DNA of 64,000 nucleotides from Candidatus Kapaibacterium sp. (GCA_046590205.1 JBKJTT010000018.1:1328-65327), one strand, 5' to 3'. Numbered from the stretch's first letter, positions 1 to 64,000 are shown. Made by a program: numbers and translations. Notes: generated from the letters alone by a model not told the origin.

Positions 1-326
1 TCTGCTACTCGCTGCTTGAATGATTTCTCTGCGCCGCGTTTATTGACAGCAACATCAAGCGATACACCTTTTTTTACACCTGTGAACTTGCGGTAAAGAT
101 CATACGGCTCGAAGATTCGTGCGCGTCGGACTATAAGATCTGGTGGCAATTCTTTTGCCAGCGACTCGTCAAGTGCTTGGTATTCAGGGTTCTCGGGCAC
201 AAGCATGATAGGCGTCCAGCCGAACTCGCCGAGATACCGAGCGAACTTCGCAACGCGCTGCACCCCAGGTCCGCCCGCAGGCGGAAAATAATAACTAACG
301 AATAAGACGTATTTTTTTTCGGGCAC
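1..326 (-). CDS. Glycosyltransferase (GT-B/GT4-like), N-terminal part; gene runs off the left edge
   Basis: Absent from the ORF track because it is truncated. Hand translation of the reverse strand from GTG at 326 gives VPEKKYVLFVSYYFPPAGGPGVQRVAKFARYLGEFGWTPIMLVPENPEYQALDESLAKELPPDLIVRR... The YFPPxGG N-terminus is typical of GT4-type enzymes. Confidence 0.6.
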   Translation of the reverse strand, partial: MPEKKYVLFVSYYFPPAGGPGVQRVAKFARYLGEFGWTPIMLVPENPEYQALDESLAKELPPDLIVRRARIFEPYDLYRKFTGVKKGVSLDVAVNKRGAEKSFKQRVA

Positions 327-343
327 AGTAGCAATATTTGAAG

Positions 344-3070
344 CTACTTTGTAACGGTCAAGAGGCGCGAAAACTCCCGTGTTTCTTTGCCTTGTGTGTA
401 GGTGAAGATGACGAAGTAACTGCCGGCGGCGAATGTCTCTGTTTTTATATGCTCTTCTGCTCGGAAGTTCTCAAAAGGCAACATACTTCTAAACATTGTT
501 CTACCGGATGCATCAATGATCCGAATAGTACACACTGCGCCGGAATCAGAAGAAAGATTATCTTTTGTCATCCCAATAACGACACCTTTTGTAGAAACAG
601 GATTTGGATAGATGTAGGGATAAAGTGAGACTTTTGGTAACTCACTCACGGATGTAGTGGTATCGGTTATTGTGCCGGGACTAAGCGGAAGAATTGTTGT
701 GGGTTTCAGGAGTAATACATCTGCACCCAAGAAATACCCTTGCGCACTATCGGCTTTACCGGTGCAGCGGAAGGTAAAAGTATGTTCACCCGCTGATAGA
801 TAGTGTGTGCCAAGGGTAAGAGTGTCGGAGGGTATCATATCACGCCAATCAGGTTCAGGTACTACAAACCCTGTAAATACACCAAGATTAGTATGGTCAA
901 GTAAATAGTCAAAAGAACCGAATTGTTTTCCTCTTGAGAGTAACAATTTCAAGTCAAAAGTATCAGACTTGGGTACGGATAAAATAAATTGAACAGAATC
1001 ACCACTCCCATATGGAGATAACAATGCTGTGGCTTGCTTACTCCATTTAGAATGCCATCGGGCTGTTAACATCTCCGAAGTAAGGGCTCTACCGGAAAAT
1101 ATGGCAGAAGAAACATGGTCTTCAAACTCATACTCTAATCGTCTGGTAAGTATAATTGGAGTATTTGATACGACTCTCCCAGAAGTCTCGCCATGAACAG
1201 CTAATCTATATGATCTGTCGGCAATATATGGAATACGAACAACTGCTTCAAAACTATAATCATTCTTTACGAGAATTGTATCTTCATACGAGATACGAAT
1301 ACTATCAAGATAGACAGTTAGTTTCTCACCTTGTACAAAACCTCTCCCTTTGATAAGTAGTGTGTCTCCAAATAGAAGTACAGGGGGCTGAAAATCTGAA
1401 CAGGAATATAAAATAGGTTTTTGTAGTACAAGTATTTCTGTGGGATAGGCAATATCATTTATTGACAGTTTCCTATATCCTGTTTGCCATGACGAAGGGA
1501 TAGTAGTAGAGACTAAAAATTTACCAGCTCCATTGGCATTAACTTCTACAATATTCTCATCATCAAGACGAGCAGTGATTTTTTCGTCGGGCTTGTACCC
1601 TGTCCCTGAAATAATCCATTCTTCCCCTGAGCGCACTGTATCACGTGATGTCCAAAACGGTATGTAGCGCTTATAGTAGTATGCAACAGTACGGTAGTCC
1701 TCTCGAACGTCATTATCATTACCATGTTGCCAATGGAAATCAAATGAGCGGTGAAAATCAATAGCATCAAGATAATGGAAACGATAAAGTCGCTGTGAAA
1801 ATTGAGTGTGCCCGCTCAACGGCATACTGTAGGTCTTGAAATGGAAGTAGTAACCGCCGCCTATATAATCCTCTGTACCTGTATATTGTATTTTATAAAG
1901 CGGATTCCCATCTATTTCCATAAATGTATCGCCTTCAAAGGCACGAATATGTGTATTGTTCTTTATCCGAAGACTTGTTCCAACTAATCGCCCATCGCCG
2001 TTGGTAGTCAGTACTGGATGTGATACATGGTAACGAGTTGGATTCGTTTCGCTAAATGTTGAATAAAAATAAGCATATTTAGAAATGTCTATTTCTTTTT
2101 TCTCGTAAGCACATTCTGCTTGCATTGTAATCGATTGTCGGGAGCGATTGATAATCCTGATTTTTGCAGATCTTCTAAATGGCATTGGAAAATAACTAAC
2201 CATCCCGCTATCTTTATCTACTCGAAGTTGAAACGCTCGAATCTTCATTGTGTCAGGAGGTACCATAAAAAAATCTCCTAACGGGACATTCACTGAAGAA
2301 AAAGGTTCATCATCCCAAGTAATATCAAGCCAAAGAGAATCAAGTAGTAGCTGGTCATACGATTCCGGCAAAAGACGAAGGGAGTGAATTAAGGACGGTC
2401 CACTCATCTGAAAAAGAACAGTTGTATCATTTGCCCCTAAGAGAAATTCCTTCTTCTCCAAAGACGATGGAAAACCAACCCAAGGATTGCTGTTTTCCAA
2501 ATATGACTGTTCAGCTTCAGTTTGTTCGGCTTGTATTTTTATATCAGTAGTAAGCGGATCAAATGAAACTTTATTACTTGCCTCATCCCTACGAAAAGCA
2601 ACTGCATAGAATACGAAGCTATTAACACCTTCGATAGTTATCCGAAAATTCTTTGTGTATGGCATTTGAATGTCACATATATTCGCTCCAGCCATCGGTG
2701 TTGTCAGTGGCATTCGTAGCAACCCATGTGATTCCCGAAAGAAATCATACACTTTTGCTACTCTGACTAATGTGTCATCAATATATAATTTGACAAATGC
2801 AGTTTCTGGTGCCTCAATCGGAACAGTCATCCAAAAATGAGTTATCACCCCTCTTCCTGTATCACCTGCTATGATATGATACCCGTCTAATGAATCTGTT
2901 TCTTGAGGATAGCCAAAACCCGTTTTATATCGTAATGGTGTACGGTTAGTGAGATCAAGTCTGCTTATCGCTTCAGGGTCTGTAAGGTTTATATAATGGG
3001 AAATCCCCTGTCCATAAAGAAACGGGGCAATTACCACACAAAAGACCATTGTAATAATGACAGTACGCAT
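344..3070 (-). CDS. Secreted DUF2961/GH172-like protein with T9SS C-terminal sorting domain
   Basis: 908-aa ORF with a signal peptide (MRTVIITMVFCVVIAPFLYGQ). The HFWMTVP and YTGTEDYIGGGYYF motifs resemble DUF2961. The C-terminus (VSLYPYIYPNPVSTKGVVIGM...FVIFTYTQGKE) looks like a T9SS CTD. Confidence 0.6.
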   Translation of the reverse strand: MRTVIITMVFCVVIAPFLYGQGISHYINLTDPEAISRLDLTNRTPLRYKTGFGYPQETDSLDGYHIIAGDTGRGVITHFWMTVPIEAPETAFVKLYIDDTLVRVAKVYDFFRESHGLLRMPLTTPMAGANICDIQMPYTKNFRITIEGVNSFVFYAVAFRRDEASNKVSFDPLTTDIKIQAEQTEAEQSYLENSNPWVGFPSSLEKKEFLLGANDTTVLFQMSGPSLIHSLRLLPESYDQLLLDSLWLDITWDDEPFSSVNVPLGDFFMVPPDTMKIRAFQLRVDKDSGMVSYFPMPFRRSAKIRIINRSRQSITMQAECAYEKKEIDISKYAYFYSTFSETNPTRYHVSHPVLTTNGDGRLVGTSLRIKNNTHIRAFEGDTFMEIDGNPLYKIQYTGTEDYIGGGYYFHFKTYSMPLSGHTQFSQRLYRFHYLDAIDFHRSFDFHWQHGNDNDVREDYRTVAYYYKRYIPFWTSRDTVRSGEEWIISGTGYKPDEKITARLDDENIVEVNANGAGKFLVSTTIPSSWQTGYRKLSINDIAYPTEILVLQKPILYSCSDFQPPVLLFGDTLLIKGRGFVQGEKLTVYLDSIRISYEDTILVKNDYSFEAVVRIPYIADRSYRLAVHGETSGRVVSNTPIILTRRLEYEFEDHVSSAIFSGRALTSEMLTARWHSKWSKQATALLSPYGSGDSVQFILSVPKSDTFDLKLLLSRGKQFGSFDYLLDHTNLGVFTGFVVPEPDWRDMIPSDTLTLGTHYLSAGEHTFTFRCTGKADSAQGYFLGADVLLLKPTTILPLSPGTITDTTTSVSELPKVSLYPYIYPNPVSTKGVVIGMTKDNLSSDSGAVCTIRIIDASGRTMFRSMLPFENFRAEEHIKTETFAAGSYFVIFTYTQGKETREFSRLLTVTK

Positions 3071-3517
3071 AGTCTTTTTGTAATGCTATATTTTTGAGGT
3101 TGGTTGCAAAATTATTAAAATATTTTTTTTTTAAAATAATTAGGAATTCGAGAAAAGTTGTTGTATATTTGTACTAGAGTCCGACACAATTATGCCTTAT
3201 CGACGTAATTTGTAGAACTCTCCTACTGAGTGGACTTTCTTAAGCCCCCAAGGTAATGTCAGATAACATAGAGTGGTAATCTATTTTGTCAGGTAGGATG
3301 ATGTTTGCTTTCGTAAATCAACGAAGTATCTTTAAGCTTTGCTGGTCAAAGTGCACCCTATAAAAAAAGGGCGTACTTTCGCACACCCTTCATACCAAAC
3401 AGTAGGTTACCTCAACGCCCGAAAGCGAGGTGGTGATCTGTTCTGTTTTTTCGTAGGTACAGACATATAACCATCTCGCATCGGGATTCATTCACAACGT
3501 AATATAAAATTACAACA

Positions 3518-5674
3518 ATGAAAATGAACCTCGTTGCGAAAGCAACACTTATCATGCTCGCCCTTCTCTTTACGGGGATGGACGCTCGAGCACAACTAAC
3601 CGATGTTCCACGCATTATTTCCTATCAGGGTAAGATTGACAATGCTTCAGGGCAGCCAATAGCTGACGGCAAGCACACCGTAACCGTCTCACTCTACCGA
3701 GATGAAGACGGCAAACATAAGGTTTGGACTTCAACCGAACAAGTTGATGTGAAAGGAGGTATAATGAATCTCCAACTCGGTAAAACAAAAGCATTACCGA
3801 ATAGTAATGCAATGTCTGGTCCGCTATATGTCGGCGTATCGCTCAACGGTACAGTAGAAATGCGGCCTCTTACGATGCTCACTGCTGCTCCGTATGCTAT
3901 TAACATACCCGATAAATCGGTAACAATGGAGAAACTCTCTGATGAGGTTACTTCAAAGATTACTGGGTTTAAATCAAATCAGGACCAGCAATCTTGGACT
4001 CTTTTGGGTACAGGAAATATATCAGGTGGTACGTCTGATTTTCTCGGGGGTGGTACAAACAATTCTATTACACCATTCAATGCTGGGGCGGGAAACAAGA
4101 ACACATTAACAGGAGGCGAAACTAATCTCATTGACTCAACTACAAACCATAATTTTATTGGTGGCGGTCGAACAAACGTTATTATAGCTTCAAGTGCCAG
4201 TTCTGCAATAGGAGGTGGTGATTCCAACACAATCCAGGGTGCTCAAGGTGCTTTTATTGGAGGTGGTGATAGCAACAGAATCACTGGAAGAACTGCAACG
4301 ATCGGGGGTGGAGCATTTAACTTAGCAACTGGCAAAGGAGCATTCATTGGAGGCGGCCAAGCTGAATCAGCGGCAATACTTGTGTCTAACAACAGAGCAA
4401 ATGGTCAAAACACTGTGGTTGGAGGTGGTAGTTTGAACGAAGCGAACGCGGACTACTCGACAATTACAGGTGGAGAGCTTAATATTACAACCGGAACCCA
4501 TTCTTTTATCGGTGGTGGTGGTAATACGGTCGGTGGGGTAGGTAATAGCACAACAAAGCAATACTCTTCAATAGTTGGTGGAAAGTCCAATTCTGTTGAG
4601 ACAGAATTCTCTTCAATAGGAGGAGGAGAAGATAATAGTATTTCTACCAACGGCACATACTCCGCTGGACTACACCATAACACTATAGGTGGTGGGCAAC
4701 TCAACGCAATTGTTAATGACAATGGCTCGCGTAGTGCTCATCACTCAACTATCGCAGGTGGTGATTCAAATAGTATTTCTGGCCTCTCAGAACATGCAAC
4801 AATCGGCGGTGGTGGTTGGAATCAAATCAACTTTCGTCTTGGTGGAACCACCAAAAATGATTATGGTACAATCGCAGGAGGCAGTTATAACTTTGTTGAA
4901 AATTCTTGGGGAGTAATAAGCGGTGGGTTTCAAAACCATACGAAAGGAGACTATAGCAAACGCCTAAGTACAATTGCAGGTGGTAGCGGAAATACCACAG
5001 ATGGTCTGGTATCTACTATCGTTGGTGGAGAAAAGAACATTACAAACCAATATGGACAGCTTGTTGGTTGCTTCTTTAATGAGGCAAGAGTTTTAACTGT
5101 TCCTATCACCGGAAACCCGAATGTAACCCAGACAAACACATATAATGAGCCACTTTTCATTCTCGGAAATGGAAAATTAACTCTAAAAAGAAACGCTTTT
5201 GAGGTTTCATTTAATGGCCATTCAATTGTACATGACAGAAATGGAACAGGTAGTAGCGTTGTTGGTGGACGTGCTTCAATAATAGGCGCTACCTACCGAG
5301 ATAATGTTATCTACGCATGGGGTGATGTTCAAGCTATGCATATTGAGTATTCTGGACCATTCCCGGTAAAACTAATAGTAAATTGTGATTTTGGTGTTGA
5401 TTCAGTTATGCAAACAGCTGTCGGAACTTACACAGTTTATTTAAATGTAGACGATGCTTGGGGTGCGAATGCAAGTTTAAGTTGTGGAGCTATTACAACT
5501 TCACCTGTAGGCCCAGTATGTGGGTTAACCTCATCTCCAGGACGCCTCTATGGAACAAACAATCAGCAGTTTGACGTGAAAACATGTTACGCACCAAATA
5601 GTACAGTGCAAAACAATGATTTCATGTTCCATGTAACTGCACGTCCAAACAACCCAAACGCACCAAAGTACTAA
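3518..5674 (+). CDS. Secreted Gly-rich repeat protein (YadA-head / tail-fibre-like ~14-aa repeats)
   Basis: 718-aa ORF with a signal peptide (LALLFTGMDARAQ). The N-terminal region reads IISYQGKIDNASGQPIADGKHTVTVSLY. About 22 repeats follow with the core [IV](G/A)GG..N.I.G (IGGGDSNTIQG, IGGGDSNRITG, IGGGAFNLATG...). Confidence 0.55.
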   Translation: MKMNLVAKATLIMLALLFTGMDARAQLTDVPRIISYQGKIDNASGQPIADGKHTVTVSLYRDEDGKHKVWTSTEQVDVKGGIMNLQLGKTKALPNSNAMSGPLYVGVSLNGTVEMRPLTMLTAAPYAINIPDKSVTMEKLSDEVTSKITGFKSNQDQQSWTLLGTGNISGGTSDFLGGGTNNSITPFNAGAGNKNTLTGGETNLIDSTTNHNFIGGGRTNVIIASSASSAIGGGDSNTIQGAQGAFIGGGDSNRITGRTATIGGGAFNLATGKGAFIGGGQAESAAILVSNNRANGQNTVVGGGSLNEANADYSTITGGELNITTGTHSFIGGGGNTVGGVGNSTTKQYSSIVGGKSNSVETEFSSIGGGEDNSISTNGTYSAGLHHNTIGGGQLNAIVNDNGSRSAHHSTIAGGDSNSISGLSEHATIGGGGWNQINFRLGGTTKNDYGTIAGGSYNFVENSWGVISGGFQNHTKGDYSKRLSTIAGGSGNTTDGLVSTIVGGEKNITNQYGQLVGCFFNEARVLTVPITGNPNVTQTNTYNEPLFILGNGKLTLKRNAFEVSFNGHSIVHDRNGTGSSVVGGRASIIGATYRDNVIYAWGDVQAMHIEYSGPFPVKLIVNCDFGVDSVMQTAVGTYTVYLNVDDAWGANASLSCGAITTSPVGPVCGLTSSPGRLYGTNNQQFDVKTCYAPNSTVQNNDFMFHVTARPNNPNAPKY

Positions 5675-5700
5675 CTTTATTAAGTCGAGTTGAGAGTTCA

Positions 5701-5729
5701 AACCCCTTTAGAAAATATCTAAAGGGGTT
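5701..5729. terminator. Bidirectional hairpin between convergent genes
   Basis: AACCCCTTTA (5701-5710) pairs perfectly with TAAAGGGGTT (5720-5729) around a 9-nt loop, with A/T runs on both sides. It overlaps the stop codon of the 5719-6555 gene. Confidence 0.6.
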
Positions 5730-6555
5730 TTCTTAATAAATATGATGCTTCCAACGCGAAGAGTTCGCGGATGCCGGGGATCGCTTTCAAGAAGTTTGCC
5801 TTGATCGCCGGTAATCCGAACTTCATCTTGAAAACAGGGCGAAGGAAGTAGAGTTCTTCCGAAACAATCTCAAGTTGGGCATCTTTGGCTGCCCTACGAA
5901 ATTTGTCTATAGTTAAGCGTATTTCGCGTAAGCTCGATACCTCATCCACATCAATTTGAAGCCGTGCGCCTTTATATGCTTTGGTAAAGAGAGCATCAGG
6001 CAGTGCATGAATGTATGGGATCTTGCCCATCGTGTTATCAAGCAAGTGCTGATGAGCGCCGTAGGGTGAATAGTACGGAGGAAAAACAATATAAAGCCAT
6101 GCGCCGGGCTTCATGAACTCCATCACGTTGCGCAAACTCTTTTCTGTTTCGTGGAGATGCTCGATAACATCACGAAGCGTGACGAAATCAAAATGCTCAC
6201 GCCATTTATCAGGTGGTGCTTGGTTAGTAATGTCGTGAATCGCAAACTCTGCTTTGAGTCCGAGTGCTTCAAACCCTTTCGCGGCAGAATCAATCGCTGA
6301 CTGGCGAATGTCAATACCGAGCGTCTCCACTACTCCCTCTTCAGCGAAGGATGCAAGCACTCCACCCTCGCCGCAACCGATCTCTGCAATACGTGCGCCA
6401 TTAAACTGGACACCCTTGCTCTTGAGGTACGGGACGAGGAATTCATGCCCAAGCCCGTATTGATACCCAAAATAATATTGCTCGTAAGCGTTCGTGTCCC
6501 CACGCGCGGCGAGCAAATTCACTTTCGATTGACTATGTGCAGATAGCTTTGGCAT
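5719..6555 (-). CDS. Class I SAM-dependent methyltransferase
   Basis: 278-aa ORF. It has the SAM-binding motif I (IAEIGCGEGGVLASF) and a post-I acidic residue (GIDI). Confidence 0.75.
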   Translation of the reverse strand: MPKLSAHSQSKVNLLAARGDTNAYEQYYFGYQYGLGHEFLVPYLKSKGVQFNGARIAEIGCGEGGVLASFAEEGVVETLGIDIRQSAIDSAAKGFEALGLKAEFAIHDITNQAPPDKWREHFDFVTLRDVIEHLHETEKSLRNVMEFMKPGAWLYIVFPPYYSPYGAHQHLLDNTMGKIPYIHALPDALFTKAYKGARLQIDVDEVSSLREIRLTIDKFRRAAKDAQLEIVSEELYFLRPVFKMKFGLPAIKANFLKAIPGIRELFALEASYLLRKPL

Positions 6556-6610
6556 TCATTTTTCCTTCGGCATCTTAACAAAACTCTCCCATGAATATTT
6601 CGCTTTTTCT

Positions 6611-7372
6611 TTAGGGCAATGTGATCTTGACCAACCCCTTAAACTCTGAAATTGCCTCTTGATAGGACTCCTGCGACTCTTCTTCCGGTTCAGAAGTAAA
6701 CTGCCAATTGAAGCTCAGATCGTCGGGAGTTTGAAATCCGAACCACTTATAATTCTGCTTTTGTGTTTCGAGGGCTTGTTTGCCATTCCAGTTATGCCCG
6801 AAAAGTACAATGCCTGCCTCGCATTTTGTTATCTCTTTGATCGGCTTCTCGCTGAGAGTGGTGAATCGGTTCTCTATCCAGCTAAGCCGTTCGTAAAGTC
6901 GTTGATAAACACTATTAACCTGACCCCACCTGACCGAACCAAAAAAGACGACAACCTTTGACTCAAAAAGCGCACGAGATATTTTGTAGAGTTCATCGTC
7001 CTTATTATTGATCGATGCCCAACAACGATGATACCCGGTAGGATTTTTTGTTTTGTTTTTCAGAAGTGCCTCTTCCATCCCGCATCTGTTCCCCTTAGAT
7101 GTGCTGATGTTTCCTTCGCATGTGTATATCTTGAGCGGTGCTACATCCATTATGCGGATATTCTTCCGAGGCAGTTGCTTCTTTACCAACCGTGCAAACT
7201 GCGTACTTTTTGGGATATCCCATTTGTGCTCTATATATCGGTTACTCGTCGTAAGAAAAAGAATATCGTTCTTTTTTTTTAGATACGAGATAAACCCTTC
7301 GCACTTCTTTGCGAGGTCGTTCTCGGATAGGTTGGGGAGTATATTATTGTAGAGATCTTCAATTATGCCCAT
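6611..7372 (-). CDS. Hypothetical protein (possibly a flavodoxin-fold oxidoreductase-like protein)
   Basis: 253-aa ORF in an operon-like arrangement with the methyltransferase. There is only a weak resemblance (ILFLTTSNR..., VVVFFGSVRWGQ) to NAD(P)H-dependent FMN-reductase folds. Confidence 0.3.
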   Translation of the reverse strand: MGIIEDLYNNILPNLSENDLAKKCEGFISYLKKKNDILFLTTSNRYIEHKWDIPKSTQFARLVKKQLPRKNIRIMDVAPLKIYTCEGNISTSKGNRCGMEEALLKNKTKNPTGYHRCWASINNKDDELYKISRALFESKVVVFFGSVRWGQVNSVYQRLYERLSWIENRFTTLSEKPIKEITKCEAGIVLFGHNWNGKQALETQKQNYKWFGFQTPDDLSFNWQFTSEPEEESQESYQEAISEFKGLVKITLP

Positions 7373-7473
7373 TGTTTGGAGGTAGTATATGGATATACTA
7401 CAGTATCAGGAGCAGATTTGTTAAACCAAAATTGGGTGGAGTTGCTTTATACAGCACATAAAGATACCGTTAG

Positions 7474-8433
7474 ATGTCAGAAGTAGAAAAAGATTGCAAT
7501 AACACAACATCTGCAAACGATCCGTTTGTAATAGATGACCTGTTGATCTTTGATTGTGATACCTTACGAGCACTCATCAATGACAAAAGTTTTGCTCTCA
7601 CACCAAAACTTTTTGGCAAGGCACTTCGCGATACCGACACCCGCATCATCGAGCATATCACTTCTGTTCTCACTGAAGCAGAACGCACGGTTTTTTTAGA
7701 ATCCTTAGCAGCATCAATACCTGAACAAGATGTAACCGCCGGTCGCAAACAGATACTTTCCTCACTATTTTGGGAGTTGACCTATTGGAAAACACCTGAA
7801 CTCTATGAAGAACTTACCGAAGGTGAGAAGATCCACCCGGGTATATTTGTGAATATCCACCCGTACATAAAAAACAAAATTGTTCTCGATGCCGGCGCAG
7901 GAAGCGGGCGTGCTTCGATCGAATGTTTACGCCATAACCCGAAGCGAATTTATGCTATCGAACGCTCGAAGGGGCTACTTCATATTCTTAAAGAAAAAAT
8001 TGATAGAGAAGGGCTAACGCAATGGATCCTACCGAAGCAAGGTGAGTTCACGGATCTGCCGTTAGAGAGGAACAGTGTTGATACAACGATAGCATGTTCG
8101 GCGTTCACCTCAAGGCACGAACAAGGTGGAAAACGAGGTTTGAAGGAACTCAAGCGAGTTACACGTCCGGGCGGAATGATAATAATTATTTGGCCCAACA
8201 AGAACGATCTGCAATGGTTTATGGATGAGGGATTTACTTACGAAGCATTACCTCTCGAAGAAGGAATGAGCATCCACTTTAGATCACTTCGAAGTGCAAT
8301 TCGTATCATGGAGCGATTCTACAAAAAAAATATTAATGCCATGAAATATGTGGTCAGATCCGGTAAGCCGGAATTACCTTTTTCTGTGCTTGGCGTAAAG
8401 CCACCACACGACTATTGCTGGCTTGAGGTCTGA
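7474..8433 (+). CDS. SAM-dependent methyltransferase with a ~90-aa N-terminal helical domain (FliG-C/MgtE-N-like by eye)
   Basis: 319-aa ORF with methyltransferase motif I (VLDAGAGSGRASIECL). The N-terminus reads LIFDCDTLRALINDKSFALTPKLFGKALRDTDTRIIEHITSVLTEAERTVFLESL. Confidence 0.65.
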   Translation: MSEVEKDCNNTTSANDPFVIDDLLIFDCDTLRALINDKSFALTPKLFGKALRDTDTRIIEHITSVLTEAERTVFLESLAASIPEQDVTAGRKQILSSLFWELTYWKTPELYEELTEGEKIHPGIFVNIHPYIKNKIVLDAGAGSGRASIECLRHNPKRIYAIERSKGLLHILKEKIDREGLTQWILPKQGEFTDLPLERNSVDTTIACSAFTSRHEQGGKRGLKELKRVTRPGGMIIIIWPNKNDLQWFMDEGFTYEALPLEEGMSIHFRSLRSAIRIMERFYKKNINAMKYVVRSGKPELPFSVLGVKPPHDYCWLEV

Positions 8434-9590
8434 GAGATCACTATTTGTTCAACCCCTTCGGCAAAACTCTCCCATGAATATTTCTTCTTTTCTTGTCTGA
8501 CTCCGTCGCGTAGTTTTGACTCTAAGTCTGCATCAAAGTAATTGCCGATGCAAACAGCAACTGCCTCCGGAGTCGGCTCCGGTGCAATAAGTCCGCAAAC
8601 ACCATCAATAACCATCTCGGCTAATCCGCCAACATCAGTCGCAATAACGGGAAGATCGAAATTATATGCTATCTGCACAATACCAGATTGTGTCGCGCTT
8701 CGATACGGCAACACGGCTACGTTCGCAGCACTGAAATAGAAAGGGACATCATCATTGGGTATGTAGTCCGTGAAGAGTTTTAGATTTGCATCAGGTATTG
8801 CAAGTTCTTTGATGAGAGCGCGAAAATCATCTTCACCGCTATAGCTTTCACCTGCGACAACTAAAACAATCTTCGGATATTTTTTGATAAGCTCCGGCAT
8901 TGCGCGAAGGATAATATCAAGCCCCTTGTATTTGCGAATAAAACCAAAGAACAGTAGAACCTGTGCGTCGATAGCAATGCCAAGCTTTGCACGAGTATCG
9001 CTCATCGGAAGTGTCTTTCCAAATATCTCATAGACAGGATGTTCAAGACGAACATATTTTGCATCGGGCTTAACTATCTTGAGGTCACGCTCGACAGCAC
9101 TTGATTGAACAATGAAATTATCAACTGCTTTGAATGCGTAGTTCGTAAGTGAGCGGTCGCCGGGGCGTTTCTCATGAGGAATGACATTATCGGCAATGAA
9201 GATGATGTTTGTCTTCTTCCCTTTTTTCCGCATCACCTTCTTTATAGTACGCGCGATCATCCCATACGCGGGCGCAAAAAACGGAAGCCAAAACTTGAAG
9301 ATGACAGCGTCCGGCTCGAACTCGGCTGCGAGTTTTCCTGCTTTACTCCATGTAAGCGGATTTATCGAATCAATAATTTGCACTGATTCTATAGGAATAC
9401 CTGCATCGCCCTTCTCGTCCTGCGATTTCCCGGGAAAAAGAATCTTTGGATACTGTCGCGAGAACGTAATGACCTTCACCTCATGCCCACGCGCAACAAG
9501 TGAGCGGTAAAGAAGCGAAACATAATGCGCGATCCCGCCCCGAAGCGGATACGCCGTGCCGATAATGACGAATTTCATTGGGGTTAGCAA
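8412..9590 (-). CDS. Glycosyltransferase family 4 (GT-B)
   Basis: 392-aa ORF. The N-terminus is GTAYPLRGGIAHYVSLLY. The C-terminal nucleotide-sugar binding region is VLPYRSATQSGIVQIAYNFDLPVIATDVGGLAEMV. Confidence 0.8.
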   Translation of the reverse strand: MLTPMKFVIIGTAYPLRGGIAHYVSLLYRSLVARGHEVKVITFSRQYPKILFPGKSQDEKGDAGIPIESVQIIDSINPLTWSKAGKLAAEFEPDAVIFKFWLPFFAPAYGMIARTIKKVMRKKGKKTNIIFIADNVIPHEKRPGDRSLTNYAFKAVDNFIVQSSAVERDLKIVKPDAKYVRLEHPVYEIFGKTLPMSDTRAKLGIAIDAQVLLFFGFIRKYKGLDIILRAMPELIKKYPKIVLVVAGESYSGEDDFRALIKELAIPDANLKLFTDYIPNDDVPFYFSAANVAVLPYRSATQSGIVQIAYNFDLPVIATDVGGLAEMVIDGVCGLIAPEPTPEAVAVCIGNYFDADLESKLRDGVRQEKKKYSWESFAEGVEQIVISQTSSQQ

Positions 9591-9668
9591 CGTAGTATCA
9601 GGTTTAGGGGTTCAGCACCAAATCCACCCCCTCTGAATCCTACCCTTCTTTTTATCGTTTAACGGGTA

Positions 9669-10661
9669 ATGAATATTGACACGTACACGAAAGCACATTC
9701 TACGATTGCACTCTTCGATGCTTCGGCGTCGTATGGGCGAGTGGAAGCACTCGGACCCGATGCGCTCGACCTCTTGCACCGCATGAGCACGAACGACCTG
9801 TTGCCGCTTATTGGCAAGACAGGTGTTGGCTCGCAGACAGTGCTGACGAATGAGAAAGGGCGCATCATAGATTATCTTATCGTGCTTTCACGGGGGAGTT
9901 CTGCTCTCCTCATCACAAGCGGTGGGCATGAAGAACAAGTTATTTCATGGCTTAATAAATTTGTTATCATGGAAGACGCACGCTTCGTTAAGAAGACGGA
10001 GGAGATCGCTCATTTTCTCGTCTTCGGTCCGCAAGCACTCTCTGTACTTCAACGGATAACGGAAAAAGACCTTATCTCACTTGAAAACTTTCATTCGATT
10101 GAATTAGAGCTTGCAGGCGCACAAGTAACGCTCCAGAAAACACAGCGCATCATCGAGAGTGGATTTGCTATATTCACAGGCGCGAGTGATAAAGAAAAAG
10201 TAAAGAGTTTTCTCCTTGCAGAAATTGAAGCCATCGGCGGAGCAGAGATCGATAGTGATGGGTTTGAAGTGCTTCGCATTGAAGCTGGCGTACCTATCGC
10301 GCCGAACGAACTCAACGAGAAACATAATCCGCTTGAGACTACTCTCGTTCAAGCAATAAGTTGGACAAAGGGCTGTTATATCGGACAGGAAGTTATCGCT
10401 CGACTTGATACATACGATAAAGTGCAGCGTCACTTGATGGGCGTAGTGCTCTCGAACGGTGATGTACTTTCTGCTAACACACATGTATCTGTTGCTGATG
10501 GTACGGAGGTTGGGTCTGTCTCAAGCGCGGCATACTCTCCTTCGCTTGGGAAATCTATAGGATTAGCGTTTATCAAAACAGCGTACGCAAATCCCAATGC
10601 TTCTGTAAAAATAGGGGATGCAGAGGCAACACTTGTAAAGCTTCCATTTGAAATTGAATAA
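9669..10661 (+). CDS. ygfZ: YgfZ/GcvT-family folate-binding protein
   Basis: 330-aa ORF with the YgfZ signature KGCYIGQEVIARL. Confidence 0.75.
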   Translation: MNIDTYTKAHSTIALFDASASYGRVEALGPDALDLLHRMSTNDLLPLIGKTGVGSQTVLTNEKGRIIDYLIVLSRGSSALLITSGGHEEQVISWLNKFVIMEDARFVKKTEEIAHFLVFGPQALSVLQRITEKDLISLENFHSIELELAGAQVTLQKTQRIIESGFAIFTGASDKEKVKSFLLAEIEAIGGAEIDSDGFEVLRIEAGVPIAPNELNEKHNPLETTLVQAISWTKGCYIGQEVIARLDTYDKVQRHLMGVVLSNGDVLSANTHVSVADGTEVGSVSSAAYSPSLGKSIGLAFIKTAYANPNASVKIGDAEATLVKLPFEIE

Positions 10662-10662
10662 C

Positions 10663-11817
10663 ATGGATATCATCGAATTACCTATTTTATCGAAACCGGA
10701 GCTTTCTTCAGCAACTGTTGAAGAATTCCTCACGAGCGAAACAACATCGCAGGAAGTTGTTGCGCGGATTCATGCGCTCAAAGCAAAACTTTTTGATAAG
10801 GTCGTTGTCTTAGGTCATCACTATCAGCGCGACGACATCATTCAGTTCGCTGATAAGACAGGTGATTCCTTCGAGCTTGCGCGCTATGCCGCAAATCTAT
10901 CCGACCGCGAGTTCATTATCTTCTGCGGTGTACACTTCATGGCTGAAACTGCTGATGTACTTTCGGGTGAAAATCAAAAAGTTATTCTCCCTGACCTGAA
11001 AGCAGGGTGCTCTATGAGCGATATGGCGCGCATAGACCAAGTGCTTGATAGCTGGGATGCGCTTGGTGAAATAGCGGACACAAAAAAGATCTGCCCCATT
11101 ACCTACATGAACTCAAGCGCTGCGATAAAAGCATTCTGCGGTGAGAATGGCGGCGCAGTCTCGACAAGCTCGAATAACAAATCCGTCTTTGAATGGGGAT
11201 TTGAGCAAGGTTTTGAAAAGATACTCTTCTTCCCTGACCAACACTTAGGTCGCAACACAGCATTCTTTCAGATGGGGATACCCCTCGATGAGATCGTCCT
11301 CTTCGACCAGACAAAAGGTGGAACAGGTGGCTTGACAAAAGAGCAAATTGCAAAAGCAAAAATAATTTTATGGCGCGGGCATTGCTCTGTGCATCAGCAC
11401 TTTCAGCCATCGCATCCTGATATCATGCGTGCGCTTTACCCCGGCATTAAAGTTATCGTACATCCTGAATGTATGTTCGAGGTTGTAGAGAAGGCAGACC
11501 TTGTCGGTTCAACTGCATACATTTGCAAAACAGTTGATGCAGCAGAACCCGGCACGTCATGGGCTATCGGCACCGAGCATCATCTTGTCAACCGCCTCAA
11601 GAAAACAAATCCGGATAAGTTCGTCACAACACTTGCACCATACGCCTGCGAATGCGCAACGATGTATCGCATCTCACCCGAAGCACTACTCGGTATCCTC
11701 GAAGATATTGATAAAGGCATAGTCCGCAATCAGATCACCGTCGGCGAAGATGATACAAAGTGGGCAAGAGTTGCTTTGCAGAGGATGTTGGATATTACAA
11801 AAGCGAAAGAACAATAA
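10663..11817 (+). CDS. nadA: Quinolinate synthase
   Basis: Contains HHYQRDDIIQFADKTGDSFELAR, GVHFMAETA, KAGCSMSDMA and VHPEC motifs. I place the start at ATG 10663, just after the ygfZ stop; the track's TTG at 10648 overlaps ygfZ. Confidence 0.85.
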   Translation: MDIIELPILSKPELSSATVEEFLTSETTSQEVVARIHALKAKLFDKVVVLGHHYQRDDIIQFADKTGDSFELARYAANLSDREFIIFCGVHFMAETADVLSGENQKVILPDLKAGCSMSDMARIDQVLDSWDALGEIADTKKICPITYMNSSAAIKAFCGENGGAVSTSSNNKSVFEWGFEQGFEKILFFPDQHLGRNTAFFQMGIPLDEIVLFDQTKGGTGGLTKEQIAKAKIILWRGHCSVHQHFQPSHPDIMRALYPGIKVIVHPECMFEVVEKADLVGSTAYICKTVDAAEPGTSWAIGTEHHLVNRLKKTNPDKFVTTLAPYACECATMYRISPEALLGILEDIDKGIVRNQITVGEDDTKWARVALQRMLDITKAKEQ

Positions 11818-11865
11818 CTGTCTTACTACTATTATTACCTCTTTATAGTGGTAATACCTTTCTCA

Positions 11866-13311
11866 TTACCCTATCCAATGCACCTTTACGATGTTAGTGC
11901 TTGAGACTTGGAAGATGGGGTGACCGGCTGTTAAGACGCAGAAGCCGTAGGCTGGCATTAAGCCCTTTACTAAGATGTCGGCTATCATTACTTCGAGCGT
12001 TTCGTCGAAGTTTTTTATTGTTTCGAGTTTTTGCGGTATCACGCCGCGATAGAATGCCATCCTGCGTAACGACGCATCATCGGTTGACATACCAATAACT
12101 GTCTGCGAGAAGCGGTACTTTGCTACGTAACGTGCGCTTTTACCTGATAGCGTTGCACAAATAATAGTATGTGCTTTTACTTCTTCAGCGAGCAAACATG
12201 CTGCACGTGCAACGGAATCGGTTGCATTGTCTTCAATATCTATCGGCGGATCGAAATCAAATTCTTCTTGAATATATCCGCTCTTCTCTGCCTGCACCGC
12301 GATCTCACGCATCGTCTTGACCGCTTCTACAGGAAACTTACCCATGCTCGTCTCGCCAGAGAGCATGATGCAATCCGAGCCGTCGAAGACAGCATTCGCT
12401 ACATCGCTCGCTTCAGCGCGCGTCGGGCGCGGATGAGTTATCATTGACTCAAGCATTTGCGTTGCAGTGATAACGGGTATACCACGTTTATTCGATAGAT
12501 CAATGATCCGCTTTTGTACAGGTGGTACTTGCTCAAGCGGCATCTCAACTCCGAGATCACCACGAGCGACCATTATCATATCAACGACATCAAGTATCGT
12601 CTCGATGTGCTCAACCGCCTCGGGCTTTTCTATCTTTGCGATGATTGGAATATCATCATTGCCAAATTCAACCTTCAAGAAATGTTTGAGCTGCAAAATA
12701 TCCCCTGCACGACGAACGAATGAGAGCGCAAGCGCATCGACCTTTATTACATCCATTGCAAACTTCACAAGCTCTTTGTCGTGCTCGGTCAGTGCAGGAA
12801 TGCGAAGCTTTGTGCGTGGGAAGTTTATACCCTTATGACTTTTTAAAATGCCGCCGTTCTTGACTCTGGTACGAATCTCCGTTCGTGAGATGATCTCATC
12901 TACATAGAGTATGATAGAGCCATCATCAAGAAGGATGGGGTCATCAACACTAACGTCTTCTCCGAGAAATGGGTAGCTCGTAGCGATCAGCTCTGCTGTC
13001 GTCTTTCCTTCGGGGTCGTAGGTCAGGACTGGCTTCATGTCAATGGTAATCTCTACCCCAGCAGGGTCTTCAGTTTCTCCGGTTCTCATCTTCGGACCAG
13101 GCAGGTCGCCCATGATTGCAATGTGCTCACCAAGACGTGCGCTGACAGCACGTATATTCTTGGCTAAGTTAATGTGCTCTTCCTGGCTTCCGTGGGAGAA
13201 GTTGAGACGGGCGATGTTCATCCCCGCAAGTATAAGCGATTCAATGATTTCCTCGGTTGCCGTTGCCGGTCCGAGCGTTGCGATGATCTTTGTTTTTGGT
13301 CTTTCGTGCAT
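11866..13311 (-). CDS. pyk: Pyruvate kinase
   Basis: 481-aa ORF with KTKIIATLGPA, ARLNFSHG, MVARGDLGVE and ATQMLESM motifs. Confidence 0.9.
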   Translation of the reverse strand: MHERPKTKIIATLGPATATEEIIESLILAGMNIARLNFSHGSQEEHINLAKNIRAVSARLGEHIAIMGDLPGPKMRTGETEDPAGVEITIDMKPVLTYDPEGKTTAELIATSYPFLGEDVSVDDPILLDDGSIILYVDEIISRTEIRTRVKNGGILKSHKGINFPRTKLRIPALTEHDKELVKFAMDVIKVDALALSFVRRAGDILQLKHFLKVEFGNDDIPIIAKIEKPEAVEHIETILDVVDMIMVARGDLGVEMPLEQVPPVQKRIIDLSNKRGIPVITATQMLESMITHPRPTRAEASDVANAVFDGSDCIMLSGETSMGKFPVEAVKTMREIAVQAEKSGYIQEEFDFDPPIDIEDNATDSVARAACLLAEEVKAHTIICATLSGKSARYVAKYRFSQTVIGMSTDDASLRRMAFYRGVIPQKLETIKNFDETLEVMIADILVKGLMPAYGFCVLTAGHPIFQVSSTNIVKVHWIG

Positions 13312-13436
13312 ATATGTGCAAAAATACGGCAGAGAATACTCCCGTAATGATATTGTAACCGATTGTTATTGGAGAAATGAGGAAGAAACGAGGTTTTTTA
13401 CTACGGAGAATTTTTCGTATTTGTTAACGAATCATT

Positions 13437-14549
13437 ATGCCAAGAGATACAAGACCTCATCAGATCACTACAAAAAGGAAGATCCTATTTATCTGTGGAT
13501 CATTGAACCAGACTACGCAAATGCACTCGATTGCGAAAGCACTTCCGGAATACGAGCACTACTTCACGCCTCTCTACACTGACGGTATCATGGAGGTTCT
13601 CCGAAAAAAAGGAATGATAGATTTTACAGTCGCCGGAGGAAAGATGTTCAAGAGCACGATGGACTATCTCCAGAATAATGGTCTTGCAGTAGATTATCGC
13701 GCCGAGCAGCATTCTTACGATCTTGTGGTTCGCTCAACTGACATTATCATCCCGAAGAATACAAAGTACGTAAAAAGTATCTTGGTCCAAGAGGGTATGA
13801 CTGATCCTCGCAACATCAGATACTACCTCATCAAATATCTTCGTGCATTGCCGCGGTGGATGACAAGCACAGCAACTGCCGGCATGAGCAATAATTTTGA
13901 AAAGTTCTGTGTCGCAAGCGAGGGGTACAAAGACCATTTCCTCGAGAATCAAGTAAAGCCCGAAAAGCTTGTTGTAACAGGCATCCCGAACTTCGACGAT
14001 TGTCAGTGTTACTACAACAATAACTTCCCACACAAGGGGTATGTACTCGTCTGCACATCAGATATGCGCGAAACAAAACGCATCGAGAACCGAAAGAAAT
14101 TTATCCTTGATTCCGTTGAAAAAGCAGCGGGTAAACAACTCATTTTTAAGCTTCACCCGAATGAGAACGTTGAGCGCGCTACCAAAGAAATAAATCAATA
14201 TGCGCCCGGTGCCCTTGTCTATAGCGAAGGGAATGCAGGTGAGATGATAGCAAATTGTGATATACTTATCACCCGCTACTCATCTGTCGTCCTTGTTGCA
14301 GCAGCACTGGGCAAGACCATCTATAGTGATCTTGATCCTGATACGCTCAAGCGTCTGACACCGCTCCAAAACGGGAATTCGGCATATCTTATTGCCAACG
14401 TCTGCCGTGAAATGCTTGAAGGTCAACAAATTTTCTCACCACATACACGTGGTATCAAACGTCGCAAGCCCGCCAAGTACTTTGCCCAACTTGCGGAAGC
14501 TATCCGTGCAAAGAAAGCTCTCAAAACACGAAAGAAAGTACTTGCATGA
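13437..14549 (+). CDS. GT-B-like transferase (TagF/KpsS-like FKLHPNE motif); putative transferase for the sugar made by the downstream genes
   Basis: 370-aa ORF and the first gene of the operon; its stop overlaps the next start (ATGA). It has two Rossmann-like halves and a KLHP motif. Family assignment is uncertain. Confidence 0.35.
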   Translation: MPRDTRPHQITTKRKILFICGSLNQTTQMHSIAKALPEYEHYFTPLYTDGIMEVLRKKGMIDFTVAGGKMFKSTMDYLQNNGLAVDYRAEQHSYDLVVRSTDIIIPKNTKYVKSILVQEGMTDPRNIRYYLIKYLRALPRWMTSTATAGMSNNFEKFCVASEGYKDHFLENQVKPEKLVVTGIPNFDDCQCYYNNNFPHKGYVLVCTSDMRETKRIENRKKFILDSVEKAAGKQLIFKLHPNENVERATKEINQYAPGALVYSEGNAGEMIANCDILITRYSSVVLVAAALGKTIYSDLDPDTLKRLTPLQNGNSAYLIANVCREMLEGQQIFSPHTRGIKRRKPAKYFAQLAEAIRAKKALKTRKKVLA

Positions 14550-15343
14550 GAACCGTCATCATTGTTCAGGCACGAACAGGTTCTTCCCGTTTACCGGGCA
14601 AGGTACTCTTGCCGTTAGCCGGTAAGACGCTGCTTGAACGAATGATGGAGCGAATCTTAGCTTCCCATGAAGCGGACGGTGCTGTGATCGCAACTACTAT
14701 TGAACCCGAAGACGACCCTATCGTTGATCTATGCCTTGATAACCGCTTTCATATCTTTCGCGGTCATCCAACTGATCTACTCAACCGTCACTACAAGACT
14801 GCAAAAGAATATGGTGCTGACATTGTAGTAAAGATACCTTCAGATTGTCCACTCATTGACCCTGCCGTTATTGATAAGGTCATTCGTTTTTATAAGGACA
14901 ATACATACGATTATGTAAGTAATCTACATCCTGCTACCTATCCTGATGGAAACGATGTAGAAGTAATGTCGATGAAGGCCCTACGCGAGATGTGGCTCAA
15001 TGCTGCAAAGGATTATGAACGTGAGCATACAACACCATACCTATGGGAGAATCGTGATAGATACAGCATTGGTAATGTGGAGTGGGAAACGGGTAAAAAC
15101 TATTCGATGAGCCACCGATTTACGATAGATTATCGTGTGGATTACGAATTCATTCGCTCGGTCTATGATGAACTTTACTCTCCAAAAAATCCAATTTTTT
15201 CGCTCTATGATATTCTTGCTCTCTTAGAGCAAAGACCGGAGCTTATGAACATCAATAAACATTATGCCGGTGTGAACTGGTACCGTAACCACCTCGGTGA
15301 ACTACGCACTGTTACCCCAGAGGATACATGTCAACTTGTCTAA
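14546..15343 (+). CDS. SpsF-type cytidylyltransferase (CMP-sugar forming family)
   Basis: 265-aa ORF with IIVQARTGSSRLPGKVL, FRGHPTDLLNRHY, SDCPLIDP and EREHTTPYLWEN motifs. Confidence 0.7.
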   Translation: MRTVIIVQARTGSSRLPGKVLLPLAGKTLLERMMERILASHEADGAVIATTIEPEDDPIVDLCLDNRFHIFRGHPTDLLNRHYKTAKEYGADIVVKIPSDCPLIDPAVIDKVIRFYKDNTYDYVSNLHPATYPDGNDVEVMSMKALREMWLNAAKDYEREHTTPYLWENRDRYSIGNVEWETGKNYSMSHRFTIDYRVDYEFIRSVYDELYSPKNPIFSLYDILALLEQRPELMNINKHYAGVNWYRNHLGELRTVTPEDTCQLV

Positions 15344-15344
15344 G

Positions 15345-16202
15345 ATGCAACAACTTTCTACAGCTGAACTTCAAGCACTTTCTCTTCGCGTCCGTGAGCA
15401 TATTATCAATATGTCAACCGATGGCGGATGTTTTATAGGCGCATCCCTTTCGTGTGCTGATCTGCTTGTCTATCTTTATACAAGTGTTCTTAATATCTCG
15501 CCCGAAACGATACACGACATTGACAGAGACTACCTTCTGCTCTCGAAAGGGCATGATGTACCTGCGCTCTACGGTGTGCTTGCAGAACTTGGATTTATTG
15601 AGCGTTCACGTCTTGCAAATCACTTAAAAACAAGTGATAATATCTACTGGCATCCCAATCGCGCCGTCGCAGGTGTGGAGTTTCATTCGGGATCGCTCGG
15701 ACATTTACTTTCTGTTGGAGTAGGCATTGCCATCGATATTAAGATGCGCGGCGGAAGCAATAAAGTGTTTGTCATTTTAGGTGACGGTGAACTCAATGAA
15801 GGTTCTATCTGGGAAGCAATGCTTACAGCGCAAGCAAAAAAGCTTGATAATCTTATCGTGATCATTGACCGCAATCACTTTCAGGCAAACATCCGCACCG
15901 AAGAGTTGATACCACTTGAACCGCTGGAAGATAAATTCAAAGCATTCGGAGCGAGCACAAAAAGAATTGACGGACACAACTTCAATCAAATGCGTGATGC
16001 GTTCACATCACTCCCTTACACTTCTACCGGACCATCAGTGGTGATAGCTGATACCGTACGCGGAAAAGGATTACCAAGCATTGAAGAACGAGCAGACCGG
16101 TGGTTCGTAAACTTCTCACATAACGAAGTAGAAATGCTTCATAAAGAATTGCATGGCGAGGCAATGAGCGAACTTACTTCAGAAACATTAATGGTACGCT
16201 AA
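15345..16202 (+). CDS. Transketolase, N-terminal (TPP-binding) subunit
   Basis: Contains the GDGELNEGSIWEA TPP motif. The start is placed at ATG 15345, 1 nt after the previous stop; the track's 15297 start overlaps the upstream gene. Confidence 0.8.
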   Translation: MQQLSTAELQALSLRVREHIINMSTDGGCFIGASLSCADLLVYLYTSVLNISPETIHDIDRDYLLLSKGHDVPALYGVLAELGFIERSRLANHLKTSDNIYWHPNRAVAGVEFHSGSLGHLLSVGVGIAIDIKMRGGSNKVFVILGDGELNEGSIWEAMLTAQAKKLDNLIVIIDRNHFQANIRTEELIPLEPLEDKFKAFGASTKRIDGHNFNQMRDAFTSLPYTSTGPSVVIADTVRGKGLPSIEERADRWFVNFSHNEVEMLHKELHGEAMSELTSETLMVR

Positions 16203-16205
16203 GGC

Positions 16206-17168
16206 ATGACCTACGAAGAAAAACTTTTAGAACTTGCAACTGACGATGAACGCATCGTCGTAATGACAGCGGAGAACCGCGCAGCAATTCGCAATCTACC
16301 GCAGAAACTCGGCAACCGTTTCATTGATGTTGGTGTTGCCGAAATGACAATGACCGGCGCAGCCGCAGGGCTTGCGCTTCGCGGCAGACGACCAATCATT
16401 CATGCGCTCGCAACATTCCTTACACTTCGCGCTTATGAATTTATTCGCGATGATGTTGGGATTCCACAGTTACCTGTCGTCATCGTCGGCGGTGTGCCCG
16501 GCTTTCTTTCTGAAGCAAACGGCGCAACTCATCAGGCGATAGAAGACATTGCTCTTATGCGCGGCATACCGGGTATGGGAGTATTCTGCCCTGCAGATAA
16601 TGACGAACTTGTGGCTGGACTTCCGCATATCTTTGCATCAGGCAAACCATTTTATATACGCTACAATGCTTCTTCGTCAGTTCGCCAACGAACAATTAAT
16701 TTTGAACTTGGCAAAGGGGAAACATATCACTCTCAATTGGTAGATTCTGCAACTGTTGACGTAACGATCCTAACATACGGTTTCTTATTGCGCGAAGCAC
16801 TTCGTGCGCAGGATATTCTTGAGGAACAAGGTGTAAGTGTTGCCGTCTTAAACCTTCGGACGCTTTCACCGATCGATGAGGAAGCCATTATTCATGCCTC
16901 ACGGAATTCCTCGCTTCTTATCTCACTCGAAGATCATTTCAAGATCGGCGGATTGTACTCGATCCTTGGTGAGATAGCGCTCAAGAACAGAATACTAATG
17001 AACGTCCTACCTTTTGCACTTGATGGGCGGTGGTTCAAACCTGCGCTGCTCAACGATGTGCTTGAGTATGAAGGATTCACTGCCAAACAAATATCCGAGC
17101 GTATCCGCCACGAGTTATACGTACTTGAGAACGAAAAATTTTCCAACGAACCTGTATCAATCTATTAA
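16206..17168 (+). CDS. Transketolase, C-terminal (pyrimidine-binding) subunit
   Basis: 320-aa ORF with FIDVGVAEMTMTGAAAGLA. Its size is typical of a split transketolase. Confidence 0.8.
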   Translation: MTYEEKLLELATDDERIVVMTAENRAAIRNLPQKLGNRFIDVGVAEMTMTGAAAGLALRGRRPIIHALATFLTLRAYEFIRDDVGIPQLPVVIVGGVPGFLSEANGATHQAIEDIALMRGIPGMGVFCPADNDELVAGLPHIFASGKPFYIRYNASSSVRQRTINFELGKGETYHSQLVDSATVDVTILTYGFLLREALRAQDILEEQGVSVAVLNLRTLSPIDEEAIIHASRNSSLLISLEDHFKIGGLYSILGEIALKNRILMNVLPFALDGRWFKPALLNDVLEYEGFTAKQISERIRHELYVLENEKFSNEPVSIY

Positions 17169-17169
17169 T

Positions 17170-18504
17170 ATGGCAAATACTATTTCTTTGACGCAAGACT
17201 ACCCCCTCATCACTCGCTCGCTCGAACTTTACGATAGAGCAACGGGACTAATCCCTGCATACACACAAACACTTGCAAAGGGACCTCGCCAATATGTTGG
17301 CGGCTCCCCGATCTATGTTGAACGTGGCAAGGGTTCGCATGTATGGGATGTCGATGGTAACGAATTCATTGACTACCAAATGGCTATCGGTCCTGTTTCG
17401 CTCGGCTACGCATACGACGCCGTCGATGAAGCGATAAAAGAGCAGCTTGCAAAGGGAATTACATTTTCAATGATGAGTCCGCTTGAAGTTGAAGTAGCAG
17501 AGCTTATCCGCGATGTTGTGCCAAATGCAGAGAGTGTTCGTTTTTCAAAAACAGGATGTGATGTAACGACAGCAGCCGTTCGACTTGCACGTGCATTTAC
17601 CGGAAGAGAGAAAGTACTGTGCTGCGGCTATCACGGCTGGCATGATTGGTATATCGGAGTTACCGATCGCAACAAAGGCATTCCACAATCTACACAAGAC
17701 CTCTCGTTCACGTTCAATTACAACGACATTGATTCTGTGCTCGCATCAATTGATGAAAATACAGCTTGCGTCATTCTTGAGCCAATGGTTTTTGAAGAAC
17801 CGAAGAACAACTTCTTGCAAGAGCTTAAGGATGTTTGCACAAAGTATGGTGTGCTGCTTATCTTCGACGAAATGTGGACCGGCTTCCGTTTGGCAACCGG
17901 CGGTGCGCAGCAGTACTTCGGAGTGAAGGCAGACTTGGCATGTTACTCAAAGGCGATAGCCAACGGTATGCCAATATCTGTTCTCGCAGGTCGTAAGGAT
18001 GTAATGGGCTTATGTGAGAAAGATATTTTCTTTTTCACAACATTCGGCGGTGAAGCGCTCTCACTTGCTTCTACTAAGGCAGTAATCTATGAACTTCGCA
18101 CAAAGAACGTCCCTGAACAACTTGCATCACAAGGGAAAAAGCTCCGTGATGGATACAATGAGATCGCGCGTGAACTTGAGATAGATAGTTTTACAAAATG
18201 TTTTGGCGCAGATTGCCGCTCGATCATCACATTCGATGCATCGAAGGGCAGCCCGCTTGAAATGAAATCGCTTATTCAGCAAGAAATGATAAAGCGTGGT
18301 GTGCTATGGGGCGGATTTCATAACATGAGCTTCTCGCATACTGATGAAGACGTTGCTCATACACTTGCTGCATATCGCCAGTCACTTGCAATACTCAAAG
18401 AGGCAGTTGAAGCAGGCGATGTTCGCTCATACTTGCGCGGTGAACCCGTAGAGCCGGTCTTCCGACGCACGAGCAACTTCAACATGAAGCCAGCAAAGCA
18501 ATAG
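17170..18504 (+). CDS. Class III PLP aminotransferase (glutamate-1-semialdehyde aminomutase-like)
   Basis: Contains FDEMWTGFR and YSKAIANG (PLP lysine). The start is placed at ATG 17170 (MANTISL...), since the track's N-terminal 52 aa overlap the previous gene. Confidence 0.8.
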   Translation: MANTISLTQDYPLITRSLELYDRATGLIPAYTQTLAKGPRQYVGGSPIYVERGKGSHVWDVDGNEFIDYQMAIGPVSLGYAYDAVDEAIKEQLAKGITFSMMSPLEVEVAELIRDVVPNAESVRFSKTGCDVTTAAVRLARAFTGREKVLCCGYHGWHDWYIGVTDRNKGIPQSTQDLSFTFNYNDIDSVLASIDENTACVILEPMVFEEPKNNFLQELKDVCTKYGVLLIFDEMWTGFRLATGGAQQYFGVKADLACYSKAIANGMPISVLAGRKDVMGLCEKDIFFFTTFGGEALSLASTKAVIYELRTKNVPEQLASQGKKLRDGYNEIARELEIDSFTKCFGADCRSIITFDASKGSPLEMKSLIQQEMIKRGVLWGGFHNMSFSHTDEDVAHTLAAYRQSLAILKEAVEAGDVRSYLRGEPVEPVFRRTSNFNMKPAKQ

Positions 18505-18510
18505 TCAATA

Positions 18511-19311
18511 ATGGAAATATTTTCATTAAAAAGCAAAGTAGCAGTTGTAACCGGAGCACTTGGTTTGCTTGGCAAGCAGCATTGCCATGCACTTGCCGAG
18601 GCAGGCGCATCTGTTGTTGTTACTGATATAGATGAACAAAAGTGTAGTGAGTTTGCAGCGACACTTCCTGATGCAATAGGAGTTGGCACTGATATAACCT
18701 CTTATGATTCACTTGTACATCTTCGTGATGTGATCCTCTCGAAATACGGACGCATTGATGTGCTCATCAATAATGCCGCTATCAATGACATGTTCGAAAA
18801 TCCCGAGCAGGCAGGTGAGCTTTCTAAGTTTGAGAACTACCCGCTTGCAGCATGGAAGAAGTCGCTTGATGTAAACATCACCGGTACATTTCTTACTTCT
18901 CAAGTACTTGGTACGGTCATGGCAGGTGCTGGCACAGGAAGCATTATTAACATCGCAAGTACTTATGGCATCGTCGGTCCCGATCAATCTCTCTACCAAA
19001 AGCCCGACGGCTCACAGGATTTTTATAAGTCACCTACATACCCTGCAACAAAGGGAGCCGTCATAAACTTTACTCGTTACCTTGCCGCGTATTGGGGTCA
19101 TCGCGGAGTGCGGGTCAATGCCCTTTCTCCGGGCGGAGTAGAGAATAATCAGGATAGTTGGTTCACTGAAAATTATTCTCGTCGCACACCATTGAAACGA
19201 ATGGCAACGCCAAGTGATTATAAAGGTGCTATCGTCTTTCTCGCATCCGACGGCTCGGCATACATGACAGGCGCAAATCTTGTTGTTGACGGCGGTTGGA
19301 CGGCGATCTAA
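18511..19311 (+). CDS. Short-chain dehydrogenase/reductase
   Basis: 266-aa ORF with VTGALGLLG (TGxxxGxG), NNAA and YPATK (YxxxK). Confidence 0.85.
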   Translation: MEIFSLKSKVAVVTGALGLLGKQHCHALAEAGASVVVTDIDEQKCSEFAATLPDAIGVGTDITSYDSLVHLRDVILSKYGRIDVLINNAAINDMFENPEQAGELSKFENYPLAAWKKSLDVNITGTFLTSQVLGTVMAGAGTGSIINIASTYGIVGPDQSLYQKPDGSQDFYKSPTYPATKGAVINFTRYLAAYWGHRGVRVNALSPGGVENNQDSWFTENYSRRTPLKRMATPSDYKGAIVFLASDGSAYMTGANLVVDGGWTAI

Positions 19312-19348
19312 AAAGACGGGTGCTGACTTCTCAAAAACTACTCTACTC

Positions 19349-19873
19349 TTGCAAAAGCTAACTATTACTGAAATTCGCAAACGGGCAAATAACATCAAGC
19401 TCGTACTCACTGATGTTGACGGCGTTCTCACCGATACCGGTGTCTATTATTCCGAAAAAGGTGAGATCATGAAACGCTTCTCGATTCGCGACGGCATGGG
19501 GGTTGAGATACTACGCGATAACGGAATCGAGACAGCGATCATCACACGCGAGAAATCACCTTCGGTAAAAAAGCGTGGCGAAAAACTTCAAATGCCTTGG
19601 ATATTTCTCGGTGTATGGAATAAAGTTGAATACATCCCGACCATCCTCAAAAAAACTGGTCTTCGCATTGATGAACTTGCCTATATCGGCGATGATGTGA
19701 ATGACCTTGAGATCATTCAAGAGATCGCCAAACACGGACTCTGTGGCACACCAGGAGACGGTATGCCCGTCATCAAAAAAGAAGTACATTACACTGCAAA
19801 GGCTAATGCCGGATATGGCGCATTCCGAGACTTTGCTGAATGGATACTCGATTCACGCACAAAGAGGGTCTAA
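19349..19873 (+). CDS. KdsC-type HAD-IIIA phosphatase (ulosonate-phosphate phosphatase family)
   Basis: Contains LTDVDGVLTD (motif I) and GDDVNDL (motif III). The start is uncertain: TTG 19349 is chosen because the track's 19280 start overlaps the SDR gene. Confidence 0.7.
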   Translation: MQKLTITEIRKRANNIKLVLTDVDGVLTDTGVYYSEKGEIMKRFSIRDGMGVEILRDNGIETAIITREKSPSVKKRGEKLQMPWIFLGVWNKVEYIPTILKKTGLRIDELAYIGDDVNDLEIIQEIAKHGLCGTPGDGMPVIKKEVHYTAKANAGYGAFRDFAEWILDSRTKRV

Positions 19874-19981
19874 GATAATCGAATTGTTACCCCGCAACAC
19901 TCCCGTCACAATTACTTCGCATATCCTTATTCTTTCGCTAATGACGGAATAATCTGTAATTGATAATTTTGCACCTCATCA

Positions 19982-20881
19982 ATGGAGAGTATTATGCAAA
20001 ACGTTATCAATATCGGAAACAGACCTGTAGGCGATGACCAAAGCGTCTATGTTATAGCAGAAATAGGGATTAATCATAACGGATCACTTGATATTGCAAA
20101 GCAGCTCATTGATGCTGCTGCAAAAGCGGGATGCGACGCCGTAAAATTTCAGAAACGTACACCTGAACTCTGTGTACCGAAAGATCAGTGGATGCTCGAG
20201 CGCGATACCCCATGGGGACGCATGACATACATTGATTATCGTTACAAAGTTGAGTTCGGTATTGAAGAGTATTCAGAGATAGACCGCTACGCCCGCGCGA
20301 ACAACATCCAATGGTTCGCATCATGTTGGGACGAGCCGTCAGTTGATTTTATGGAGCAGTTCGATGTCGTGGCATATAAAGCACCGTCTGCATCACTCAC
20401 AGATATTCCTATCTTAGAGAAGAAACGTGCGACAGGAAAGCCGCTTATCATCTCGACAGGTATGTCAACCATTGAAGAGATAGAAGAAGCAGTCGAAGCG
20501 GTTGGTACAGAGAACTTGCTCATCGCACATGCAACCTCTACCTACCCATGTGCACCGGAAGAGTTGAACCTTCGCATGATCGGGACGCTCAAGAATATGT
20601 ATCCCGATTGCGTAATAGGATATTCAGGACATGAGACAGGTCTTACACCGACAGTTGCCGCAGTTGCAATGGGTGCTACATTTGTCGAGCGTCATATCAC
20701 CCTTGACCGTGCTATGTGGGGCACTGACCAAGCTGCTTCTGTAGAAGTTGGCGGTCTTATTCGTCTTGTCGAGATGATCCGTGACGTTGAAAAGTCACTC
20801 GGTGACGGGGTCAAGCGCGTGTATGATAGCGAACTCGGTGCACGAAAGAAGCTTCGCCGCGTTGCGTCTGTGGTCGCTTAA
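19982..20881 (+). CDS. NeuB-family sialic-acid-type (PEP-condensing) synthase, apparently without the C-terminal SAF domain
   Basis: 299-aa ORF with the AEIGINHNG signature, KFQKR and GYSGHE. The protein ends shortly after the TIM-barrel region. Confidence 0.8.
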   Translation: MESIMQNVINIGNRPVGDDQSVYVIAEIGINHNGSLDIAKQLIDAAAKAGCDAVKFQKRTPELCVPKDQWMLERDTPWGRMTYIDYRYKVEFGIEEYSEIDRYARANNIQWFASCWDEPSVDFMEQFDVVAYKAPSASLTDIPILEKKRATGKPLIISTGMSTIEEIEEAVEAVGTENLLIAHATSTYPCAPEELNLRMIGTLKNMYPDCVIGYSGHETGLTPTVAAVAMGATFVERHITLDRAMWGTDQAASVEVGGLIRLVEMIRDVEKSLGDGVKRVYDSELGARKKLRRVASVVA

Positions 20882-20917
20882 AGTTTTTGCCAATATCAAT
20901 TCAGTCGTATCTATGAG

Positions 20918-20959
20918 ATCCGGCATTATGTCTTACATATGTAAGAACTGATGCCGGGT
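20918..20959 (+). terminator. Hairpin downstream of the NeuB-like gene
   Basis: ATCCGGCAT (20918-26) pairs with ATGCCGGGT (20951-59) with one G.U pair. The inner palindrome is CTTACATATGTAAG, followed by CTTTGTTG. Confidence 0.5.
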
Positions 20960-21000
20960 CTTTGTTGTATAAATAAAAATAGTATAGTACGTTCGTAGAA

Positions 21001-21777
21001 ATGTCAATAGAAACCATTCGTTGGGTCTCGACCGGTGCTCTTATAGTCTGTGCATGTATTGTCATTGCACTCGAACGGCTTTTCCCGTATGATAAAAACC
21101 AACGTTTTTTCCGTGAGCAGTTCTGGAATGACTTCGGCCTCTACTCGCTCTTACAGAGTTATGCACTTGGCATGCTCATCTCCTTTCTGATTGAATGGTT
21201 CGATAGCGCATCAGGTTTATCGCGTTTACAGATTGTAACTCATTGGGGACTCGGGTGGCAATTGCTTTTCTTTCTTGTGCTCCATGACTTATATATCTAT
21301 TGGTTTCATAGGTGGCAGCATAACTCGAAGTATCTATGGCGTATCCATGAGGCGCACCACTCAACCCATGACGTAGATTGGCTCTCGGGTTCACGATCAC
21401 ATAGTTTGGAAATACTTATTAATCAGACGATAGAGTTCTCTGTGATCATCTTACTTGGTGCGCCGCCTGAAGTTGTACTCATCAAAGCAGCGATCGACGG
21501 TATATGGGGGATGTATATTCACTCGAATATTGATGTTCGCTCCGGTCGCCTTCAACTAGTCATAAACGGACCCGAAATGCACCGGTGGCATCATGCGACA
21601 GACAATGATGCACACAATACTAACTTTTCGACAAAGCTCGCCTTCTGGGATTACCTCTTCGGGACGAAGTATCATCCAACTGATCGTAAGCCACAAGGGT
21701 ACGGTTTAGGCGACCCTGCATTTCCGAAGACCTACCTCAAACAGCACAAGTACGCATTCAGGAAGTTTGAAGAATAA
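21001..21777 (+). CDS. Fatty acid hydroxylase / sterol desaturase family membrane protein
   Basis: 258-aa ORF with three His boxes (HRWQH, HEAHH, HRWHH) and TM segments. Confidence 0.75.
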   Translation: MSIETIRWVSTGALIVCACIVIALERLFPYDKNQRFFREQFWNDFGLYSLLQSYALGMLISFLIEWFDSASGLSRLQIVTHWGLGWQLLFFLVLHDLYIYWFHRWQHNSKYLWRIHEAHHSTHDVDWLSGSRSHSLEILINQTIEFSVIILLGAPPEVVLIKAAIDGIWGMYIHSNIDVRSGRLQLVINGPEMHRWHHATDNDAHNTNFSTKLAFWDYLFGTKYHPTDRKPQGYGLGDPAFPKTYLKQHKYAFRKFEE

Positions 21778-21781
21778 AAAA

Positions 21782-21802
21782 AGCCGAAGCATAGCTTCGG
21801 CT
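21782..21802. terminator. Bidirectional hairpin terminator
   Basis: AGCCGAAGC-ATA-GCTTCGGCT, preceded by an A-run and followed by a T-rich tail. It lies between the hydroxylase gene and the tRNA. Confidence 0.6.
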
Positions 21803-21812
21803 TTGTAACTTT

Positions 21813-21889
21813 TGGTGGGCAATACGGGATTCGAACCTGTGACCTTTTCCATGTCAAGGAAACGCGCTAACCAACTGCGCCAATTGCCC
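21813..21889 (-). tRNA. tRNA-Val (anticodon GAC), CCA encoded
   Basis: The reverse strand folds as a cloverleaf: GGGCAAU-UG-GCGC-AGUUGGUUA-GCGC-G-UUUCC-UUGACAU-GGAAA-AGGUC-ACAGG-UUCGAAU-CCCGU-AUUGCCC-ACCA. There is one A.C mismatch in the T stem. Confidence 0.85.
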
Positions 21890-21934
21890 TAAGTTAGGAG
21901 CGTATTAACAGCCCGCCTATGCGCGCCGTTCCTA

Positions 21935-22264
21935 TTATCCCTTCTGAATCAGCGTCCGGACCGACTGTCTATCGAGCACAAATCCTGCCATGCGGGACAT
22001 CAGGTCATGTGTTGCATCGTTGAAGCTATCTTCAAGCTGGTCATAGCTTTCAGGGGTTGGACATTCATAGACCTCGACAACATTGCCGGGTTCGTCATTA
22101 TCTACATAGAGATAGCCCTTGATGTTCGTCTCGGAGTTATTGACGATCCCAAGGAATTGATGGGCAAGCAAGATATACTCATCCGCCTTGGATTTGTTGA
22201 TCTTGTAAGTAACCGTTACCAGTACATTTGTAGTCATTCGTGCTTTTGTCTGTATTTTTGACAA
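21935..22264 (-). CDS. Small hypothetical protein (ABM/ferredoxin-like fold guess)
   Basis: 109-aa ORF, divergent from the next gene, with no diagnostic motif. Confidence 0.35.
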   Translation of the reverse strand: MSKIQTKARMTTNVLVTVTYKINKSKADEYILLAHQFLGIVNNSETNIKGYLYVDNDEPGNVVEVYECPTPESYDQLEDSFNDATHDLMSRMAGFVLDRQSVRTLIQKG

Positions 22265-22324
22265 TCTTTCTTGTGCAAAGTTACGGATTTTTGGACGCTT
22301 AGTAACGAATACAACAGCTTTTTT

Positions 22325-24532
22325 ATGCTCGGTCAGCGGTCGTTCATATTTGGGGTTCTCTATTATACGGCAGTCTCACTTGCTGTCTTCATCTTCGCAA
22401 GCCCACTTTTTGCTGTCATTGGGTTTGAGTTTGCAACCATTATTTCACTTGCAGTAAGCATCCATCTCCTATTCTATACTGTAGAAAAGGCATCTACCTC
22501 CCCAAAGGGAAAACTCTTAGAAACACTACGAGGTATCTATCTACCCATCTCCCTCTTTATCCTCATTCCATTTTGCATTGGCATCATTAACGGATTTAAC
22601 ACAAATCAATGTGATCTGCCGCTCGGTATATTGATGTATATTCAGGTTGTATTCCCGACAGCGATCATCGCAGTCCTATTTGGAATTCACTTTGGTTGGA
22701 TGAATGGACATCCACTTCATAGACGGCTTTGGGTCTCTGCATTTTGGATAGTGACATTCATCATTAGTCTATTGCCCGGATATTTCAACCCCCAGATATT
22801 TACCTATGGTTGGCAGTACGGATTTTTCCCTGGGATTATTTGGGATGCAGCGATGGAGTTACAGCCGGCATATTGGTGGTCACGCATAGTGGCTTTGCTA
22901 TTTGTTGTAGGATTCTTAGTAGATGATTATCAACTCATTAAAGCCGGTGCTAAGACTTGGAAAGAAAAAGTAAAAGTAAGACAGGCAAATTATTGGAACA
23001 TTGGTATGATTATCACTAATTTCCAAATTTTTATATGCTTACTACTTCTATCCACCTTGGGGATAACACGATCACACGACTATATCACACAAGAGCTTAG
23101 TAAGAAGGTAGATGTAAAAAGCGCAGTTATTATTCATTGTACCGATAGCACATTCACAAAAGAGGAGCTAACATTGCTTAGATATAACTGCACGCTCTAT
23201 TGTGATTCTATTCGTTCGTTCTTCAATATCAATGATAAACGCTTGACACATCTATATATCTACCCATCCAATGAACAGATGAAGAAGTTCGTCGGCACTG
23301 CAAGCGCAAGCATTGCAAAGCCATGGATGAACGAATTACATATTGCGAAAGAAAATCTCGGCTCACTTAAACATGAGCTTGTCCATACTCTCCTCGCCCC
23401 ATATGGCAACTTCCCTTTTGATGTTAGTTGGAGCACGGGGCTTACCGAAGGTGCGGCAGTTGCCGTTGAAGAGAACTATGACGGTATTCGTGATTGTGAT
23501 GAATACTCCGCTCGTATCTTGCAGTTTGGGCTGACAAAAGGTGTGAAGGACATCATGTCATTCACAGGTTTTGCGGCGCAGGCATCGAGCAAGAGCTATA
23601 CACTTGCAGGGTCATTCAGTAAATATCTGATAAAACAATACGGAAGTGAGAAATTTCTTTCGCTCTACACTACGAGAAATTATGATGGCATCTATGGTAA
23701 ACCGGTTGAAGCTTTAGAGCGCGAATGGGTTGCGTCGCTTCAACCTCTTCAAGTGCCAATGAATAAATACGACTCACTGCGAGTGCTGTTCTACTTCGAT
23801 CGTACATCTATCATCAACGAACCCTGCTTACGCAAGATAGGACGAAAGATGAAAGAAGCCGGCGAACTCTTCGAACAGAAAAGATATTCTGAAGCGGATG
23901 CAATATATGACGAAGTAGCGCATGAGACCGATCGTCTTGATGCTATTCGCGGAAGGGTATTTTGTCAACTACGAATGAACGATCCGAAAGCGGCATTAAC
24001 AATCCTCGATACTCTCACAGCGGCAAAGACAGAACGTAACCTTGCGGCATTACATAACCTTCGAGGTGATTGTATCTTCCTTGCAACAGGCGATACTTCT
24101 AAAGCAAAAGCAGAATGGATGGAAGCGATGAATCTTGAATTAAGTGAGCGTTCAATTACAAACGGCTATATTCGGTATTACTTTCTTGCAAATATTCCTT
24201 CAGAGCAAGCCAAGAGCTATCTCTTGAAACTCTATTCACAAAAAAACTACAATGAACAAGATCTAAAATGGATAGAAAACAGTACAAGTCTTACTGCAGG
24301 ATATGAATTTTTACTGGCAAGACAAGTAGTGTTGTTTACTGCCTATGAAGATATAGGTCATCTGAACAAAGCACTCATAACTGCAAAGATAGTGAGTCAG
24401 GCGAGCAGAATAAATTTCGATCCAAACCGAACTTCAATGATAGTCGCAAACAAACTACAGAAATTTATAGATATTGCTGAACCCGCCTTAGCACCTACAC
24501 AGCAGTCACTCTCCCCTGAAAAGAGTCAATGA
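22325..24532 (+). CDS. Polytopic membrane protein with HExxH metallopeptidase-like domain and C-terminal TPR-like repeats
   Basis: The first ~270 aa contain multiple hydrophobic helices. An HELVH motif is followed 21 aa later by TEGAAV (gluzincin-like spacing), and the C-terminus is helical-repeat. ATG 22325 is preferred over the track's TTG 22271. Confidence 0.5.
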   Translation: MLGQRSFIFGVLYYTAVSLAVFIFASPLFAVIGFEFATIISLAVSIHLLFYTVEKASTSPKGKLLETLRGIYLPISLFILIPFCIGIINGFNTNQCDLPLGILMYIQVVFPTAIIAVLFGIHFGWMNGHPLHRRLWVSAFWIVTFIISLLPGYFNPQIFTYGWQYGFFPGIIWDAAMELQPAYWWSRIVALLFVVGFLVDDYQLIKAGAKTWKEKVKVRQANYWNIGMIITNFQIFICLLLLSTLGITRSHDYITQELSKKVDVKSAVIIHCTDSTFTKEELTLLRYNCTLYCDSIRSFFNINDKRLTHLYIYPSNEQMKKFVGTASASIAKPWMNELHIAKENLGSLKHELVHTLLAPYGNFPFDVSWSTGLTEGAAVAVEENYDGIRDCDEYSARILQFGLTKGVKDIMSFTGFAAQASSKSYTLAGSFSKYLIKQYGSEKFLSLYTTRNYDGIYGKPVEALEREWVASLQPLQVPMNKYDSLRVLFYFDRTSIINEPCLRKIGRKMKEAGELFEQKRYSEADAIYDEVAHETDRLDAIRGRVFCQLRMNDPKAALTILDTLTAAKTERNLAALHNLRGDCIFLATGDTSKAKAEWMEAMNLELSERSITNGYIRYYFLANIPSEQAKSYLLKLYSQKNYNEQDLKWIENSTSLTAGYEFLLARQVVLFTAYEDIGHLNKALITAKIVSQASRINFDPNRTSMIVANKLQKFIDIAEPALAPTQQSLSPEKSQ

Positions 24533-25103
24533 TCTCTTTGATGAATTCTTCTACGAGAGACTGCCTAATTGCCATTCGCATCTCCACCTTATCCGAATAA
24601 ATACTCTCTAACTTTCCCGCCCCGTACTTTGCTATCATCCGCTCGACACCTGACATATCATCAAATGAGTACATCAGTCGAAGCTCTTGCATGAGATACA
24701 CAGTTTTTATTTCTGCATCTTCAACTGCAAGTTTTGCTACATCGGCGTATGCCCTTGCCAAGCCACCAGTGCCGAGCTTAGTCCCGCCAAAGTATCTGGT
24801 TACTACACATAGGACATTCATGAGCTTTGCGCCTTCAATGACCATCAGTATCGGCTTGCCTGCTGTGCCCGAGGGTTCGCCGTCATCGGCGGCGCGGACC
24901 TGCTCCGCATTTGCACTCAAACGGAATGCGTAACAATGATGCGATGCGTCGTAGAACTCCTTGCGGATTCTCTCAAGGTATGATTCTATCTCTTCTTTTG
25001 TTGAGACGGGGTAGAGATCAGCAATGAAACGCGAACCGACTACCTTCAGCTCTGCGGCGCGGAGAGGTTTGGCGATAGTCAGGTAAAAATCTGTTTGCGA
25101 CAT
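24495..25103 (-). CDS. yigZ: YigZ / IMPACT family protein
   Basis: 202-aa ORF with GSRFIA...ASHHCYAFR...DDGEPSGTAG motifs. Confidence 0.75.
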   Translation of the reverse strand: MSQTDFYLTIAKPLRAAELKVVGSRFIADLYPVSTKEEIESYLERIRKEFYDASHHCYAFRLSANAEQVRAADDGEPSGTAGKPILMVIEGAKLMNVLCVVTRYFGGTKLGTGGLARAYADVAKLAVEDAEIKTVYLMQELRLMYSFDDMSGVERMIAKYGAGKLESIYSDKVEMRMAIRQSLVEEFIKEIIDSFQGRVTAV

Positions 25104-25155
25104 TGCATTACCGCAACATTATTTTACGTAGTTTAGTGATAAAGAATAGAGACGT

Positions 25156-26304
25156 ATGAATATAGGAATTACATGTTATCCTACTTATGGCGGCTCGGGG
25201 ATAGTCGCTACCGAACTTGGCAAGTCGCTTGCACAACGCGGACATAAGGTGCATTTTATCACCTACGCACTACCCATGCGACTGACGGGTATCGGCAACA
25301 ATGCCAGCTCGATGGATTATATTGATAACATCTTCTATCATGAAGTAGAGATGTCGAGCTACCCACTCTTCGAGTTTCCACTTTACGAAATGGCACTTGC
25401 AAGCAAGATGGTCGAAGTCACGCGCTACGAAAAGCTTGACCTCATCCATGCACATTACGCCATCCCCCACGCATCCGCCGCGCTCACAGCGAAAAATATT
25501 TTAGGTAACGACATGAAGATCGTTACAACGCTTCACGGCACTGACATCACGCTTGTCGGACTTGAGCCAAGCTTTGAGCCGCTCATGAAGTATTCTATCG
25601 AACGCTCCGATGCCGTTACTTCCGTTTCGGAATTCTTGAAGCGCGAGACAATAGAAAATTACGGAGTCAATAAAGAGATAACAGCAATACCGAACTTCAT
25701 TGATACCGACGTCTTCCGTCCTATCGATAGTCGCCAGCTTCGCCGCTTGCTTGCGCCCAACGGTGAGAAGATACTCGTACACGTCTCGAACTTCCGCGCC
25801 GTCAAACGTGTGACCGATGCGATAAAAGCATTCAAGCAAGTGCTTGATAAAGGTATCAAAGCAAAATTCTTACTCGTCGGCGACGGACCCGACCGCTCCG
25901 AATGCGAACTACTCGCACGTGAACTCGGCATCTGGCAGCAAACTCGCTTCCTTGGTAAACAAGCTGACCTCGCCGCAATTCTATCAGCATCGGATGTATT
26001 CATCATACCATCAGGCAATGAAAGCTTCGGACTTGCCGCACTTGAAGCAATGGCATGTGGAGTGCCAGTCATTTCAAGTGACATCGGCGGATTGACAGAG
26101 GTCAATGTGGATACAGTAACGGGCTACGTTGTAAAGACAGGCGATGTGAACGCATTAGCCGAACGTATGCACACACTCTTCACCGAAGAACCGCTCCGCA
26201 AACAAATGGGCGCCGCCGCACTTGCTCATGCAATTGGTAACTTCACCAAAGAACAGCTCGTCCCGAAATACGAAGAAGTATATGAACAGGCAATGAGGGG
26301 ATAG
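25156..26304 (+). CDS. bshA: N-acetyl-alpha-D-glucosaminyl L-malate synthase (bacillithiol biosynthesis)
   Basis: 382-aa ORF that is collinear by eye with B. subtilis BshA: NIGITCYPTYGGSGIVATELGK, HAHYAIPHA, TTLHGTDIT, HVSNFR, LVGDGP, ESFGLAALEAMACGVP. Confidence 0.85.
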   Translation: MNIGITCYPTYGGSGIVATELGKSLAQRGHKVHFITYALPMRLTGIGNNASSMDYIDNIFYHEVEMSSYPLFEFPLYEMALASKMVEVTRYEKLDLIHAHYAIPHASAALTAKNILGNDMKIVTTLHGTDITLVGLEPSFEPLMKYSIERSDAVTSVSEFLKRETIENYGVNKEITAIPNFIDTDVFRPIDSRQLRRLLAPNGEKILVHVSNFRAVKRVTDAIKAFKQVLDKGIKAKFLLVGDGPDRSECELLARELGIWQQTRFLGKQADLAAILSASDVFIIPSGNESFGLAALEAMACGVPVISSDIGGLTEVNVDTVTGYVVKTGDVNALAERMHTLFTEEPLRKQMGAAALAHAIGNFTKEQLVPKYEEVYEQAMRG

Positions 26305-26307
26305 ACG

Positions 26308-28038
26308 TTAAGATGTCTTCGCTATTTTTTCTTCGAGTTCTTTCATCAATGCCTCAAACTCCGGCATCCCCCGCAGCGGATCGAGGTCGGGGTCCGTGCG
26401 GAAAGCTTCGACCATCGAGAGCCCAGCGCTCACAGAACGGCGGAGCATCGTAAGCGCATTCGCAGTATCGCTAAGTCGCGCGTAGAGGCAGGCAATATTG
26501 TAGCAGGACATTCCATCCAAATCCTGTTTCTTTAGCAGCGGCTCAAGGGCAAGCAGCGCACGCTCCGGCTGGTTCGCATAGCGGAGCAGATTCGCGTACC
26601 AAACTCTTGCATTCTCATCATCCGGAACAAGGCTCAGTCTGCGTTCATAGAGTGGAAGTGCTGCCAAACTCCATTTTGTGACGCGCTCCTCGTCGTGAGA
26701 CTGGTCCGAAACAATTACGAGATTCAAGTATAATACCAGATCGCCCGGCTTCAGTTCAATGGATTTCTCATAGTGAGGAATCGCCTCCAGAGGCTGATTC
26801 GTCTCGGTGTAGAAGACTCCAAGAGCGAAATGACTTTCGGAATTCTCCGGCGCCCTGCGAATGAATTCCTTTGCCGCTTCTTCTGCCGCGGCGAGTTTGC
26901 CCTGAAGACGGTAAGAGTTGGGGAGCGCACTATAAGAGCTCCAAAGATCGGGCTTCAACTCAAGTGCTCGTTTTGCAAGCGATTCCGATTCTTCGAGGTG
27001 TTTCGGATTGCGGTCATAGGAGCGGTATAAATCCGTGAGCGCGAATGCCTTGTATTGTAGCGCATTGGCAAAATTTGGGTCGAGCGTTAGCGCATGGGTC
27101 AAGAGTTCAATGGCGATCCCGAAGCCATCACGGGTCAGTCGATAAAAATACTCCTTCGCCTTAAGAAATAGTTCGTACGCTTCGGTATTCTCCGTACCGC
27201 GCTCGGCAAGTTTTTTCTTCTCATCGGCGCTGAGATGAAGCTCCAGACCTTTCAGCACTTCATTCGCAATCACTTCCTGAATATCAAAGATGTTATCCAT
27301 CACACCTTTAAGCGAATGCTGCCAAAGATAATCGCCGGTATCAATATCGAGCAATTGCGCCGTAATCTTGATCTGATCACCGAACTTCCGCACCGAGCCT
27401 TGCACGAAGTAACGTATCTGCATCGTCGAAGCATACGTCGTTAGTTGTCCTTGGTATTTCTTAAACTCCTTCGTCGCCTGCGCGTCCATCAAATGCAGCG
27501 CTTTCACATTCGAAAGCGCACTGATCATTTCGCTCACGATACCATCAGCGAACCATCCGTTATCTGCTGTTGGTGATAAGTCTTCGAACGGAAGTATCAT
27601 CAAACTCTTCTTCCCCGGCGTTTCTTTGATAAGCTTTAGCGTAGGAGCCTTGGTCGCTTCCAAGCCGAGTTTTCCGAGTGCACGGATGATGGAGTCGATG
27701 TTCGTCATCGAAGTCCTATGAATGCCTGCTAACTGATATTCAAGCTCTCGCGGCAACATAATTGGCTCAAGATCAAGAGGGAGTATCTTCTTGCGCTTCT
27801 CTGATGCAAGTGATACTTCTTTAATTACGTTATGTGATTCGATGGAGTTCGGCGAAAGCAATACAATAAATGCTGAACAAGAAGTAATCGCATCAACGAT
27901 CTCTGCTGACCAACTCGTCGAAACCTCAAGAGCAGACTTATCTATCCATACAGATAACCCCGCAGAGCCGAGCAGTTCGGTAAGCTGCTCCGCCTTCTCG
28001 CGGTCTTTGGAGCTATATGAAATGAAGATATCTGCCAA
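26308..28038 (-). CDS. TIR / TolB-N-like / TPR protein, paralogue 4 (soluble)
   Basis: 576-aa ORF with a TTG start. It has a TIR_2-type N-terminus (ADIFISYSSKDREKAEQLTELLGSAGLSVWIDK...NVIKEVSLASEK), the LMILPFEDLSPTADNGWFADG module, and a TPR-like C-terminal half. Confidence 0.8.
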   Translation of the reverse strand: MADIFISYSSKDREKAEQLTELLGSAGLSVWIDKSALEVSTSWSAEIVDAITSCSAFIVLLSPNSIESHNVIKEVSLASEKRKKILPLDLEPIMLPRELEYQLAGIHRTSMTNIDSIIRALGKLGLEATKAPTLKLIKETPGKKSLMILPFEDLSPTADNGWFADGIVSEMISALSNVKALHLMDAQATKEFKKYQGQLTTYASTMQIRYFVQGSVRKFGDQIKITAQLLDIDTGDYLWQHSLKGVMDNIFDIQEVIANEVLKGLELHLSADEKKKLAERGTENTEAYELFLKAKEYFYRLTRDGFGIAIELLTHALTLDPNFANALQYKAFALTDLYRSYDRNPKHLEESESLAKRALELKPDLWSSYSALPNSYRLQGKLAAAEEAAKEFIRRAPENSESHFALGVFYTETNQPLEAIPHYEKSIELKPGDLVLYLNLVIVSDQSHDEERVTKWSLAALPLYERRLSLVPDDENARVWYANLLRYANQPERALLALEPLLKKQDLDGMSCYNIACLYARLSDTANALTMLRRSVSAGLSMVEAFRTDPDLDPLRGMPEFEALMKELEEKIAKTS

Positions 28039-28044
28039 AGTAGT

Positions 28045-28071
28045 TCGTAGTCGTTAGTCGTTAGTCGTTAG
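28045..28071. repeat. Heptanucleotide tandem repeat (TCGTTAG x3 plus a degenerate copy)
   Basis: TCGTAG-TCGTTAG-TCGTTAG-TCGTTAG. On the minus strand this is (CTAACGA)3, which encodes the last codons and stop of paralogue 3 (LTTND*) and part of the 15-nt spacer before paralogue 4. Confidence 0.9.
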
Positions 28072-29802
28072 TGTTTGTTCACTCGTGATTTTTTCTTTGA
28101 GTTCTTTTATAAGCTCCTCGAACTCTGCCGTGTTACGAATTAGATCAAGGTCGGGGTCGTGGTTGATATGTTCTATATCGCGCAAGCCCTTTCCGATTGA
28201 AGCGCGAAGAGCGTTGATAGTACGTTCAGGATCGTTGCAGACTGCGAATAAACATGCAAGGTTATAGAGCGCACCTGCATCAACTCCATCATCACTAATA
28301 AGTAAACGTGCAAAATCCACTGCTTCCGACACCTTGCCTGCCATCTGGAGTACGAAGGCATACTGTACCTTTGCCGTCGTATCATCCGGGGTCAATCGTA
28401 AGTGTCTTGTAAAGACGGGTAATGCTCGATCTGCCGCCTTTGTTATACGCTCTGCATCGCCGAGTTCACTTAAAACAACCATTAGGTTAAAGTGCGCAGA
28501 GAGATTATTGCTATTGAGTACAACGTTCTGCTCGCGAGCATTGGCTGCTTCAGGCAGCATGCCAAAATGCTGGTAAGCGAAGGCAAGCGCACTATATCCG
28601 ACAGCAAGTTTAGGGTCTGCTGAAACCGCACGTTTAGCGAGTTCAAGCGCTTTATCGAGTGAACCGGTAGAGCGGGCAAGCGAACTCATGATCATAAGAT
28701 ACTCTGCAGTCTCACCTTCGATCTGGTAGATCCTATCAGCTGCGAGTTGAATCCGTTCAATGAACCTTGGCTCCTTCGCGTATGTACGGTATAACTCGAT
28801 ACATGCATGAGCGATCTCCATGTGTGCCGTAATATACAAAGGCTCGATACGGATAGCATCTTCATACAGCGTAATCGCCCGTTCGTAATCGGCTTTTGTG
28901 TGGCGCTGATAGTACTCACGTGCCTTCATATAGAGCTCATACGCTTCTATGTTATGCGTACTGCGTCTGCCGAGCTTTTCCTTTTCCTCGGTTGCAAGAT
29001 GAACCTTCAATCCCTCAGCAACCTTCTCGGCAACCTCATCCTGAATATCAAAAATATCTTTCATCTCACCGCGAAGAGAATCTTGCCAAAGATGATCGCC
29101 TGTTTCTATATCAAGAAGCGTTACTGATATTTTTATCTGGTCGCCAAACTTCCGCACCTGTCCTTCGATAAAATATCTCACTGAAAACTCGCGGGCAACG
29201 TCCGTTGTCTTCGCTCTTCGCTCCTTAAATAACTTCGATGAATTCCAATCAATAAGCCGAAGCGACTTGATGTTGCTAAGCTTACTTATCATCTCGCTTG
29301 CCAAACCATCAGCGAACCAACCGTTATCCGCAGTTGGTGATAGGTCTTCGAATGGCAGTATCATCAAGCTCTTGCGAGAGTCCGTCTCTTTAACGATCTT
29401 GATAGACGGTGCTTGCTTTGCTTCAAAGCCAAGCTTCCCCACTGCTCGGATGATGGCATCAATGTTCGTCATCGGCGTTCGTTGAATACCGGCAAGCGCG
29501 TACTGCATGCTCGGTGGTATCTCGACAGGTTCAAGATCGAGCGGAAGTATCTTCTTGCGTTTCTCGGATGCAAGTGATACTTCTTTGACGACGTTATGGG
29601 ATTGGGTGGAGTTCGGGCTTAATATGATTATGAACACACTGCAACTATCTATCCCATGAACGATCTCCTCCGACCAACTCGAAGCAGCTTGTATCCCCTG
29701 CTTATCTATCCATACAGATAGCCCCGCAGAGATAAGCAGCTCGCTAAGCTGCTCCGCCTGCTCGTGATCTTTGGAGCTATATGAAATGAAGATATCAGCC
29801 AT
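28054..29802 (-). CDS. TIR / TolB-N-like / TPR protein, paralogue 3 (soluble)
   Basis: 582-aa ORF. Its ATG start overlaps the upstream stop (ATGGCTGA). Same three-part architecture as paralogue 4. Confidence 0.8.
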   Translation of the reverse strand: MADIFISYSSKDHEQAEQLSELLISAGLSVWIDKQGIQAASSWSEEIVHGIDSCSVFIIILSPNSTQSHNVVKEVSLASEKRKKILPLDLEPVEIPPSMQYALAGIQRTPMTNIDAIIRAVGKLGFEAKQAPSIKIVKETDSRKSLMILPFEDLSPTADNGWFADGLASEMISKLSNIKSLRLIDWNSSKLFKERRAKTTDVAREFSVRYFIEGQVRKFGDQIKISVTLLDIETGDHLWQDSLRGEMKDIFDIQDEVAEKVAEGLKVHLATEEKEKLGRRSTHNIEAYELYMKAREYYQRHTKADYERAITLYEDAIRIEPLYITAHMEIAHACIELYRTYAKEPRFIERIQLAADRIYQIEGETAEYLMIMSSLARSTGSLDKALELAKRAVSADPKLAVGYSALAFAYQHFGMLPEAANAREQNVVLNSNNLSAHFNLMVVLSELGDAERITKAADRALPVFTRHLRLTPDDTTAKVQYAFVLQMAGKVSEAVDFARLLISDDGVDAGALYNLACLFAVCNDPERTINALRASIGKGLRDIEHINHDPDLDLIRNTAEFEELIKELKEKITSEQTLTTND

Positions 29803-31546
29803 TGGATGAATGTTGTTTCTCCATAACCTCGACCATTCTTTTCATATCCTCGTATTCCGGTGTTCCTGCTAACGAAGCTAGTCCATTAGAGTCTTCATTG
29901 AGAAATTCTTTTAAGAACGGGAGATTTTTATAACCTGCCTCAACAGCCTGGCGTAATATATGGAGAGCTTCTGTATGTTCTCCAAGCTTCACAAAAAGGC
30001 AGGAAGTATTATAGAGTGCTATTGCATCTCGCAAATTTTTAAGCCCTTTCGCGGCTGTTCGCGCTTCATCGCCTCGGCCACTTATTTGCAGAAGCATTGC
30101 TCGCCTTACAGCTTTGTGTTCGTCGTCGGGATGAAGTTTCAGATAGCGTTCATAATAGGTTAATGCAACGGAAGCCCAGTACTTACATTTTTCTATTTCA
30201 CCTGTGATTTCGCAGGCGTAGACAAGGCTCAAGAGACTATTGAGATCCTCGGTGTTCAAACGAACACACTCCTCAAAGGGCTCAACCATTTTAGTGAATT
30301 GGCCTGTTTGAGCATAAAAGTACCCAAGTGAATAATAACTTGCAAAATTTTGTGGCTCCTTGAGAATCCAGTCTTTTCCCATTGCTTCAGATTCTTCAAG
30401 TTTTCCCCGGTGCATCAGGATCTCTGAATGTGCCCTCAAGACACCATTAAAATTCGGATCAATTTTATAAATTTCTGCGCAGAGTAACTCCGCTTCATCC
30501 AACAGTGATTGATCGAGGGAATAACCTCCATAGAGACCAGTAAGTGAAGCAGCCTTTAGGTTAATCGCTTGCAGATATTTAGGATCGAGTGAGATTGCCT
30601 CGCTAGAAAGAACGATACTATGCTCATATCCTTCTTTTGTTTGCCGATTAAAGTATTCACGACCTTTTATAAAAAATTCATACGCCTCAGCATTCTCAGT
30701 GCCACGCTCGGCAAGCTTTATCTTTTCATCTGATGCAAGATGCACTTTCAGTCCTTCAACTACTTTCTCAGCTACCTTCTCCTGTATATCAAAGATATCT
30801 TCCATCGTACCTTTGAGAGAGTCCTGCCAGAGGTGGTCGCCGGTTTCAATGTCTAAGAGTGATGAAGTTATTTTTATCTGGTCACCGAACTTCCTTACTG
30901 AACCTTGAATGAAATATCGTATTGACATCTCCTTTGCATACATTGTGAGATGCCCTTTATAGCTCTTGTATTCTTTCGTTGTTTGCTGGTCAGTTACTTT
31001 TAAGGACTTTACATTCGAAAGTGCTGATATTAGTTCAGTCGCAAGCCCATCAGCAAACCACTGATTATCCGCAGTTGGTGATAGGTCTTCGAATGGCAGT
31101 ATCATCAGAGACTTACGTCCGTCTGTCTCTTTGACAAGCTTCATCGTTGGGGCTTGCGTTGCCTCCAAGCCAAGTTTGCCAAGCGCACGGATGATGGCAT
31201 CAATGTTCGTCATCGGTGTACGCTGAATACCGGCTAACTGATACTCAAGCTCTGGTGGTATTGTCACTGGTTCAAGATCGAGAGGGACTATCTTCTTCTG
31301 CTTTTCTGATGCAAGTGAAACTTCCTTTATAACATTATTTGATGCAACAGATGAAGAAGAGAGAAGAAGCAGGAACGCCTTGCACCCGTTAATACCATCA
31401 ACTATCTCCTTCGACCAACTTGTCGCTACACCGATACCCTGCTTATCTATCCACACAGATAACCCCGCAGAAGAAAGCAGCTCGGTAAGCTGCTCCGCCT
31501 TCTCGCGGTCTATGGATGAGTATGATATAAAAATATCTGCGTTCAC
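29795..31546 (-). CDS. TIR / TolB-N-like / TPR protein, paralogue 2 (soluble)
   Basis: 583-aa ORF. Its GTG start overlaps the upstream TAG by 1 nt (TAGTG). Same architecture. Confidence 0.8.
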   Translation of the reverse strand: MNADIFISYSSIDREKAEQLTELLSSAGLSVWIDKQGIGVATSWSKEIVDGINGCKAFLLLLSSSSVASNNVIKEVSLASEKQKKIVPLDLEPVTIPPELEYQLAGIQRTPMTNIDAIIRALGKLGLEATQAPTMKLVKETDGRKSLMILPFEDLSPTADNQWFADGLATELISALSNVKSLKVTDQQTTKEYKSYKGHLTMYAKEMSIRYFIQGSVRKFGDQIKITSSLLDIETGDHLWQDSLKGTMEDIFDIQEKVAEKVVEGLKVHLASDEKIKLAERGTENAEAYEFFIKGREYFNRQTKEGYEHSIVLSSEAISLDPKYLQAINLKAASLTGLYGGYSLDQSLLDEAELLCAEIYKIDPNFNGVLRAHSEILMHRGKLEESEAMGKDWILKEPQNFASYYSLGYFYAQTGQFTKMVEPFEECVRLNTEDLNSLLSLVYACEITGEIEKCKYWASVALTYYERYLKLHPDDEHKAVRRAMLLQISGRGDEARTAAKGLKNLRDAIALYNTSCLFVKLGEHTEALHILRQAVEAGYKNLPFLKEFLNEDSNGLASLAGTPEYEDMKRMVEVMEKQHSSNG

Positions 31547-33396
31547 TATCGTTTGTTCTTCTTAATCTCTTCGACACGAGCGAGTATCTGCTCCTTTGCA
31601 TTCGGTTGCTTTGCGAGTACTGCAAAATCAGGGTCATCTTTCAAACCACTAATATCGGTAGGAAGGATGATAATAGAGTGTGCTAGTTTATCTATCGCCT
31701 GAGCCCATTCGCCGACAAGAGCATACGCACATGCGCCATTATAGTATTCATCCTCGCCCCACTTCTCTTCATACACTAATGCTTTCTTGAGCTCTGCTAC
31801 TGCTTGATCATGTTTGTTCAATAGCGCATAGTAGTATCCCGATTGCACTCGCTGTTTGGTATCAGACTCATTCTTAGAAAGATACCTGGCAAGTAGTGGA
31901 AGATACTGCCGAATCGTTCGGTTATGGCCGGAAGTGTCCCCTAAATGATTGTACGCAATAATGAGATTACGCCATACGCTAAAATTTGAAATGTCACGCT
32001 TTGTCAAGAGTGTATTAATATCAACGACAGCCTCCCACCTTCTTCTCTCCATATAGTAATTACCGAGAGTACCATAGGAATACGGATCGTTCGGCAGAAG
32101 CCGAATAAGTTCTTTCACTTCAAACTCTGCCCGAACTGTATCTTTTCGTAATCGTGCATTATCATAAAAAGTCCTGTGAATATAATGTGCAGATGTGTCC
32201 TTCTTCTGTGCGAATAGTGCAAGAGAGTCTGCGATGGCGAGATCGCGCGTATCGTATGAGACAAACTCAAATCGTTTTTGATAATACCTTGCTAATGCTG
32301 CCAACCCACCGACATACTCCGGCTCAAGCTCTAATGCTTTATCTAAGAGTTTCTTTGCATCTTCAATGACGGCCGAATCAGTTGTCGGCTCAAGCATGGT
32401 GGCTGACTTGATCCGCAACTCAAGTACTTCCGGGTTTTTAGGAATAGGAAAACGTTGTGCATTCCTTTCCTTTTGGACAAGTGCATATTGCAGTTCAAAT
32501 CCTATCGCCTGCCCCATTCTCTCCTGCAGCGACAACACATCATCTATAGATCCGTCAAATTGTTCTGAAAAGAGAACTTTGCCTGCCTTTATATCCAAGA
32601 GTTCTGCCGTGACACGTATATTCTTTCCGCTTACCTGCACCGTCCCCCCCAAGATATAATCAACGCCAAGCTCTTGTGCAGCAGTCTTGCTATCTACCTT
32701 CTTGCCTTTATACGCCATCACCGTTTTTCTATCGGTAACAGATATACCAAAGAGCTGTGCAAGCGTATGAATGACTTCCGATGTTATACCGTCGGTTACA
32801 TTCTCATCCTGCGGGCTTCCGAGATTTTCAAACGGCAGAACAGCAAGTTTACGAGCTTGAAAACCGTAGGTTTGTTCGTTTGTTGTTTTTTTGATAAAGA
32901 AAAAGTATGAAGCAGTAACCGCACATAGTATCAAAAGCAATGCCGACAAACGAAACACAAGTGACGATCTCTTTTTCTCGGAGCGGCGGCTTATTGTCTG
33001 ACTAAACCCACTGCCTGTTATCCCAAACTTTGCAAACGCACGCTCAAGTGCTTCTTCATCCGTTATCGAGACCTGCTGCAGACCGGCAAGTGCATACTCC
33101 ATCGATTCGTTCAACTTGCACTCGGCAATGACAATAGGCACAATGGTCTTACGCTTTTCGGAGGCAAGCGATAACTCTTTTGTGACGTTATGTGATGCGA
33201 CAGAATCTGGCGAGAGAAGAATAATAAACGTCTTACACGAATTGATAGCATTGACTATCTCCGCACTCCACGTCTCAGCTGCCGTCAGTGCGGCAGTATC
33301 TATCCATACACTCGCACCCGAAGCGCGTAGCCGTTCGGCAAGCGAAAGTGCTTGCTCGGAGTCACGGCGAGAGTATGAGATGAAAATATCAGCCAT
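31546..33396 (-). CDS. TIR / TM helix / TolB-N-like / TPR protein, paralogue 1 (membrane-anchored)
   Basis: 616-aa ORF with an ATG start. It has a TIR N-terminus (ADIFISYSRRDSEQALSLAERLRASGASVWID), a hydrophobic segment (LVFRLSALLLILCAVTASYFFFI), then KLAVLPFENLGSPQDENVTDGITSEVIHTLAQ and helical repeats. Confidence 0.8.
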   Translation of the reverse strand: MADIFISYSRRDSEQALSLAERLRASGASVWIDTAALTAAETWSAEIVNAINSCKTFIILLSPDSVASHNVTKELSLASEKRKTIVPIVIAECKLNESMEYALAGLQQVSITDEEALERAFAKFGITGSGFSQTISRRSEKKRSSLVFRLSALLLILCAVTASYFFFIKKTTNEQTYGFQARKLAVLPFENLGSPQDENVTDGITSEVIHTLAQLFGISVTDRKTVMAYKGKKVDSKTAAQELGVDYILGGTVQVSGKNIRVTAELLDIKAGKVLFSEQFDGSIDDVLSLQERMGQAIGFELQYALVQKERNAQRFPIPKNPEVLELRIKSATMLEPTTDSAVIEDAKKLLDKALELEPEYVGGLAALARYYQKRFEFVSYDTRDLAIADSLALFAQKKDTSAHYIHRTFYDNARLRKDTVRAEFEVKELIRLLPNDPYSYGTLGNYYMERRRWEAVVDINTLLTKRDISNFSVWRNLIIAYNHLGDTSGHNRTIRQYLPLLARYLSKNESDTKQRVQSGYYYALLNKHDQAVAELKKALVYEEKWGEDEYYNGACAYALVGEWAQAIDKLAHSIIILPTDISGLKDDPDFAVLAKQPNAKEQILARVEEIKKNKR

Positions 33397-33421
33397 TGTG
33401 GGTATGCAAAGATACGGACTG

Positions 33422-33455
33422 GGATTAATCGGATTTAAGGATTAATGGGATTTTG
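33422..33455. repeat. Imperfect 17-bp tandem direct repeat just upstream of the TIR operon start
   Basis: GGATTAATCGGATTTAA (33422-38) is followed by GGATTAATGGGATTTTG (33439-55). It lies 26-59 nt from the ATG at 33396. Confidence 0.8.
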
Positions 33456-33722
33456 AAGTTATAGGTGCTCATCCAAATTGACCAAAATAGAGTGGAATTG
33501 AGCAAAAAGCGGGTGTGGGTAAATTGTGGATAGTGTATCGTGTTGCGGTTGAGTAAGTTATAGGAAATTTGAGGTTGTGGCGGCGTAGGCATCTTTTTTT
33601 CAACTTGAAAATTTCGTAAATTTGTACGGGAAAGTTGATACTTTGGGTCTTCTTTTGTGAACCTTGGTGTGTCCCTTGTGCCTTTGTGCTTAATTCTTCC
33701 CAAAATGTGTAAATTTATAGCA

Positions 33723-33764
33723 CCCCACGAAACCCGATACCCGAAGCCCGCAACCCGATTCCCC
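33723..33764 (-). repeat. Phased G-tract array (potential G-quadruplex) in the intergenic region
   Basis: The minus strand reads GGGGAATCGGGTTGCGGGCTTCGGGTATCGGGTTTCGTGGGG, which has six G3-4 tracts. The plus-strand CCC starts at 33733, 40, 47, 54 and 61 are exactly 7 nt apart. Confidence 0.85.
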
Positions 33765-33905
33765 GAGTGGTGCACAATTATAGTGTTGAATTATTATAGA
33801 CTTACAGGTGATAATGACCCAATCCGGTGGGGAGACGTGGCAGAAAAAAGATGATTCTTTGCCCTAAAAAATGTCAATATCATGTTAACAAATCGGCTTT
33901 GAGCC

Positions 33906-34616
33906 GTGTCTTATAGGTACGAAATAAGCTGGCGAACCGTGAAATTTGGAAAGAAAGCGCGAACAAGTGGCGCCGCCACAGATGTGACGGCACATGTCGA
34001 GCGCGTACTTTCGGGAGACGACTCCGAACTGGTCAATCAGCCAATTACCCTTGACCGGGAAACGCAGCTCTTTCACAATTTTTTGGCAGGCGATGACGCC
34101 GCCTACCGCGCCCTTTACGACGCCTTCGAGCGTCCGCTATTTGTCTATTGCTGTCGGCTTATGCCCGGCGAAGACGAAGCGAAGGATGTCTTCCAGGACA
34201 TTTGGGTAAAGATGTACAAAATGCGCGGCGAGACCACGATCGAGGTACGCAGGTTTTCGGGGCTACTCTTTACGATAGCCCGTAACTACTGCCTCAATGC
34301 CATCAGAGATAGCAAGGTCTTGAACTATACAAGTTTTGACGATGCCGGTGAGGAGAACGATGCGTTCATCCGAAGCCGAGACATCGAAACGGCAGACTTG
34401 CGCGAGTTGCTTCAAAAAGCATTAGCGCAGCTCCCGATGCAGCAGCGGGAATCGTTCGTACTTCGCGAATATGTCGGTTATAGCTACGATGAGATAGCTG
34501 ACATTATGGGGACGAATACAGCGAACGTCCGCGCCAGAGCACACCGAGCCCGAGAGCGGCTCCGTAAGGTGATCGGCGCGTGGTTAGAATTGAAAGAAAA
34601 GGAAAACAAAGCATGA
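33906..34616 (+). CDS. ECF-type RNA polymerase sigma-70 family factor
   Basis: Region 2 (DAFERPLFVYCCRLM...AKDVFQDIWVKMY) and region 4 (LPMQQRESFVLREYVGYSYDEIADIMGTNTANVRARAHRARERLR) are both present. The true start is probably downstream, at the in-frame GTG 33939 or 33984. Confidence 0.8.
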   Translation: MSYRYEISWRTVKFGKKARTSGAATDVTAHVERVLSGDDSELVNQPITLDRETQLFHNFLAGDDAAYRALYDAFERPLFVYCCRLMPGEDEAKDVFQDIWVKMYKMRGETTIEVRRFSGLLFTIARNYCLNAIRDSKVLNYTSFDDAGEENDAFIRSRDIETADLRELLQKALAQLPMQQRESFVLREYVGYSYDEIADIMGTNTANVRARAHRARERLRKVIGAWLELKEKENKA

Positions 34617-35236
34617 CACAGCACGATAAGATCAGCGCATACATTGATAACGAGCTAACTCACGAAGCCGAACAGGACTTCTTGATTTCGCTTGCCTCGA
34701 ATGACGGAGTCCGCAAGGCATTCCGCTCCGAGCTTGTGATGAAAAGCGTTATCCATCAGGATGAGCTTGCAACACTCCCCAATCGCGACTTGCGAGGTGC
34801 GATCCTTGCGACCATCGGCGTCGGGACGGCATCAGCAGTAGCCGGCGAAGCAAGTGCTTCGACCGTCGCTGTTGCAAAGCCGGCAGTTACAGGTCTCAAG
34901 GCGCTATTCGCAACAAAGCTTAATGCCCTTATCACTGCAGGTATCGTTACCGTATCAGCCGTTGGCGGATATGTCACGAATTCGGTTATTCATTCTACTG
35001 CAAATGCCCCTGTTACTGCCCCAGCAGTCCAGACGACAACTGTACCGATGAACACCCCGGCTATCACAGTAGAAACACCTGTCAGCCAACCTGCGGCAGC
35101 TATCGAAGCTCCTGCTAAGAAATCAGTAGCTCCGAGCAAAGCGCCCCTAACCAAGCAGACCACAAATACAGTAACAGGTACAACATCAATGCCTGGCTCT
35201 GTATCAATCGACCCAGTTTACAACAAGACGAGATAA
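34613..35236 (+). CDS. Anti-sigma factor (single-pass membrane protein)
   Basis: Its ATG overlaps the sigma-gene stop (ATGA). It has the ISAYIDNELTHEAEQDF anti-sigma N-terminus, one TM segment (LITAGIVTVSAVGGYV), and an A/T/P/V-rich extracytoplasmic tail. Confidence 0.6.
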   Translation: MTQHDKISAYIDNELTHEAEQDFLISLASNDGVRKAFRSELVMKSVIHQDELATLPNRDLRGAILATIGVGTASAVAGEASASTVAVAKPAVTGLKALFATKLNALITAGIVTVSAVGGYVTNSVIHSTANAPVTAPAVQTTTVPMNTPAITVETPVSQPAAAIEAPAKKSVAPSKAPLTKQTTNTVTGTTSMPGSVSIDPVYNKTR

Positions 35237-35263
35237 GTTATTTGTTATTACCTATTGTACCAA

Positions 35264-35295
35264 TCGTGGCATCAGAGTAACAACTGATGCCACGA
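35264..35295 (+). terminator. 12-bp perfect hairpin after the anti-sigma gene (no clear U-tail)
   Basis: TCGTGGCATCAG-AGTAACAA-CTGATGCCACGA. Confidence 0.5.
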
Positions 35296-35429
35296 CTGCG
35301 TAAACCTCTCCCGACTGGATAATACGACATTTTTACTCCCCTTACACAAAAAAATTATTAGTTAAAATAATTTTTTGTTGGAAACCCCAAAAAGTTTAGT
35401 AAATTCGTGTCCCCAAGTTTGACACTATT

Positions 35430-36128
35430 ATGAATTTTACAATAGAACAAGACGAACGCGGCACGATCTTCCGACCGAAAGAAACCCGGTTGGATTCGAT
35501 TGTTGCATCTGAGCTAAAGGCAGAATTCCTGATTCTTGCCCAACCCGACGTGGAAAAGCTCATTATTGACCTTTCTGATGTCGAGTATATCGATTCGGCA
35601 GGGCTATCAGCATTGCTTTTGGCACGGCGCCAGATGTCGGCTCACGAAAGTGATGTCCGCCTCGTTGGCGTCCGTCCCGAGGTCCGCTCCCTCTTATCGC
35701 TGACCCAGCTTGACCGCGTATTCGGTATTTACGAGACGACCGACGAAGCACTCAATGCGCCGCAGCTCTCTTCAATGTCCGTATCGCCTTATGGGCTGGC
35801 AACAGCCGGAGCGAACGTCCTGGCAGTCGGAACATCTACTCTTGCAGGTATTATGATGGCTGATGGCGAAGAAGACCTCATTGATGATGACGACGATCTC
35901 GAGGATATCGAAGATGATGAGGATTATGAATATGATGAAGATGACGACGAAGATGTAGTAGAAGAAGAGGAAAAGAAAAGCGATGACACCGTCGAGAAAA
36001 AAGAAGATGATGCCGAAGAAGAAGATGATGACCTCGCCTACGAAGAAGACGATGACCTCTTAGAGGAGCCCTTCGATGATGATTATGACGAAGATGAAGA
36101 CGACGAGGACGAAGCGCTCGTGGTCTAA
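35430..36128 (+). CDS. STAS-domain anti-sigma-factor antagonist with long poly-acidic C-terminal tail
   Basis: 232-aa ORF. The STAS domain carries the phosphorylatable-Ser motif (EYIDSAGLSALLL). Residues ~144-232 are mostly D/E (DDDDDLEDIEDDEDYEYDEDDDEDVVEEEE...). Confidence 0.75.
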   Translation: MNFTIEQDERGTIFRPKETRLDSIVASELKAEFLILAQPDVEKLIIDLSDVEYIDSAGLSALLLARRQMSAHESDVRLVGVRPEVRSLLSLTQLDRVFGIYETTDEALNAPQLSSMSVSPYGLATAGANVLAVGTSTLAGIMMADGEEDLIDDDDDLEDIEDDEDYEYDEDDDEDVVEEEEKKSDDTVEKKEDDAEEEDDDLAYEEDDDLLEEPFDDDYDEDEDDEDEALVV

Positions 36129-36140
36129 ACTTTTACACGA

Positions 36141-36160
36141 ATCCGCCCTTCGGGGCGGAT
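36141..36160. terminator. Bidirectional hairpin between convergent genes
   Basis: ATCCGCCC-TTCG-GGGCGGAT. Confidence 0.65.
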
Positions 36161-36171
36161 AATACGTTCGT

Positions 36172-39003
36172 TTATGGCAGGACGATACACTTCACGAGAG
36201 CTTTCCCCTCCATAGTCTCAAGTAATAAATAATAGCTTCCCGCAGTCTCTATCTCGAATCGATAATTATAATCACCTGCTTCGATAAACCTACCGTTCAT
36301 AAAGTTTTTTACTTTTCGACCAAGTACATCATATATTGATAATGATACTTTCCCTGCTTGGCGAATTGTGAAGGTTACTTCACTAATAGTATTAACCTGC
36401 ATCGGATTCGGAAAGCATTCAAAATGAATTGTATTTGAAACATCATTCGCAACTCCCAGAGCATTAGAATACTTGATGTTCTTTATAAACCAACCATCAT
36501 CGGATGAACTTGAAGTCTTCAGTCTGAACCGCGTCGTTGCATTCTGCCCAATTAGATGATTCATTGATACTGTTTCGCCACGAGGAGCAGATGTCAGAAT
36601 AGAACTTGTCCAGTTCGGGGAATATGTTTTATTATAGTATCGCAGTTCAGAGAAGTGAACGCCATTATCGGTTGATACTTCAACGACTGCACTATCACCC
36701 GTTGCAACCAAAGCAATATGATCGAACTCCAATGTCTTTGTACCATCACTAATAGTTACCGGAGGCAACGTAAACCATGAATCAACTCCCTGCTTATAAT
36801 TGACGCCCGGCAATGAATCATTCATATAACGTGATGATAACTGACCATTATACGAAGTTGTATCCCATGCGAATGGTGTGAATGTCGTCTTTGAATCTTG
36901 AAATGATTCGGAGTATGACTCAAGATGAATACCTGCATAGAGCCAAACAGGTCGAGAGTATTTTGAATCTATTAACTGTCCTGATTCAGTACGGATCTGA
37001 CATGTTGCCTCGAAACGACTGAACGAACCGACTGTCCTTGTAAAGAATTTCTCAAACTCCAATCCTTTGTGCCCGTCATTTGTATTGATACTGTCAACAA
37101 GAATACCATCAATGAAGAAATATATTTTTTGCAGCCCATTAATGTCTGTCCCTGCTTCGCTTTTCGATGGCACTCTGAAGGTCACAGAGAAACCATCAGT
37201 CAATGCAGAAGAAGAATGTATATCTGGCGGCAGACTTGTTACAGATGCTTTGGGAGAGAACGATACAACTCTTCGCAAGCTTGTATCGCCTGATACTGCT
37301 TGCAAACTGTAGGTATAAGTTGTATTCGAAGCAACTGTTGAATCAATATACTGTCTTATATCTTTGCCGAGAATCGTGTTGAATCCACCATCACTGCGAG
37401 TCAGAAGAAAATGATAATCAGTCAGTTGTCTTCCAAAAGCGGTTTTGCCATTGTACTCCCATGAAAGAATCGGAAGATTGCTCACATTTTCAGTAACTAC
37501 AAAGTTCTTTATAACAGCTGGAGCATAGGGTCGAACAATTGCAGTATAAATATCCTGGTCGTACCCTGAGCGTGAATCAGTCCAGACGGGATACCAAATG
37601 CTATCATTGCCTGCTATACCATTGTAGTCGCCGAAAAATGAAAGTGTATCGCCACCGGCAAGCGAATCGGTACTGCCTGCAACGGATGGATTAAATGAGA
37701 CATCTGAAATTCTTGCAACAGCGAACGTCGCACCGCCGTCATTCGAATGCGCCATAAATGCATCGGTCAGTTGATTGGCAGGAGCATCCATTCTGCTGTC
37801 ATAAAATACTACTCCGACATCACCGGTCTCATCAACTGCTACCCACGGAAAGAATTTATCCGTTGCGCTTGGTGAATTATCGCCTTCGATTGGCTTTGGT
37901 AGTGACCACGAGTTTCCTTTGTCATCACTTGATGATAATAATATATGATGTCTCCCATCACTTCCCTTACTTGCCCAAACGATATATATCCTGCCCGAAT
38001 GCTTCGGTGAATTATCTACTGCAATTGACGGGAAGCTATTGACACGAAGATGTCCCTTGATTATCGGATGCGGATCAGTTGATGATGGCGGATACGGTCT
38101 GCCAAGATTTGAATACTTTCCGACAACTTTCCGATTTGCTGTTGTATTACCTCCGTCAGCGGAACGAGCGAAGTAGATATTGGTATCAAGGTTATCAAGA
38201 TTGAGGTACGTAATATAAAGATCACCCCCGGGGCCAGTAGCAGGTATTGGTGATTGAAAACGGCTTTGTCCAACAACATCTTTTTTTGCGGACCATGAGA
38301 CTCCATTATCCGATGAATAGGACATTTTAATGCTCGATAACCCTGCGCTATATTCAGCCCACGTAACGTACAGTCTGTTCTTAAACGAACTTGTTGGGCT
38401 TTTATCTATCGCAAGATAATACTTATCTGCAAGAACCTGTGCGTTGTTTGGTTGTGATGTGTCAGAGGTTACGATTGATGGATTTCCAAAGTCATTGCCT
38501 CCGTCAGTTGACTTGTAGGCAGCAACATCATTGCGAGGATATGGGAAACCATCATTATCAATTCTGCCATATGTATAAAAAGCATCGCCGCCTGTATTGA
38601 AGGCAACAGCAGGGTCGGTTGCAACGGCGAGGTTCGTTGCAGGGTTGAGCGATGCGGCAGACCAGTTCAAACCGCCATCGGTCGAGAGAAACTTCCAGAG
38701 CGCATTGAACGAGCGGTAATCATTGGCACCAACTAAAATGCGTTTCGGGTCGGTTGGCGAAATTGCAACGGATGTTTCATTCTGATCTGCGGCAAATGCT
38801 TCAGAGATGTTGATGTTGGGATATTCGCCGAATACAGATGGAGGGAGTTGCTGTTGTCGTGACTGACTTATTCGCTTAATAAGTCCCATTGGTCGCCTGG
38901 CTTTCGCACCTTTTTTACCCGATTTCAAAAACACACATGACTCCTGCGCCATAACCGCAGTAAAGAGTAGGAGGAAAGCGAATATGAAGAATGACCTCAT
39001 CAC
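36172..39003 (-). CDS. Secreted BNR/Asp-box (sialidase-like beta-propeller) protein with T9SS C-terminal sorting domain
   Basis: 943-aa ORF with a signal peptide. It has multiple SxDxGxxW/F boxes (STDGGLNWS, SSDNGVSWS, SSDDKGNSWS, SNDGGATF, STDNGVHFS). The C-terminus reads FECFPNPMQVNTISEVTF...LLLETMEGK. Confidence 0.65.
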   Translation of the reverse strand: MMRSFFIFAFLLLFTAVMAQESCVFLKSGKKGAKARRPMGLIKRISQSRQQQLPPSVFGEYPNINISEAFAADQNETSVAISPTDPKRILVGANDYRSFNALWKFLSTDGGLNWSAASLNPATNLAVATDPAVAFNTGGDAFYTYGRIDNDGFPYPRNDVAAYKSTDGGNDFGNPSIVTSDTSQPNNAQVLADKYYLAIDKSPTSSFKNRLYVTWAEYSAGLSSIKMSYSSDNGVSWSAKKDVVGQSRFQSPIPATGPGGDLYITYLNLDNLDTNIYFARSADGGNTTANRKVVGKYSNLGRPYPPSSTDPHPIIKGHLRVNSFPSIAVDNSPKHSGRIYIVWASKGSDGRHHILLSSSDDKGNSWSLPKPIEGDNSPSATDKFFPWVAVDETGDVGVVFYDSRMDAPANQLTDAFMAHSNDGGATFAVARISDVSFNPSVAGSTDSLAGGDTLSFFGDYNGIAGNDSIWYPVWTDSRSGYDQDIYTAIVRPYAPAVIKNFVVTENVSNLPILSWEYNGKTAFGRQLTDYHFLLTRSDGGFNTILGKDIRQYIDSTVASNTTYTYSLQAVSGDTSLRRVVSFSPKASVTSLPPDIHSSSALTDGFSVTFRVPSKSEAGTDINGLQKIYFFIDGILVDSINTNDGHKGLEFEKFFTRTVGSFSRFEATCQIRTESGQLIDSKYSRPVWLYAGIHLESYSESFQDSKTTFTPFAWDTTSYNGQLSSRYMNDSLPGVNYKQGVDSWFTLPPVTISDGTKTLEFDHIALVATGDSAVVEVSTDNGVHFSELRYYNKTYSPNWTSSILTSAPRGETVSMNHLIGQNATTRFRLKTSSSSDDGWFIKNIKYSNALGVANDVSNTIHFECFPNPMQVNTISEVTFTIRQAGKVSLSIYDVLGRKVKNFMNGRFIEAGDYNYRFEIETAGSYYLLLETMEGKALVKCIVLP

Positions 39004-39049
39004 ATTCTATAACACACATTGGGGAGAATCTTCCCACAGAAAATAAAAA

Positions 39050-39081
39050 GGGCTTATTCTCTACCTAAAGAGAATAAGCCC
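39050..39081 (-). terminator. rpsT terminator
   Basis: GGGCTTATTCTCT-ACCTAA-AGAGAATAAGCCC, with a U-run on the minus strand after the stem. Confidence 0.7.
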
Positions 39082-39103
39082 TAAAAGCTACCGACAAAGA
39101 ACC

Positions 39104-39349
39104 TTATGCGGTCTTTGCTTTGATTACTGCCTTGGCAAGTTTTGACTTCTTGTTAGCAGCAAAGTTCTTGGGGACGATCCCCTTACGGGCGAGCTTATCG
39201 AGCTTGCTCTGGACTGCCTTTAAGCCATCCTCTTTCTTGGGATCGAAATCCTTCAAAAGTTTACGCATCTCGATCTTCATCCCTTTGTTGGCGACGCGGC
39301 GTTTTTCCGAAAGTCTGACGCGGCGCACTGCTCCTTTGTGTTGAGGCAT
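39104..39349 (-). CDS. rpsT: 30S ribosomal protein S20
   Basis: 81-aa basic ORF beginning MPQHKGAVRRVRLSEKRRVANKGMK. Confidence 0.9.
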   Translation of the reverse strand: MPQHKGAVRRVRLSEKRRVANKGMKIEMRKLLKDFDPKKEDGLKAVQSKLDKLARKGIVPKNFAANKKSKLAKAVIKAKTA

Positions 39350-39408
39350 AATTCGTTGTTTTTCTTTCTATTTTGGGACGCATAAAACCCCGTAAACCCC
39401 CTAAGAGT

Positions 39409-40068
39409 TCAACTTTTCCACATTTGGCGAATATGCGTCACATCCAAAGTCTTCCCGATGTTACTATGATCCTGAAAAGCCACTACAAATGCCTTTGTAA
39501 GTGCCTCCAGACGGATATTTTGTGCCAAGCGTATCTTCATGCCAAAATGACCTGGTAGATGCCCTAACGCCCAAAGAATCGGTGTAAGTAGGACGGGCCA
39601 TTCCTGCCCGGGACCGAGAATGAACGAAGGACGAAAAATAGTCCAATCTAAACCTGATTCTTTGGTAAGTTTTTCGACCTTTCGTTTACACCTGACATAA
39701 AAGCTGTTTCCGATATCAGCAGCAGTCAGAATGAGAATTCGTCGAGTTGAACTTCGCTTAATGGCTTCAATACTTGCGATAGCCGAGCCGACATCAACAT
39801 CCTCATAGTTCTTCCCTGTCGTTCGGGCTTCTTTCAGGCGTATACCCACAAGATGAACCAGCGCATCTGATCCTTCAAGTAGTAGTGAAACATCCTCAAT
39901 GTTGCATGGGTCTCCGATGATACATACGAGGTTTTGATGGTGTGGTAGTTTTGCTTTTGATGACTCGTTTCTGACTAATGCTTTCACATTATACCCGCTA
40001 TGCAAAAACTCGGCAACGACTGCTCGCCCAACAAAACCTGTCCCACCTGTGATAGCTATTGTTTTCAT
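39409..40068 (-). CDS. NAD(P)-binding Rossmann protein (epimerase/NmrA/NDUFA9-like)
   Basis: Contains MKTIAITGGTGFVGRAVV. The start is placed at the internal ATG 40068. Confidence 0.7.
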   Translation of the reverse strand: MKTIAITGGTGFVGRAVVAEFLHSGYNVKALVRNESSKAKLPHHQNLVCIIGDPCNIEDVSLLLEGSDALVHLVGIRLKEARTTGKNYEDVDVGSAIASIEAIKRSSTRRILILTAADIGNSFYVRCKRKVEKLTKESGLDWTIFRPSFILGPGQEWPVLLTPILWALGHLPGHFGMKIRLAQNIRLEALTKAFVVAFQDHSNIGKTLDVTHIRQMWKS

Positions 40069-40124
40069 TGCTCTATATTTCATCGCAATATACAACACTA
40101 CTACAGATATAGATGTAAAAGAAA

Positions 40125-40151
40125 AATGCCTCGCCGAAGTAGCGAGGCATT
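40125..40151 (-). terminator. Terminator of the ECF sigma operon
   Basis: AATGCCTCGC-CGAAGTA-GCGAGGCATT, with a U-rich tail on the minus strand. Confidence 0.65.
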
Positions 40152-40167
40152 CATCTCAAGTTCTTAG

Positions 40168-40716
40168 TTATCTCTGTGGACGCGGCGGTGGTGGGTTATC
40201 GCGCTTTCTCTTATTCTTCTCACGGCGATTGCGGAGTTCTTCGCGGACACGTCTGTTAAATTCTTTCTCAAAGACAAATAGACGAGCACGCTGACGCGGA
40301 TTCAAGATGGGCTTAAGTGACTCATTGAGCTTTTGCACTTTACCCTCGATCTTATCATTGATATCTTGAATGTTGTTAAGAGTCGGGTCAACATCACCGT
40401 CAGTAAGTTCACCTTGCGTAAGTTTCAAGAGTTTTATCTCTTGCTCTGTACGCTGCCGAATAAGCTCTGCAAGTTCTTTCTCTGCAGGAGTATATGTTGC
40501 AAAGAAATTCTTTGCCTGCTCATCATCAAGCGAAAGGACTTGACGAAGTTTATTATGCTTCTTTTCCATGATGCGCCCGATAAGACGTTCACGTATCTTG
40601 CCCTGTTCTTCAGGTGTCAAGAGCGGCTCATCCTCTTGTGCAAATGTTGGCGCAGCAAGCCCCAGCATCACAAGGGCAATGACCATATATGCTGCACTGG
40701 TTATTCTCGTTCTCAT
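40168..40716 (-). CDS. Periplasmic Spy/CpxP-like (LTxxQ) protein
   Basis: Signal peptide MRTRITSAAYMVIALVMLGLAAPTFAQ, LTPEEQ and LSLDDEQ motifs, and a basic C-terminus. The start is placed at the internal ATG 40716. Confidence 0.5.
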   Translation of the reverse strand: MRTRITSAAYMVIALVMLGLAAPTFAQEDEPLLTPEEQGKIRERLIGRIMEKKHNKLRQVLSLDDEQAKNFFATYTPAEKELAELIRQRTEQEIKLLKLTQGELTDGDVDPTLNNIQDINDKIEGKVQKLNESLKPILNPRQRARLFVFEKEFNRRVREELRNRREKNKRKRDNPPPPRPQR

Positions 40717-40720
40717 CGTA

Positions 40721-41362
40721 TTACCTTTCTGATTCAAATTCGTTGGTCTCAAGTATCTTGAGAACTGATTCAAGCTCATCTACCGACAACTTATCGTATG
40801 TTACCGGAGATTCAGGGTCGCCCACCGTCAACTCATCCATACTCTCGAAGTTCGATGAAGCATTGAGCATATCCTGCTGCGGCGATGATGCCGACACTAC
40901 ATCATTCGGCTTGATTGTCGGTGCCTTCGGCGATTCTACAAGCTTCGGCGGATTGGTATCCTGCATTGAACTATGATTCTGTTTTGTCTCCGGCTTCGTC
41001 TGCTTGACACTAATATCGTAAAGCGCTTCGTTGTCAATCGCTTTTGGTGATTCTGTTACTATTCTCGGCTGAACTACAGGGGTATCTACAATACTTTTCG
41101 GTTGGTTGAAGTAGAAGAATCCGGCAACAAGCAAAACGACAACTCCGAGCATTGCAGTAATTCGCATCGGTGAACTAACAGGGGATACGGTCTTCTTCCC
41201 AGCTACAATGACTTGCTCGGAAGCAATACGATTCATCAAACGCGACTGGAAGTCCGTGAAGTATGCGTCGCTTGGCATATCCGTATTGTAAGGTTCACCC
41301 ATCGCCCGAAGCTCTCGCTCCAAGGATTCAATGTTCTTTTCTATGTCGCTAGTTTCTTTCAT
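40721..41362 (-). CDS. Putative anti-sigma factor (single TM)
   Basis: 213-aa ORF immediately downstream of an ECF sigma gene, with one TM segment (ITAMLGVVVLLVAGFFYF). Confidence 0.45.
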   Translation of the reverse strand: MKETSDIEKNIESLERELRAMGEPYNTDMPSDAYFTDFQSRLMNRIASEQVIVAGKKTVSPVSSPMRITAMLGVVVLLVAGFFYFNQPKSIVDTPVVQPRIVTESPKAIDNEALYDISVKQTKPETKQNHSSMQDTNPPKLVESPKAPTIKPNDVVSASSPQQDMLNASSNFESMDELTVGDPESPVTYDKLSVDELESVLKILETNEFESER

Positions 41363-41367
41363 CGTTA

Positions 41368-41973
41368 TTATCCTGCATTTGCAAGAGCTGTAAGATCTAT
41401 TTTTCCTTGCTGCTGAACATATTCGCCGATCTTCTTTACGGCATGAAAGTAATTTGCTTTCAAACCTCCGACGCTCGTCCCGACTGCCTGTGCTATTTCT
41501 TCGTACGGCAGTTCATCATAGAACCGCAACAAAAAGACCTCTCGTTGTTTCGGCGGAAGCTGCTCTATCGCTTCTTCTATCAGGCGCGTCGTCTCTGTTT
41601 TTTCCATCCTTGAGTCGGGTGATAGTTCACTTGATACCAAACTGTCGCCGACATCATCAAGATTCACTGCATTACGTGTCTTCTTTTTTCGAGTCCGATG
41701 AATGACTGCATTCATCATTATTCTATAAAGCCACGTATAAAGTTTTGCTTCCCCTCGAAAACCGTCCAGCGCTTCGTACATCTTGACAAACGTCTCCTGC
41801 GCTATGTCGTCTGCTTCGTCATGGTTTCCGCCTGCCATTCGCCGCGCCGAGAGGTAGATCCGTTTCTGATAGCGTTCGACGAGCATCGTAAAGCTGACGT
41901 TCCGCTCGCCGTCTCGGAATCGGGCGGCAAGTTCTTCATCGGTCAAAAGCGTATATTCGTCGCGTAATGCCAT
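41368..41973 (-). CDS. ECF sigma factor (RpoE-like)
   Basis: 201-aa ORF. Region 2 is DIAQETFVKMYEAL; region 4 is LPPKQREVFLLRFYDELPYEEIAQAVGTSVGGLKANYFHAVKKI. Confidence 0.85.
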   Translation of the reverse strand: MALRDEYTLLTDEELAARFRDGERNVSFTMLVERYQKRIYLSARRMAGGNHDEADDIAQETFVKMYEALDGFRGEAKLYTWLYRIMMNAVIHRTRKKKTRNAVNLDDVGDSLVSSELSPDSRMEKTETTRLIEEAIEQLPPKQREVFLLRFYDELPYEEIAQAVGTSVGGLKANYFHAVKKIGEYVQQQGKIDLTALANAG

Positions 41974-42107
41974 CGGGGGTCAGAGTCTGATCCTTAAAAA
42001 TATCCCAAAAATAAGCATTTTTCGGCATTTCCGGTCTCGTTACTCATAATTAGAGCAGATTGTGAGTAGAAGGTTTAATCGGAATCTAAGAAATATCGTG
42101 ACAGTCG

Positions 42108-43052
42108 CTAATTCTCTTCTTCCTGCTCAAGCTCGGCATCAGGACCTAAAAGAATGGTATGGAATCGGTCGAATGCTGACTTCGCCGGTTGGTCGTTCTT
42201 TTCCTCGAAGTATATCGTCAGGTTACGCAGCATACGCAGGAGGATATTGCGCGGACTTGACGGCATGATAAATGACTCGTAGTACGGTACGCCCGATGTA
42301 TAGAGAAAACGCCTAATATCTTCGCGGCGAAGGATGATGCCGTTATTAAAGACATCAACAAAAAGCGGTTCGGTGCGGACACCATCATAACGAACAAGGA
42401 AATGTCCCGGCGTACTTGCACCGGAGAACGGCAGACCAAGGCGCTTTGCCGCAACAAGAAGATAGATCGTCGCAAGTGAGATAGGAATGCCAAGCCGACG
42501 GTCAATGACCTGATTGATGTAGCTGTTATCGGCTTCAAAGAAATACTGATGGTTGCCTTTGAACTTCTTCTCCTTAAAGAAGAACTCGTTGGTGGCGAGC
42601 AAAATATCAACGGGCGAGTGAATACCTGCGATGCGGTCATGCAGCATTCCGGCAAGCGCATCAAGTTCGGCGCGGTAATGCTCTTCATCGAGGCAGGGGT
42701 AGCCGTAACGGGCTATCAGGAATGCGCCGTCTTCGAGTCCGCCGCGTGAACCTTCGTCAAGACGCAGACGCAATGCTTCAAACTCTTTTGCTAATCCTTC
42801 TTCGTTAAGGTCGCGGATAATGCCTGTGGCGCGGCGAATGGCAAGCCCGTCACCTGTTGAACCGAGAAAATTCGTCAGCGGCTCAATGACGAAATTCCCC
42901 TTCGCACGCAAACGTGCTTCAACGACATTCGCAACGCGAGAGTCGGGGTCGTCAAGTAAGGAAATAAGCGAGCGCAGTTCGTTGTCCGCCATACCCGCGA
43001 TGAGAGCATCTGAATTCATATCGCTTCGCGGCAGCCGTTCCGACCGCCGCAT
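42108..43052 (-). CDS. Transglutaminase-like / SirB1-family protein
   Basis: 314-aa ORF. The call rests on overall resemblance (GIPISLATIYLLVAAKRLGLPFSGASTPGHFLVRY), which is only a moderately specific motif. Confidence 0.45.
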   Translation of the reverse strand: MRRSERLPRSDMNSDALIAGMADNELRSLISLLDDPDSRVANVVEARLRAKGNFVIEPLTNFLGSTGDGLAIRRATGIIRDLNEEGLAKEFEALRLRLDEGSRGGLEDGAFLIARYGYPCLDEEHYRAELDALAGMLHDRIAGIHSPVDILLATNEFFFKEKKFKGNHQYFFEADNSYINQVIDRRLGIPISLATIYLLVAAKRLGLPFSGASTPGHFLVRYDGVRTEPLFVDVFNNGIILRREDIRRFLYTSGVPYYESFIMPSSPRNILLRMLRNLTIYFEEKNDQPAKSAFDRFHTILLGPDAELEQEEEN

Positions 43053-43094
43053 AGTGCAACGCGAGTGGAAATACTTTTATTCCCCTCGGGGTCT

Positions 43095-44063
43095 TTATCT
43101 GGATTCTGAACGCATGAAACTCTCTTCGCCTTCGTCGAGGCGTTCGAGTTCTGTCTTGAGGAATTCGAATGCTTCCTGTGGGGAATCGGAGAAGTGGATG
43201 AGATCCATGTCCTCTTTATCAATGACGCCGAGTTCGGAGAACATATCCCAGTTGATAAGTTTTTTCCAGAATGCAGTGCCATAGACCACGATGGGCATCT
43301 TCTTCTTTATTTTGCCTGTCTGGATAAGGGTCAGTACTTCGAACAATTCATCGATCGTACCAAAACCACCGGGGAAAATAACAAGTGCTTTACCAAGATA
43401 CGAAAACCAGAACTTACGCATGAAGAAGTAATGGAATTCAAAGTTCAGCTCATCGGAGATGTAGCTGTTTGGCATTTGTTCATACGGCAGAGAGATATTA
43501 AAACCGATAGAACGTCCGCCGGCAAGCATGGCGCCTTTGTTGGCTGCTTCCATAATTCCAGGACCTCCTCCGGAGCAGATGACGTAGCGTTGTTTGTAAT
43601 CATGAGTCTTCACGGCTTCAGCGCTGACAAAGGGAATACGCTCGGCGGTCTGTGAATTCTTTTTTCCGCGCTTTTCATGATCGCGGGCAGCAACATGGAC
43701 AGACCACTCGGTCAAGAGCCGCGCAAGCTCGACAGCGTCTTCGTAGTAGTCAGAAAGCATGAGCCGGGTATCAGCAAGTTTATGCGATTCTGCAAGCTGT
43801 TTCAAGATAAGCTCACTGCCCGAACCGCTGCGCTCGATTACTTCTTCGCTGTGAGTGACTTGCATCTTCTTTGCATTTGCCTCTTCGCGGCTATAGATTC
43901 GGGCAGAGCCGAAGAAGACGATGGTATCCTTCACTCGCTCCCTTTGGAGCCGAGCACGAGGCTCCATGTACTCCGACATGAGCCGAAGTATCCTCGCTTC
44001 AGGACTCTTTAAGAACTCTTCATTGAAATATGCTTTATCGGCTCTGTTTTTTACTGCTGACAT
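43095..44063 (-). CDS. LOG-family (TIGR00730) Rossmann-fold nucleotide-binding protein
   Basis: Contains GGGPGIMEAANKGA and PGGFGTIDELFE motifs. At 322 aa it has an N-terminal extension. Confidence 0.75.
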   Translation of the reverse strand: MSAVKNRADKAYFNEEFLKSPEARILRLMSEYMEPRARLQRERVKDTIVFFGSARIYSREEANAKKMQVTHSEEVIERSGSGSELILKQLAESHKLADTRLMLSDYYEDAVELARLLTEWSVHVAARDHEKRGKKNSQTAERIPFVSAEAVKTHDYKQRYVICSGGGPGIMEAANKGAMLAGGRSIGFNISLPYEQMPNSYISDELNFEFHYFFMRKFWFSYLGKALVIFPGGFGTIDELFEVLTLIQTGKIKKKMPIVVYGTAFWKKLINWDMFSELGVIDKEDMDLIHFSDSPQEAFEFLKTELERLDEGEESFMRSESR

Positions 44064-44146
44064 ATAGTTGTTCTTTCTCTATATAACAAAGAAGCGATTT
44101 CCAGAATAATTCAGCATAAATGAATCTGATTCACCTTAACCCACAA

Positions 44147-44170
44147 AAAAAGGGGCAAAATGCCCCTTTT
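44147..44170 (-). terminator. rpoZ terminator
   Basis: AAAAGGGGCA-AAA-TGCCCCTTTT, with a U-run on the minus strand. Confidence 0.7.
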
Positions 44171-44192
44171 CAAAGTCTGTTATTGCAACGGA

Positions 44193-44495
44193 TTACTCCG
44201 GTGCCTTATCACGCATACGGAAGGTAAGTTCGTCATTCATGAACTCACGGAGGGCTTCGGCGGTGGGTTTGCCGCGCTTTTCAAGCTCGAGCGAGATACG
44301 CATTTGATCGAAATTCGTCGTCTCGAATTCATCATCATCCTCTTCCATCGGAACAAGGGTTGACTTGCGGGACTCGAATTCCTGCATAATATCCTGATTT
44401 ATCTGGCGGGCACGTTTGGCTGTTATAGCTATTGCCTGATAAAGGGTCTCGCCCTTTTCTACCATCAGCTCGATATCCGTCGGTTGAATTGCCAT
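44193..44495 (-). CDS. rpoZ: RNA polymerase omega subunit
   Basis: 100-aa ORF with LYQAIAITAKRARQI. Confidence 0.85.
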   Translation of the reverse strand: MAIQPTDIELMVEKGETLYQAIAITAKRARQINQDIMQEFESRKSTLVPMEEDDDEFETTNFDQMRISLELEKRGKPTAEALREFMNDELTFRMRDKAPE

Positions 44496-44590
44496 TGTTG
44501 ATTTTTGATTAGCGAGTTATAAACAAAATAGCTGAAATAGAGTTTCATTACCTCATTTGTCCGAATAATCGTTATATTTGCTTACTTCTG

Positions 44591-46000
44591 ATGACGACAG
44601 CACAAACATTTTCTCATATTCTGCCCCCTGAACGGATACTTTCATCTGTTCCTGATAGGCTCGTCTATAATGCAGATGGTGTGACGCTGGAGAAGTTTAC
44701 TCCTTCGCAAGTGCTCCTTCCTATTTCTACAAAAGAAGTATCACTGATAGTAACTCATTGTAAAGAAAATGGTATCTCATACGTGACTCGCGGTGCAGGT
44801 ACTGGACTATCAGGCGGGGCATTAGCATGTAACGATGCAATAATGATCGTCACTTCAAAACTAACCATAATTAATGAGATCAATCAAGCAGAGGGATGGG
44901 CAATAGTTGAAACTGGTGTTGTCAATGCGAAGCTCTCGAAAGAATCATCGAAGTACGGATTTCATTTTGCACCTGATCCTTCAAGCGGTAATGCCTCGAC
45001 CATCGGCGGCAACATTGCAGAGAATGCCGGCGGACCGCACTGCTTAAAGTATGGAGCTACAGCAGAACATGTTCTTGGCATTGAAGTAGTACTTACAGAT
45101 GGCTCTGTCGTTTGGCTTGATAGTAGTGATAGTACTGCACCACTTCTATCCCTATTCATGGGAAGTGAAGGTACTCTTGGTATAATTACAAAAGCTAAGG
45201 TAAAGCTTACCCCAATTGCAGAAGCCGTTACAACTCAGCTTGTTGACTTCCCATCAGTTCGAGACGCATCGCAATGTGTTAGTTCTATCATTGCAGGAGG
45301 TATCATTCCTGCTGCGATGGAAATGATAGATGCGGAAGTACTCGATGCACTCGAGGAAGCATTCAAGCTCGGTTTCCCGACTGATGCAGGGGCGCTGCTT
45401 CTGATAGAAGTTGACGGAAGAAAAGCATCTCTTCAGAGAATTACCGACAGTATCATTTCAATAGCGAAGACACATTATGCCCGCTCTGTAAGAACTGCGA
45501 AAGATGATGCCGAACGAATGTAGCTATGGCAGGCACGCAAAAAAGCATTCGGCGCACTAGGGAGAGTAAGCCCAAGCTATTATACGCAAGACGGTGTGAT
45601 ACCGCGATACGCATTACCCGAAGTACTTGAAGAAATATCACGCATCGGAAAGAAGTACGAGCTTCGCATTGCAAATATCTTTCATGCAGGCGATGGCAAC
45701 CTTCATCCCGCGATTCTTTATGATGAAAAAAGTAAAGACAGCATCCATAGATGTCTTGAAGCAAGCAAGGAGATATTACAACTGTGCATCAGGTATAACG
45801 GCTCAATAACCGGTGAACATGGTGTAGGTATTGAGAAAAAGGAAGCACTTGGATGGATGTTTTCAGATGCTGACTTGGAAATGATGAAGCGAGTAAGAGA
45901 TGTATTCAACCCACTTGGGTCGCTTAACCCCGGGAAATTCCTCCCGACAGATCACCCTTGCATGGAAACAGGGGTTAAGCATCGGCAGGTAGCTGTATAG
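44591..46000 (+). pseudogene. glcD: FAD-linked oxidase (GlcD-like) interrupted by one in-frame TAG at 45521-45523
   Basis: Track ORFs 44591-45523 and 45596-46000 are in the same frame. Reading through the TAG gives ...[34 protein letters not shown]...HAGDGNLHP...GEHGVGIEKK...NPGK, collinear with GlcD. Confidence 0.8.
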
Positions 46001-46085
46001 AAAAATGCCCTCATCTGTTTGAACTCCCTTCGCTCCATTTATGTAGTTAGATACGTTGAATAAAAAAGACCTATTGCTTTTTCAG

Positions 46086-47108
46086 ATGAAACGGTCATAT
46101 AAATATATAATTGCTCTGGTTATCGGCTTTTTGTCGATAAATTCTGTTTTTGGAAAAACAGACAATACATCGGGTAGAACACATGTCTATGAGTTCTTGG
46201 CATTATCTACTAATCCACGCTCTGCGGCACTAGGTAATTCTTTTGTGGCAATGAAGAACGACCCGAATACGCTCTTCAGTAATCCGGCAGCACTTATGTC
46301 AATCGAAAAAAGGGACTCTCTCCAAGACGGTCTCCCACTTTCATTTGGAATGACAAGGCATGTACTCGACATTAATGAAGGGTATGTAAGTTTTGCTGGG
46401 AAGATACCTGATGTAGAAACAGGCGCATTTGGTGTAGGTGTGCAATATATGAGTTATGGTACATTCCCAGGTTATGATGCAGTCGGTCAACCAACAGGAG
46501 ACTTTACAGCCGGTGACTTTGCATTAACATTTGGGTATGCCGGCACTATCCCGGATAGAACTATTAACTATGGTGTTGCCATAAAATATATTTCATCAAC
46601 TCTTGTATCAGGTGGCTCTACAGAAAATTTTAGTTCGAGTGGTATCGCTGCTGATCTTGGTGTGTATTATGAAAACGAGCCATTGCAAATGACCTTTGGT
46701 CTATCTGCTTTAAATATCGGTACACAGCTCTCAACGTACGCAGGTATTCAAGAAGCACTTCCATTTAATCTTCAATTTGGTGTATCCAAAAAACTTGAAC
46801 GACTTCCTCTTACGCTTCATCTTGCTTTTAGAAATATTACTCGTGACCTCGAAGGACGTAGTTTCTTTTATGCCCTCAATGACTTTTCTCTCGGTGGCGA
46901 GTTTAACCTAAGCAGAGTAATGCGTCTGCGCTTTGGGTATGAGAACCAAAAACGCCGCGAACTCAAGACACCGGAAGGTGTAGGGCTTGCAGGATTTTCC
47001 TTCGGTTTTGGCTTTGCATTCACAAAGCTGAACTTCGATTATTCTATTAGTGCAATGGGTCCTGCCTTTAGTGATCTGCATCGCTTCGGGGCAGCTTACT
47101 ACTTCTAA
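46086..47108 (+). CDS. PorV/PorQ-family outer-membrane beta-barrel (T9SS-associated)
   Basis: Has a signal peptide, the LSTNPRSAALGNSFVAMKNDPNTLFSNPAAL motif, alternating beta-strand patterns and a C-terminal ...AAYYF. ATG 46086 is preferred over TTG 46056. Confidence 0.5.
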   Translation: MKRSYKYIIALVIGFLSINSVFGKTDNTSGRTHVYEFLALSTNPRSAALGNSFVAMKNDPNTLFSNPAALMSIEKRDSLQDGLPLSFGMTRHVLDINEGYVSFAGKIPDVETGAFGVGVQYMSYGTFPGYDAVGQPTGDFTAGDFALTFGYAGTIPDRTINYGVAIKYISSTLVSGGSTENFSSSGIAADLGVYYENEPLQMTFGLSALNIGTQLSTYAGIQEALPFNLQFGVSKKLERLPLTLHLAFRNITRDLEGRSFFYALNDFSLGGEFNLSRVMRLRFGYENQKRRELKTPEGVGLAGFSFGFGFAFTKLNFDYSISAMGPAFSDLHRFGAAYYF

Positions 47109-47114
47109 GCAAAA

Positions 47115-50100
47115 CTATCGAATCATTACTTTCTCACGAGAAGTATTTCCGCCTTCATCTAAAATGGTCAGGAGGTATACTCCTTCTGCAAGACCTTTAA
47201 CGTTAATGTCGTAGCCTTTTAGCGACAATCCCGAATTGCTATGGATTACTCTTCCTGAAATATCACTAAGTGTGACCTCATGAATCATTTCGATACTTTG
47301 GATATGCAATATATCAGAAGCAGGGCTTGGATAGACATGAATCTCTGTAATCGTTGAGCCAATCGATGAAGCTTCCGCAGTGCCAAGCATCGTTAAAGAC
47401 CCATCAAGGTCTTGCTCCCAAAGTCTATACCACGTCTTTGAAGCCGAAGCATTATTATCAAGTGATGTGTATCTTGAGCCTTGTAATGAGTTCTTTGCGG
47501 CAACTGATGTTATCTGCTGCCAATTTCCATCTGCTAATCTCTCAAGAGTAAAGTGAGAAACATTCTCTTCCTTTGCTGTCTCAAAATTCAGCGCAACATT
47601 GCCATCTCCTGTTCGATTTGCTCGGAAGCTTAGCAATTCAACCGGAAGATACGTTGCAGAGCCTGCAAAGACAAGACGCATCATCGGCAGAAGCGGTCCG
47701 CCACTTGCACCATTAAGTACTGTTCTATTCGTATCGTAATACTTTACACCCGCAGATGTAGAGAACTTCCGAAGCAATGAATCATAGAGCGGTTTATATT
47801 CAGAGGTAGAAGGAGTACTTAATGATTTTGATAGAAAGACTAAACCACGAGAAGCATCACCGCCAATTGCAAAACCTTGTGTAAGAGAACATTGAACACT
47901 ATATCGAGTACCGCGAATAAGTTTTACAGGAGTAGCAAACGTTGATCGTTGGAAGCCACGCTCAAGAACATTATACGAGATATTCTTTTGGTTAACGATA
48001 CCATTAGCAGAATCACGAATCGTTATTGTCCAGTTCGATGTGCCATTCGCAGTTAAATGGAAGAACTCAATGCCGCGAAGCGAGTCTGTTGTCAGAGGTG
48101 TGAATTGATAGTTAAATGCTGTCTCTGACGAGGTCATCGTCCCAGCGGTATCTGGTGAGCCATCATCAAGAGCATAGACATCGTCTATAGATAGAGTTAT
48201 ATAGAGCACATTCGTATCATTTGCTTTGTAATAGTCTGAGAATGTTTGCTCGATGGTTGTTTTGCATGTGAAAACGCCACCTTGTGAACCTTCTATTATC
48301 CACTCCGGCATTGTAACTTGGACATCAGTGCGTGCAGCAGGCGCAGGAAGTGATTTCATCCGGTGATAGACCTCTCTATTAAGCTGATCGCGGATGACAA
48401 GCCTCAATTGATACACACCCTGTGTTACTTGTAAACCATTGCTTGCAACTGTTACCTTCGGTTCAAGTGATCGGACATTGCGGGGGATGTGAGTGTAATT
48501 CTCAGCACCAAGTTCAACCCTTGTAACCTCAAGATCGGTCTCGTTTTTATTCCCAAATGTCGGAGCAATGATCTGTAGCCCATCTACGACGAACTCATCC
48601 GCATCATCGAACGGAGAGCCAAAGTCTGCACCATCATTCTTCGCATCAAGACGAAAACGAAATCGCGAATGGTTGTGGATGTATGTCGAGGGAATTTGAA
48701 TACGCACTTTTTCTGAAACAAGGTCAATACCACCATATATCTTGGCAATTATCTTCCAACTTAATTCAGATGGATTATAGGTCGATGCTGAAGAAGCTAT
48801 CGCTTCAACAACAAGACTGTCACCGCTAATAATAGTATTCGCAGAATTTACGACTTTACTTTCCGGTCCGATGAGCAAGCGATTACGAATCCCGGCTTTA
48901 ATACTATCATTCTTAGCTGCTCTTTGTAAACTAAAAATAAGATGCGGATTACTTCTACCGGCAAGGTCAATGGGTGCAGTAGTGAGTGAATCTCCGGCTG
49001 AACTACTTAGGTAAAATGCATTAGCCGCATCGCGTCTATCGAGTATGACCGCACCGCTTGAGACAGGTGCGACTTGGTCGTAGAAAACATCGCCTCCTGA
49101 TGTTACACGACTTGCCCCGTAAACATGATAATTACATCTATCGAGAGTTTTGTAATCATCAACGAACGGGAATGAGAGAGGTGTAAGCCGGACAAATTCA
49201 CGAACAGATACATTATCATGTCCCCAAACATCACTGTTATTTGTGGCTGTCGAGATTGTGATAGTTAGTCTATATTGCCCGCAGGGAAAATTTAGCAGCG
49301 TCGGTCCATTATGAGAACGAGTCCCTTGTTGAACATTCGTGATACTGTCATTTCGAATATAGACTTGCGCTCCGGTGACTGTATTCGTTACAAGATATGA
49401 TACTAAGACTGTACGAGTCGTATCAGATAGATTTTCAATTGTAAATGATGGTGTAAGTGAAGTACTTGTAAGTTCGTAATGATTCTGTGACGGATTGTCA
49501 ATCGTAACTACACGGACTGTATTCTTGGGTACCTGCATAAACTTTACGGCAAGTCCATCATGAAGCGATTTCTCATACTGACTTCCGGCAAACGAACGAG
49601 CATGATATGCTCCTCGATCAAGATACATTGATGCATAACCAGTGGTTGAATCCTGGATGCCTATAGTTACACTACGTTCAAAGATGCGTTCTGCAGAGTC
49701 ACCATCTATATTCCCATCGAATGAACGGTAGTGAAATGTGATAGATGAATCTGGTCGTGCATATACTATCTGGAATGTAGCTCTGATCCTTCCGTTGGTG
49801 CCTTTGATCCCCATGTTATAAAAACTTACATAGCATGTATCGCTTACGCTACGGTAGTATATTTTTGAAGTATCGCTCCGTAACTCAAGGTCTGCCCACA
49901 ATGGAAAGTTAGCTGCAAAAAGTGATACCGGGAGGGTAATGTTTTTAGCCCCGCTAAAAAGACGAAACACTGTATCTATTGGTGTAGAGGGGGAAATAGA
50001 ATCATGACTTGCAAATCCATTCACATGTACGTATCTTGGCGGTAATGTTATCTGCCTGCCGTAATAATTCATCGAAAAAGTCGTACCGCTTGGGAAGATA

Positions 50101-50327
50101 CGGACGTAGCCGCTATCGGGATTGCCAAATCCGGTCACACGTGTCCAAGACCCAAATGTAGTATCAAGGAAACGGTATGTTGGTTTTTGTGGGTGGTTGT
50201 CGTCGGAATCAATGGTGTAATACTGTATCGAGGATGCTAAGTAAGACAACGGGTTTCCTCGACGGGCAAATCCGTTTGTAAATAAGCATAGTAATGCTAA
50301 GACACTAATAGAAACAATTCTCTTCAT
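47115..50327 (-). CDS. Large secreted protein with T9SS C-terminal sorting domain
   Basis: 1070-aa ORF with a signal peptide. The C-terminus reads EIHVYPSPASDILHIQS...GVYLLTILDEGGN. Confidence 0.6.
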   Translation of the reverse strand: MKRIVSISVLALLCLFTNGFARRGNPLSYLASSIQYYTIDSDDNHPQKPTYRFLDTTFGSWTRVTGFGNPDSGYVRIFPSGTTFSMNYYGRQITLPPRYVHVNGFASHDSISPSTPIDTVFRLFSGAKNITLPVSLFAANFPLWADLELRSDTSKIYYRSVSDTCYVSFYNMGIKGTNGRIRATFQIVYARPDSSITFHYRSFDGNIDGDSAERIFERSVTIGIQDSTTGYASMYLDRGAYHARSFAGSQYEKSLHDGLAVKFMQVPKNTVRVVTIDNPSQNHYELTSTSLTPSFTIENLSDTTRTVLVSYLVTNTVTGAQVYIRNDSITNVQQGTRSHNGPTLLNFPCGQYRLTITISTATNNSDVWGHDNVSVREFVRLTPLSFPFVDDYKTLDRCNYHVYGASRVTSGGDVFYDQVAPVSSGAVILDRRDAANAFYLSSSAGDSLTTAPIDLAGRSNPHLIFSLQRAAKNDSIKAGIRNRLLIGPESKVVNSANTIISGDSLVVEAIASSASTYNPSELSWKIIAKIYGGIDLVSEKVRIQIPSTYIHNHSRFRFRLDAKNDGADFGSPFDDADEFVVDGLQIIAPTFGNKNETDLEVTRVELGAENYTHIPRNVRSLEPKVTVASNGLQVTQGVYQLRLVIRDQLNREVYHRMKSLPAPAARTDVQVTMPEWIIEGSQGGVFTCKTTIEQTFSDYYKANDTNVLYITLSIDDVYALDDGSPDTAGTMTSSETAFNYQFTPLTTDSLRGIEFFHLTANGTSNWTITIRDSANGIVNQKNISYNVLERGFQRSTFATPVKLIRGTRYSVQCSLTQGFAIGGDASRGLVFLSKSLSTPSTSEYKPLYDSLLRKFSTSAGVKYYDTNRTVLNGASGGPLLPMMRLVFAGSATYLPVELLSFRANRTGDGNVALNFETAKEENVSHFTLERLADGNWQQITSVAAKNSLQGSRYTSLDNNASASKTWYRLWEQDLDGSLTMLGTAEASSIGSTITEIHVYPSPASDILHIQSIEMIHEVTLSDISGRVIHSNSGLSLKGYDINVKGLAEGVYLLTILDEGGNTSREKVMIR

Positions 50328-50381
50328 TCAGACTCCTTCATTACGTCTATAAACACATCTCAATGTGGCATTTAAATACTC

Positions 50382-51956
50382 TTATCTGACAATAAGAAAT
50401 GGCGTAAACCGTTCGCCTTCTGTCGTCTGCATAGTGAGCACATATCTGCCTGAAATCAGCTTTGATACATCAAGCTCTAACTCATCATACAACCCATTCT
50501 GTGTAAGTCTCTCAACACCGAGCACGTCCGTGATCTTAACTTCCGTTATGAAATTACCACTTGGTGCTTTAATAGTAACAAATCGTGATGCAGGGTTTGG
50601 ATATACCTCAAAGCCACCAAGATTTGTACCTTTAGGTACGTTGACAATAAACTTACCAACTCCAAACGGCAAAAATGTATAGGCATCAGCCATATCAAAT
50701 CCCGAGACAACAGCAAAGACAGGCACAGGCGAAGTTATCTTATGCACCCCTACCTCAACTGGTAGCTGAACTGCAGACATTTGCGATTGTAGAATATCAT
50801 TCGGTGTACGTAACGATGTTATGCTGTTACCATCAAGTAGTACTTCAGCACCTCTATCTCTCGGATAGACGATCGTCACATAGTTAGCAAGGTCACTTGA
50901 CCCTGTAGAGAGTTTTGGCGAATACCAGACCATCGTGTCTTGCCAGTCAGAACGAGGTAAAATAGTAACAAGTGACGGATCGCTATTTGCATACACATCA
51001 CTACCTACCGTTGCAAGATAGCATTGTGCCTTTTGTGAGACACTGAATACTTCCGGTGCAGTAATCGACATCTCAAGCCAGCCCGTCGATGTTTCTTTGA
51101 GTACTCCGCGTCCTGTAAGCACCGTAAAATTCATACTATCGCTTACAAAGATGACTCTGCCCGGATGGTCTGTGTTCGAGAGAGGAGAGATAAAGAACCC
51201 TTCATCAACATGACTCTTCGGGAGCAAATGATCGAGCATCTCATTACATGCCTGTTGTCTGAGCGGTACATAGCCACAGGTAACATTTGTTATGACACTT
51301 ACCCGAGCAGATGCTTTGATCGTAGTACCTGAAAAGCCACGCTCACCTGAAGCTGTTTTTGAATCTGCTTTCACTATAACTGATTCACCTGTACCTAACA
51401 AAAATGTACGTGTCACACCAGCTTCACCGCCCAAAGGTGCAATATTTGGTGTTATGTTTACCACCGTTTCAGGACCGGTTGCTGTTACCACAAATTGCGT
51501 ATAGTTATTTTCATTCACATCATTAAATATCCCCCATGAAGAGACTATATACTCTTTGCCGAGTTGGCTATCAGGATAAATTTGGGTTGCATCACCTGCA
51601 AAGGGCATGAACCGATGAACGACGAGTGATATGGGCTGTGTAGTAGTAACAATGATATACTTGTTGACTATTGTATATGATTCATCTGTAATAGTTATCG
51701 ATGACGGAAGAGCAACAGATGTAACCTTATAGGGCTCAAAGCTAAAATCAATTACTTGCCCTGGTAAAATCGCTTTCCCACTGCCTTTATAGGCGCTCAT
51801 GATGCGAAGAGTTATCGTCGGCGTTTCACCGGGGGAAATTCGTTCAGGTCCTTCTGGTAGAGCAAACACAAAGCGTGTCCCCGCACCGTTAAGCTGTGCG
51901 GAAGCTGGTGCTGCTAAAGCAAGCACAAGGAGGATGAATAACAGTATATGCTTCAT
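50382..51956 (-). CDS. Secreted protein (IgGFc-binding-like N-terminal domain by eye) with T9SS C-terminal sorting domain
   Basis: The start is placed at MKHILLFILLVLALAAPASAQ. The C-terminus reads FEVYPNPASRFVTIKAP...GRYVLTMQTTEGE. Confidence 0.55.
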   Translation of the reverse strand: MKHILLFILLVLALAAPASAQLNGAGTRFVFALPEGPERISPGETPTITLRIMSAYKGSGKAILPGQVIDFSFEPYKVTSVALPSSITITDESYTIVNKYIIVTTTQPISLVVHRFMPFAGDATQIYPDSQLGKEYIVSSWGIFNDVNENNYTQFVVTATGPETVVNITPNIAPLGGEAGVTRTFLLGTGESVIVKADSKTASGERGFSGTTIKASARVSVITNVTCGYVPLRQQACNEMLDHLLPKSHVDEGFFISPLSNTDHPGRVIFVSDSMNFTVLTGRGVLKETSTGWLEMSITAPEVFSVSQKAQCYLATVGSDVYANSDPSLVTILPRSDWQDTMVWYSPKLSTGSSDLANYVTIVYPRDRGAEVLLDGNSITSLRTPNDILQSQMSAVQLPVEVGVHKITSPVPVFAVVSGFDMADAYTFLPFGVGKFIVNVPKGTNLGGFEVYPNPASRFVTIKAPSGNFITEVKITDVLGVERLTQNGLYDELELDVSKLISGRYVLTMQTTEGERFTPFLIVR

Positions 51957-52005
51957 AGGATTCACCCTATAAAAAGGCACGTATCGGGCAGATAGTTCAC
52001 TCGTT

Positions 52006-54090
52006 CTAATCGAGAAATGCCCACGTAACATCTATCTTAAACATAATCCCGGAACGAGGATATAGACTGACCGTATAGAACGGCTCACCAGTCAAATTAA
52101 GAAGCAAGACATTGATTTGGGCACGTCTATCCACTTCCGCGGCAACAAGGAAATCGAACATATACTTCGGCTTGGTCAGACGCTCGTCATTGTATGGGTA
52201 TCCCGACAAACTTTCACTACCGCGATAGACATAATAATCCGAAGCATTATCGTAGCTAAGTGTTGTGCTTAAGCGGTTCATATAACGAGTACGAAGCCCC
52301 AAACTCAAGCGCAGATTTCCTTCGGCAATTTCATTCTCATAATAGAATGCAGCCGAACCGTTAAGTTTATCAGAGATAGGAGCGCGAAGAGCATCGTTCG
52401 AAGTATAATTGGAAACGAGGTTCACTTCAGGGGTATAATTCGCAGCAAGTGAAACTCTAAAGACAGAGAACCACAGATCAAGCGCAGAACGTATCGAACT
52501 CGAATGAATTTGTTCTGACGAAAAAGAAGGTACCGAAAACCCGGTCGTATCAGTAGCTGCGACAATACCTTCCGGCTCGCGTCTATCAAGATATCCAACT
52601 GTTAAGGCTACGCTATCACGTTTTGAGAGCGGAAAACCAACACGGGCGAATCCACCTACGTTGGATATTTCATACGTTGCAGTTGGTGTCGGCGAGAGCG
52701 ATGCGCGGTCTCTTCCGTAATTATAGAGTGCGCTCAGAGAGAAGAAACGCGAGAGTTTCATCTCTGCACCGAGTCCGAAGTTCGTAAAGAATTGATCGGC
52801 TTGCGGCTCGCTTGCCAAAGATAACTGCGAAAGCGTCCCACGGAAATATCCGTCAGCACTCAAACCGAAATCTCCACCGATAAATAGCGAATCTGATGCA
52901 AAACCGGAGAAGCGGGTTTCTTTGATTGCTGAACAATTACAGCCGTTATCTTTATCAATAAGTTGGAAGTCGCCTCTGACAAGTACTTTTGTAATGAACG
53001 TCCCTATTTCGAGTGCTACAGGTTGGGAAAGTGATAACCCAATCCTATCGCCAAGTGAAACCGGCGCATACTTGAGAGCAAATGCTGAATCATTGGCGAA
53101 TACTCTACGTGATGCTTTCGTATAAAATCCGCCGAGCTTAGTACGTTCTTTTTCTGATAGAAGTGAAAGCGAAAACTCTCCCATTACATCAACACGGGTT
53201 CTGTGGTCGTAGCTATTTGGTGTCAAGACTTGTGCCAGCTTCTCGTCAAATATATCTGTCGTGCTGTCTTGTATTGTTATCCCACCATTGAGTCCGCTGA
53301 ATGCTGTTGTGTAAAGAATAAAAAGTGTCGCATCAATCTCGGGGGTAAAGTACGTTGACTGTCCGCGAATCCACCAATTATCAACACGCGGGTTAAACTC
53401 TGCATTATCGAATACACTGACCTGTGCCTTTCCCGCTGCTCTTCGGTAGAGAGCTAATGTGAGATTCAATGACTCGCTCGTATTATAACTAAAGAGTCCT
53501 TCAAAGTTAGAATACGAATTACCGAGTTCTTGCGAAAGACGGATACGGGAGTATGTCGTCGGTGAGCGGAATTTCTCGAGCGTGAAAGTTACGTTATCAC
53601 TTCCGGTAAAGTCGTTGAAGTTCTTTTCCTGTGACTGGCTCACTCGCAAAGAACTTGCCATCTCAAGAGGGTAATAGTTGAGGATACTATTACCTGTCAG
53701 TGGGTCAGTAAGAGGAAGGATGCCATTAAGCGAACTTGAAATCAGCGGCTCCGATGTCCTGTTTGTCATCATAAACGCTTCGCGTCCGTATGATTGGTCT
53801 CTCTGAATTAACGAAAAGCCGACTCTGGAATCTTCAAGCAACGTCGGGATCGTCTGCGGGTCACCATAGAATCTGCGTGCCGGGACAGAATAGACGAACT
53901 GTGAATTGATATTATCTACAAGAGGACGATAATACTCTTGGGGAGTCACCTTCTTCAGAGTATCAGCGATCATGAGTGAATCTGTCGGCTGCCCGTATGC
54001 AAAACTACAAATACAGACAAGCACTCCAACGAGGAGCGGCTGAAAGACCGATATGATTCTCTGGTTTGTCAATCTTCGAGTTTCTAACAA
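52006..54090 (-). CDS. Putative outer-membrane beta-barrel protein
   Basis: 694-aa ORF with a TTG start and an N-terminal hydrophobic segment. It has pervasive alternating hydrophobic/polar strands with Y/F/G-rich turns. It is the first gene of a three-gene minus-strand operon. Confidence 0.45.
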   Translation of the reverse strand: MLETRRLTNQRIISVFQPLLVGVLVCICSFAYGQPTDSLMIADTLKKVTPQEYYRPLVDNINSQFVYSVPARRFYGDPQTIPTLLEDSRVGFSLIQRDQSYGREAFMMTNRTSEPLISSSLNGILPLTDPLTGNSILNYYPLEMASSLRVSQSQEKNFNDFTGSDNVTFTLEKFRSPTTYSRIRLSQELGNSYSNFEGLFSYNTSESLNLTLALYRRAAGKAQVSVFDNAEFNPRVDNWWIRGQSTYFTPEIDATLFILYTTAFSGLNGGITIQDSTTDIFDEKLAQVLTPNSYDHRTRVDVMGEFSLSLLSEKERTKLGGFYTKASRRVFANDSAFALKYAPVSLGDRIGLSLSQPVALEIGTFITKVLVRGDFQLIDKDNGCNCSAIKETRFSGFASDSLFIGGDFGLSADGYFRGTLSQLSLASEPQADQFFTNFGLGAEMKLSRFFSLSALYNYGRDRASLSPTPTATYEISNVGGFARVGFPLSKRDSVALTVGYLDRREPEGIVAATDTTGFSVPSFSSEQIHSSSIRSALDLWFSVFRVSLAANYTPEVNLVSNYTSNDALRAPISDKLNGSAAFYYENEIAEGNLRLSLGLRTRYMNRLSTTLSYDNASDYYVYRGSESLSGYPYNDERLTKPKYMFDFLVAAEVDRRAQINVLLLNLTGEPFYTVSLYPRSGIMFKIDVTWAFLD

Positions 54091-54180
54091 CAGATGGGTA
54101 TATGATACTCCAAAAATATCTCTACTTATGACAACGTATCTTTTCTGTGAGTCTGGGTGTTTATACGTCCCTGCAAAATT

Positions 54181-55449
54181 ATGGGAAGACTTTTCGACGA
54201 TAACGACAAGCGCATCGGCGTAGCCATCTTTGGCTCAACAGGCAGCATCGGCACACAAACGCTTGATGTCATCTCGCGCTTCCCAGAACGCTACCGAGTT
54301 GAAGCTATTACAGCATACCGCTCGGCAGCAACTATGATAGAGCAAATACGAACTCATCATCCGGTTGTTGCGGTGATGGAAGATCATGATGCATGGGAAG
54401 AAGTCAACTCTGCAATAAAACAGAGTCCAACCTCCCCAAAGGACCACACGTACATACTCCCTGCCCATTCAGAAAAGACCCCGGGACGTGACATATATGA
54501 AAAGATAGCGTCTGATGCCGCTTCGCCGATAGTTGTAGCTGCTATGGTCGGCTTTGCAGGGCTTCGTCCGACTATCGCAGCGATAAAAGCAGGGAAGAAA
54601 GTTTGCATCGCGAACAAAGAGACATTTGTCGTTGCAGGTGAACTCATTAATGCTCTTGCGAAAAAGTCGGGCGCGGAGATAGTACCAATAGATTCAGAGC
54701 ATTCGGCAATAGCGCAATGTCTTGTCGGTGAGAAACACGAGAGCATCAAACGTATCATTTTAACCGCAAGCGGCGGACCATTCCGCACACTTGCAAAAGA
54801 ATCATTCAAAGATATTACTCTTGCTCAAGCGCTCAAACATCCGAACTGGGTGATGGGCCGAAAGATAACAATTGACTCGGCAACGCTCATGAACAAGGGA
54901 CTTGAAGTCATCGAAGCGAGATGGCTTTTTGATGTACCATTAGAGAAGGTTGATGTTATAGTACATCCGCAATCTATCATCCATTCGATGGTAGAGTTCG
55001 TTGACGGCAGCGTGAAAGCACAACTCGGCGCACCTGATATGCGGTTGCCCATTCAGTACGCACTGGGGTATCCCGAGCGTCTGCCTCAGGAATACGACAT
55101 CCTCGATCTGCTCAAAAATAACCGATCCGACTTTGAATCGCCTGATACCGAGCGTTTCCCCTGCCTCGAACTTGCCCGTAAAGCGTTGCGGCGTGGTGGG
55201 TTATACCCTTGCATACTAAATGCTGCAAATGAGATCGCGGTAGAAGCATTTTTAGACGAGAAATTGCGTTTCATAGACATACCGACTGTCATTGATTCGG
55301 TAATGGACTCTGCCCCTTCGGGAAGTGGCGAGCCATTCGATGCTTCGAGCGACCAGTCAATAGAAAACGGTCTATCACGTATATATGAATCAGATAAAGC
55401 GGCAAGGGTTGCTGCGAAACAGTTCATAGCAAAATTGAGTATAGCTTAG
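54181..55449 (+). CDS. dxr: 1-deoxy-D-xylulose-5-phosphate reductoisomerase
   Basis: Contains IAIFGSTGSIGTQTLDV, ANKE, DSEHSA and NKGLE motifs. ATG 54181 is preferred over GTG 54157. Confidence 0.9.
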   Translation: MGRLFDDNDKRIGVAIFGSTGSIGTQTLDVISRFPERYRVEAITAYRSAATMIEQIRTHHPVVAVMEDHDAWEEVNSAIKQSPTSPKDHTYILPAHSEKTPGRDIYEKIASDAASPIVVAAMVGFAGLRPTIAAIKAGKKVCIANKETFVVAGELINALAKKSGAEIVPIDSEHSAIAQCLVGEKHESIKRIILTASGGPFRTLAKESFKDITLAQALKHPNWVMGRKITIDSATLMNKGLEVIEARWLFDVPLEKVDVIVHPQSIIHSMVEFVDGSVKAQLGAPDMRLPIQYALGYPERLPQEYDILDLLKNNRSDFESPDTERFPCLELARKALRRGGLYPCILNAANEIAVEAFLDEKLRFIDIPTVIDSVMDSAPSGSGEPFDASSDQSIENGLSRIYESDKAARVAAKQFIAKLSIA

Positions 55450-55468
55450 GTTACCCAAATAATACAAT

Positions 55469-56866
55469 ATGGAATTTCTAACAACGTTATTTTACTTCAT
55501 CGTTACGATATTCGTGCTCGTATCGGTGCATGAGTTTGGTCACTTTATAGCCGCACGTATGTTCGGCATGTGGGTACCTATTTATTCTATCGGTATGGGG
55601 CGACGCCTCTTCGGATGGAATAAGATCAATGGCTTTACCTTCAATAATCTTCCTGAAGAGATAGAGAACAAGCTCGGTGCAAATACCGATTACCGCCTCT
55701 CGCTCCTTCCCATCGGCGGCTATGCAAAAATAGCTGGCATGATAGACGAGACACAGACTGAAGAACTCAAGGGACCGCCGCAGCCATGGGAATTCCGCTC
55801 AAAGAGTTGGTGGAAAAAATCTATTGTTATTTGTGCAGGTGTAATCCTGAACTTCCTCCTTGCAGGTGCTATCTTTATTGGCATTAAGTATTCGCAAGGA
55901 AAAGAGATCATCGAAACAACTTCGATCGGTTATGTTCGACAGGCATCGATCTCTGCAAAACTTGGCGTTCAAGCAGGCGATAAGATCGTAGCCGTTAATA
56001 ACCGTCAGGTGAATGATTGGGGTGCTGTTAAACATGAAGTGTTCATTGAGAACATTGGCAACGACTTTACGATGACTGTAGATCGTAATGGTGAAAAGAA
56101 AGATTTTCTCTATCAGAATGAAGCTTTCGGAAATCTCGCAGATGATTACGAAGCAACCGAAAAGAATTTTGGTATTGTCCCTGAAGGTATTCCCGGTGTA
56201 ATGATTGGTGATAAGCCCGTTGCTACAGAACCCGCAGACAAGATCGGTCTGCAAAAAGGTGACATCATCACACACGTCAATGATGTGCCCATAGCCAACG
56301 ATGTCGCTATGGTTGACAATGTTAGCGTAAACCCAGAGAAAGAGATAACTCTTAAATGGAAGCGTAATGGACAAGAAATGTCATCTCTTGTTACCCCGAA
56401 TAAAGCAGGACGCATCGGTGTAGCACTAATTAATCTTCCATTCAACGGCAAAACCCGTCACGAAGATTATTCTATCACAGAAGCAGTATCAGTTGGTATC
56501 GACGAGCTATTCACACAGACGAGAATGTATATGAAAGGCATCGTGCTTCTTGTAACTGGCAAAGCTGATGCATCAAAGAATCTTGGCGGTCCTATCAAGA
56601 TAGCACAGTATGCCGGCAAGAGTGCTGAGGGTGGCGCAGTTGCATTCCTCACATTCATGGCAATACTTTCGCTCTCGCTTGCGTTTCTGAATATACTCCC
56701 TATCCCTGCGCTTGATGGTGGGCATCTTGTTATTATAATTATTGAAGCAGTTTTACGTCGGGAAATTTCCCAAAAGCTTAAGATGCGTGTTCAGCAAGTC
56801 GGGGTAAGTGTACTTTTATTACTCATGGCATTCATGATCTTTAACGACATTAGCGGTCTTCTTTAA
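55469..56866 (+). CDS. rseP: RIP site-2 metalloprotease
   Basis: 465-aa ORF with HEFGHF, a PDZ-like middle region and NILPIPALDGGH. Confidence 0.85.
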   Translation: MEFLTTLFYFIVTIFVLVSVHEFGHFIAARMFGMWVPIYSIGMGRRLFGWNKINGFTFNNLPEEIENKLGANTDYRLSLLPIGGYAKIAGMIDETQTEELKGPPQPWEFRSKSWWKKSIVICAGVILNFLLAGAIFIGIKYSQGKEIIETTSIGYVRQASISAKLGVQAGDKIVAVNNRQVNDWGAVKHEVFIENIGNDFTMTVDRNGEKKDFLYQNEAFGNLADDYEATEKNFGIVPEGIPGVMIGDKPVATEPADKIGLQKGDIITHVNDVPIANDVAMVDNVSVNPEKEITLKWKRNGQEMSSLVTPNKAGRIGVALINLPFNGKTRHEDYSITEAVSVGIDELFTQTRMYMKGIVLLVTGKADASKNLGGPIKIAQYAGKSAEGGAVAFLTFMAILSLSLAFLNILPIPALDGGHLVIIIIEAVLRREISQKLKMRVQQVGVSVLLLLMAFMIFNDISGLL

Positions 56867-56869
56867 ATT

Positions 56870-57652
56870 ATGGTCTCATTACGTCCTTATAAAGGTGTAA
56901 ACTCCTCGGCGACGAAGTCGCTCGTTCTCATTCACGCGTTTCCGCTTTCAAGCGAAATGTATATGGGTGTGGCAGGTGAGTTACAGCAATTACTTCCGAG
57001 CGTTAATATTATCCTTGTTGATCTTCCGGGCTTCGGCAGTGCGCCTGTTCGCGAGAGCTGGACACTAAGCGAAGCAATGCAGGAGCTTCATAAATCGCTT
57101 AACGAAATTGGGATTACAAACCCGGTCATTTGCGGAACATCAATGGGCGGATATGCCGCGTTGGCATACTATCGTCTTTATTTGAACGAGGTTTGTGCGC
57201 TAATACTTTCAAATACGAAAGCAGAGGCTGACACCGATGAAGCAAAAGCCAGCCGCGAAGAATTTGCAAAGGATGTTGAGGCGCGTGGCTATGAAGCAGT
57301 ATATATGCGTATGCTTAGTAAGTTAACAGCGCGTTCAACGGTCGAAGCACACCCTGAACTTACCGACAAACTAAAAAGTATCATCGAGAAAGCAACACAC
57401 GGTGCAATTGCTGCTGCGCTACGTGCAATGGCGCTTCGCGAAGACTCGGTTGAGCTTCTTCACACGATAACAACTCCGACGCTTGTCATTACAGGCAGCG
57501 GCGATGAACTTATCGCGCCGGCAATTTCAAAGGCGATGGCAGATGCTATTCCAAATGCAAAATTCGTAGAGTTACAAAATGTCGGACATCTAACTCCATT
57601 AGAAGCTCCGAAAGAATGGGCCGAACAAATTGTAACTCTCTTACAAAACTAA
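56870..57652 (+). CDS. Alpha/beta hydrolase
   Basis: 260-aa ORF with the nucleophile elbow GTSMGGYAA and a C-terminal GH. Confidence 0.75.
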   Translation: MVSLRPYKGVNSSATKSLVLIHAFPLSSEMYMGVAGELQQLLPSVNIILVDLPGFGSAPVRESWTLSEAMQELHKSLNEIGITNPVICGTSMGGYAALAYYRLYLNEVCALILSNTKAEADTDEAKASREEFAKDVEARGYEAVYMRMLSKLTARSTVEAHPELTDKLKSIIEKATHGAIAAALRAMALREDSVELLHTITTPTLVITGSGDELIAPAISKAMADAIPNAKFVELQNVGHLTPLEAPKEWAEQIVTLLQN

Positions 57653-57661
57653 TAACAGAAG

Positions 57662-57689
57662 GTAGGCAGTATCAGGTGATACTGCCTAC
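57662..57689. terminator. Bidirectional hairpin between convergent genes
   Basis: GTAGGCAGTATC-AGGT-GATACTGCCTAC (12-bp perfect stem). Confidence 0.65.
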
Positions 57690-57714
57690 TGATGTAGTGT
57701 GTTGTGCTCATAAC

Positions 57715-59592
57715 TTAGCGTGAGATGACCAAAGACCGTACCGTTACGCTTTCACCATCGGTTATCATAATTTGATAATTCCCACTTGTAAGTAATGATG
57801 TATCAATCCCAATTATAGCAGTTCCCTGTTGGAATATATCATCGGCAAGCATCTGAAGCTTTTGGCCATTAGAAGAGAAAAGAGCGATTCTTATATGTGA
57901 CCGCTCCGGAACATCCACGGTTAGTTGTGTTTGCTCATGAGTCGGGTTTGGGTAGAGTGATGTATGTATCTGTCTGACTGATGAAAACTGATCCTTGTTT
58001 TTTACGGAAAGCTTAATACTTGAGACTCGATCTTCTTGCTTCGCGCGAAGTGTATCTTGCATTGCTGCATACGTGCTGACGACCTGAAACTCTGAAGTAT
58101 CGCTCATGATATGTACATCACTTATCGGAATGCCAATCGTCGAGAGAAAGAGTACAGCAAACTCGTTCGCAGCAACTGTGTATATCTTTCCGGTATCAAG
58201 TGGGGCTCCACCAACAAGTGCACCCGTAAGACGTGAGAATGGTTGGGCATCAACTGCATACTGATACTGCATACCACTTGTTTGCACTAAGAACTCATCG
58301 TTGTGCGCAATATCAGAGAGACCAAATTCAAGTCCCATTGCAAGTGCTGCACCAGACATCTTAAATGTTGCAAGTCGATATCCTAAACCGTTATCAAGAT
58401 TAAAGCCGTAACCAATCATACGAAAAACATCAGCACCTACTATTTCACCTTTATGAAGCATATCTGAAGTTGACCCTCCAACTTCAATGGCAATATCAGC
58501 ACCCGTCATTGCGCGGAAAGCATCCGTAACAAGATTCCCGACTGGTGTGTCGTGAATACCGGATGATAACAAGTCTTCAGCAATTTCTTCATGGTCATCA
58601 TGAGCTGTGCAAAGGCGCTGGGTATATACTTTCCCGTATTGTGCCTCGACTCCTGCCACAAGTTCTGAAAGTATCCCTGCTATCGCCGGCTCTTCGGGGA
58701 CATTTTCGTCGAGGGGGACCACCGTATAGTCAATCATGCTCACAGTATTTCCTGATACCGCAAGGTGCATCTTACCTATATATTCATAGTGTGCACCAAC
58801 CTGAACGATAGGAACACTGTGTCCGAGAGGATTTTTTACAAGTCTTGGCTCATTAAATACATAATGGTCGTGTCCGCCAATTATAACATCTATTCCGGTT
58901 ACATTCTGTGCGATAACCGAATCAAGATTATACCCAAGATGTGATAAGAGTATTACGACCTGACAACCTTGCGTACGGAGTGTATCAACCATCCCGTAGG
59001 CGATCTGTACAAGATTTGTATCCAAAAATGCAGGGGCAGGTTGTGAAAGCAGATTAGTCTCCGGCGTTGTAAGACCAAAGATACCAACCTTCGTTGTGCC
59101 GACTGTTTTGATAGTATATGACTCAATATACTTTTTTAAAGGTAGAATACTGGAATCGGCAAGTACACAGTTCGCGGATAGAATTGAGAACTGCCCTCCT
59201 GCGACAAAAGCAGTGTCAAGTGTCTGTAACAGTGACGCAGGTGTCAGGTCAAATTCGTGATTACCAAGTGTCATCACATCAAGACCGACTTGACTCAAGA
59301 TACGAAGCTCCGGTACGCCAAAGTAGACATTATACATGATGTCGCCCATCGAGAAGTCTCCCGCATGGAGAGTAAGTGTTTTGGGCTCCATGACCTTCGT
59401 CATACCTATGAGAGTAGCTGCTCGAGCAATACCGCCTTTTGTACCTTTGAGGTCAGCACCTCTCGGACCTGACGGCATCATTCCTGAATGAGTGTCATTC
59501 ATGTGAAGGATGGTGATCGTGTCTGTTTGAGCTCGAAGAGAACAGAGTGAGAGAGTTGTAAAAAGTGTAAGTAAAAATAGTATCTTTTTCAT
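57715..59592 (-). CDS. Secreted metallophosphoesterase / 5'-nucleotidase with T9SS C-terminal sorting domain
   Basis: 625-aa ORF with ILHMNDTHS, GDFSMG, GNHEFD and GGHDH motifs. The C-terminus reads SLYPNPTHEQTQLTV...GNYQIMITDGE. Confidence 0.8.
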   Translation of the reverse strand: MKKILFLLTLFTTLSLCSLRAQTDTITILHMNDTHSGMMPSGPRGADLKGTKGGIARAATLIGMTKVMEPKTLTLHAGDFSMGDIMYNVYFGVPELRILSQVGLDVMTLGNHEFDLTPASLLQTLDTAFVAGGQFSILSANCVLADSSILPLKKYIESYTIKTVGTTKVGIFGLTTPETNLLSQPAPAFLDTNLVQIAYGMVDTLRTQGCQVVILLSHLGYNLDSVIAQNVTGIDVIIGGHDHYVFNEPRLVKNPLGHSVPIVQVGAHYEYIGKMHLAVSGNTVSMIDYTVVPLDENVPEEPAIAGILSELVAGVEAQYGKVYTQRLCTAHDDHEEIAEDLLSSGIHDTPVGNLVTDAFRAMTGADIAIEVGGSTSDMLHKGEIVGADVFRMIGYGFNLDNGLGYRLATFKMSGAALAMGLEFGLSDIAHNDEFLVQTSGMQYQYAVDAQPFSRLTGALVGGAPLDTGKIYTVAANEFAVLFLSTIGIPISDVHIMSDTSEFQVVSTYAAMQDTLRAKQEDRVSSIKLSVKNKDQFSSVRQIHTSLYPNPTHEQTQLTVDVPERSHIRIALFSSNGQKLQMLADDIFQQGTAIIGIDTSLLTSGNYQIMITDGESVTVRSLVISR

Positions 59593-59645
59593 TGGTTGTA
59601 TGTATTAATGTGAACGGTAAAAATGTCTGTTTAGAATATGTTATT

Positions 59646-59667
59646 TATCATGCATTTGTCAAAAATT
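59646..59667. promoter_or_regulatory. Degenerate pair of 11-bp-phased TGTCA-type repeats upstream of the nucleotidase gene
   Basis: TATCATGCATT-TGTCAAAAATT. The first repeat starts 54 nt from the ATG (59592), the same register as the two stronger arrays further along. Confidence 0.35.
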
Positions 59668-60337
59668 AAAATGCATACGTCAATGCTACTAATGCAACGA
59701 CTGGAGGTCCTCCTACCCAATCTGAACCAGCTACTTTGAGTCCACTCATGACAAGCCCTACTTCGGCTTGAGCGACAAAATGTTCACTAATTGGCTGTGT
59801 AATACCTACCTGAACAGTGTTCCAAAGACCACCTTCAAACCCCATTTCCATTTCCCCTTCCTCATGGCCACCAAATATTTGATGTTTGAGCGAGTTCGCA
59901 CAGACAGCACCGATAGCACCGATGCCTGCCCACATACGTCTTCCGCAATCACGTTTGTATTCAAGGTTGAGTGCAGGCCACGTCAGAAACCATGGCTCAC
60001 CGCCGAGACTTTGTGTTTTTGGGTAATAGAAAATAGGTGCGCGGAAATAGACACGAAGGTTATCTTCGGGTTCGGCAATGATAGTACGTATACGAAGTCC
60101 GTATCCCTCGACAAAAGGAGTTTGTCCGTACATAAAACCAATCGTTGTTTTTGAAGATACTCCATAAGCGTACTCGGCGATACCTACGTAAGGAATACCG
60201 GTGCTGACCGTAACCATTGATTTACCGTCACCTGCAAACAGATGGTCAGGCGAGGGTGACTCGTAGAGTTGGTCAATCTGTGAGTATGTGCTTGAAGCAA
60301 GAAGAACAGTAAAAGCGAATGTAAGAAGTGTTTTCAT
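59666..60337 (-). CDS. Small outer-membrane beta-barrel protein (hypothetical)
   Basis: 223-aa ORF with a signal peptide (LLASSTYSQ), a Gly/aromatic-rich strand pattern and a C-terminal ...LTYAF. Confidence 0.5.
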   Translation of the reverse strand: MKTLLTFAFTVLLASSTYSQIDQLYESPSPDHLFAGDGKSMVTVSTGIPYVGIAEYAYGVSSKTTIGFMYGQTPFVEGYGLRIRTIIAEPEDNLRVYFRAPIFYYPKTQSLGGEPWFLTWPALNLEYKRDCGRRMWAGIGAIGAVCANSLKHQIFGGHEEGEMEMGFEGGLWNTVQVGITQPISEHFVAQAEVGLVMSGLKVAGSDWVGGPPVVALVALTYAF

Positions 60338-60390
60338 ATGGGTAGTGTATTATTTACAAATACAAAAATCGGGTTTTTAGAAGGTTAAAC

Positions 60391-60434
60391 TGTCACGAAT
60401 TGGTCAGTAGATTGTAAGAAATTTGTCACGAGCT
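60391..60434. promoter_or_regulatory. Four 11-bp-phased direct repeats (Pho-box-like) upstream of 59666-60337
   Basis: TGTCACGAATT-GGTCAGTAGAT-TGTAAGAAATT-TGTCACGAGCT. The first repeat is 54 nt from the ATG at 60337. Confidence 0.6.
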
Positions 60435-61183
60435 TAGTAAGTAAATCGCACTCCAACAGACATGCCATATTCAGTATATCCTTCGGCAGTCCCATAATTT
60501 CCATTAATGAGAATACCTGTTCTTGACCCAGAGGGTGTAATATTCAATCGAAGTTTGAACTGCATCCCTTGGTATATTCCACCGCCTATTCCAAGTCCCA
60601 CAGTTGAAGAGCCATCTGAATTGACGGGGAAACCTATCATGATATCCAACGGTCCTCCATTGCTTAATGACGTAGGGGTATTTAAGCATCCAATAGAGAC
60701 ATTAACATTATCTGTTTTACCAAACCGAAGATTGAAGAATGGCAATGCATTTGTTTCTATGGTAGCGGTTTTCTCTGTAAATATTAGAATACCAAGAGTA
60801 TATCCTATCCACGATTCATCTACTTCAAATCCTCCACCAAAGAACCCCGTAGATTGTGATGGAGGTTCACTATTGGTATACGTATTACTTGATGTGCTGC
60901 TTCTATGAAGATTTTTACTCGGCTGAATATGCATGTATCCGCCCTTGATAACACCATGGACGGTCTCTCCTTTGGTTCTAATATCCACTCCGAAATCAGT
61001 AAATGAGTTTGCAGTTACTGTTTTATCACCATCACATCCTGAATAATTGATATTTATGAAGTTACCAAATCCGACAACAAGGTCTACAAAACCTTTCTTC
61101 GAGGGCGTTGGGTCTGTATAGCCAACGACGAATGGATACAGAAGTACCATCCATGCCATCCGAGTTGTTATGCGAGTTTTCAT
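60434..61183 (-). CDS. Small outer-membrane beta-barrel protein (hypothetical)
   Basis: 249-aa ORF with an N-terminal hydrophobic segment, Gly-rich strands and a C-terminal ...VGVRFTY. Confidence 0.45.
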   Translation of the reverse strand: MKTRITTRMAWMVLLYPFVVGYTDPTPSKKGFVDLVVGFGNFININYSGCDGDKTVTANSFTDFGVDIRTKGETVHGVIKGGYMHIQPSKNLHRSSTSSNTYTNSEPPSQSTGFFGGGFEVDESWIGYTLGILIFTEKTATIETNALPFFNLRFGKTDNVNVSIGCLNTPTSLSNGGPLDIMIGFPVNSDGSSTVGLGIGGGIYQGMQFKLRLNITPSGSRTGILINGNYGTAEGYTEYGMSVGVRFTY

Positions 61184-61236
61184 ATCCGTAGTGTATTGTT
61201 TACGGATACAAAAATCTCGCTTTTAGGAGGTCAATT

Positions 61237-61280
61237 TGTCACGAAGCTGTCAGATAGATGTCATAAAGTTGTCATAAAGA
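61237..61280. promoter_or_regulatory. Four 11-bp-phased TGTCA direct repeats (Pho-box-like) upstream of 60434-61183
   Basis: TGTCACGAAGC-TGTCAGATAGA-TGTCATAAAGT-TGTCATAAAGA. The first repeat is 54 nt from the ATG at 61183. The last two units closely match the E. coli Pho box CTGTCATAWAWCTGTCAY. Confidence 0.65.
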
Positions 61281-61286
61281 CAAGAA

Positions 61287-61973
61287 TTATGGCTGAAATA
61301 CGAATTTGTAACCCGATGTGTGAACGGTGACAAGATATTTTGGCTCTGCAGGAATGTCTTCTGTCTTCTTACGGAGTGAGAGTATATAGTTATCTACGGT
61401 ACGTGTTGTCGGGAAGGAGTTATATCCCCAAACAGAGTCAAGAAGCATGTCACGGGTGACTACTTTGCCTTCATGTTCGGAGAAGAATTTTAGTATCTGG
61501 AATTCCTTGGTCGATAGCTTTAGTGTAACGCTTCCCTTCACCGCTTCTTGCTTTGCAAAATCAATACGTACATCACCGAAGGACACGACATCAATCCCTG
61601 TCTTCAACTCTCCCGCACGGCGGAGCAATGCCTTAATGCGTGCTTTAAGCTCGCGGATACTGAATGGCTTTGTCATGTAATCATCTGCACCGACCTCAAG
61701 ACCAAGTACTTTATCTATCTCCTCATTCTTGGAAGTTAGCATCATGACCAACGTATTTATGTTCGTCGCGCGAAGTTCACGACAAACATCTAAGCCGTTC
61801 TTACCGGGCAGCATAATATCAAGAATAATAAGGTCAATGACAGGGCTTAGCGCTTTCTTTGCACCGTCGGTCCCGTCTTCGGCAGTGATAACGTCGTAGC
61901 CATCTTCGGTTAGTGATTCAGATAGACCTAAGCGAATAGCAGGATCGTCTTCAACTATCAGTATGCGTTTCAT
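61287..61973 (-). CDS. OmpR/PhoB-family response regulator
   Basis: 228-aa ORF. The receiver domain has ILIVEDD, ILDIMLPG and KPF; the winged-helix domain has LSTKEFQILKFF...TRTVDNYILSLRKK. Confidence 0.9.
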   Translation of the reverse strand: MKRILIVEDDPAIRLGLSESLTEDGYDVITAEDGTDGAKKALSPVIDLIILDIMLPGKNGLDVCRELRATNINTLVMMLTSKNEEIDKVLGLEVGADDYMTKPFSIRELKARIKALLRRAGELKTGIDVVSFGDVRIDFAKQEAVKGSVTLKLSTKEFQILKFFSEHEGKVVTRDMLLDSVWGYNSFPTTRTVDNYILSLRKKTEDIPAEPKYLVTVHTSGYKFVFQP

Positions 61974-64000
61974 ATTTCAAGTGGTAGATAAATTGTAAAA
62001 ACACTTCCTTTACTAACGGTACTTTCAACGGAAATTCTTCCATGATGTGCGTCAACGGTATGCTTCACAATAGAGAGCCCTAGCCCGGCGCCGCCGACAG
62101 AATCTGTCCGCTCATCACCTACACGGAAGAATGCTTCAAAGATCGAATCATGTTTATCGTTCGGGATACCTACACCATTATCCTCGACTCGCACAAATGC
62201 AAAATTAACTTCTTTCCCTGTTGAGATGTGAATATTTTTATTCCCACCCGAGTACTTCATGGCATTTGTGAGGAGGTTCATGATTGAGTCGGCTATTGCA
62301 TTTTTGTCTGCAGTAATAGTAAGTGTATCTTGCGTCGATGCTTTCTCCAGAGAGAACGACGATGCTTCGAACTGATATCTCATCATATCGAGGACATGAG
62401 ATGTTATCTCCCCGAGATCGCAGCGTTCTTTATTATATTCCTTCATGCCACGCTCTAACTTTGCAAAATCAAGTACATTGGTAATAAGTCGTGCAAGCCG
62501 TTCGCTTTCACCCTCAATAATAGAAAGATATTTATCGCGTTTATCGGTTGCAAGCGTTGGTGAATCCTTTAGTATTTCCGCAAACATCTTAATCGATGCA
62601 AGCGGTGTCTTGAGATCATGTGAGACACTTGAGACGAAGTATGTTTTCAAGCGATTGAGTTCGGCAAGTCGTTCTGATTCAGCGCGCTCAACGACAATCT
62701 GCTCATGAAGACGAATGCGCTCGATAGCTATACTTGATTGCAATGCAACACTTGCAATGAACTCTAGATCTTGCGAAGAAAAGCGTGTACCCGATAGTCG
62801 CGGTCCAAGCACAAGAAACCCGCTTACTTGTTTTTGCGCCATCCTCATTGGGAGGGCAGCAGCTATACCCCAACGTGAGAAGACTGCATCGTCAGCTACT
62901 TCATACTCAGCATCCTGTGGCGCAAGTGACTCTCTAATCACGGGCAACGAGAGATCTGTCTTAAGCTGTTCGCTTTGGAACATTATTCCACGTCGCTCCA
63001 AGATATCAAACCCTTGGTGTGCAATCAATCGGAGTCTCTCTCCTGCAACTTCAAGCCAAAAGAATCCTACCCGCTCAACCCGGACAAAACGCTGAATAAG
63101 CTCCACAGCATACTCCGCAAGTTCAGATAGAGAGTATATGGCTTTCATATTACCAATCATCTCACGTTCTGCGGCACGGGTATCATACTCTGCTCGGAAG
63201 AATTTCTTATCTATGAATGATTGTATCTTTTTCCGAAGCGGTTCAAAAAGCAGTGCTATGATGAGAGCAGCAATAATTGACGTGAGATTTGATGATTCGG
63301 ATATATCAGTCAATACTGCCGTGACAAGCGCAACAACTCCAATATATACTCCTGCAAGAAGACCAATTACAATGAGATATACTATCGTCCGCTTGATGAC
63401 AACATCAATATCAAAAACTTTGTATCTGATAATAGCAACACCAAAACTGACCGGCGCAATAGTCGAGAGGAGTATCATTATCTCTTCACTTATGAACGTT
63501 TCCCCTAACACTATTTCCGGTAATTGCCATAGCAGGATAAAACTTAATGCACCGAGAGCGATACCATAGAACACCCAACGTAGCTGCTGTTTCTCTGCTT
63601 TGCTTGATGCCATCCGATATGATGCGAACAGAAATGATAACCCAATAAAAAAAAGCAGTGCAAAGAACGAACGTATCAGATTCAGAGAGAGCGTATAGTG
63701 CCAGAAATACCCGAGATCTATAGTGTTTGTAGTTACTTGTTTGAACCTAACGATATAGTGAATAAAGAGAATAACCCCTACAAGAGATACAGAGGGCATG
63801 AGCCATTTTCGTACGTTTGTAGCTACCGGTCTCGGAAACTCAAGTGCAAATCGTAGAAAGAATATAGGCGCAAGAATGTATACAAAATGAAAAACATTTT
63901 CTATGTTATAGCCGATAACATCTGATATCGCTATAAAACTGCCTGTCGTCAAAGCAATTACTAAGCCAAGAGTGACGCTTAAATGATGGAATGTACGAGC
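61970..64000 (-). CDS. Sensor histidine kinase (polytopic N-terminus, GAF-like, HisKA, HATPase_c); the 5' end may lie beyond the window
   Basis: Contains the H-box SHDLKTPL, N-box NLLTNAMKY and G-box GGAGLGLSIV. About 6 TM helices lie N-terminally. The reading frame stays open from the track's TTG (63952) to position 64000. Its stop overlaps the response-regulator start by 4 nt. Confidence 0.85.
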   Translation of the reverse strand, partial: ARTFHHLSVTLGLVIALTTGSFIAISDVIGYNIENVFHFVYILAPIFFLRFALEFPRPVATNVRKWLMPSVSLVGVILFIHYIVRFKQVTTNTIDLGYFWHYTLSLNLIRSFFALLFFIGLSFLFASYRMASSKAEKQQLRWVFYGIALGALSFILLWQLPEIVLGETFISEEIMILLSTIAPVSFGVAIIRYKVFDIDVVIKRTIVYLIVIGLLAGVYIGVVALVTAVLTDISESSNLTSIIAALIIALLFEPLRKKIQSFIDKKFFRAEYDTRAAEREMIGNMKAIYSLSELAEYAVELIQRFVRVERVGFFWLEVAGERLRLIAHQGFDILERRGIMFQSEQLKTDLSLPVIRESLAPQDAEYEVADDAVFSRWGIAAALPMRMAQKQVSGFLVLGPRLSGTRFSSQDLEFIASVALQSSIAIERIRLHEQIVVERAESERLAELNRLKTYFVSSVSHDLKTPLASIKMFAEILKDSPTLATDKRDKYLSIIEGESERLARLITNVLDFAKLERGMKEYNKERCDLGEITSHVLDMMRYQFEASSFSLEKASTQDTLTITADKNAIADSIMNLLTNAMKYSGGNKNIHISTGKEVNFAFVRVEDNGVGIPNDKHDSIFEAFFRVGDERTDSVGGAGLGLSIVKHTVDAHHGRISVESTVSKGSVFTIYLPLEI

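What the first reader, a model, noticed from the sequence alone, without database searches (positions are those of the whole stretch)
26308..33396. Operon of four tandem TIR / TolB-N-like / TPR paralogues: candidate undescribed TIR-based conflict (immune-like) module
Four consecutive minus-strand genes (616, 583, 582 and 576 aa) share one architecture. The first part is a TIR_2-type N-terminus: all begin M(N)ADIFISYS..D..A..L...L...G.SVWID. All four keep an invariant ...S.NV.KE.SLASEK... segment whose Glu sits where I expect the NAD-cleaving Glu of enzymatic TIR domains. The second part is a ~120-aa alpha/beta module (LMILPFEDLSPTADNGWFADG..E.IS.LSN) of the kind that links effector domains to TPRs in bacterial cyclase, BTAD and CadC-like TPR proteins. 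The third part is ~300 aa of TPR-like repeats. The gene junctions are a 1-nt overlap (TAGTG), an 8-nt overlap (ATGGCTGA) and a 15-nt spacer. The start codons are ATG, GTG, ATG and TTG, consistent with a translationally coupled unit containing nothing else. Between the convergent housekeeping bshA and the divergent ECF sigma gene there is no SIR2/SLOG/Macro (ThsA-like), STING, SAVED, pAgo, CD-NTase or STAND-NTPase partner. The locus therefore does not match the Thoeris, CBASS, Pycsar, SPARTA or Avs layouts known to me. A TIR effector fused to a repeat sensor without an NTPase, amplified four-fold, is the pattern expected of a diversifying sensor-effector array.
Basis: partly seen in the sequence, partly recalled or inferred. 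Interest (0 to 1): 0.85.

Follow-up and report, generated by a model that had tools for sequence, protein, structure and literature searches.

The report
Tandem array of TIR sensor proteins
Four back-to-back genes in a Kapaibacterium-like bacterium each fuse a probable NAD-cleaving TIR domain to a fast-diverging CadC-like/TPR sensor, and the array is absent or different in related genomes, so it looks like a small family of immune-type receptors, though its function is untested.

Summary
There are four co-directional minus-strand genes of 616, 583, 582 and 576 aa, with the stated junctions and start codons. Each encodes a TIR_2 domain, an alpha/beta module and TPRs.

- **TIR domain:** Its invariant Glu aligns with the catalytic Glu of AbTir, PdTIR, BtTir and Cat1. 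The TIR-only model matches SARM1, SPARTA and AbTir at TM 0.64-0.80.
- **Sensor:** The alpha/beta plus TPR part matches the CadC periplasmic sensor fold. It is also homologous (E 1e-37) to the C-terminal part of rhizobial adenylate cyclases.
- **Membrane form:** Only the first gene has a transmembrane helix, which gives it a Toll-like-receptor-type topology.
- **Partners:** No partner effector or PADLOC system is present.
- **Family:** It is a large expansion in Kapaibacteriaceae. I saw arrays of 2 to at least 8 genes and at least 13 copies on one contig. The 8-nt junction ATGNCTGA recurs in 20 of 27 junctions.
- **Variability:** At the same bshA/ECF-sigma site, one congener has no array and another has different members.
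- **Divergence:** TIR and middle domains are conserved (61-78% identity). The TPRs have diverged (31-36%) but remain under purifying selection.

Best reading: these are self-contained, ligand-gated TIR NADase sensors, probably acting in conflict or immunity. This is a new variant of the known single-protein TIR sensor-effectors such as E. coli TIR-II and SpbK. A non-immune signalling role is not excluded.

The parts
31546..33396 (-). P1: membrane-anchored TIR / CadC-like sensor protein (616 aa). TIR aa 1-125 (nt 33022-33396), alpha/beta module aa ~181-305 (nt 32482-32856), TPR aa ~310-616 (nt 31549-32469).
   Evidence: ORF. TIR_2 E 4e-23, weak FlgO and TolB_N, CadC PRK10153 1.3e-9, TPR_END_plus 7e-15. 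Orthologues at 77-88% identity.
32893..32961 (-). Transmembrane helix of P1 (aa ~146-168, LVFRLSALLLILCAVTASYFFFI). More basic residues lie on the TIR side, so the TIR is predicted to be cytoplasmic and the sensor periplasmic.
   Evidence: Hydropathy 2.36 against 1.2-1.5 or less in P2-P4. This stretch is a 31-residue insertion relative to P2-P4. Of 237 full-length homologues, 37 share it, all 607-635 aa long.
29795..31546 (-). P2: soluble TIR / alpha-beta / TPR paralogue (583 aa, GTG start). TIR nt 31169-31546, middle module nt 30749-31114, TPR nt 29798-30736.
28054..29802 (-). P3: soluble paralogue (582 aa, ATG start). TIR nt 29428-29802, middle module nt 29008-29373, TPR nt 28057-28995.
   Evidence: (mod_pep_cyc 1.5e-13 over the middle region).
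26308..28038 (-). P4: soluble paralogue (576 aa, TTG start). TIR nt 27664-28038, middle module nt 27244-27609, TPR nt 26311-27231. Its stop codon lies 3 nt from the bshA stop (convergent genes).
   Evidence: AF2 model pLDDT 92.3, pTM 0.77. CadC periplasmic domain match at TM 0.58-0.66. 79% orthologue in L001.
27817..27819 (-). Codon of the putative catalytic Glu (E74 of P4). The equivalent codons are 29581-29583 (P3), 31322-31324 (P2, E75) and 33175-33177 (P1).
   Evidence: Coordinates. Invariant in 99 homologues. Aligns with the Glu of the W...E motif in AbTir, BtTir, PdTIR and Cat1.
29795..29802 (-). 8-nt start/stop overlap ATGGCTGA between P2 and P3. This is the unit boundary of the tandem array.
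   Evidence: The same ATG[G/C/T]CTGA overlap occurs at 20 of 27 junctions in six other loci.
33397..33774 (-). Array-specific upstream region, the probable promoter/leader. It contains TATCTTTG 13-20 nt before the P1 ATG, which resembles the Bacteroidota -7 box TAnnTTTG (recalled from memory).
   Evidence: Homology to the empty-site relative L004 breaks at window 26310 and resumes at 33775. Sequence read. No similarity to family genes. Promoter function is inferred.

Best explanation
The locus is a four-gene, probably translationally coupled operon of self-contained sensor-effector proteins. Each has an N-terminal TIR domain predicted to hydrolyse or cyclise NAD+. The TIR is joined by a short linker to a CadC-like sensor made of a TolB_N/FlgO-like alpha/beta subdomain and a TPR solenoid.

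Proposed mechanism (inferred):
- At rest, the sensor keeps the TIR domains apart.
- Ligand binding to the variable TPR part drives self-association. The TIR domains then assemble through their flexible BB-loops into the composite active site around E74.
- NAD+ is consumed, causing growth arrest or abortive infection. A nucleotide signal is also possible, but no receptor gene is nearby.

P1 is membrane-anchored, with its sensor in the periplasm and its TIR in the cytoplasm. P2-P4 are cytoplasmic. The paralogues keep the TIR and alpha/beta parts but differ in their TPRs, so each would recognise a different cue.

Arrays expand, shrink and are reshuffled by unequal recombination in the conserved 5' TIR sequence. 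This gives a variable receptor repertoire in Kapaibacteriaceae, most likely used in conflict with phages, other mobile elements or competitors.

Shown here: the architecture, the conserved Glu, the folds, the array structure, the copy-number and presence/absence variation, and the lack of partner genes. Inferred: NADase activity, ligand gating and the immune role.
For: - **TIR domain:** TIR_2 at E about 1e-21 to 1e-23 in all four proteins. A family profile hits NADase TIRs best: BtTir 7uxr, Cat1, AbTir, PdTIR, SARM1 and SPARTA, at E 5e-9 to 5e-7. E74 sits on their catalytic Glu. The TIR-only model matches these structures at TM 0.64-0.80. E74, S68, N70 and V71 are invariant in 99 homologues.
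- **Sensor:** The full model has pLDDT 92. The CadC periplasmic domain matches at TM 0.58-0.66 over 317-389 columns. Residues 129-570 are homologous to rhizobial cyclase C-termini at E 1e-37.
- **Self-contained:** Neighbours have no PADLOC hits and no effector domains. Arrays elsewhere sit in unrelated neighbourhoods with no shared partner gene.
- **Variable accessory locus:** L004 has an empty site (bshA 96%, ECF sigma 95% identical). L003 has different members and a 57-bp relic of a TIR gene 5' end.
- **Expansion:** At least 987 hits were found. One 1.79-Mb contig carries at least 13 copies, in arrays of at least 8 and of 5.
- **Conserved effector, fast sensor:** Identities are TIR 73-78%, middle 61-71% and TPR 31-36%. 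In orthologue pairs, dN in the TPR is 2-9 times that in the middle domain. Column entropy is 1.2 bits in the TIR against 2.2 bits in the TPR.
- **Precedent:** The single-protein TIR+TPR system TIR-II defends E. coli and needs its TIR active site (PMC11350192). SpbK is a comparable single-protein TIR sensor (PMC12847820).
Against: - No activity or phenotype data exist.
- The Trp of the WxxxE motif is an invariant Asn here, so the chemistry may differ.
- dN/dS is 0.06-0.31 with no window above 1. There is therefore no direct signal of positive selection, although synonymous sites are saturated between paralogues.
- The neighbours are housekeeping genes, not a defence island.
- No homologues were found in phage genomes or IMG/VR contigs.
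- The same sensor cassette is attached to cyclases and transcription regulators that act in ordinary signalling and are also multi-copy in rhizobia.
- About one in six homologues has a periplasmic sensor, which is unusual for phage sensing.
- The relatives compared are congeners with 82-87% flank DNA identity, not strains, so turnover need not be very fast.
Confidence: 0.5

Rival explanations
1. The proteins are ordinary (non-immune) signal transducers. The CadC-like/TPR cassette senses environmental or metabolic ligands. The TIR domain is simply an alternative output domain, like the cyclase or winged-helix/BTAD domains fused to the same cassette elsewhere. It would adjust NAD+ levels or make an NAD-derived second messenger for physiology.
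For: Residues 129-570 are homologous to the C-terminal part of adenylate/guanylate cyclases in 569 plasmid records, with up to 12 places per replicon. There are CadC, HilA and mod_pep_cyc profile hits and a CadC fold match. TM forms have a periplasmic sensor, as in one-component receptors. Selection is purifying. The neighbours are housekeeping genes, including an ECF sigma / anti-sigma / STAS module next door that is nevertheless conserved in L004, where the array is absent.
Against: The array is dispensable and variable between congeners. The extreme tandem amplification with fully diverged TPRs is more typical of recognition repertoires. The closest solved TIR relatives are NAD-depleting or immune enzymes. 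To my knowledge, no bacterial housekeeping pathway using TIR-made messengers is known.
Confidence: 0.3
2. The TIR domains are not enzymes. They act as homotypic or heterotypic assembly (scaffold) domains that bring the four TPR proteins, including the membrane-anchored P1, into one complex. This would resemble TLR/MyD88-type adaptor signalling, or an envelope-associated TPR machine.
For: The Trp of the catalytic WxxxE motif is replaced by Asn. The best single fold hit is a non-enzymatic Hydra Toll-related receptor TIR, and MyD88 filaments are also matched. The TIR and middle parts are 61-78% identical among P2-P4, which could permit mixed assemblies. Co-translation from overlapping genes fits the picture.
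Against: The Glu is invariant in 99 homologues together with neighbouring S, N and V. That conservation is hard to explain for a pure scaffold. Profile hits rank NADase TIRs first.
Confidence: 0.1
3. The array is one component of a larger, dispersed Thoeris-like system. The TIR proteins make a signalling nucleotide on sensing an invader, and an effector encoded elsewhere in the genome executes the response.
For: There are weak ThsB_TIR and Thoeris type III ThcB4 domain-level hits. New Thoeris types with TPR-containing components keep being found (bioRxiv 10.64898/2025.12.03.692087).
Against: No ThsA-like or other effector lies within 10 kb in the window or in seven other array loci. All the hits cover only the TIR domain and fall far below the family cut-offs (for example ThcB4 at 25-40 bits against 220).
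Confidence: 0.1

Closest known systems
E. coli TIR-II single-protein TIR+TPR antiphage system (Nat Commun 2024, PMC11350192)
   Same: It has an N-terminal TIR and TPR repeats in one polypeptide, often without an NTPase and with no obligatory partner. Defence requires the TIR active-site residues.
   Different: Relatedness was not demonstrated beyond the domain level. The present family has an extra TolB_N/FlgO-like alpha/beta subdomain that forms a CadC-like sensor, includes membrane-anchored members, and occurs in tandem arrays of 2 to at least 8 genes with 8-nt overlaps. It is restricted, as far as seen, to Kapaibacteriaceae-type Bacteroidota. Its function is untested.
SpbK (Bacillus subtilis) and other single-protein TIR NADase sensors (PMC12847820)
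   Same: It is a self-contained sensor plus TIR NADase. Direct recognition of a trigger leads to TIR assembly and NAD+ loss.
   Different: SpbK has a different, non-TPR sensor part, is a single-copy gene, and is prophage-associated. Only a marginal TIR-level hit was seen here (PADLOC spbK E 0.025).
CadC periplasmic sensor domain (PDB 3LY7) and the cyclase/BTAD-linked TolB_N-like + TPR cassette of Rhizobiales
   Same: It shares the two-part fold of an alpha/beta subdomain followed by a helical/TPR bundle (TM 0.58-0.66). It shows sequence homology over ~440 residues to the cyclase-linked versions (28% identity, E 1e-37). P1 has the CadC topology: a cytoplasmic output domain, one TM helix and a periplasmic sensor.
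   Different: The output domain is a TIR rather than a winged-helix DNA-binding or nucleotide-cyclase domain. P2-P4 lack the TM helix.
Thoeris (ThsB TIR + ThsA-type effector)
   Same: It has a TIR domain of the bacterial TIR_2/ThsB-like kind with the catalytic Glu.
   Different: No effector gene is adjacent. The TIR here is fused to its own large sensor. Hits are domain-level only and sub-threshold.
Toll-like receptors and plant TIR-NLR gene clusters (functional analogy only)
   Same: P1 has an extracytoplasmic repeat sensor, one TM helix and a cytoplasmic TIR, as TLRs do. The tandem arrays of paralogues with a conserved TIR and diverged repeat sensors, and the presence/absence variation between relatives, resemble R-gene clusters.
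   Different: The repeats are TPR rather than LRR, there is no NB-ARC domain, and the TIR is N-terminal. These are independent domain assemblies, with no evidence of shared descent beyond the TIR fold.

Membership tests
TIR domain superfamily (Pfam TIR_2, PF13676) | Profile match above the curated cut-off, and a flavodoxin-like TIR fold | tested here: met
   76-83 bits against a cut-off of 28 in all four proteins. The TIR-only AF2 model matches SARM1, SPARTA, AbTir and Hydra TRR-2 TIRs at TM 0.64-0.80.
Enzymatic (NADase) TIR domains | Catalytic Glu in the alphaC helix at the position of AbTir, SARM1, PdTIR and Cat1 | tested here: met
   Profile and pairwise alignments place E74 on the Glu of kkdWtnyEld (AbTir), kkeWpqkEld (PdTIR), kknWteyEln (BtTir) and sdWcwdEle (Cat1). 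It is invariant in 99 homologues.
Enzymatic (NADase) TIR domains | Conserved aromatic Trp four residues before the Glu (WxxxE) | tested here: not met
   This position is an invariant Asn (N70) in the family. The consequence for catalysis is unknown.
Enzymatic (NADase) TIR domains | Measured NAD+ hydrolysis or cyclisation | not testable with these tools
   This needs biochemistry.
Thoeris | A ThsA-type effector (SIR2/SLOG, Macro, TM or other) encoded next to the TIR gene | tested here: not met
   Pfam and PADLOC scans of ten neighbours within about 6 kb on each side find none. None is present in seven other array loci. ThcB4 scores 25-40 bits against a cut-off of 220.
CBASS / Pycsar | A CD-NTase or pyrimidine cyclase gene plus a signal-binding effector (SAVED, STING and others) | tested here: not met
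   The only hits are TIR-domain-level matches to SAVED_TIR and CAP12-PCTIR models, covering residues 2-90. There is no cyclase or SAVED domain in the proteins or their neighbours.
SPARTA (short pAgo + TIR-APAZ) | An APAZ domain fused to the TIR, and an adjacent short Argonaute | tested here: not met
   PADLOC Aga_TIR hits cover only profile positions ~5-114. Residues beyond 125 fold as an alpha/beta module plus TPR. No pAgo is nearby.
Avs / STAND NLR-like TIR proteins | A central P-loop STAND NTPase between effector and repeats | tested here: not met
   There are no NTPase Pfam or NCBIfam hits. The 120-aa middle module folds as a strand-helix sandwich matching the N-terminal subdomain of CadC.
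E. coli TIR-II (TIR+TPR single-protein defence) | TIR and TPR in one protein, acting alone | tested here: met
   The architecture is shown, and the absence of a partner. This is a match of architecture only.
E. coli TIR-II (TIR+TPR single-protein defence) | Sequence relatedness to the validated E. coli protein, and antiphage activity | not tested
The solved 824-aa TIR-TPR protein 9m0n matches only over the TIR (E 3.5e-4). Activity needs experiments.
CadC-like / cyclase-linked TolB_N-like + TPR sensor cassette | An alpha/beta subdomain followed by a helical repeat bundle, homologous to the cassette of CadC-type regulators and class III cyclases | tested here: met
   Foldseek matches 3LY7, 3LY8, 3LY9 and 3LYA at TM 0.58-0.66. 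tblastn gives E 1e-37 over aa 129-570 to rhizobial cyclases. PRK10153 CadC scores 1e-9 to 1e-6 and mod_pep_cyc 1.5e-13, both partial and below the full-length cut-offs.
Pfam TolB_N (PF04052) / FlgO (PF17680) | Profile match above the gathering score | tested here: inconclusive
   Only P1 hits, and below the cut-off: FlgO 19.4 bits against 22.6, TolB_N 14.5 against 22.4. Some homologues carry precomputed FlgO or TolB_N hits, and NCBI names some 'FlgO family outer membrane protein'.

The most novel reading that the evidence does not exclude
Kapaibacteriaceae carry a germline-encoded, rapidly reshuffled repertoire of TIR receptors: dozens of paralogues per genome in translationally coupled tandem arrays. 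Some members are membrane-spanning, with an extracytoplasmic TPR sensor and a cytoplasmic TIR (a bacterial counterpart of Toll-like-receptor topology). Others are cytoplasmic. Their near-identical TIR and alpha/beta parts would let differently tuned sensors co-assemble into one NAD-consuming signalling platform. That would be a bacterial analogue of plant R-gene clusters and animal TLR expansions, built without an NTPase.
Probability: 0.3. Interest if true: 0.8.

Novelty: new variant of a known kind. Interest (0 to 1): 0.6.

Why it matters
If the proteins are ligand-gated NADases, the family gives three things.
- It offers a natural library of one conserved effector joined to many sensors, for working out how TPR/CadC-like sensors switch TIR domains on without an NTPase.
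- It provides membrane-spanning bacterial TIR receptors with a sensor outside the cytoplasm. I know of no characterised bacterial TIR defence protein with this topology.
- It is a bacterial case of receptor-repertoire evolution by tandem duplication and unequal crossing-over.

It also bears on a wider question. The TolB_N-like + TPR cassette is attached to many cyclases and regulators in soil bacteria, and its ligands are unknown outside CadC. If instead the family is ordinary signalling, it would be the first case of a TIR domain used as a routine output domain in bacterial one-component sensing.

Tried and rejected
- **Named defence systems:** PADLOC, NCBIfam and Pfam gave only TIR-domain-level, sub-threshold matches (ThsB, SAVED_TIR, Aga_TIR, PDC-S66, retron-TIR, ThcB4). 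None was full length.
- **Defence-island context:** Ten neighbours gave zero PADLOC hits.
- **Mobile-element carriage:** There is no homologue in 50,697 phage genomes apart from one 31% TIR fragment. One TIR-only hit was found in IMG/VR. Plasmid hits are cyclase or BTAD proteins sharing only the sensor cassette. The tRNA at 21816-21889 is not at the array border.
- **Positive selection:** Nei-Gojobori dN/dS per domain gave 0.03-0.31. Synonymous sites are saturated between paralogues, so no claim can be made.
- **Promoter and terminator scans:** Sigma-70 and terminator matches were at chance level. This consensus is not expected to apply in Bacteroidota.
- **Upstream region 33397-33774:** It has no similarity to family genes and no Rfam match.
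- **Literature:** Searches on TIR+TolB+TPR, COG5616, Kapabacteria+TIR, and lineage-specific expansion found no description of this family. The paper behind PDB 9m0n was not identified.
- **Taxonomic range:** Looking for names on the deep homologues failed, because most are unnamed metagenome proteins.

Full report
**1. The observation**

| Gene | Coordinates | Length | Start |
|---|---|---|---|
| P1 | 31546-33396 | 616 aa | ATG |
| P2 | 29795-31546 | 583 aa | GTG |
| P3 | 28054-29802 | 582 aa | ATG |
| P4 | 26308-28038 | 576 aa | TTG |

Reading the junctions confirms a 1-nt overlap (TAGTG), an 8-nt overlap (ATGGCTGA) and a 15-nt spacer. The unusual start codons are credible because each is followed by the conserved (N)ADIFISYS N-terminus. 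The quoted motifs are invariant among the four proteins.

The flanking genes are BshA (TIGR03999, 511 bits against a cut-off of 274) and an ECF sigma factor. The sigma gene is followed by an RseA-like anti-sigma factor and a STAS antagonist. No other copy of the family lies in the window.

**2. Domain anatomy**

*TIR domain.* Pfam TIR_2 matches residues ~4-115 of all four proteins at E 4e-23 to 6e-21. TPR families and the NCBIfam 'TPR end-of-group' domain cover residues ~300-570.

*Full-length model.* An AlphaFold2 model of P4, built on 99 homologues, is confident (pLDDT 92.3, pTM 0.77). It shows:
- a TIR domain (aa 1-125) with a low-confidence BB-loop (aa 37-41);
- an 18-residue linker;
- an alpha/beta module (aa 144-265);
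- a TPR solenoid (aa 270-576).

*TIR-only model and profile search.* A TIR-only model matches SPARTA TIR-APAZ, SARM1, AbTir, BtTir and a Hydra Toll-related receptor at TM 0.64-0.80. A profile of the family's TIR region finds NAD-cleaving TIRs first in the PDB: BtTir 7uxr, Cat1, AbTir, PdTIR, SARM1/TIR-1 and SPARTA, at E 5e-9 to 5e-7.

*Catalytic position.* The conserved shNVvkEvs stretch aligns with kkdWtnyEld of AbTir, kkeWpqkEld of PdTIR and sdWcwdEle of Cat1. E74 is invariant in 99 homologues, together with S68, N70 and V71. One departure is that the Trp of the usual WxxxE motif is an invariant Asn.

*Middle module.* It reaches only sub-threshold FlgO and TolB_N scores, and only in P1. Structure and sequence still place it:
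- The middle + TPR part matches the periplasmic sensor domain of CadC (3LY7, 3LY8, 3LY9, 3LYA) at TM 0.58-0.66 over 317-389 columns.
- Residues 129-570 of P4 align at 28% identity (E 1e-37) with the C-terminal part of adenylate/guanylate cyclases on 569 plasmid records, mostly rhizobial. BTAD regulators are also hit.
- CadC, HilA and 'peptide-modification cyclase' models give partial hits.

It is an exchangeable sensor cassette, and here a TIR takes the place of the cyclase or DNA-binding output domain.

**3.

P1 is a distinct subtype. It is only ~30% identical to P2-P4, which are ~50% identical to each other. It also carries a 31-residue insertion with a strong transmembrane helix between the TIR and the sensor. 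The basic residues lie on the TIR side. That predicts a cytoplasmic TIR and a periplasmic sensor, which is the CadC topology and, by analogy, that of Toll-like receptors.

Among 237 full-length homologues, 37 have this helix, all 607-635 aa long. The other 200 do not.

**4. The family and its arrays**

*Size and taxonomy.* A search with P4 returned at least 987 hits at E <= 1e-10. The top 120 are all full-length and 56-79% identical. Sources name them 'TIR domain-containing protein' from Candidatus Kapabacteria, Ignavibacteriota or Bacteroidota MAGs, or, from COG rules, 'adenylate cyclase' or 'TolB-like protein'. Against representatives clustered at 50% identity, the TIR + middle region finds 382 clusters at E <= 1e-30. 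The window's own flanks match Candidatus Kapaibacterium MAGs (taxonomy).

*Array sizes.* Homologues sit in head-to-tail arrays of very different size and in unrelated neighbourhoods:
- 2 genes next to a response regulator and histidine kinase (L001);
- at least 8 genes next to groES/groEL, plus a separate array of 5 on the same 1.79-Mb contig, so at least 13 copies in one genome;
- at least 8 genes filling a 13-kb contig that includes the P1 orthologue (L024);
- 2 + 7 genes with TM and soluble forms interleaved (L025);
- 3 genes (L026).

No non-TIR gene recurs next to these arrays.

*Junctions.* 20 of 27 junctions in those loci are the same 8-nt overlap ATG[G/C/T]CTGA. The duplication unit is therefore exactly one gene, and stop/start coupling is a conserved feature.

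**5. Is the array fixed or variable?**

I anchored on bshA and retrieved 18 Kapaibacteriaceae loci from GTDB species representatives. The upstream gene order (753-aa protein, YigZ, bshA) is conserved wherever that flank was captured.

- **L004** (bshA 96%, ECF sigma 95% identical): bshA is followed directly by the ECF sigma / anti-sigma / STAS / T9SS genes. Homology to the window breaks at 26310 and resumes at 33775. The 7.46 kb is replaced by 732 bp holding a small lipoprotein-like ORF.
- **L003** (bshA 98%): TIR/TPR genes are present at the site, but they are only 61% and 42% identical to the window's. A 57-bp relic of a TIR gene 5' end lies between bshA and the last intact gene.
- **The fifteen more distant loci** (bshA 68-82%): none has a family member within the up-to-10-kb bshA flanks recovered (less on short contigs).

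Flank DNA identity is 82-87%, so these relatives are congeners, not strains. The array is accessory and variable.

**6. Pattern of divergence**

| Comparison | TIR | Middle | TPR | Source |
|---|---|---|---|---|
| Identity among P2-P4 | 73-78% | 61-71% | 31-36% | |
| Mean column entropy, 99 homologues (bits) | 1.2 | 1.4 | 2.2 | |
| dN/dS, P4 vs its L001 orthologue | 0.15 | 0.13 | 0.31 | |
| dN/dS, P1 vs its L024 orthologue | 0.06 | 0.08 | 0.11 | |

DNA identity falls from 79-87% in the first 90 nt to background level in the 3' half. No value of dN/dS exceeds 1.

In the P4 / L001 pair, synonymous divergence of the TIR part is three times that of the rest (1.30 against 0.45). Within other arrays, neighbouring genes share identical TIR N-termini. 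Both observations point to exchange of the 5' part among paralogues.

Overall, the effector is conserved and the sensor evolves faster. Positive selection is not demonstrated.

**7. Most likely mechanism**

*Shown.* Each protein is a self-contained fusion of a TIR with an intact catalytic Glu and a CadC-like sensor. The proteins are encoded in a coupled operon with no partner gene.

*Inferred.* The inference rests on established knowledge of SARM1, AbTir, SPARTA, SpbK and plant TIRs, where activity requires TIR self-association. On that basis, ligand binding to the variable TPR/alpha-beta sensor would promote oligomerisation. The TIR domains would then assemble and NAD+ would be hydrolysed or cyclised. 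Because no receptor for a nucleotide signal is nearby, direct NAD+ depletion is the simplest output. P1 would report extracytoplasmic cues and P2-P4 cytoplasmic ones.

*Function.* The variable, amplified, single-gene-unit arrays suggest a recognition repertoire used in conflict with phages, other mobile elements or competitors.

*Precedent.* E. coli TIR-II is a single TIR+TPR protein that defends against phages and depends on its TIR active site (PMC11350192). SpbK is a single-protein TIR sensor of a phage portal protein (PMC12847820). I put about 0.5 on this explanation.

**8. Rivals**

- **Ordinary signalling, ~0.3.** The same cassette drives cyclases and regulators, also in many paralogues. 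Selection is purifying. The neighbours are housekeeping genes with no PADLOC hits. No phage-borne homologues exist. One in six members senses the periplasm.
- **A non-enzymatic scaffold TIR, ~0.1.** This is suggested by the Trp-to-Asn change and by fold hits to receptor and adaptor TIRs. The invariant Glu argues against it.
- **A dispersed Thoeris-like system with a remote effector, ~0.1.** This cannot be excluded without complete genomes, but nothing in eight loci supports it.

**9. Comparison with what is known, and novelty**

The locus is not Thoeris, CBASS, Pycsar, SPARTA or Avs. In each case the defining partner or domain was looked for and is absent.

It works like the known single-protein TIR sensor-effectors, but differs from them in four ways:
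- the CadC-like sensor with its TolB_N-like subdomain;
- the presence of membrane-spanning members;
- the organisation in long, translationally coupled tandem arrays;
- the very high copy number in one lineage.

I found no paper describing this family. I therefore rate it a new variant of a known kind. It is of moderate to good interest (0.6), with a more novel 'bacterial TIR receptor repertoire' reading at about 0.3 probability.

Noticed in passing
window 28048-28072: A perfect 7-bp tandem repeat (TAGTCGT x3.6 on the + strand, ACGACTA on the gene strand) spans the last codons and stop of P3 and the 15-nt P3/P4 spacer. In most arrays elsewhere this junction is the 8-nt overlap, so the repeat may mark a slipped or remodelled junction.
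   Followed up: partly
L004 4045-4776 (ORF 4131-4736, minus strand): In the relative that lacks the array, the same bshA/ECF-sigma slot holds a small lipoprotein-like ORF (signal peptide ending in ...FIMSCNSDD). The slot therefore carries alternative cargo in different congeners.
   Followed up: partly
L003 3330-3386: A 57-bp relic, 82-84% identical to the 5' ends of the window's TIR genes, lies between bshA and the last intact TIR gene. It looks like a scar of deletion or unequal crossing-over inside the array.
   Followed up: partly
L002, L024, L025, L026, L028, L001 (array junctions): 20 of 27 junctions between consecutive family genes are the same 8-nt overlap ATG[G/C/T]CTGA. This forces the upstream protein to end in ...(N)G and the downstream one to begin M-(A/P/S)-D.
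   Followed up: yes
window 35430-36128 (+): The STAS anti-sigma-factor antagonist has a C-terminal tail of about 95 residues made almost entirely of Asp and Glu (GAT/GAA repeats). It sits in a conserved ECF sigma / anti-sigma / STAS cluster next to the array.
   Followed up: no
L024 1952-3544: One array member lacks the first 47 residues of the TIR domain (51% identical to P4 from residue 48 onward). It follows a 133-bp gap instead of the usual overlap. It is either a decaying copy or a MAG frameshift.
   Followed up: partly
window 22271-24532 (+): A 753-aa multi-pass membrane protein with a weak peptidase-MA match and a TPR has no NCBIfam match. It is conserved next to YigZ and bshA in nearly all of the Kapaibacteriaceae loci examined.
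   Followed up: no
PDB 9m0n / 9umd (not in the window): A solved 824-aa 'Tetratricopeptide repeat protein' has an N-terminal TIR that matches the family profile (E 3.5e-4). It may be a characterised TIR-TPR defence protein, but I could not identify the paper behind it.
   Followed up: partly
L028 18162-18864 and 21188-21553: A nucleotidyltransferase/HEPN pair and a PemK toxin lie 6-10 kb from one five-gene array. This is the only defence-like neighbourhood seen among eight array loci.
   Followed up: no
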